A DNA stretch of 64,000 bases. Source: Okamejei kenojei (taxonomy: Eukaryota). Position 1 is the stretch's first letter. Every line of letters begins with the position of its first letter. The stretch covers positions 1,550,001 to 1,614,000 of the forward strand of contig CM069160.1 of NCBI GenBank assembly GCA_035221665.1, written 5' to 3'. Made by a program: the position numbers and the translations under genes. Positions 1-64,000 of this stretch are shown here, in pieces. Under the pieces are notes generated by a model. It made no database searches. It was not told where the DNA came from and saw nothing but the letters and a program-made list of their open reading frames with translations.

Positions 1-430
1 GGTTGGACAGACGGGGGGGGTGGGGGGTTGGACAGACGGGGTGGGTGGGGGGTTGGACAGACGGGTGGGGGGGTTGGACAGATGGGGTGGGGGGGTTGGA
101 GAGGTGGGGAGTTGGACAGGACGGGGGTGGGGCCGGAGGGCGGAGAGGCGGTGGGTGGGGGGGGTGGTGTCGGAGAGGTGCGGTAGTGGGGGCGGGTGGA
201 TAGTTGGGGATGTGGAGGGGTTGGACAGATGGGGTGGGTGGGTGGAGAGGTGGGGTGGTGGTTGGACAGACGGGGTGGGGGGGGAGGGGGGGTTGGACAG
301 ATGGGGTGGGGGATTGGAGAGGCGAAAAAAAACAAGGGTTGGACAGACGGGGTGGGGGGTTGGAGAGACGGGGAGGGGGGGGTTGGACAGACGGGGGTAG
401 GGGGGGGTCGGAGAGACGGGGCGGGTGTGG
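1..430. repeat. G-rich minisatellite (ggttggacagacggggtgggg)
   Basis: Directly visible tandem units of about 20 bp. Confidence 0.85.
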
Positions 431-592
431 GTCGGATATAACGGAGGGTGGAGAGGCGGGGGCCGGGGGGTGCGGGGTCGAGGAGAGGGGGGGTCGTGGA
501 GGTTGTAGATTGGGGTTGTGGCGAGGGGAGCTCTCCACAGCTCCTTGGGGTCGGGGGGGGGGGGGCAGTCCCTGTCTCCCGCCCACTACTAC

Positions 593-701
593 CTTGTCTC
601 TTCTTCCAGTAGAGGACTCCCCCACGGCCAAACGGGCCACGGCCACCACCAGGACAACGAGCACAGCACACGAGCGGGCACCTGATGCTGGACTTGCGGG
701 A
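593..701 (-). CDS. UAA: MHC class I exon 5 (connecting peptide/transmembrane), frameshifted as assembled
   Basis: Acceptor CTGACAG, hydrophobic AVLVVLVVAVA..LAVGGVLYW followed by basic stop-transfer KKRQ and a G|GT donor. Confidence 0.8.
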
Positions 702-1035
702 CTGTCAGAGATTCACAGACAGAGGGCGGGTGAGGGACAGAGAGCGGGTTCATGGCTGCCCCTCCCCCAACCCCCTCTTACCTAACCCTCCCGTCTCACT
801 CACCCCTCCCCTTCTCACTTCCTCCACTCTCCCTCCGCTGCCGCACCCCTCACCCTACCTCTCCCCTCGCCTATCCCCCCCCTCACCTGTCCCTCCTCTC
901 TTCACTCCCCTCGCCTAATCCCTCCCTTTACCCCTGGTTTCGCCCTCCCTCTCCACTCTAACCTACAGCAACTCTCATCGACCCTTCCCTCACCCATTAC
1001 CATCTCCTACCCTTTTCCACTTCACTCCCAGCCCC

Positions 1036-1639
1036 TGTGTACAGTTTTGGTCTCCTAATTTGAGGAAGGACATCCTTGTGATTGAGGCAGGTGCAGCGTA
1101 CGGTTCACGAGATTGATCCCTGGGATGGCTGGGGACTGTCAATATTTTGAGGAAAGATTGAAAGCTAGGTTTATAAATGTCGTATTTCACTGGAGTTTAG
1201 CAAGGTATGAGGGGAGATCTTATAGAACACATATAAAATTTTTATAGAAGGGACTTGGACAAGCTAGATGCAGGAAAAAATGTTTCTAATGTTTGGGGCG
1301 TCGAGTCCAGCCAGAACAGGGGCCACAGTCTTAGAATAGAGGGGAGGTCATTTAAGAAGTGAGGTTGAGAGGAAAAAACCTTTTTACCATGAGGAGTTGT
1401 GAATTCAGTATTCCTTGGAATTCCCTGTCCCACAGAGCGGGAGTGTGAGGCGACCAAGTCATGGATGGATTTAAGAGAGAGTTGGATAGAGCTCTAGGGG
1501 TTAGTGGAGTCAAGGGATATGGGGAGAAGGCAGGCACGGGTTATTGATAGCGGACGATCAGCCATGATCACAATGAATGGTGGTGCTGGATCAAAGGGAT
1601 GAATGGCCTCCTCCTGCACCCGTTTTCTATGTTTCTATG
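1036..1639 (+). mobile_element. CR1-type LINE 3' fragment
   Basis: [12 protein letters not shown]...GHSLRI...FKRELD motifs and a (tctatgtt)n tail; many indels. Confidence 0.9.
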
Positions 1640-1745
1640 CCCTCGCCCCTCTCACTTCTTCCCCCTCCCCGTTCCTCTCGCCTTCCCTCCAACCGCCCGC
1701 ACCCCTCTCCCACTACTCTCCCCTCCCACCCCCCACCCCACTCAC

Positions 1746-2025
1746 CCAGGAAGACCTCGAGGGTCTGGGACAGCCCCGGGTGCTCCACACGGCAGGGAGA
1801 ACGGGGTCGTGTCCCCCTCCCGTGGCTCCACGTCAGCCCCAAGCGGTGCTGATGGAAGGTGCGTCGTGGTTGGGCAGCGTCCCCGTGGGATGAAGCGGCT
1901 CTTCATCCAGGACAGGCCGTCCCGCACCAGGTTCACCTCGATGGAGCGCGGGTAGAGCCCGTGGTGAAACACGACACTGCGGCCGCCATTTGGCTGACAG
2001 GAAGTATGCTCCACCTCGGGCTGAA
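1746..2025 (-). CDS. UAA: MHC class I exon 4 (alpha3 Ig-C1 domain), frameshifted as assembled
   Basis: Motifs spread over three frames: VQPEV, SCFTTG, YPRSIEVNLVRDG, VLDEE, GTLPNHD, CRVEHPGLSQTLEVF. Acceptor CCCCACAG, donor GTGAGT. Confidence 0.9.
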
Positions 2026-2039
2026 CTGTGGGGAGAGAG

Positions 2040-3000
2040 GACAGTGAGGGGGAGACGGCGGGGGGGGAGACGGCAAAAGGGGGGGGAGACGGCGAGGGGG
2101 AGAGACGGCGAGTGGTGTGTGACGGCGGAGGGGGGGGACGGGCGAGGGGGAAGAGAGACGGCGATGGGGGGGAGACCGGCGAGGGGGGAGCAGGCGGGGG
2201 GGAGACGGCGAGGGAGATGGTGAGGGGGACGAGGGGGGAGACGGCGAGGGGGAGAGGACGGCGAGGGGGAGGATGGGGATGGTGTCTGAGGGGGGGGACG
2301 GGAGGGGGTTGGAGACCGTCGGCGAGGGGGAGAGACGGCGAGGGGGAGATGGTGATGGGGACGAGGGGGGGAGACGGCGGAGGGGGGGAGACGGGGAGAT
2401 GGTGAGGGGCGAGGGGGGGAGACGGCGAGGGGGGGAGACGGCGTGGGGGAGAGACGGCGAGGGGGAGATGGTGAGGGGCGAGGGGTGGGAGGATGGTAGA
2501 CGGCGATTGGGGGGGAGACCGGCCGATGGTGAAGGGTAGGGTGAGACGGACGAGGGCGAGAACGGGGGAGATGGTGAGGTGGACGAGGGGGGGACGGCTG
2601 TGGGGGGAGCGGCGAGGGGGGGAGAGACGGCGAGGAGGAGATGGTGAGGGGACGAGGGGGGGAGGACGTGCGAGGGGGGGAGACGGCGAGGGGGAGAGGG
2701 AGAGACGTGGTCGGGGAGTGAGGGGAGGGGACGAGGGGGGGAGACGGCGATGGGTGGGGGACGGAGAGGGGGAGATGGTGGGGGGACGAGGGGGAGAGAC
2801 GGAGAGAGGGACGGAGAGTGTGTGAGGTGGAGGGGAGATGACGGAGAGTGTGGCTAGATGGTGAAGGGGCGAGGGGGGGTGACGAGCCGACTGGGGAGGG
2901 AGACGGCGAGGGGGGACGGGGGAGAGAGAGGGAGAGGGGGAGGATGGTGAGGGACGGAGGGGGTGTGGAGACGGCGATGGGGGGAGAGGAGATGGCGAGT
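2040..3000. repeat. Purine-rich minisatellite (gggggagacggcga) in class I intron 3
   Basis: Directly visible; begins next to the alpha3 acceptor. Confidence 0.88.
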
Positions 3001-3104
3001 GGGCTGTGAGTTGATGAATGGGGACGGTGAGGAGGGGGAGACAGTGTGGGGGAACACAGAGGTGGGGGGTAGATGGGAGCATGAGAGCGCAGGGGAGATG
3101 AAAA

Positions 3105-3617
3105 TAGAAGGCAATAGACAATAGGTACACGGTGGAGGCCATTCGGCCCTTCGAGCCAAGCATCCGCCATTCAATGTGATCATGGCTGATCATCCACCCT
3201 GAATCAGTTCCCGTTCCTGCTTTCTCCCATATCCCTGACTCCGCTATTTTTAAGAGCCCTATCTAGCTTCTCTCTTGAATGCATCCAGAGAACCTGCCTC
3301 CACCCCGCCTTCTGAGGGCAGAGAATTTACACAGACTCACCACTCTCTGTGAGAAAAAGGTATTTCCTCGTCTCCGTTCTGAATGGCCTACCTCCTTATT
3401 CTTAATACTGTGGCCCCTGGTTCTGGACTCCCCCAACATCGGGAACATGTTTCCTGCCTCTAGCGTGTCCAAGCCCCTTAACAATCTTATATGTTTAATG
3501 AGATATCCTCTCATCCTCCTAAACTCAGAGTGTACAAGCCCAGCTGCCTCCATTCTATCAGCATATGACAGTCCCGCCATCCCGGGAATTAACCTTGTAA
3601 ACCTACGCTGCACTCCC
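3105..3617 (-). mobile_element. CR1-type LINE 3' fragment
   Basis: ORF 3263-3613 [11 protein letters not shown]...MFPMLGESRTRGHS; (tctattg)n tail. Confidence 0.92.
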
Positions 3618-3848
3618 TCAAGAGGGGGTCACAGAGGAAGGGGCACAAAGGTGGGGTGGAGCACAGTGAGCACAGTGGGGGGGGGGGGGGGGGAGCAGAA
3701 ACGGGGAGACGGGGGGAGGGCGGGGTCAAGAGGGCAGTTGTCAGAGGAGTGTGACGAGGGCGGACACAGAGGGTGGGTAGGGGCGGGGCTACCGATATGA
3801 GGGTGGATGCAACAGCACTGACCCCTGACCCCCCACTGACCAACTCAC

Positions 3849-4121
3849 CGGGGCTGAGTTGACTCTGTCCGGCCTGGACATATTTCTGCAGCCACTCGAT
3901 GCACGTCTCCTCCAGGTATGCTTTGTCCTGTTGTAGCCCCCCCTTGTTCCGTTCCCACTTGTATTTGGTCAACAACCCCCAGGGGACGGGCGTCACCCAC
4001 ACCATGTGATCCTTGTCGTAGCTGATGAAGTCCTCTCCGTCCCAGCCGAACTGGTAAAACCCGGCGGTGGAGCCGTCCGCGCGAAGCTCACAGCCGCACA
4101 TCATCTGGGCTGTGTGGATCC
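3849..4121 (-). CDS. UAA: MHC class I exon 3 (alpha2 domain)
   Basis: 273 nt, open: GIHTAQMMCGCELRADG...WDGEDFISYDKDHMVWVTPVPWGLLTKYKW...AYLEETCIEWLQKY. Has C101/C164, F123, T143, K146, W147, Y159, Y171. Acceptor TTGCAG, donor GTGAGT. Confidence 0.97.
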
Positions 4122-4127
4122 CTGCAA

Positions 4128-4185
4128 CACACGGCCAGCAGTGGTGGGGCTTTCCGTATCACACCCCCCATACCACACCCACACA

Positions 4186-4216
<31 letters not shown>

Positions 4217-4528
4217 GGCCGGCAGGAGTGGTGGGGACTTTCCGTATCACCACCCCCCCCCCCCCCCCCCCCCCCCACACACACACGCACACACAACACG
4301 GCAGGCAGTGGTGGGGCTTTCCGTATCACACCCCCCCATACACACCCACACACACACACACACACACACACGGCCAGCAGTGGTGGGGCTTTTCCGTATC
4401 ACACCGCCCACACCCGCCACACCCACACCACACACACTCACCCACACCCACACCCACACCACACCCACACCCAACACACACACTACGGCCGGCAGTGGTG
4501 GGGCTTTTCCGTATCACACACCCCCCCC

Positions 4529-4563
<35 letters not shown>

Positions 4564-4604
4564 CAGGCAGTGGTGGGGCTTTCCGTATCCACACCACCCC
4601 CCCC

Positions 4605-4635
<31 letters not shown>

Positions 4636-4815
4636 GCCACACACACATGCATGGTCACTACCCCTCCCCCCAACACCACACACACACACACACACACACG
4701 CATGGGTCTCTCTGCCCCCTCCCCTCCTCACACACACACACACACACACGCGTAGTCTCTCTGCCCCCTCCCCCTCTCTCACACACACACACACACAAAA
4801 CACACACACACACGG
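4128..4815. repeat. Compound repeat in class I intron 2: six 35-bp units separated by (CA)n/poly-C
   Basis: cggccagcagtggtggggctttccgtatcacacc at about 4131, 4216, 4298, 4371, 4486 and 4561. Confidence 0.9.
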
Positions 4816-4895
4816 TTTCTACCCCCTTTCCCAAACCCCAGCAACACAAATTCGACCCCAAACCACAGTACGTACCCCCCGCCCAACGCACTCAC

Positions 4896-5156
4896 CCACG
4901 GTCCGGTTGGTCCTCGCCTGCAGGATCCGGACATTGGCCTTGATTACCGGCTCCCATCCCCGCCGTTTCTGTGTCTCCCGCTCCCAGTACTCGGGGCCCT
5001 GACTCTCCGCCATCCACTGCTGCCGTGGCACCTTGATCCGGGTCACGCTGTCGTAGTAATCAATCTGCTCCTCGTCCACGTATCCCACCGCCGTGAACTC
5101 AGGGACCCCCCAGCCCGGGGTCACCCCCGTGTAGAGGTAACGGAGCGTGTGGGACC
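4896..5156 (-). CDS. UAA: MHC class I exon 2 (alpha1 domain)
   Basis: 261 nt, open: GSHTLRYLYTGVTPGWGVPEFTAVGYVDEEQIDYYDS...EYWERETQ...ARTNRTV. Has Y7, Y59, R84 and the N86 glycosylation sequon NRT. Acceptor CCAG, donor GTGAGT. Confidence 0.97.
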
Positions 5157-5212
5157 CTGGAACCGGGCAGGGAGTCAAACAGTGCGGGACAGACCCAACC
5201 CCACACAACCCA

Positions 5213-5979
5213 ATCATTACTATCTAAATGGCATTAAGTTGGGGAAAGGGGAAGTACAACGGGATCTGGGGCTCCTTGTACATCAGTCTGTGAAAGTAAG
5301 CATGCAGGTACAGCAGGAAGTGAAGAAAGCGAATGGCGTGTTGGCCTTTATAACAAGAGGAATCGAATATAGGAGCAAAGAGGTCCTTCTGCAGTTGTAC
5401 AGAGCCCTAGTGAGATTACACCTGGAGTATTGTGTGCAGTTTTGGTCCCCTAATTTTGAGGAAGGACATTCTTGTATTGTGAGGGTAGGTAGGTTTTACA
5501 AGGTTAATTCCCGGTGATGGCGGGACTGTCATGTTATGCTGAAGGGAGAATGGACCAGCTGGGCTTGTACACTCTGGAGTTTATGAAAGGATGAGAGGAT
5601 ATCTCATTGAAACTATATAAGTTTGTTAAGGGCTTGGACACGCTAGAGGCAGGAAACATCTTCCCGATGTTGGGGGAGTCCAGAACCAGGGGCCACAGTT
5701 TAAGAATAAGGATGAAGCCATTTCGAACGGAGACGAGGAAACACTTTTTCTCACAGAGAGTGGTGAGTCTGTGGAATTCTCTGCCTCAGAGGGCGGTGGA
5801 GACGGGTTCTCTGGATGTTTTCAAAAGAGAGCTAGTTAGGGCTCTTAAAAATAGCAGTCAGGGGATATGGGGAGAAGGCAGGAATGGGGTACTGATTGGG
5901 GATGATCAGCCATGTTCACATTGAATGGCGGTGCTGGCTCAAAGGACCGAATGGTCTCCTTCTGCACCATTGTCTATTG
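5213..5979 (+). mobile_element. CR1-type LINE 3' fragment
   Basis: YYLNGIKLGKGEVQRDLG...[10 protein letters not shown]...RVVSLWNSLP. Confidence 0.92.
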
Positions 5980-6659
5980 GTGTCTATACCCACACCACAC
6001 CCCACCCCACGCCACACACCCCGCTCCAATAAACACACACCCACACACTTTCCCCCCAGACACGAGACTCCATAACCAAACCCTCAAGACATCCCGCCCG
6101 ACCTCCAACCCCACCCGATGGGAGACACATACCCGCACCACTTCCTAACCCTCCCAGTCTCGCCCCCGCCCACCCCCCGGGGAGACATGTAACCTCACCC
6201 ACACCACCCCCTCCTCCCGAGGCACCCTGCCTCAGACCCTCTCCCCCCCCCCCCCCCCCACCATCACAAATTCAACCCCAATCCCCAGAAACAGTAGGGT
6301 GGGGAGGGGCAGAGACCGACAGCGGAGGGTGTGGGGGGAGAGACGGGGACTATCGTTGATGAGGGGCGTGGTAGACACGGATCATCAATGGAGGGATGGG
6401 AGGGGGATAAGAGAGGCAGTAGAGGGGAGGACTCCAGTAGGGGAAAAGGCTATGAAACATCAATGGCAAGTCAGATTAAAGAAAATGCCAAGGATAAAGG
6501 AGGGCGATGGACATGGATATCTCACCAGGGCCTGATGGCATCTAACCAGGGGGTTTGGCTTTGACAAAAAAGAAGACTGTAACCGCCTTGATGAAGAACT
6601 TTGAATCTTCCCCATCTGCAGACAAGGTCCTTTGTTTGAGAAATTAAGTAGAGAGGGTT

Positions 6660-6965
6660 GTGGCACTGTGGCGCAGCTCTAGAGCTACTGATGACAGCGC
6701 AAGAGACACGGGTTCAATCCCAACTACGGGTGTTGTCGGTACGGAGTTTGCGCATTCTCCTCGTGACCTGCATGGGTGATCTCTGAGATCTCCGGCTTCC
6801 TCCAAAGGTGTACGGGTTTATAGATTAATTGGCCTGGTGCAAAAATGTATCATTGTCTCTAGCGTGTGTAGGATAGTGGTAATGTGCGGGGAAGGTTGGG
6901 CGGTGCGAACTCGGTGGGCCAAAGGGCCTGTTTACTCGCCGTATCTCCAAACTAATCTAAAAAAG
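6660..6965 (+). mobile_element. tRNA-derived V-SINE (HE1-like)
   Basis: A-box-like tggcgcagc, B-box ggttcaatcc, V-domain-like gtacggagtttgcgcattctcctcgtgacctgcatggg, (taaac)n-like tail. Confidence 0.8.
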
Positions 6966-6994
6966 CTAAACTAGAGATAATCTAGGGAATTAGA

Positions 6995-8090
6995 GGGTCC
7001 GTGGGGTCCAAATCCAATCTCCCTGAAAGTGGTAACACAAGTACACAGAGTGGTAACGGCGGCACATGGTATGCTTGCGTTCATCGGTCAGGGCATTGAG
7101 TACAAGAGTCAGGAAGACGTGTGGCAGATTCATACCACATGATTAGGCTGCATTTGGAGTATTGCGTACAGATTTGGACATCCCATTAAAGGATCGACGG
7201 GGAGGCTTTGAAGGATGTGGTGGCTTTGAAGAGCTCCCTCAATAGCAATTCTTGCTATTGAGGGAGTGCAGCGTAGGTTTACAGGGTTAATTCCCGGGAT
7301 GGCGGGACTGTCATGAGAGAATGGAGCGGCTGGGCTTGTACACTCTGGAGTTTAGAAGGATGAGAGGGGATCTCATTGAAACATATAAGATTGTTAAGGG
7401 CTAGGACACGCTAGAGGCAGGAAACATGTTCCCGATGTTGGGGGAGTCCAGAACCAGGGGCCACAGTTTAAGAATAAGGAGTAAGTCATTTAGAACGGAG
7501 ACAAGGAAACACTTTTTCTCACAGAGAGTGGTGAGTCTGTGGAATTTTCTGCCTCAGAGGGTGGTGGAGGCAGGTTCTCTGGATGCTTTCAAGAGAGAGC
7601 TAGATAGGGCTCTTAAAAATAGCGGAGTCAGTGGATATAGGGAGAAGGTAGGAACGGGGTACTGATTGGGGATGATCAGCCATGATCACATTGAATGGCG
7701 GTGCTGGCTCGAAGGGCCGAATGGCCTACTCCTGCATCTATTGCCTACTGAAGAGGGTGCAGAAACTGTTTACTCTAATGCTGCCTGGATTAGAGGGTAT
7801 TAACTATAAGGAGCGTTTGGACAAACTAGGATTGGTGGGGTTGAGGGGAGACCTGATAGAAGTATATACATTTTGAGAGGCGAATAAAGGGTAGACCTTT
7901 CTCCAGAGTCTAAATGTCAAAGGCGAGACATACATTTAAGGTGAGAGGGGCAAAAATGTAAAGGAGATGTGCTGGCCATTATTTCCACAGAGATGGTGCA
8001 GGCCAATAATGCAGTGTGTATAAAAGGCTTGCGGATGGGCACATGGATATGTAGCAAATGGAGGGATATGGATCACGTGCAGACATGCAT
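6995..8090 (+). mobile_element. Nested CR1-type LINE fragments (younger copy about 7245-7745 inside an older one)
   Basis: Two divergent sets of CR1 RT C-terminal motifs, one interrupting the other. Confidence 0.8.
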
Positions 8091-8399
8091 TATTAGTCTA
8101 ACTTGATATCAGGCTTAGCACAGACACTGTGGACCAAAGGGCCTTTTTCTGTGCCGGACTGTTGTACGTCGCATGGTACACCACTTGTTACAGACCTTCA
8201 GTGTGAAATACCTCAGGCCACCACCACCCTCTATTGCCTACCGACAAGCCAACAATGTACCCATGAGGGGAATATCCAGGCTAGGAGAATCACGAACCAG
8301 AGAGCATAGCTTTAAGATGAGAGGCAGCAAGATTTAATAGCAACTTGAGGGGCAACGTTTTCATTCAATGGGTGATGGGTGTTTTGAACGAGCTGCCAG

Positions 8400-9222
8400 T
8401 GGCCTGATAAAACCTGTCCTCACCCTCTACAACTGTGACTTCTCTCACTTTCTTCAAGTTAAAGGTGTAGCCGGGCACTCGCATGGACCCCATTAATTTA
8501 ATTAACTACCACGAATCCACCCTACACTCAAATTCACCTCAAATTTAATTAACTTTACCACGAACTCACCCTACACACAAATTCACCTGGACTATCTCTG
8601 ATGCTGCTCACCCCTTTATTGTTCTCTCTGTCTCTAACACGGGGGACAGATTATCGACTAACGTCTATTACAGATATTTTAATGCCACTGTTATCTGGAT
8701 ACACCTCCTCCCACTCTGGCTTTTGCAAAGATGCTAATCCTCTGCCTAATTCAATATCTCTGCCTCATCTGCTCCCAAGGTGAGACTTTCCATTCTCGGA
8801 CATTCGAAATGTCCCCTTTCTTTAGTAAACGTGTTTCCCCCGGTTGCCTCAGGTGGATCCCTCACCCATGTCTCCTCTGTGTCCGGTAGATATGTTTTCC
8901 ACCTTCCAGAGACTGCTCCCTCTGCAACTTACCCCTTCCCCAGATACCTTCCCCTGCAACTGTAGGAGATGTAACACCTGTCCCTGTACCTCCGTTCTCA
9001 CCTCCAGCCAGGGACCTCAGCTGTCCTTCTGGGTGAGACAGTGTTTCATATGCACATCCACCAACCTCATCTGCTGCAAACACTGTTCCCGATGTGGTCT
9101 CCTGTACATCAGCGAGACCAAGCGTAGACTCGCCGATTGTTTCGCCAAACACTTGGGCTCGGTCTGTCGAAGCCTATGGGATCTCCCGGTTGCGAAACAC
9201 TAAACTCCTATTCCCACACTGA
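8400..9222 (+). mobile_element. Penelope-like retroelement remnant (RT end plus GIY-YIG endonuclease)
   Basis: ORF 8844-9203 FPCNCRRCNTC...FICTSTNLICC..CSRCGLLYISETKRRLAD.FA.HL. Confidence 0.8.
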
Positions 9223-9223
9223 T

Positions 9224-9973
9224 CAAAATGGCGTCAAGTTGGGAAAAGGGGAAGTACAACAGGATCTGGGGGTCATTATACATCAGTCTATGAAAGTAAG
9301 CATGCAGGTACAGCAGGCAGTGAAGAAAGCGAATGGCATGTTGGCCTTTATGAAAAGAGGAATCAAATATAGGAGCAAAGAGGTTCCTTCTGCAGTTGTA
9401 CAGAGCCCTAGTGAGACCACACCTGGAGTATTGTGTGCAGTTTTGGTCCCCTAATTTGAGGAAGGACATTCTACCTATTGAGGGAGTGCAGCGCAGGTTT
9501 ACAAGGTTAATTCCCGGGATGGCGGGACTGTCATATGTTGAGAAAATGGAGCAGCTGGGCTTGTACACTCTGGAGTTTAGATTCATGAGAAGGGATCTCA
9601 TTGAAACATATAAGTTTGTTAAGGGTTAGGACACGCTAGAGGCAGGAAACATGTTCCCGATGTTGGGGGAGTCCAGAACCAGGGGCCACAGTTTAAGAAT
9701 AATGAGTAAGCCATTTAGAACAGAGACGAGGAAACACTTTTTCTCACAGAGAGTGGTGTCTGTGGAATTCTCTGCCTCAGAGGGCGATGAAGGCAGGTTC
9801 TCTGGATGCTTTCAAGAGAGAGCTAGATGGGGCTCTTAAAAATAGCAGAGTCAGGGAATATGGGGAGAAGGCAGTAAAGTGGTACTGATTGGGGATGATC
9901 AGCCATGATCACATTGAATAGTGGTGCTGGGCTCGAAGGGCCAAATGGCCTCCTCCTGCACCTATTGCCTATT
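9224..9973 (+). mobile_element. CR1-type LINE 3' fragment
   Basis: [23 protein letters not shown]...MFPMLGESRTRGHSLRI. Confidence 0.92.
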
Positions 9974-10744
9974 GATATGATCGCCTCTCAATCTCAAGGA
10001 TGTCCTTCCTCAAATTAGGAGACCAAAACTGTACACAATACTCCAGATGTGGTCTCACCAGAACTCTATACAACAGCAGAAGAACCTCTTTACTCCTATA
10101 CTGAAATCCTCTTGTTCTGAAACAGAAGGCTGTGGAGCCCAAGCTAATGGATATTTTATAAGATGGGGATTGAAAGGTTCTTGTTAGTACGGGTGTCAAG
10201 GATTATGGGGAGAAGGCAGGAGAATGCGGTTGAGAGGGAAGATAGATCAACATGATTGAATGGCAGAGACTTTTTGGGCTGAATGGCATAATTCTACTTG
10301 TACATCTCATGAACGTATAAGTCCTACCCTGGTTTATTTACAACATCTTCCACTCAAGAGTTGCATCCATTTGCCATCTTTGGCTCATTTCACCAGGTCA
10401 CCAGACCGTGTTGTAATCACAGATGAATCTCTCGGCGTCCACTACACCACCAATGTGGGCTTCATCTGAAAACCTACTAACCATGTCAACAACAAACTGT
10501 GAATAGAAATGACAAACCACAATGGGCCCAGCTCTGACCCTGCAGCGCACGGGCTTCTAATCTGACGAACGACACTGCCGAACCCTCCTGAGTCCCACCA
10601 CAAAGCCAACTTTGGATTCATTGCCTTGCTGACCCTGGGCTCATGGGATCTAACCTTCCGGACCAGTCCACAAAGGTGGGACCTTGTCAAAGGCTAAAAG
10701 CCATGTCAACAACATCCTCCACCTTACCCACATAAATCATATGG

Positions 10745-12322
10745 AATCATTTGGAAGAGGGAATTAGGAGCAACACTAGCAAGTTTGCAGATGACACAAA
10801 GCTGGGCGGCAGTGTGAACTGTGAAGAGGATGTTAGGAGGTTGCAGGGGGTCCTGGACAGGTTGAGTGAGTGGGCAGATGCGTGGCAGATGCAGTATAAT
10901 ATAGATAAATGTGAGGTTATCCACTTTGGCGACAAAAACAAGGGGGCAGATTATTATCTCAATGGGGTTAGGTTAGGTAAGGGGGAGGTACAGCGAGACC
11001 TGGGTGTCCTTGTACACCAGTCACTGAAAGTTGGCGTGCAGGTACAGCAGGCAGTGAAGAAAGCTAATGGAATGCTGGCCTTCATAACAAGAGGATTTCA
11101 GTATAGGGAGTTAAGGAGGGTTCTTCTGCAGTTGTATAGGGCTCTGGTGAGTGAGACGCTCACATTCTGGAGTATTTGTGTACAGTTTTGGTCTCCTAAT
11201 TTGAGGAAGGACATCCTTGTGATTGAGGCAGTGCAGCATAGGTTCACGAGGTTGATCCCTGGGATGGCGGGACTGTCTTATGACGAAAGATTGAAAAGAC
11301 TAGGCTTGTATTCACTGGAGTTTAAAATGGATGAGGGGGCTCTTATAGAAGCATATAAAATTATAGAAGGACTGGACAAGCTAGATGCAGGAAAAATGTT
11401 CCCAATGTTGGGCGAGTCCAGAACCAGGGGCCAGTCTTAGAATAAAGGGGAGGTCATTTAAGACTGAGCTGAGAAAAAACTTTTTCACCCAGAGAGTTGA
11501 GAGTTTGTGGAATTCCCTGCCACCGAGGGCAGTGGAGGCCAAGTCACTGGATGGATTTAAGAGAGAGTTGGATAGAGCTCTAGGGGCTAGTGGAGTCAAG
11601 GGATATGGGGAGAAGGCAGGCACGGGTTATTGATAGCGGACGATCAGCCATGATCACAATGAATGGCGGTGCTGGCTCGAAGGGCCAAAATGGCGCTCCT
11701 CCTGCACTCTATTTTCTTTGTTTCGTATGACTGGGACAAGCGAGATGCAGAAGAAAACATGTTCCCAATGTTGGGCGAGTCCAGAACCAGGGGCCACAGT
11801 CTTAGAATAAAGGGGAGGTCATTGAAGACTGAGGTGAATAAAAGCTTTTTCACCCAGAGAGTTGTGAATTTGTGGAATTCCCTGCCACAGAGGGCAGTGG
11901 AGGCCAAATCACTGGATGGATTTAAGAGAGGGTTGGATAGAGCTCTAGGGGCTAGTGGAGTCAAGGGTTATGGGGAGAAGGCAGGCATGGGTTATTGATA
12001 GGGGACGATCAGCCATGATGGCATTGAATGGCGGTGCTGGCTCGAAGGGCCAATTTGTGGTCCCAGGCACAAAGACAGATGTGTACAGCAATTCGTTCTT
12101 CCCACCCTCTATTAAAACATGGAATAATCTCCACCAAACCACGGTTGCCCAGCCAGATGCAACTAAATTTAAAGTGGCACTTTCTTCCCAATAACCCTCT
12201 CTTGCTAAGCCCCTCCCTTCACCACCTCCAGTTTAAATTCCAGTTGGAATATTTTGGAGGACCAAGTAACCAAGAAGAACCAAGAATGGCCTCCTCCTGC
12301 ACTTATTTTCTATGTTTTCTAT
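10745..12322 (+). mobile_element. Two tandem CR1-type LINE 3' fragments; second tail interrupted by a different LINE end (about 12051-12284)
   Basis: ORF 10751-11440 contains the RT motif SKFADDTKLGG. The insert encodes VYSNSFFPPSIKTWNNL. Confidence 0.9.
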
Positions 12323-12407
12323 GAACTGCTCACCCACTGACACTGACCCTGTGTCCAGCCCAACACACGCACACACACACACACCTCACCCACTGACCCT
12401 CACCCAC

Positions 12408-12465
12408 CTGCGGACTCGCCTCCACACAGGAGAGCCGCCAGCAGTAGCAGTAGCAGACGCTGCAT
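12408..12465 (-). CDS. UAA: MHC class I exon 1 (signal peptide MQRLLLLLLAALLCGGESA-G)
   Basis: ATG at 12465, hydrophobic leader, donor CAG|GTGGGT in phase 1 that joins the GG of exon 2 to give the mature N-terminus GSH. Confidence 0.88.
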
Positions 12466-12604
12466 GGTCTGTCCAGGTTGCGGCAGGTTTGCGAGTCCCG
12501 GGGCAGAGGGCGGATTCACCTCCAGTCGTCCCGCACTGACTGGTGCCCGCGGCCAAATCACAGTCCGGCCCGCCCGGGAGTCACCGGTATCCGGGCAGAA
12601 GAGC

Positions 12605-12730
12605 CGCAAGATTTATGTCGCTCGCAATGACAGATGGAAAATATCCCAGTCTGTGCAATCAGCAGCGGAGCTGGGGCCCGCCTCACCGGTTGTCGGGGAC
12701 AGTGGAGAGCGTGTGATTTGCAATGACACA
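12605..12730 (-). promoter_or_regulatory. Putative MHC class I proximal promoter (X1/X2-like box, Y-like box, kB-like site, TATA-like box)
   Basis: Minus strand: CCCGACAACCGGTG(AGG) 12697-12684, then 21 nt, CTGATTGC 12662-12655, then GGGATATTTTCC about 12647-12636 and CATAAAT 12617-12611, about 150 nt upstream of the ATG. Confidence 0.55.
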
Positions 12731-12825
12731 CACCGAGAGTGTGCGAGCAGGAGCGAGAGACGCACAGGACCCACCCACACAGATCCTGGAGATACTGACT
12801 AGACGGACCCTGGGGATAGAGAATC

Positions 12826-14150
12826 AGTGAAGAAAGCGAATGGCATGATTCCTGGGATGGCCAGACTGATTCCTGGGATGGCCAGACTGATTCCTGGGAT
12901 GACCAGACTGATTCCTGGGATGGCCAGACTGATTCCTGGGATGGCCAGACTGATTCCTGGGATGGCCAGACTGATTCCTGGGATGGCCAGACTGATTCCT
13001 GGGATGACCAGACTGATTCCTGGGATGACCCAGACTGATTCCTGGGATTGCCAGACTGATTCCTGGGATGGCCGGACTGATTCCTGGGATGACCAGACTG
13101 ATTCCTGGGATGGCCAGACTGATTCCTGGCATGACCAGACTGATTCCTGGGATGACCAGACTGATTCCTGGGATGACCAGACTGATTCCTGAGATGTCCA
13201 GACTGATTCCTGGGATGGCCCAGACTGATTCCTGGGATGCCAGGACTTTCATATGAGGAAAGACTGGATAGACTCGGCTTGTACTCGCTAGAATTTAGAA
13301 GATTGAGAGGGGATCTTATAGAGACTTACACAATTCTTAAGGGGTTGGACAGGCTAGATGCAGGAAGATTGTTCCCGATGTTGGGGAGGACCATAACAAG
13401 GGGTCACAGTTTAAGGATAAGGGGGAAATCTTTTAGGACCGAGATGAGAACAAATATTTTCACACAGAGAGCGGTGAATCTGTGGAATTCTCTGCCACAG
13501 AAGGTAGTTGAGGCCAGTTCATTGGCTATATTTAAGAGGGAGTTAGATGTGGCCCTTGTGGCTAAAGGGATCAGGGGGTATGGAGAGAAGGCAGGTACAG
13601 GATACTGAGTTGGATAATCAGCCATGATCATATTGAATGGCGGTGCAGGCTCGATGGGCCAAATGGCCTACTCCTGCACTATTTTCTATGTTTCTATGAA
13701 TATGAGCATAGAGGTCCTTCTGCAGCTGTACAGAGACCTAGTGAGACCACACCTGGAGTATTGTGTGGAGTTTTGGTCCCCTAATTTGAGGAAGGACATT
13801 CTTGCTATTGAGGGAGTGCAGCGTAGGTTTACAAGGTTAATTCCCAGGATGGCGGGACTGTCATATGCTGAGAGAATGGAGCAGTTGGGCTTGTACACTC
13901 TGCAGTTTAGAAGGATGAGAGGGATTCTCATTGAAACATATAAGATTGTTAAGGGCGGTGGAGGTGGGTTCTCTGGATGCTTTCAAGAGAGAGCTAGAGA
14001 GGGCTCTTAAAAATAGCAGAGTCAGGGGATATGGGGAGAAGGCAGGAACGGGGTACTGATTGGGGATGATCAGCCATGATCACATTGAATGGCGGTGCCG
14101 GCTCGAAGGGCCAAATGGCCTACTCCTGCACATATTGTCTATTGTCTATC
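12826..14150 (+). mobile_element. Two tandem CR1-type LINE 3' fragments
   Basis: ORFs 13237-13608 and 13624-14010 carry CR1 RT C-terminal motifs. Confidence 0.9.
12846..13242. repeat. 21-bp minisatellite (CCAGACTGATTCCTGGGATGG) x19
   Basis: 19 copies of ATTCCTG at 21-22 nt spacing from 12848 to 13228. Confidence 0.95.
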
Positions 14151-14369
14151 TAAGGACAGACACTCGGGACAGACCAGAGGCAAGGACCCTCGGGATAGAG
14201 ACCCTGGGGACACAGACCCTGGGGCTACAGGCTGTGACAGACAAACCTTGAGACACAGACCGTGACACACACCCTGGGGGACACACGTCCTAGCGACACA
14301 AATCCTGAGACACATTAACCAGGGCATCGACCCTGAGACACAGACACAAAGGTATGAACAAGGGCAGTC

Positions 14370-14525
14370 ACGGTTGCGCCGGAGACCTGGTTTGATCCCG
14401 ATTACCGGTGCTGTCTGTACGGAGTTTGTACGTTCTCCCCGTGACCTGCGTGGGTTTTCTCCGAGATCTTCGGTTTCCTCCCATATTCCAGACGGGCAGG
14501 TTTGTAGGTTAATTGGCTTGGTAAA
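14370..14525 (+). mobile_element. V-SINE fragment
   Basis: ggtttgatccc B-box plus gtacggagtttgtacgttctccccgtgacctgcgtggg. Confidence 0.78.
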
Positions 14526-14589
14526 CTATACTACTCCCATCTGCTTACGTTTGACCCATGTCCATCAAAACCTGTACTGTACATGCACT

Positions 14590-17500
14590 GTACATGTCTA
14601 AATGTTTCAAGGTGACCAAGGCTGGGAGCTCAACATGTAAGGGTATTCAATATTCAGGAAAGATAGACCAAAAGGAAGAACAGTTAAAGAGGAGACTAAT
14701 GCATTAGTAAGGAGAGACATTTGCTTGGATGCTGTAGAATTTGTGGGTAGAACTGCAAAATAAACAAGGGTAAAAAACCCTTGTGTACAGACCAGCAAAC
14801 AGCAGTAGGGAGGTTGGGTTTGGCATCAAACACGAAACTAGGGATGCGCGTAGCAAAGGTACAGTAGTTAACATGGGTGACTTTAATCTACATATAGATT
14901 GGGTCAACCAAATTGGTAACAGCGCTGAGGAGGATTTCCTGGAATGTACAGTGGCTTGCAAAAGTTTTCATACCCCTTGAACTTTTCCACATTTTGTCAC
15001 GTTACAACTACAAACGTAAATGTATCTTATTGGGATTTTATGTGATAGACCAACACAAAGTGGTGCATAATTGTGAAGTGGAAGGAAAATGATACATGGT
15101 TTTCAAATTTTTTTACAAATAAAAAACTGAAAAGTGTGGCGTGGGGAAAAAGTATTCAGCCCCCCTTTACTCTGATACCCCTAAATAAAATCCAGTGCAA
15201 CCAATTGCTTTCAGAAGTCTCCTAATTAATAAATAGAGTCCACTTGTGTGTAATCTATTCTCAGTATAAATACAGCTGTTCTGTGAAGGCCTCAGAGGTT
15301 TGTTAGAGAAAAAACAGCATCATGAAGCCCAAGGAACACACCAGACAGGTCAGGGATAAAGTTGTGGAGAAGTTTAAAGCAGGGTTTTAGGTTATAAAAA
15401 TAATATCCAAGCTTTGAAACATCTCAAGGAGCACTGTTCAATCCATCATCCGAAACTGGAAAGAGTATGGCACAACTGCAAACCTACCAAGACATGGCCG
15501 TCCACCTAAACTGACAGGCCGGGCAAGGAGAGAATTGATCAGAGAAGCAGCCAAGAGGCCATGGTAACTCTGGAGAGCTGCAGAGATCCACAGCTCAGGT
15601 GGGAGAATCTGTCCCACAGGACAACTATTAGTCATGCACCCCACAAATCAGGCCCTTTATGGAAGAGTGGCAAGAAGAAAGCATTGTTGAAACAAAGCCA
15701 TAAGAAGTCCAGTTAGCAGTTTGCCACAAGCCATGTGGGGGACACAGCAAACATGTGGGGGAAGATGCTCTGGTCTGATGAGACCTAAATGAAGTTTTTG
15801 GCCTAAATGCAAAAACGCTATGTGTTGGCGGAAAAGTAACACTGCACATCACCCTGAACACACCATCCCCACTGTGAAACATGGTGGTGGCAGCATCATG
15901 CTGTGGGGATGCTTTTCTTCAGCGAGGGACAGGGAAGCTGGTCAGAGTTGATGGAAAGATGGATGGAGTCAAATACAGGGCAATCTTCAAAGAAAACCTG
16001 TTAGAGACTTCAAAAGACTTGAGATTGGGGCGGAGGTTCACCTTCCAGCAGGACAACAACCGTTAAACATAAAGCCAGAGCTACAATGGAATGGTTTAGA
16101 TCAAAGCATATTCATGTGTTAGAATGGCCCAGTCAAAGTCCAGACCTAAATCCAATTGAGAATCTCTGGCAAGACTTGAAAATTGCTGTTCACAGACGCT
16201 CTCCATCCAATCTGACGAGCTTGAGCTATTTTGCAAAGAAGAATGGGCAAAAATTTCAGTCTCTAGATGTGCAAAGCTGGTAGAGACATTACCCCAAAGC
16301 TTGCAGCGAAAGGTGGTTCTACAAAGTATTGACTCACGCGGGCGAAAACTTTTGCACGCCACACTTTTCAGTTTTTTATTTGTAATAAAATTTGGAAACC
16401 ATGTATCATTTTCCTTCCACTTCACAATTGTGCACCATTTTTGTGTTGGTCTATCACATAAATCCCAATAAAACACAGTTACGTTTTGTGGTTGTAACGT
16501 GGACAAAATGTGTGGGAGAAGTTCAAGGGGTGTATGAATACTTTTGCAAGCCACTGTATAATGGGGATGGTTTTCTAAGCCAATATGTAGAGGAACCAAC
16601 TAGAGGTAGGCCATCCTGGACTGGTTATTGTGTAATGAGGAAGGATTAGTTAGCAATCTTGTTGTGCAAAGCCCTTTGGGAACAGTGCCCATAATATGGT
16701 GGAATTCTGCATTAGGATGGACACAGTTAATCCAGAGGACTAGGGCCCCAAACTTAAACAAATTAGACTTTGTTGGTAGGAGACAGGAATTGGCAAGGAC
16801 AGACTGGCAAATTATACTGAAAGGGTTGAGGGTAGAGATGCGATGGCAAAGAATTTAAAGATTGCATGGATTTGACTATAAAAATTGTTCACCTCTGCCG
16901 GCGAAAAAAATAAAATGGGGGAAGGTGGCTCAACCGTGGCTAAGGAGGGAAATTAAGGAGAGTAATAAATCAAAGGAAGAGGCATATAAATTGGCCAGAG
17001 GAAACAGCAAACTGGGATAAATTTAGAATTCAACTGAATAGGACAAAGGGGTAAGTTAATAGGGGGAAGAAGAGCTTGAAACATAGAAACATAGAAAATA
17101 GGTGCAGGAGGAGGCCATTCGGCTCTTCGAGCCAGCACCCGCCATTCATTGTGATCATGGCTGAAAGAAAGATTGTGGGGAATATAAAAACTGTCTGTAA
17201 AAACTTCTTTAGATATGTGAAGAAGAAAAGATTAGTGAAGACAAATGTAGGTCCCTTACAGTCAGGAGAACAGGTGTATTTATAAGGGGAAATAAGTTAA
17301 TGGCAGACCAGCTTAAACAGATGCTTTGGTTCCGACTTCATTAAGGAACTCACATAATAATTCTCCCCGGAAATACTAGGGGACCGAGGATCTAGTGGGA
17401 GGGAGGAATTTGAAGGAATCCACATTAATCAGGAAATGGTGTTAGGTAAACTGTTGGGACTGTAGGCCTACAGATCCCCAGGGCCTGGCGGTCCTGCATC

Positions 17501-18716
17501 CCAGAGTACTCACGCAGGTGGCCCTAGAAATCGTCGATGTATTGTGTGATCATTTTCCAATGTTTTATGGACTAGAATCAGATCCTTATATACAGGAGGG
17601 TAGATAATGTCACCTTTCTTTTAAGAAAGGAGGGGAGAATTTTGAATTATAGACTAGTTACCTACATTGGTGGTGGGAGGACTGCTTGAATCGATTATTA
17701 AAGATGTAATATTGGTAGGCCCATTTGGAAATCAGTGGCAGAATCGGTCAGAGTCAGCATGGATTTATGAAGGGGAAAAATCATGCTTGACTAATCATCT
17801 GGATTTTTTTTTGAGGATGTAACAAATAGAATGTGATAGGGGAGAGGCCAGTGGATGTGGTATATCTGGACTTTTCAAAAAAGCTTTTTGACAAGGTCCC
17901 ACACAAGAGCTAAGTGAGCAAAATGAGAGCACATGGTATTGGGAGAAGGATATTGACATGGATGCAGAACTGGTTGGTGGACTGGAAGCAAAGAACAGGA
18001 ATTAACGGGTCCTTTTCAAAATGGCAGGCAATATTCATTGGGCTGGTATTCACTGAAAATTAGGAGGAGAGGAGATCTTAAAGAAACATTGAATTCTTAA
18101 GGGATTGGACAGGCTAGATGCAGGAAAAATATCCACGATGTTGGGGGAGTCCAGAACCAGGGGTCACAGGTTAAAAATAAGGGGTAGGCCACTTAAGACT
18201 GAGATGAGGAAAACCTTTTTCGTCCAGAGAATTGTGAATCTGTGGAATTCTTTGCCACAGAATGCAGTGGAGGTCAATTCGCTGGATGTTTTCAAGGGAG
18301 TGTTAGATTTAGGCCTTAGGGCTAAATTAATCAATATGGAATGCAGGAAAAATGTTCCCAATGTTGCAGGAAAAATGTTTCCCAATGTTGGGTGGAGTCC
18401 CAGAACCAGGGGCCACAGTCCTTAGAATAAAGGGGAGGTCATTTATGACTGAGCTGAGAAAAAACCTTTTCACCCAGAGAGTTGTGAATTTATGGAATTC
18501 CCTGCCACAGAGGGCAGTGGAGGCCAAGTCACTGGATGGATTCAAGAGAGAGTTGGATAGAACTCTAGGGGCTAGTGGAGTCAAGGGATATGGGGAGAAG
18601 GCAGGCACGGGTTATTGATAGCGGACGATCAGCCATGATCACAATGAATGGCGATGCTGGCACGAAGGGCCGAATGGCCTCCTCCTGCACATATTTTCTA
18701 TGTTTCTATGTTTCTA
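14590..18716 (+). mobile_element. Long decayed CR1 LINE (endonuclease to RT) interrupted by Tc1, plus younger 3' fragments
   Basis: VYRP, MGDFNL and EEDFLEC before the Tc1; DGFLSQYVEEPTR after it; QHGFMKG and VDVVYLDF further on. Confidence 0.85.
14949..16556 (+). mobile_element. Tc1/mariner DNA transposon, full length, transposase pseudogene (about 15322-16332)
   Basis: TA duplications at 14947-48 and 16557-58; about 200-bp inverted repeats starting CAGTGGCTTGCAAAAG; MKPKEH..., WSDET, FQQDN and [11 protein letters not shown] with frameshifts. Confidence 0.95.
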
Positions 18717-20027
18717 TATGGGGGAAAAGCAGAAATGGGTACTGATTTTGGATGATCAGCCATGATCATATTCGGTGCTGGCTCGACAGGGCGAATGGCT
18801 TACTCCTGCACCTACTTTCTTTGTTCTATGTTTCTGTGTTCAGAAGTCATGATTGAACCGGCTTCAACGATCTCTTCCTTCAACTATCTCCTTCCTCTCT
18901 ACAAGACCAGTCTCCTAAACTCAGGTATCCAGTCCATCCAGTCGTTCCCCACAGCTCGTTCCCTCCTGACCCCGTAGCTTCCTAGTAAATCTGGTTTTGC
19001 ACCTTGTCCAGTTTAATGACAGGTACAAAACAGTATACACCAAATGCGGCCTTACCAATATCTTGTTAAGCTGTAACATAGTTCGTCATCTACTGTACTC
19101 CATGATTGATGAAGGCAAGCATGTCACGTGCCTCCTTCATCACCCTGTCAACCGTGCCCATCACCTTCATGGAACAATGTACCAATACCCCGGGGTCTCT
19201 GTCCTACAACACTACATCGAGTCCTGGCACTCACGGCGCAAGTCCTGTCCCACCACCTTGCATCTATCGTCATTAAATTCCACCCACCATTTCTTGGCCC
19301 AGTGTCCCAGGCGATCAAGATCCCAATGTAGATCACCTTCACTGTCCATCTGTGTAGAGAGAATCAGAGGCAACGTTTCAGGACTGAGAACACTTGACAG
19401 AAATCACACGAATGAGGCTGGATGCTCACAGGTATTCCACCCATTTCCTTCTTCCCCTCCTCATTCCCTCTCCTTCCCATTCCCACCTCCCGTCCCCTGC
19501 TTCCCATCCGCTCCAGTTCCCCACCCCACCTCCCCCTCCAATGCCATCTCGATCCCATGCCTCCCCTCCTCTTCCCCTCCACTCCTTTCCCATCTTCCCC
19601 CCCCCCTCCTCTTGCACGAAAACACTCCCTCTCTATAGTCTACTGGGGCAGCACTCTCCCTCAGTCCAGTCCTCTGCTTCCAGCCCCTATGTACAAACCG
19701 GGGTGGGGGGGGGGGGGCACGGTTCGTCAGTGTGCGAGGGACACGAATCCGTCACAAGGGTTGGAGATGGTGTTCAATGGGGGGGGGGGGGAGAGATAGC
19801 ACACAATGGGGAAGAAACAGCGACCCGTCTCCCATTCACTGATCGACTGTGCCCCCCCCCCCCCCCACGGGTCCCCACTGTCAATTACGGAGGGGAATGT
19901 GGCGTAGACTCTTTTCGAAATGGAGAAATCAGAGGTGCAAAGAGACTTGCAAAGGGATAGTGAGGGAGGCAATTGCAATGTAAGCATTCATTTTGGGAGG
20001 ATTACATCCTCCTTCGGAAGGACTATA

Positions 20028-21210
20028 TCCTGGTGAGACCACATCTGGAGTATTGTGTACAGTTTTGGTCTCCTAATTTGAGGAAGGACATCCTTGTGAT
20101 TGAGGCAGTGCAGCGTAGGTTCACGAGATTGATCCCTGGGGTGGCGGGACTGTGATATGAGGAAAGATTAAAAAGACTAGGCTTGTATTCACTGGAGTTT
20201 AGAAGGATGAGGGGTTTTCTTATAGAAACATATAAAATTATAAACGGGCTGGACAAGCTAGATGCAGGAAAAATGTTCCCAATGTTGGTCGAGTCCAGAA
20301 CCAGGGGCCACAGTCTTAGAATAAAGGGGAGGTCATTTAAGACTGAGGTGAGAAAACTTTTTCACCCACAGAGTTGCGAATTTATGGAATTCCCTGCCAC
20401 AGAGGGCAGTGGAGGCCAAGTCACTGGATGGATTGAAGAGAGTGTTAGATAGAGCTCTAGGGGCTAGTGGAGTCAAGTGATATGGGGAGAAGGCAGGCAC
20501 GGGTTATTGATAGCGGACAATCAGCCATGATCACAATGAGTGGCGGTGCTGGCTCAAAGGGCCGAATGGCCTCCTCCTGCATCTATTTTCTATGTTTCTA
20601 TGACTAGAATATAAAAGCGTGGATGTAATGCTGAGGCTCTAAAAGGCACTGGTCAGTCCGTACATAGAGCAGTTTGGGCCCCGTATCTGGGGAGGGATGT
20701 GCTTGCGTAGGAAAGGATCCAGATGGGCTTTACGAGAATGATGAGCATCTGATGGCACTGGGCCTGTACTAGCTGGAGTTTTTGAAGGATGAGAGAGGAG
20801 GGGGAGGGGCAGGGGGAGGGTTCTAATTGCAACTTACCGAATAGTGAATGGCCCGGGTAGAGTGGAGATGGAGAGGATATTTCCACTAGTGGGAGAGTCT
20901 CGGATTAGAGGGCACAGACTCGGAATAAAAGTACATACCTTTCGAAACGAGATGAGGATCATATCTTTAGCCAGGTGGTGGTGAATCTGTGGAATTCAAT
21001 GCCACAGATGATTATGGAGGCTGAGGCTTTGAGTACTTTTCAAGTGGATAGTGTCAGGTTTCTTGATTAATAACTGTCAAAGGATATGGGAGAAGGCAAA
21101 AGAATGGGGTTTGAGAGGGAAAGGGGCGATCACCATGATCACAATGAATGGCGCTGCTGGCACGAAGGGCCCGAACGGCCTCCTCCTGCACCTATTTTTT
21201 ATGTTTCTAT
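20028..21210 (+). mobile_element. CR1-type LINE 3' fragments (two)
   Basis: [15 protein letters not shown]...; (tctatgtt)n tails near 20600 and 21210. Confidence 0.88.
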
Positions 21211-22528
21211 GTGTAAAAGTGCCAGAGACCCATATTGATCCTGAATATGGGTGCTGCCTGTAGGAGTTTGCTCCTTTTCCCTTTGATCGCATGGGTTTTC
21301 ACCGGTGCCTCCTTGTTTCCTTCCACATTCCAAAGGTGTGGCAGAACCCATTTCCGGCCCAACCCAAAATATAATATTTTCCTTTTGGTCCAGAGATTCT
21401 GTCTGACCTTGATTGATTTGATTTGATTTGATTTTATTACTTGTCATTCGAAACCTCAGAGAGGCTACAAAACGAAACGCCGCTTCTACAGCCGTACAAA
21501 CAAACAAAACAGAAACAATTCAATAAAAAACACACAAACAATTAAATTCACACAAACATCCATCACAGTGAATCTCCATCCTCACTGTGAAAAAAATGGA
21601 AGGCCAAAGTTCTTCTCCCTCACCTCCGCACTCATTTTTCTATCTCGCCATGTCGAAGCCCCAGGCCGGGCGGTGTTAAGTCCCACGGCCATTGAGCCGC
21701 GCCGGGCGATGTAATGATGACCCCCGCTACTAGGCCCCAAAAGTCACAAAGTTGGAGCCCCCCGCGGGCGCTGGAATGTCCCACGGCCATTAAAGCCCGC
21801 GCCCGGGCGATTGTACGGCGCCGCTCCGGGTTGTTTCCAACACACACATTACTGTACGATAGAACGTTATTATTCCAGGAGGGAAATTGTGTGTGTGTGT
21901 ATATATATTATACACACACACACACACACATATATATACAATTATATAAATTATACACCATTTGTTTTCATCGTTTAATAACATTTTTTGGGTTTTTACA
22001 GAGTACTATGTTTACATAATTCTGTTTTGAGCTGCTGCAAGTAAGGATTTCATTGTTCCTAACTGGACGAATGAGAAATAAAACACTCCTTGAACGTACT
22101 ACCGCTAATATGTGGATAGAACGTAGTGGACGCGGTGGGCCGAATGGCCTGTTTTCATGCTGTAACTTTAATAAAACTAAAACCACTAAACCCAGAGGAG
22201 TCTAAATGAAGGGTCTCATACGAAACTTCAACCCAATTTCTTCTAACCAGAGAGCTGGCTGCTCCATGGAGTTCCCCCTACACAATTAAAGCATGGAATA
22301 GTCCTTCACCCTAACCATAAGTTACCCAACCAGAAGCAACTAAATGTTAAGGTCCCAAGAACCGTTTTATTATTGCTAAAGTCCCAAGTCAAGAAGTTTT
22401 TTATTGTCATTCCGTCCCAGAGAGGACAATTAAATTCTTGCTTTGCCTGCAGCACAACAGAATATGTAAACAAATACAGCACAAAGGAGATAAAAGTTCA
22501 GTGTGGTTTAATAACCATAGACCATATA

Positions 22529-22569
<41 letters not shown>

Positions 22570-22907
22570 AGAAAACAAAAAATTTCAAGGTTATTTATTG
22601 ACACATACATACCAATTGAATGGATGAAATGATTCTTTGCCAAAGCAGCAACCATAAAAAGAATACAACATAAACAATAATAAAGTGATTTAAACATAAA
22701 AAACAACCCCCACAATGGTTCCCATTATGAGGGAAGGCACAAAGTCCCCCAGTCCCCATCCCATGTCCACCCATAGTCGGGCCTATTGAGTCCTCCGCAG
22801 TCGCCTTCACAGAAGGCCTAGATGTTCCAGTCCGTTCTCATCGGGTGATGGGGCTCTGGGACGGGGGGAGAGGGTGGCGGGGGGGGGGGGGCGGGCCTCA
22901 GCGGCTT

Positions 22908-23450
22908 ACATAGAAAATAGTGCAGGGAGTAGAGCCATTCGGCCCTTCGAGCCTGCACTGTCCATTCACTAATGATTCATGGCTGATCATCCCAACTCAG
23001 TATCCTGTACCATGCCTTCTCTCCATACCCCCTTAGCCACAAGGGCCACATCTAACTCCCACTGTAAATATAGCCATGAACTGGCCTCAAACTACCTTCA
23101 GTGGCAGAGAATTCCACAGATTCACCACTCCTCTGTGTGAAAAATGGATTTTCTCCAACTTGTCCTAAAAGACTTTCCCCTTTTAACCTTAAAACTGTGA
23201 CCCCTTGTTCTGGATTTCCCCAAACCATCGGGAATCAATCTTCCTGCATCTACCCTGTCCAACCCCTTAAGAAATCTTTTAAGTCTCTATAAGATCCCCC
23301 CTCCAATCTCTAAATCCAGCAAGTACAAGCCGAGACTATCCAGTCTTTCTCATATGGAAGTCTGCCAATCCCAGGAATCAGTCAGGTGAACCTTCTCTGT
23401 ACTCCTACCTCCAGGCAAGAAATGTCATTTCCTCAGATTTGGAGACCACA
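22908..23450 (-). mobile_element. CR1-type LINE 3' fragment
   Basis: Reverse complement of the same CR1 3' end, with indels. Confidence 0.85.
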
Positions 23451-24169
23451 TTGGCTTGTGACACCAGGAACGCCGCTTCCTTAACCGGAGTCCGCAGCTT
23501 CCGAAGCTACAAGGCCCGCGGGACTCTGAGTGGAGCATCTCCACTCTCACGAGGCTCCCAATTTGTTGACGTCCACAGCTCGTGCTCCCCGCCCCCAGTG
23601 GCAGCTCCACAGACACGGCTGCTTCAGCGATTGTGTTTCTGGCGTCTCAGCTCACCGGAGTTCCAGTGCTGGCACGACCCAGGCAAGGCATCCGCCACCT
23701 ACCGCTCCGCCAGATGCGCGATCCAGCCACTGCCGCCGCTGCCGAAGCCGAGGTTCTGGGCGGTCTCCTCAGGAAAGCGCACATCCCTCCCAGGCCGCTG
23801 GGTAGGCCGCGAATAAACAGTTAACCAGAAATAAACAGTAAAATGCCTATAGGCTGTTTATTGTTTCATAGTCCTAACATACCACCTCCCAGTTTAAATT
23901 CCAACATTTCCAGAAATACCTTTATGGAGGTCACAGATAAGCAGAAGCAAGGAGTTCCTCCGGGAGTTACTCATGATCCAGATCGGGGAGAGATTCTTGT
24001 GTTGGTTATTCAGAGGCGTGGCAAGGCACCGGCAACACTCCGGCACAGCAATGGTGCGACAGACTCTCGGCCTACATTCAAACATCTGAGGGGAGCAAAG
24101 ACGTGCCCAAGCGGCTCGCTCCAGTCCGCCCGTGTGCAGTTGCCACAATGCGCCTAGGATGCCAGGCTC

Positions 24170-25330
24170 CACACTCGGATGATGTGCGGGGGTGGATGTG
24201 CTGTCTGCTAGCAGTCAGAGCCATGTGCAGGCGGGCAGGGTTGTGCTGGCCCGTAGCAGTGCGCAATGTGCAGGGGGTACAGGTGTGCTGGCCGTAGCTG
24301 TGCGCCATGTCGCAGGGGGGACCTCCTGAGGACCCTGTGCTCCCCGGTCCATAAGCAGTGAGCATGTGCAGGGGGTGGTTGTGCTGGCCCGTTACCCTAG
24401 CGGCCTGCACATGTGCTGGACTAGCCGAGCCGATGATGTGCTGGCCGTTAGCAGTGCGAGTGTTGCAGGGGGTGGATGTGCCTGCAGTTAGCTGTGCGCA
24501 TGTGCTATGGGGGAGGGAATGTGCTGGCCATAGGCAGTGCGCATGTTGCAGCGGGGAGGATGAGTGCTGGGACAGTCGGTCTCACCGGTGGCACGTAGCA
24601 CATGTGCCATGGGACGGCCCGATGGATGATGATGGCCGTCCAGCAGTGCGCATGTGCAGGGGGAGATGTGCTACCGGCCGTGGTTGTACGCATGTAGAAG
24701 GGAGAGGATGTGCTGGATCACCGTAAGCAGTGTCGCATCATGTAGCAGGGTGCGACGGGGATGTGCTGGCCATTAGCAGTGCGCGTGCGCAGGGGGAGAG
24801 AGGATGTGGTGCCAATAGCAGTGCGCACATGTGCAGGGGGAGGAGAGGAGTGCTGGCCCATAGCATGTGGCAACCAGTGCGCGTGTTGTCAGGGGGTAGG
24901 ATAGTGCTGGCCACTTGCTGTGCAGTGCTACATGTGCAGGGGGAGGATGTGCTGGCGTAGCAGTTAGCGTTGTGTGCAGGGGGAGACTTTTGTGAGCTGG
25001 CCATAGCAGTGCGCGGTGTGGAGGGGGTGGGCATGTGTTGGCCATTAGTGTGCGCGTGTGTAGGGGAGTGGATGTTGCTGGCCGTCAGCAGTGCGGAAAT
25101 TGAGCGCAGGGCTGCAGTTGATCGGGTTGCTGTATAACGTAGCAGTGATCATGTGTGCAGGGAGAGGATGTGCGTGGCCGTTGCAGTGTACATGTGCTCA
25201 GGGGATAGAGAATGTGGATGGACGTAAGATCAGGAGTACATGTGATGGGGGAGGAAATGTGCGGCCCGTAGATGTGCGCGCTATAGGATCTGTGCAGGGA
25301 GAGATGTGCGGGCCAGTGGTTGTGTGCGAA
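24170..25330. repeat. Degenerate minisatellite, unit about 40 bp (gcagtgcgcatgtgcagggggaggatgtgctggccgta)
   Basis: Recurrent gcagtgcgcatgtgcagggg and atgtgctggcc motifs. Confidence 0.85.
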
Positions 25331-25612
25331 CTTGGGCTGGAAAAAAAAACCATGGTCGTATAAACAGTAAAATCAGAGGAACACACCAGCCTCTACTTAG
25401 GGCAGACACGCACACCTAAGATAGTACTTAAGCACAGCGAAGTGACATTCACATCGTCACTAAATATCCACCCAAACAATACTCTCATATTTTTGAGGTC
25501 GGTCAGTTGTCCTTAGTCATATAACTAATAAACTAAACTCTCACATATACGTACGAAAATCCAACATCAAAAATACATATAAAAAAAAAAAAAAACCCAA
25601 CAATCACCCTGA

Positions 25613-26112
25613 NNNNNNNNNNNNNNNNNNNNNNNNNNNNNNNNNNNNNNNNNNNNNNNNNNNNNNNNNNNNNNNNNNNNNNNNNNNNNNNNNNNNNNNN
25701 NNNNNNNNNNNNNNNNNNNNNNNNNNNNNNNNNNNNNNNNNNNNNNNNNNNNNNNNNNNNNNNNNNNNNNNNNNNNNNNNNNNNNNNNNNNNNNNNNNNN
25801 NNNNNNNNNNNNNNNNNNNNNNNNNNNNNNNNNNNNNNNNNNNNNNNNNNNNNNNNNNNNNNNNNNNNNNNNNNNNNNNNNNNNNNNNNNNNNNNNNNNN
25901 NNNNNNNNNNNNNNNNNNNNNNNNNNNNNNNNNNNNNNNNNNNNNNNNNNNNNNNNNNNNNNNNNNNNNNNNNNNNNNNNNNNNNNNNNNNNNNNNNNNN
26001 NNNNNNNNNNNNNNNNNNNNNNNNNNNNNNNNNNNNNNNNNNNNNNNNNNNNNNNNNNNNNNNNNNNNNNNNNNNNNNNNNNNNNNNNNNNNNNNNNNNN
26101 NNNNNNNNNNNN
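25613..26112. other. Assembly gap (exactly 500 N)
   Basis: A round-number N run, typical of a scaffold join of unknown size. Confidence 0.98.
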
Positions 26113-26789
26113 AGGAGGAGTGGGTGGCTCACGTTGGGGTGATGGTATACTTCCCATCAGCTCCTGCAACCCCTTGTCACCTCGTGTAAGGACTTGTCTC
26201 TGAAGAGGTGTCCCGGATCTGAATCAACCACCAGTCCATTTTCTCCATCGATGTTGGAGACCCGCTGAGTTCCTCCAGACTTTGTGCTTTACTCAAGGTA
26301 ATTAGCCACTCATTACTGGATCTTTATGCCTACTGAAGCCCGTGCTGACCTCGAGCATCTGTCTGTACCCAAAGCAAGCATAAAGCATTTTGTACTTGGT
26401 TTGTTTTTTTTTTTTTTTTGGGGCCCCCCCCAAGGGTTGGGTTAGAGCTTGCTGACCACTGCTGACTCATAGGCCATCCTGACTTCAAAGCGGTTCTGCG
26501 TGGGGTTTGGCACGTACTCCCCGTTATCGTGTGGTGGTGGGTGAGGGAAGTGAGTGATGAGGGGGGGAGCGGTGGGGAGGGGAGAGGCTAATGGGGGGAT
26601 GTGAGTTGGAGTGGTGGAAGGACAATGTGAGGGGGAGAGGTGAAGGTTAAGGTGAGGAGAGGAAATGTGGGGGGAGAGCAGTTAGTGGAGAGAGTTGAGG
26701 TGCAGGGGAGTGTAGGATTCAGAGGTGAGGGGAGAGAGGCGTGGGGAAAGAAGTGAGGGGGGAGGGATAGAGTTGAGAGTAGAGGGTGA

Positions 26790-27440
26790 GCATAGCAAAA
26801 GGATTTGAATATGGGAGCAGGGAGGTTCTACTGCAGTTTTACTAGGGTCTTGTGAGACCACACACTGGAGTATTTGCGTACAGTTTTGGTCTCCAAATCT
26901 GAGGAAAGGAAGGCGTAGTGCAGAAGAAAAGGGTTCACCAGGGACTGATTCTGGGAGTCAGGACTTCCATATGAAGAAAGACTGCATAGACTCTGCTTGT
27001 TACTCGCTGGAATTTAGAAGATTAAGGGGGATCTTATAGAAACTTACAAAAATTCTTTAACGGGGTTTGGACAGGCTAGATGCAGGAAGATTATTCCGAT
27101 GTTGTGGGAAGTCCAGGAAAATGGGTCACAGTTTTTTAAGATAAGGGGGAAGGATAAAATCTTATGGGACCGGAATGAGAACTCATTTTCACACGGAGAG
27201 TGGTGAATCTGTGGAATTCTCTGCCACAGAAGGTAGTTTGAGGCCAGTTCATTGGCTATATTTAAGAGGGAGTTAGATGTGGCCCTTGTGGCTAAAGGGA
27301 TCAGGGGGTATGGAGAGAAGGCACGGACAGGATACTGAGTTGGATGATCAGCCATGATCATATTTGATGGCGGTTGAAGCTGGAAAGGGCCGAATCCAAA
27401 AACTGGCCTACTCTGCACCTATTTTCTATGTTTCTATGTG
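26790..27440 (+). mobile_element. CR1-type LINE 3' fragment
   Basis: Same motifs and tail, indel-rich. Confidence 0.85.
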
Positions 27441-28209
27441 TGGGGGGTGAGGGGAAGCGATGTGAGTGGGCGGGATAAGTGAGGGGAAGAGGTGTGGGGG
27501 AGGGGAGTTCAGAGAGTCCAATCCTTCCTCTCACAGTGAAACTTTCAAAGACTAGAGTGCATGGCTGTAAACTGAGAGGGAAAACGTTTAAAGGATTTGT
27601 GTGGGACAAGGTATTTTACACAGAGGCTGGTAGGTGCTTGGAACATTCTGCCAGGGGTGGCGGTGGAGGCAGATGCAATAATGACATTCAACATTTTTTT
27701 TAATAGACAAATGACAGTGAAGGAATGAGGGATTATATTAAAGAACAGAGAACAATTTAGCACAGGAACAGGCCCTCCGGCCTAAAGTGTGCATGCCAAA
27801 CAATCAAGCAAACACATGTATAACAGCTCATGCAAGGAGAGCAATAGCAGAATCTAGTATTACAGTGTTCTAGCGTTAGTTACAGCAAATAGTCCAAAGT
27901 CCACGGTGTCAGGACACAAACCTATTGCTGAATGTCAGCGAGATGAAGGAACAAGTGTAGGAAGAAAGTGAAAGATGCTGGTTTTCAAAACAGGAGAATA
28001 GACGGGAAAAAGCTGGAGTAACTCAGTGGGTCAAGACAGCCATCTTCTGGAGTAACGGAACTAGTAGATGTTTCAGGTCGAGACCTTTCTTCAGACTAGA
28101 GACTGACTTGAGGAAGTGTGTTGGAATGTGGGCTACAATCAGCACCAAGGGTGGAGTGCTGAGCGTTTCAGCAACTATTAGCCTGGGACCAACCACTCCA
28201 AAAGCTGCA

Positions 28210-28680
28210 TCATAGAAAAATTGACAAAAGGTGCAGGTGGAGGCCATTCAGCCCTTCGAGCCTGCAACCGCCATTCTATATGTCATGGCTGATCATCAAC
28301 TCAGTATCCTGTACCTGCCTTCTCTCCTTACCCCCTGATTCCCTTAGCCACAAAGGGGCCACATCTAACTCTCTCTTAAATATAGCCAATGAACTGGCCT
28401 CAACTACCTTCTGTGGGTAGAGAAATTCCAGGGTATCACGGTACCTCTCTGTGTGAAAAATGTTTTTCCTCATCTCGGTCCTAAAGGAATTCCCCCTTAT
28501 CCTTAAACTGTGACCCCTTGTTGACCTCCCCAACATCGGGAACAATTTCCCTGCATCTAGCCTGTCCAACCCCTTAAGAATTTTTAAGTTTCTATAAGAT
28601 CCCCCCTCAATCTTCTAAATTCTAGCGAGTACAAGCCAAGTCTATCCAGTCTTTCCTCATATGAAAGTCCTGACATCCCA
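28210..28680 (-). mobile_element. CR1-type LINE 3' fragment
   Basis: ORF 28276-28569 LDAGKLFPMLG...GHSLRI. Confidence 0.88.
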
Positions 28681-28959
28681 ATCTAGAGATACAGGGCGGA
28701 AATAGGCCTCTTCAGTCAGAGGGCAATGAATCTGTGGAATTATTTGCCGCAGAAGGCTGTGGAGGCCAAGTCAGTGGATATTTGCAAGGCAGAGATAAAT
28801 AGGTTCTTGATTAGTCCAGGTGTCAGAGGTTATGGGGAGAAGGCAGGAGAATGGGGTTAGGAGGGAGAGGTAGCCATGAGTAAATGGCGGAGTAGACATG
28901 ATGGGCCGATTGGCCTTATTCTACTCCTAATCCTTGTCTTACCTTTTTTTTTCCGGGGG

Positions 28960-29200
28960 GCCCACTGAGTCTGCATCGACCTGTGATCCCGCCACACTAA
29001 CGCTATCTGACACACGTTAGGGACAAAATTTACATTTAGACAGCCCAATTAACCTACAAAACCTGTAAGTCTTTGGAGTGGTTTGTAGAGTGTGGAAGGA
29101 ACCGAAGATCTCGGAGAAAAACCCGCGCAGGTTTGGTCACGGGCGTGAACGTACATACTCCAATACAGACAGACCCGTTGTCAGGATCGACTCGGGTCGC
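28960..29200 (-). mobile_element. V-SINE fragment
   Basis: Reverse complement of the SINE body seen at 14370-14525. Confidence 0.72.
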
Positions 29201-29359
29201 TGGTATCACCCCATGTATGGCCCTGAGTGGCAAGGGGTTTGGGGTGGGGTGGGTGGGGGGTATTTGCAATTGTGGAAAACAGGCAAGTAGGACGAAAAGA
29301 ATGCACGTTTAACTCCGAGATTGTCGGATGATATTTTTGCACGGCTCCTGGCTATATTA

Positions 29360-29946
29360 ACATAGAAACATAGAAAATAGGTGCAGGAGGCCTTTCGGCC
29401 CATCGAGCCAGCACCGCCATTCATTGTGATCATGGCTGTCGTCCGCTATCACATAACCCGTGCCATGGCCTTATCCCCATATCCTTGATTCCACTAGCCC
29501 TATGAGCTCTATCCAACTCTCTCTTAAATCCATCCAGTGATTTGGCCTCCACCGCCCTCCGTGGCAGGGAATTCCACAAATTCACAACTCTCTGAGTGAA
29601 TACGTTTTTTCTCACCTCAGTCTTAAATGACTTCCCTTTTTTTCTAAGACTGTGGCCCCTGGTTCTGGACTCGCCCAACATTGGGGACATTTTTCCTGCA
29701 TCTACTCTTTTCACCCAGAAAGTTGTGAAATATGGAATTCCCTGCCACAGAGGGCAGTGGAGGCCAAATCACTGGATGGATTTAAGAGAGAGTTGGATAG
29801 AGCTCTAGGGGCTAGTGGAGTCAAGGGATATGGGGAGAAGGCAGGCACGGGTTATTGATAGCGGACGATCAGCCATGATTACAATGAATGGCGATGCTGG
29901 CTCGAAGGGCTGAATGGCCTCCTCCTGCACCTATTTTCTATGTTTC
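29360..29946. mobile_element. Two CR1 3' ends fused in inverted orientation (- 29360-29705, + 29708-29946)
   Basis: ORFs 29430-29714 (-) and 29652-29858 (+) both encode WNSLP.RAVEAKSLDGFKRELDRA. Confidence 0.88.
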
Positions 29947-30129
29947 AATCTAGCTTGTCAGTCCTTTTATATTGTACATATTTTCTTTGAATAAAGTTTA
30001 TTTTCATTAAATAAATACATGGTTAGATTGGTGTCATGGTGGGAGAGGACGTGGGATGTTGCCACTGTTAGTGTGCCACCCATGGGTACTGCCCAGGCAT
30101 AGGTGCCAAAAGAGACTGCTAGGAGCCTA

Positions 30130-31260
30130 GGAAATACCTGGGAGTCCACATGTCTGAGGATATGACATGGACACACACACTGCAGCACTGGTGAGTAAGG
30201 CAAGGCAGCGCCTTTACCACCTCAGGCAATTGAGGAGATTCAGAGCGTCTCCGAGGATCCTCCAGTGCATCCTCAGCGGCTGTGGAAAGCATCTTGTCCG
30301 GAAACATCACGATTTGGTTTTGGAACTGCTCTGCCGAGGACAAAGAAGGCTCTTGCCGGAGAGTAGATTGTTAGTGTTAACGAAGAAGAAACTGCGATGC
30401 TGGAGAATCGGAGGGTTACACAAAAAGTGGAGAAACTCAGCGGGTGCAGCTAGCATCTTAAGGAGCGAAGGGATAGGCGAGTTTTGGGTCGAAGAACCCT
30501 TCTTCAGACTGGTCAGGGATCAGGGAGGAAACGAGATGATATTGACGTGATGTGGAGAGATAAAGGAACAATGAATGAAAGATATGCTAAAAAGGTATCG
30601 ATGATTAAAGGGAACAAAAGCCATTGTAAGCTGTTTTGTGGTGTGAAAATGAGAAGCTAGTGCGACTAGGGTAGGGGAGGGAGATAGAGAATAGAGGAAT
30701 GTCAGGGCCCGAGGGTCTGAGGGAGAGGTGGAATGGGGAGGGACAGCAGGGTTATAAACAGATTGAGAAAATTCAATGTTCAAGCCCAAAGGATTGCAGA
30801 CTCCCAAGGATATGAGGTGCTGTTCCTCATGTATACTTTTTTGCATTTCTTGCATTCATTGTTCTTTATCTCTCCACATCACCGTCTATATCTCTCGTTT
30901 CTCTGATCCCTGACCAGTCTGAAGAAGGGTCTCGACCTGAAACGTCGCCTATCTCCTTCGCTCCTTAGATGCTGCTGCACCCGCTGAGTTTCTCCAGCTT
31001 TTTGTGTAATCATCTGCCGAGAGTAGTGGGTTCGGCCGAACGCACTATGGGAACTACACTCGCCCCCCTGCAGGACCTATACATCAGAAGATGCAACTCC
31101 AGAGCCACCAAGATCAGGGGAGATGCCTTCCCACTATCCAGGCAGCGGCTGTTCCAGCTGCTACGGACAGGCAAACACCTCCGTTGCCATGCTGTGAGAA
31201 CAGAGAGGATGAGAAGGGGTTTCTTCCCAGAGGCCATTAGGACTGTAAACTCTCCAGGGA
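30130..31260 (+). mobile_element. Rex1/Babar-like LINE 3' fragment interrupted by Penelope-like inverted termini (about 30355-31008)
   Basis: KARQRLYHLRQLRRF...VESILSGNITIWFGNCS before the insert; RVVGSAERTMG...RTERMRRGFFPEAIR after it. Confidence 0.78.
30919..30946 (+). ncRNA. Minimal type I hammerhead-ribozyme-like motif (Penelope-associated)
   Basis: CTGAAGA-A-GGGT-CTCG-ACCT-GAAAC-GTC: both core boxes, stem II and a GUC site. Stem I is weak. Confidence 0.6.
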
Positions 31261-31550
31261 CTATCTTTACTGGATTTGCACAATCCGCGGGCATTGCCAC
31301 TTTTCATTTCACTGCACATCTGGTATTTGTATGTGACAAATAAACCTGACCCTGCACATTGGTAGGTACACAAAAAGCTGGAGAAACTCAGCGGGTGCAG
31401 CAGCATCTAAGGAGCGAAGGAGATGGGCGACGTTTTGGGCCGAAACCCTTCTTCAGACCGCCTCTCCAGCCTTTTGTGCACCCGCGATTCTCCAGCATCT
31501 GCAGTTCCTTCCGTAACACCCTGCACATTCGTAACCTGTTTGCTCGACAT

Positions 31551-31570
31551 CTGCCCGGCAACAAGTGACG
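31551..31570 (+). promoter_or_regulatory. RFX X1 plus CRE-like X2 box upstream of PSMB9
   Basis: CTGCCCGGCAACAAGTGACG resembles an X1 half site (GGCAAC) followed by TGACG. Confidence 0.45.
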
Positions 31571-31766
31571 AGGGAGCCAGGCTAATTTGCAGGAGCTGCT
31601 TGCTGCCTGCTGCTGCCCGGGGTCCCGGTCTCTCCCCTCCTCACTCACACCCAGGTCCCAGGACCTGGCCGGGGCGGGGAGCGGGGCATGGAGCGGCCGC
31701 GTGGCGTTTGACGGGGGCGCTGGGCTTGCAGTGGAGGCGGTGCCTCGTACCCGTTCCGCCCGGGCA

Positions 31767-31781
31767 ACTTTCGGTTTCACT
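31767..31781 (+). promoter_or_regulatory. ISRE/IRF element of the PSMB9 promoter
   Basis: ACTTTCGGTTTCACT matches TTTCNNTTTC and lies about 30 nt before the first ATG. GC box GGGGCGGGG at 31671-31679. Confidence 0.75.
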
Positions 31782-31810
31782 CTCAGTGCAGACGGCGGCG
31801 AGGGAGGGGG

Positions 31811-31909
31811 ATGCAGACGGCGGCTACGAGGGGGATGCAGGCATCGGGGAGGAGGATGCAGACGGCGGCGCGACCGTCCGGCGCCCCCACCACACCAGTC
31901 AGCACCGGA
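31811..31909 (+). CDS. PSMB9: PSMB9 exon 1 (propeptide MQTAATRGMQASGRRMQTAARPSGAPTTPVSTG)
   Basis: Ends in VSTG with phase-0 donor GTAAGT at 31910, as expected just before the catalytic Thr1. Lies in a CpG island after an ISRE. The true start may be 31811, 31835 or 31856. Confidence 0.82.
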
Positions 31910-32539
31910 GTAAGTCCCATCGCCTGCCGCTCCGGTCCGATGCTGGCGGGTGGGTGGGTGGGACGGGTGGAGTGGGACCGGGCTGGAAGTGGGACGGGCT
32001 GGAGTGGGGACCGGGCTGGAGTGGGACCGGGCTGGAGTGGGACCGGGCTGGAGTGGGACGGGATGGGGCCACTGGGAGAGTGATGAGGATCCCGTGGCTG
32101 AGGGTCAGCATCAGCTGGAGTGAGAGCCCGGACCCGCGGGAGCGGGGCTGAATGTCCGGGATTGGGGAGGGGAGCTGAGGGTCGGGACTAGAGGGAGACA
32201 GAGGGGCTGCCGAGGGTTCAGACCCAGCGGGAGGGGGCTGAGGGTCGGGTCGGGACCCAGGGGAAGGAGGACAGAGGGTCGGGCAGGAAGGTGTTGAATG
32301 GTCGGGCCCGCCACAGGAGGGGGGTAGAGAGTGTCCCGGGGACAAGGACTTGCGTGCGGATGCTGTTCCCGCTGGGGTGGTGCGGGGGGGTTGGTGGGGG
32401 GGGGAAGGGAGGGGAGTGGGGGTCTGGGACCCAGTGCCCCTGAGGTGGCGGGATCACCGTCCACTCCACGGGTACAGCCCCTGCCCCACAGCGCCAGATA
32501 CAATGGCATATTTCGAAATGTTTTATAGGGATGTGTGAA

Positions 32540-35500
32540 TGGGAATAAGGTGTGGAAGGGAATGGATGGGATGGTATATTGGATTGTAATGTGGCGATGG
32601 GGGACGAGATGAGATATGAATGGCCTACGGGGGATGGGAGGAGGGATGAGGCGTTGATGGATGGCGGATAGGATGTGGAATGGGATCAGGATGGGTTTGT
32701 AGGGGATGGGGGGCGGGATGGGGGTGTTGATTTGATAGGATATTAGATGGGGGAATGGGGTGTGAGGGTGGGGGGGTGTCGTGAGTGTGGGATGGCGTGT
32801 GGAGTGGGGTGTGTGGAGGGTGGGGGATGTGAGGGTGGGGGGTTGTGAGGGTGGGATGAGTTGTGAGGGATTGGGGGTGGGGTTGTGTGAGGTGTGAGGG
32901 GTGTGAAGGGTGGGGGTGTGAGGGTGGGGATGTGTGAGGGTGGTGGGTGTGAGGGTGGGGGTGTGTGAGGGTGGGGTGTGCGAGGGTGGGGATGAGTGTG
33001 AGGGTGGGGGTGTGTGGGTGGGGGGGTGTGAAGGGTGGGAGAGTGCCTGAGGGGTGGGGATGTGTGTGAGGTTGGGAGTGTGAGGGTTGGGGGGTGTGAG
33101 GGTGGGGGTGTGCCGAGGGTGGGGTATGAGTGTGAGGGTGGGGATGTGGTGGGGGTGGGGGGTGTGGGGTGGGGGAGTGCGAGGGTGTGGAGTGAAATGA
33201 GGTGTGGAGTGAGAGTGTGGGAGTGTGAGGGTGGGGTGTGTGCGGGTGGGGAGTTGAGGGTGGGGGTGTGAGGGTTGGGAGTGTGAGGGTGGGGGTAGAG
33301 TGTGAGGAGGTGGGGGTGATGAGAGAGTGGGGAGGTTGAGGGTGGGGGTTTCTGTGAGGGTGGGGGGGTTGTGAGGGTGGGGGAGTGTGAGGGTGGGGAG
33401 TGTGAGGGTGGGGTAGTGAGGGTGGGGAGTTGGTGAGGGTGGGGATAGTGCTCAAGGGTGGGGATGATGTGAGTGGTGGGCATGAGTGTGAGAGTTGGTG
33501 TGTGGAGTGGTGGGGAATGGGTGGCTGTGTGGGGGGATGAATTGAGTGGGGATGGGTGTGAGTGGGGTATGGGTTGTGAGTGGGATGGGCTGTGTGAGTG
33601 GGGCATGTGTGTGAGTGGGGATGGGTGTGAGGGTGGGGATAGGTGTGAGTGGGATGGTGTGAGGGTGGGGATGGGTGGAGTGGGGATGGGTGTGAGTGGG
33701 GGATGGGCTTGTGGAGAGGAGATGGGTCTGAGTGGAGAAGGTGTGTGAGGGTGGAGGACGGAGTGTGAGGGTAGGGGATGGTGTGAGGGTGGGGATTGGG
33801 TGTGAGTGGAGATGGGTGTGAGTGGGGATGGGTGGAGGGAAATATGGTGTGAGGGTGGGGGCATGGGTGTGTGAGGGAATGGGTGGGTGTGAGGGTTGGG
33901 GTATGGGTGTGAGGTGGGGGGAATGGGTTTGAGTGGGGATGAGTGTGGGGTGGGGAGTGGCAAGGGTGGGGGGATGTGAGGGTGGGCAATGAGGAGTGTG
34001 AGGTGTGGTGTGTGAGCGGTGGGATGAGTGTGAGGGTGGGGATGAATCTGAGTGGGATGGGTGTGAGTGGAGATGGGTGTGAGTGGGGATGGGTGTGAGT
34101 GGGGATGGGTTGTGAGGGGCGGGATGGGGTGTGTTTGTGGAGGGTGGGATGGTGGTGTGAGTGGGGATGGGTATGAGAGTGGGGATGGGTATGTGAGGGT
34201 GGGGATGGGTGTGAGTGGGGACTGAGGTGTGAGTGGGATGGGTATGAGAGTGGGGAATGGGAGGTGAGGGTGGAGGATGGGTGTGAGTGGGATGGGTTTT
34301 TATGTGAGTGGGATGGGTATTGAGAGTGGGGAATGGGTGTGAGGGTGGGGATGGGTGTGAGTGGGGATGGGTGTGGTGGGGATGGGTGTGAGGGTGGGGG
34401 ATAGGTGTGAGTGGGATGGGTGGTGAGGACTGTGGGGGATGGGTATGAGTGTGGGATGGGTGTGTGTGGGGATATGGGTGTGAGTGGGGGATGGGTATGT
34501 GAGTGGAGATGGGTGTGTGAGTGGGGGATGGGTGTGAGGGTGGGGATGGAGTGTGAGTGGGGGATGGGTGTGAGTGGGCGATGGGTGTGAGTGTGGGGAT
34601 TGGGTGTGGAGTGGGGATGGGTGTGAGTGGGGATGGGTGTGAGTGGGGGATGGGTGTGAGTGGGGGTTGGTTGTGAGGGTGGGGATGGGTAAGTGAGTGG
34701 GGATGGGTTCAGTGAGAGAGATGGGTCTGAGTGGAGATGGGTTTTGTGAGGGTGGGGGAATAACGGGTGAGTGGGGATGGGTGTGAGGGGTGGGGATGGG
34801 TTTGTGGAGTGGGGTTGGGTGTGAGAGGAGATTGGGTCTGAGTGGAGAGGGGTGTGAGGGTGGGGATGGTGTTTGTGAGGCTGGGATGGTGTGAGAGTGG
34901 GGAAGGGTGTGAGTGGGGATGGGTTGTGAGGGTGGGGATAGTGTGAGGGTGGGGATGGGTTGTGAGTGGGGATGGGTGTGAGTGGGGTGATGGTGTGAGT
35001 GGGGATGGGTGTATGGTGTGAGGGTGGGTATGGGTTGTGGAGTGGTTGATGGGGTTGTGAGTGGGGATGGGTGTTGGGTGTGGGAGTGTGAGGGTGGGAT
35101 GGGTGTGAGGAATGGGTGTGAGGGTGGGGACTGGCGGATGTGAGTGGGGATGGGTGTGAGGGTGGAGATGGGTGTGGTGTGGGGCATGGGTGTGAGGGAG
35201 GGATGTGGTTGGGGGGGAGGGTGGGGGATGGCGTGTGAGGCTGGGGATGGGTGTGAGTGGGGATGGTTGTGAGTGGGATGGGTGTGAGGGTGGAGGATAG
35301 GTGTGAATGGGGTATGGGTTTGTGAGGGTGGAGATGGGGTGTGGAGGGTTGGGGATAGGTGTGAGTGGGAATGGGTGTGAGGTGTGGGGTAGATTGTGAG
35401 TGGGGATGGGGTTGTGAGTGGGGATGGGCTTGTGAGGGTGGGGATAGGTGTGAGTGGGATGGGTGTGAGTGGGGATGGTGTGAGGCTGGGGATGGGTATG

Positions 35501-60369: not shown

Positions 60370-61836
60370 CAGCATGCGAATAGGCTGTTCGGCCCAACTT
60401 GCCCACACTGGTCAATATCTCCCTGCTACACTAGTCCCACATGCCCGTGTTTGGTCCATATCCCTCCAAACCTGTCCTATCCATGTACCTGTCTAGCTGT
60501 TTCTTAAATGTTGGGATAATCCCTGCCTCAACTACCTCTTCTGGCAGCTTGTTCCACACACCAACCACCCTTTGTTTGGAAAAAGTTATCCCTCAGATTT
60601 CTATTGAATCTTTTCCCCTTCACCTGGAACCTGTGTCCTCTGGTCCTCGCTTCACCTACTCTGGACAAGAGATTCTGTGCATCTACACAATTGATTTCTC
60701 GTCTGATTTTATACCTTTATAAGATTATCCCTCATCCTCCTGTGCTCCAAGGAATAGAGTCACAGCCTACTCAACCTCTCCCTATAGCCCTAGTCCCTGG
60801 CAACAACCTCATAAATCTTCTCCGCACCCTTTCCAGCTTGATAAAATCTTTCCTATAACACGGTGGCCAGAGCTGAAACCAATACTTAAAACGCGGCCTC
60901 ACGGACGTCTTGTATAAGTGCAACATGGCCCCCAACTTCTATACTCAATACTCTGACTGATGGTAAATGTGCCAAATGCCTTTTTGACCACCCTGACATC
61001 CAGTGACTCCACCTTTAAGGAACCATGCAGCTGTACTCCAAGATCCCTCTGCCTCAGCCCTACAACACTCCCCAGAGTGCTACCATGCACTGTGCAGGTC
61101 CTGTCTATGTAAGACTTCCCAAAATGCAACACCTTAGAAACATAGATAGAAACATAGAAAACAGGTGCAGGAGGAGGCCATTCGGCTGATCGTCCGCTAT
61201 CAATAACCCGTGCCTGCCTTTTCCCCATATCCCTTGACTCCACTAGCCCGTAGAGCTCTTTCCAACTCTCTCTTAAATCCATCCAGTGATTTGGCCTCCA
61301 CTGCCCTCTGTGGCAGGGAATTCCATAAATTCACAACTCTCTGGGTAAAAAACTTTTTTCTCAGCTCAGTCTTAAATGACCTCCCCTTTATTCTAAGACT
61401 ATGGCCCCTAGTTCTGGACTCACCCAACATTGGGAAAATTTTTCCTGCATCTAGCTTGTCCAGTCCTTTTATAGTTTTATATGTTTCTATAATTCGCCCC
61501 TCATCCTTCTAAACACCAGTGAATACAAGCCTAGTCTTTTCAATCTTTCCTCATATGACAGTCCCACCATCGAAGGGATCAATCTCGTGAACCTACGCTG
61601 CACTGCCTCAATCACAAGGATGCCCTTAGTCAAATTAGGAGACCAAAACTGTACACAATACTCCAGATGTGCTCTCACCAGAGCCCTATACAACTGCAGA
61701 AGAACCTCTTGTCATGAAGGCCAACATTCCATTAGCTTTCTTCACTGCCTGCTGTACCTGCACGCCAACTTTCAGTGACCGGTGTACAAGGACACCCAGG
61801 TATCGCTGTACCTCCCCCTTACCTAACCTAACCCCC
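60370..61836 (-). mobile_element. Two CR1-type LINE fragments
   Basis: ORFs 61200-61430 and 61487-61693, plus an older copy at about 60370-61135. Confidence 0.88.
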
Positions 61837-61879
61837 TTATAATTTTTTGTATTAAATTCCATCAACCGTTCTTCAGAGC

Positions 61880-62060
61880 AATCTCGGCCGCTTTCATTTT
61901 GTGTAGAGAAACAAATGGTCTCCGGAGGATGCCATCTCTCTTGCAATACATCCGTCCTTGCGTCATCTTGACAACAGCAATATCTGTCCGTTGACGACAG
62001 TTCAACTGTCAACACCATAATGAAGAACAGACTCAGGCCTAAACGTCTAGATTTAAGGGC
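61880..62060 (+). mobile_element. Rex1-like RT remnant
   Basis: tctccggaggatgccatctctcttgcaatacat..catcttgacaac reads SPEDAISLAIH..HLDN. Confidence 0.5.
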
Positions 62061-63132
62061 TCTCTCTGCAACTGTGTTCACAACTTCTTACCACCTGGAT
62101 GTGATCTTGCGGAGGTGCATAAAATCATGAAAGGAGTAAATCGGGAAACGCATACTCTAGAGAATAGAGAACCAGAGGACATAGGTTTAAGTTGAAGAGT
62201 GAATGATTTAATAGGAATTCGATGGGTAATCGAGGTAGAAATAGCCCAACACATCAAATTTTTGGACGTAAACATCTCGAACAATGTATCCTACTCTCAC
62301 CTCTATGTGAGCTTTCTCTTCCCATTGCAATCAGTCTGAAGAAGGAGCCTGATCAGGAAAGGTCACCTATCAAGGCTTCTCCAGAACCATCTTCATACTT
62401 CTGCCTGCCGCACGCAGTTATCCTTGCACTGTGTGTTTTGATGCCTCTTTGAGCTGTTGTTCCTATGGGAATTAACTACTTCCACTCTTGTTCATTGACT
62501 CCATATTGTTAATCTGTATATTGTTCCTAAGGCTGGCCAAATAGTACCCAAACCCACCGAGTCCGCGCCGACCCGCTCACTTGCACTATCCGAAGGTAGA
62601 CACAAAAAAACAGGTAATTCTGGCCACTTCTTGGGTCGAGACCCTTCTTCAGACTGAGAGTCTGGGGAAAGGGAAACGACGAACATCATGATGTCGAGAG
62701 ATATAGAACATATCCTATTTTAGTTCCATTTTTGCTTGGTCACCATATTCCGGACGGGCCCACGGGGCACTTCTACAGTTGTTGACGACTTATCCATGAA
62801 AGTGATTGTTTATTGATCGCATGTGTAACATTAGATGTCTTTGGTAATTGCATTTTTTGGTCCATTGCTGAAAGAGGGTACAGTTAACGGGTTGTGTAAC
62901 TAAATAAGAGAACACGTTGGGGGTGAAATGTGCACACGGAAATAGATTTAATGTGAATGTGCAATAAATGTCACGGTCTAACTCGCACTCACATATCGTT
63001 CAATGCAGTTATTGAACTGCTGCTGAAGAAGTGTCTCGAGCCGAAACGCGAACTACTTTTTTCTCTCCAGAGATGCTGCCTGACCAGCTGGGTTACTCCA
63101 GCTGTTTGTGTCTGTCTGCAGTTATTTAGGTA

Positions 63133-64000
63133 CAGTGGCTTGCAAAAGTTTTCATACCCCTTGAACTTTTCCACATTTTGTTACGTTACAACCACACACG
63201 TAAATGTATTTTATTGGGATTTTATGTGATAGACCAACGCAAAGTGGTGCATAATTGTGAAGTGGAAGGAAAATGATACATGGTTTCCAAATTTTAATAC
63301 AAATAAAAAACTGAAAAGTGTGGTGTGCAAAAGTATTCAGCCCCCCTGAGTCAATACTTTGTAGAACCACCTTTCCCTGCAATTACAGCTGCCAGTCTTT
63401 TGGGGTATGTCTCTACCAGCTTTGCACATCTAGAGACTGAAATTTGTGCCTATTTTTCTTTGCAAAATAGCTCAAGCTCAGTCAGATTGGATGGAGAGCG
63501 TCTGTGAACAGCAATTTTCAAGTCTTGCCAGAGATTCTCAATTGGATTTAGGTCTGGACTTTGACTGGGCCATTCTAACACATGAATATGCTTTGATCTA
63601 AACCATTCCATTGTAGCTCTGGCTGTATGTTTAGGGTCGTTGTCCTGCTGGAAGGTGAACCTCCGCCCCAGTCTCAAGTCTTTTGCAGACTCTAACAGGT
63701 TTTCTTCCAAGATTGCCCTGTATTTGGCTCCATCCATCTTCCCATCAACTCTGACCAGCTTCTCTGTCCCTGCTGAAGAAAAGCATCCCCACAGCATGAT
63801 GCTGCGACCACCATATTTCACAGTGGGGATGGTGTGTTCAGGGCGATGTGCAGTGTTGGTTTTCCGCCACACATAGCGTTTTGTATTTAGGCCAAAAACT
63901 TCAATTTTGGTCTCATCAGACCAGAGCATCTTCCTCCACATGTTTGCTGTGTCCCCCACATGGCTTGTGGCAAACTGAAAACGGGACTTCTTATGGCTTT
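63133..64000 (-). mobile_element. Tc1/mariner (DD34E) transposon, same family, runs off window
   Basis: TA at 63131-32 then the same terminal repeat. ORF 63450-63959 has WSDETK, QQDNDPKH and SPDLNPIE with 34 residues between D and E. Premature TAG at 63450; natural stop about 63351. Confidence 0.95.

Follow-up and report, generated by a model that had tools for sequence, protein, structure and literature searches.

The enhancer A of mammalian MHC class I genes lies upstream, is non-repetitive and conserved, and contains kB-type decamers. Trepicchio and Krontiris reportedly found in 1992 that rel/NF-kB proteins bind the human HRAS1 minisatellite, which is also cited as an NF-kB-binding minisatellite in PMC8096271 (in part). 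The NF-kB consensus is given as GGGRNWYYCC (PMC6450194, in part). A second human example is the hs1.2 VNTR of the IgH 3'RR, in which a ~40-nt element occurs in 1-12 copies with C-rich separators, binds NF-kB and raises reporter activity as copies increase (PMC3068965, in part). Intronic VNTRs that act as enhancers or affect splicing have also been described, e.g., in SLC6A4 intron 2 (PMC8096271, in part).

We analyzed a 64,000-nt stretch of the genome of the skate Okamejei kenojei (the window), in which a sequence-only reading had noticed a cluster of six NF-kB-type sites within intron 2 of an MHC class I gene. The exon/intron structure of this minus-strand gene placed the cluster in that intron, as had been proposed:

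12636-12647, minus strand: imperfect kB-like 12-mer GGGATATTTTCC, proximal promoter
12408-12465, minus strand: exon 1, leader peptide
4896-5156, minus strand: exon 2, alpha1 domain; open frame; shares 77-80 of its 87 residues with the nine members of the P0003 cluster
4122-4895, minus strand: intron 2, 774 nt, GTGAGT...TTGCAG; sense strand 49% G, with 13 runs of (TG)4 or longer
3849-4121, minus strand: exon 3, alpha2 domain of MHC class I; open frame, with a PDB match and identity to the skate cluster
about 1746-2025, minus strand: exon 4, alpha3 domain; frameshifted in the assembly

The best PDB match of the alpha2 exon was an MHC class I structure (6lup_A, E 7.7e-33), 80 of its 90 residues were shared with the skate cluster P0003/P0017, and the nearest named proteins of the gene were from skates (Amblyraja, Leucoraja, Rostroraja). 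Exons 2 and 3 were clean. Read errors likely account for the frameshifts in alpha3, given that the assembly is indel-rich here and that the skate orthologs have an unbroken alpha3. In class I proteins, the ends of the peptide are anchored by Y7, Y59, R84, T143, K146, W147, Y159 and Y171, and the translations of the window gene carry all of these residues. Past the 3' end of the gene we found a PSMB8-like exon (about 46 kb, C30:1504600) and ABCB9/TAP2-like exons (about 76-85 kb, C30:1465868-1474110), a neighborhood that agrees with the position of elasmobranch class Ia genes beside PSMB8/9 and TAP (PMC10751288, in part). Two similar TAP2-like exons were present on the same contig, at 1.466 Mb (L058:5868-6077) and 5.549 Mb (L060:5366-5575; C30:5549366).

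The exons on either side of the array had been called polymorphic peptide-binding exons. For the window gene, this description is doubtful. Only 6 of 178 alpha1/alpha2 positions varied among the nine members of the ortholog cluster (including little skate XP_055487160.1), a cluster that selects for similarity by its 90% identity, and three samples of organism A, from runs likewise selected for similarity, showed 0-1 letter differences to the window over the parts of exon 2 that were covered. These comparisons suggest that the window gene is likely conserved and of low polymorphism. Across skates, the class I gene beside PSMB8/TAP looks near-invariant in its groove (P0003, P0017-P0024), and class I genes of more variable appearance sit 5-6 Mb from the window gene.

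The array itself consisted of six tandem cores of 31-35 nt, all in intron 2 and each with a kB match or near-match, and was accompanied in the same intron by a second, unrelated repeat family:

4132-4162, plus strand: core 1 (type a), joined to the 3' splice site; GGGGCTTTCC at 4146-4155
4216-4250, plus strand: core 2 (type b); GGGACTTTCC at 4234-4243, which is GGGGCTTTCC with a one-base insertion
4299-4329, plus strand: core 3 (type c); GGGGCTTTCC at 4313-4322
4371-4402, plus strand: core 4 (type a); GGGGCTTTTCC at 4385-4395, no strict consensus match
4486-4517, plus strand: core 5 (type b); GGGGCTTTTCC at 4500-4510, no strict consensus match
4561-4592, plus strand: core 6 (type c); GGGGCTTTCC at 4575-4584
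4649-4813, plus strand: second repeat family, three cores (4649, 4700, 4750) with a C-rich run and (CA)n after each

All six kB-like sites were found at the positions first reported (GGGGCTTTCC three times, GGGACTTTCC once and GGGGCTTTTCC twice). Four of them match GGGRNWYYCC strictly, but the two copies of GGGGCTTTTCC are one base longer and fall outside the strict consensus. The spacers (53, 48, 41, 83 and 43 nt), which had been described as (CA)n tracts, do contain (CA)n, but together with a C-run. Tandem amplification was borne out: the six units are head-to-tail copies of one intron segment with a period of 72-116, i.e., a minisatellite, in which TRF reported a period of 71 across 4262-4441. 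No kB match was present in the 4649-4813 family. A spare TAG occurs at 4485.

Read on the sense strand, the innermost unit runs directly into the acceptor (…GGCCGTGTGTTGCAG), with its decamer at intron positions -34 to -25, and the other five units have a long (TG)n and a G-run in place of the short TG stretch that precedes the acceptor. Every unit is flanked by TG tracts. The 5' ends of the cores read CGGCCAG, CGGCCGG and CGGCAGG, a series that occurs twice, and the spacers pair likewise. This a-b-c-a-b-c order suggests that a three-unit block was likely duplicated. Near its acceptor, the paralog L028 has CACTGAC, which we take to resemble the branch-point consensus; the window gene has CACTGCT at this place (4137-4143) and may therefore rely on a different branch point within the unit.

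On this basis, we consider it probable that the array represents tandem copies of the acceptor-proximal ~35 nt plus a TG-rich spacer, generated when (TG)n tracts slipped or exchanged unequally, and that the kB match is a passenger. The short TG stretch at the acceptor would have misaligned with an upstream (TG)n, duplicating the segment, and a later duplication of a three-unit block would have brought the number of units to six. The kB match would already have been in the gene's own segment, with no selection on the decamer required, and Rel proteins may bind it weakly or in vitro with no regulatory result.

How often a kB match would enter such an array by chance was estimated in several ways. 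Across the window, where tandem repeats make up 28% of the sequence, kB matches were not enriched (13 versus 35.5 expected from shuffles). A match was present in 36 of 12,506 tiles of 32 nt, in 24 of the 4,280 GC-rich tiles and in 1,175 of 200,000 core shuffles, or overall in 0.3-0.6% of 32-nt pieces. These rates predict 0.4-0.8 kB-bearing arrays among the 134 that were scanned, yet the chance of a kB-bearing unit among the roughly six arrays of the window gene is only 2-3%; the coincidence is thus mild, but not nil. Only by treating the copies as independent would one find the local cluster extreme, and they are not independent: all are copies of one sequence, so the six sites amount to one event. 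In the same 134 arrays (about 384 kb, the window plus fetched loci), 24 had at least three copies of some motif of a 13-motif panel. None of them reached three strict kB sites, since TRF had split the window array, which was therefore not counted.

A near-identical copy of the gene region, 22-25 kb long, was detected 406 kb away (G000:C30:1144141-1165994; L026, L027, L050). It is isolated and indel-rich, with no substitution over the 541 nt of promoter and exon 1, many indels elsewhere, and a frameshifted alpha3 of its own. It may be a second haplotype or a recent duplicate gene. Duplication of the whole region was rejected, as the copy matches only about window 1-25,094. Its intron 2 contains four cores and a 430-nt CA-rich tract, and two of the four cores match the strict kB consensus. 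Core number, which had been proposed to vary, is therefore six in one and four in the other, as far as the noisy sequence of the near-copy allows, whether this is a second haplotype or a duplicate gene. An origin of the core from a dispersed element or transposon was also rejected: an exact 22-mer occurred three times, always within the array, and a 17-mer with one mismatch occurred eight times versus six for the reversed control, in a search that missed the gapped cores of the near-copy. Two weak DNA matches, on C12 and C26, had no core within 6 edits.

The indels raise the question of the units themselves. Around intron 2, gaps took up 29 of 431, 32 of 412 and 118 of 1,365 columns in alignments of the window with the near-copy, and alpha3 is frameshifted in both; the six-fold number and the variant sites could be largely assembly noise, the true allele having fewer or uniform units. 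Neither insertion variant (GGGACTTTCC or GGGGCTTTTCC) was present in the two contigs of short-read run X1 that cover cores. However, these contigs (one other letter each, no gaps) support both the acceptor-linked core (4060-4169, spanning core 1) and one internal core that is preceded by a CA tract, and an a-b-c-a-b-c pattern of substitutions is improbable from random error in a region whose exons 2 and 3 are clean. We regard this explanation as very improbable. The canonical Ig-kappa site that had been pointed out is indeed present in core 2, but as a one-base insertion in a single copy: core 5, the partner of core 2, carries a different one-base insertion, and none of the four cores of the near-copy has the Ig-kappa type. 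GGGACTTTCC thus reflects one recent mutation or else an error of assembly.

If the decamer had been selected, it might be expected to be the best-kept part of the unit, as one prediction of the sequence-only reading had it. It was not. Comparison of five copies with copy 1, a test of low power on six recent copies, gave 3 changes per 50 nt in the decamer versus 2 per 75 nt in the immediate flanks (Fisher p=0.39), a difference in the direction opposite to selection. Within the window, the decamer had zero substitutions, and a kB-like sequence survives each of the three insertions. The second prediction, presence of the decamer in homologous introns, found no support among paralogs: the window had four strict kB matches in intron 2 and the near-copy two, while the other class I introns 2, six in number and all from paralogs, had none (the alpha2 search gave 12 matches in total, some of which are pieces of one gene). 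Of two further runs, X8 gave no aligned contig and X4 no core of the window type, neither of which establishes its absence. The acceptor-proximal segment is nevertheless homologous in the paralogs L028 (C30:6.55 Mb) and L029 (C30:7.72 Mb), where the position of the decamer reads GGGGCTGACC and AGGGCTGTCC, respectively, and a paralog contig of a second individual reads …GAGCGCTGACC there. A contig of organism B aligned to 4061-4158 with 4 other letters in 98 and no gaps, the places of these letters not being given, so the kB site may have been kept between close species. Among the sequences read, the kB match is private to the lineage of the window gene.

The same intron of the paralogs had amplified a different unit. 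In L028 it is filled by the following array:

L028:6159-7291 (G000:C30 about 6.551-6.552 Mb): E-box array of 1.1 kb, about 38 units of a donor-proximal TACCAC/CACGTG core, 34 CACGTG E-boxes

The TACCAC/CACGTG unit was present in about 7 copies in L046, 2 in L029 and 0 in the window gene. L046 (G000:C30:3027381-3027632) has a frameshifted alpha1 exon with a few E-box units after it, and no match was found near it in the alpha2 search; it is likely a gene fragment. Class I intron 2 amplifies whatever sits in it. A bolder version would make skate class I intron 2 an enhancer factory, in which the conserved gene on the PSMB8/TAP side multiplied an NF-kB site, the paralogs independently multiplied an E-box unit, and unit number tuned the inflammatory response; this seems improbable. 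The passenger reading is what the anatomy of the unit, the triplet order, a decamer kept no better than its flanks, paralogs with a homologous segment lacking the decamer, and multiplication of another unit in a paralog intron all point to.

The repeats could also act at the level of RNA or of recombination, with (UG)n and G-runs tuning alpha2 inclusion or the TG-rich array driving alpha1/alpha2 exchange among class I genes. What each unit copies is the branch/acceptor zone, the sense strand carries the 13 TG runs listed above, and there is the extra TAG; in CFTR, UG tracts at an intron end are bound by TDP-43 with partial exon skipping as a result (PMC2978352, in part). The normal alpha1-alpha2 junction in all nine members of the ortholog cluster nonetheless argues against a large effect on splicing, and four runs, in which repeats at 4172-4818 were skipped, gave no joint within the intron. 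As for exchange, intron-2 recombination has been documented for class I genes of teleosts (PMC6523485, in part), and the little skate model P0006 pairs a window-type alpha1 (79/87 identical) with a different alpha2 (69/90 versus 80/90 for P0003), possibly by exchange in intron 2; however, the P0006 model is of low quality and could be a chimera. Both forms of this explanation appear rather improbable. Because its alpha2 is of another type, P0006 is not a clean ortholog. In this model the acceptor-proximal segment appears as an in-frame insert, CVKPLHCGPCVA, versus YGKPHHCWPCVA for the read-through of the window gene, and in none of the 13 five-codon windows of the insert could any codon choice encode the kB consensus.

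The remaining alternative is that chance created the array but that it has since become an intronic NF-kB enhancer, the stronger the more units it has, as in human HRAS1 or IgH hs1.2. Several observations argue for it. The 440 nt of the array hold four strict and two near matches. Output gains dynamic range when several kB sites are present (PMC6450194, in part). In a human promoter, p65 works through GGGGCTTTCC, which is bound and reporter-active in human cells (PMC2879527, Table 2, in part). With PSMB8 about 46 kb off and a TAP-like gene at about 76-85 kb, the gene is a plausible target of NF-kB. The activity of GGGGCTTTCC, the low chance of a kB-bearing unit in such a target gene, the decamers free of substitutions and the alignable core of organism B also count against a mere passenger. 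Rel-homology domains were found in the genome, with 12 matches on 5 contigs; this family also includes NFAT-type proteins. Core number differs between window and near-copy. Amplification, location in intron 2 and kB sequence are as had been proposed, but the lack of preferential conservation of the decamer and its absence from paralogs speak against an inflammatory enhancer, as does the strict match in only two of the four near-copy cores; moreover, many consensus kB sites are unbound (PMC6450194, in part). By analogy with the human repeats, an enhancer is conceivable here, though unlikely.

The promoter had been brought in as a further argument, in that it was said to carry only an imperfect kB-like site. 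The 12-mer GGGATATTTTCC was indeed found, and no strict kB site occurred within 600 nt upstream of the ATG of the window gene, which would suit an enhancer placed in the intron. However, the paralog L028 also lacked a strict site in 600 nt upstream and had none in its intron 2. Compensation of a missing promoter site by intronic ones is therefore not specific, and the argument is weak, since both genes are alike in lacking a strict kB site upstream. Further upstream, a 21-nt unit is repeated in 19 copies (window 12846-13243, from 380 nt upstream of the ATG onward); TTCCTGGGA occurs 17 times in them, and the near-copy has 17 units. The unit resembles adjoining LINE-like sequence, and TTCCTGGGA is one base off a STAT/GAS-type motif. 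At window 14947-16558, a segment with inverted ends and a transposase-like interior is inserted in LINE-like sequence; we take it to be a candidate Tc1/mariner element.

If the array does act as an NF-kB enhancer tuned by copy number, an MHC gene of a cartilaginous fish would offer an example of a regulatory VNTR, and class I paralogs would have a simple, testable route to different inducibility. If it is neutral, it calls for caution: about one array in six here carries at least three copies of some transcription-factor motif, so tandem-copied motif clusters are weak evidence of function. In either case, the array may be used as a genotyping marker.

The skate locus was not found in a literature search whose coverage of older shark MHC papers was thin. 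As a sequence, the array is an intronic minisatellite, a known kind of element, and NF-kB-binding minisatellites are already known in humans. The likeness to enhancer A of mammals is limited to kB-type decamers near a class I gene and implies no homology; enhancer A is upstream, non-repetitive and conserved, whereas the skate array is intronic and tandem. With SLC6A4 intron 2, it shares an intron-2 tandem repeat with transcription-factor motifs, which in the skate are predicted from sequence. In hs1.2, a short element is likewise present in copies parted by C-rich stretches at an immune locus, but there it is joined to a proven enhancer core conserved across amniotes (PMC3068965, in part); the skate array is without a known core, is absent from paralogs and shows no selective retention. 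In HRAS1, as in the skate, the minisatellite unit offers an NF-kB-type site and copy number could set the number of sites; binding was shown for HRAS1, and the skate unit, whose site is predicted from sequence, is a copied intron 3' end with microsatellite spacers.
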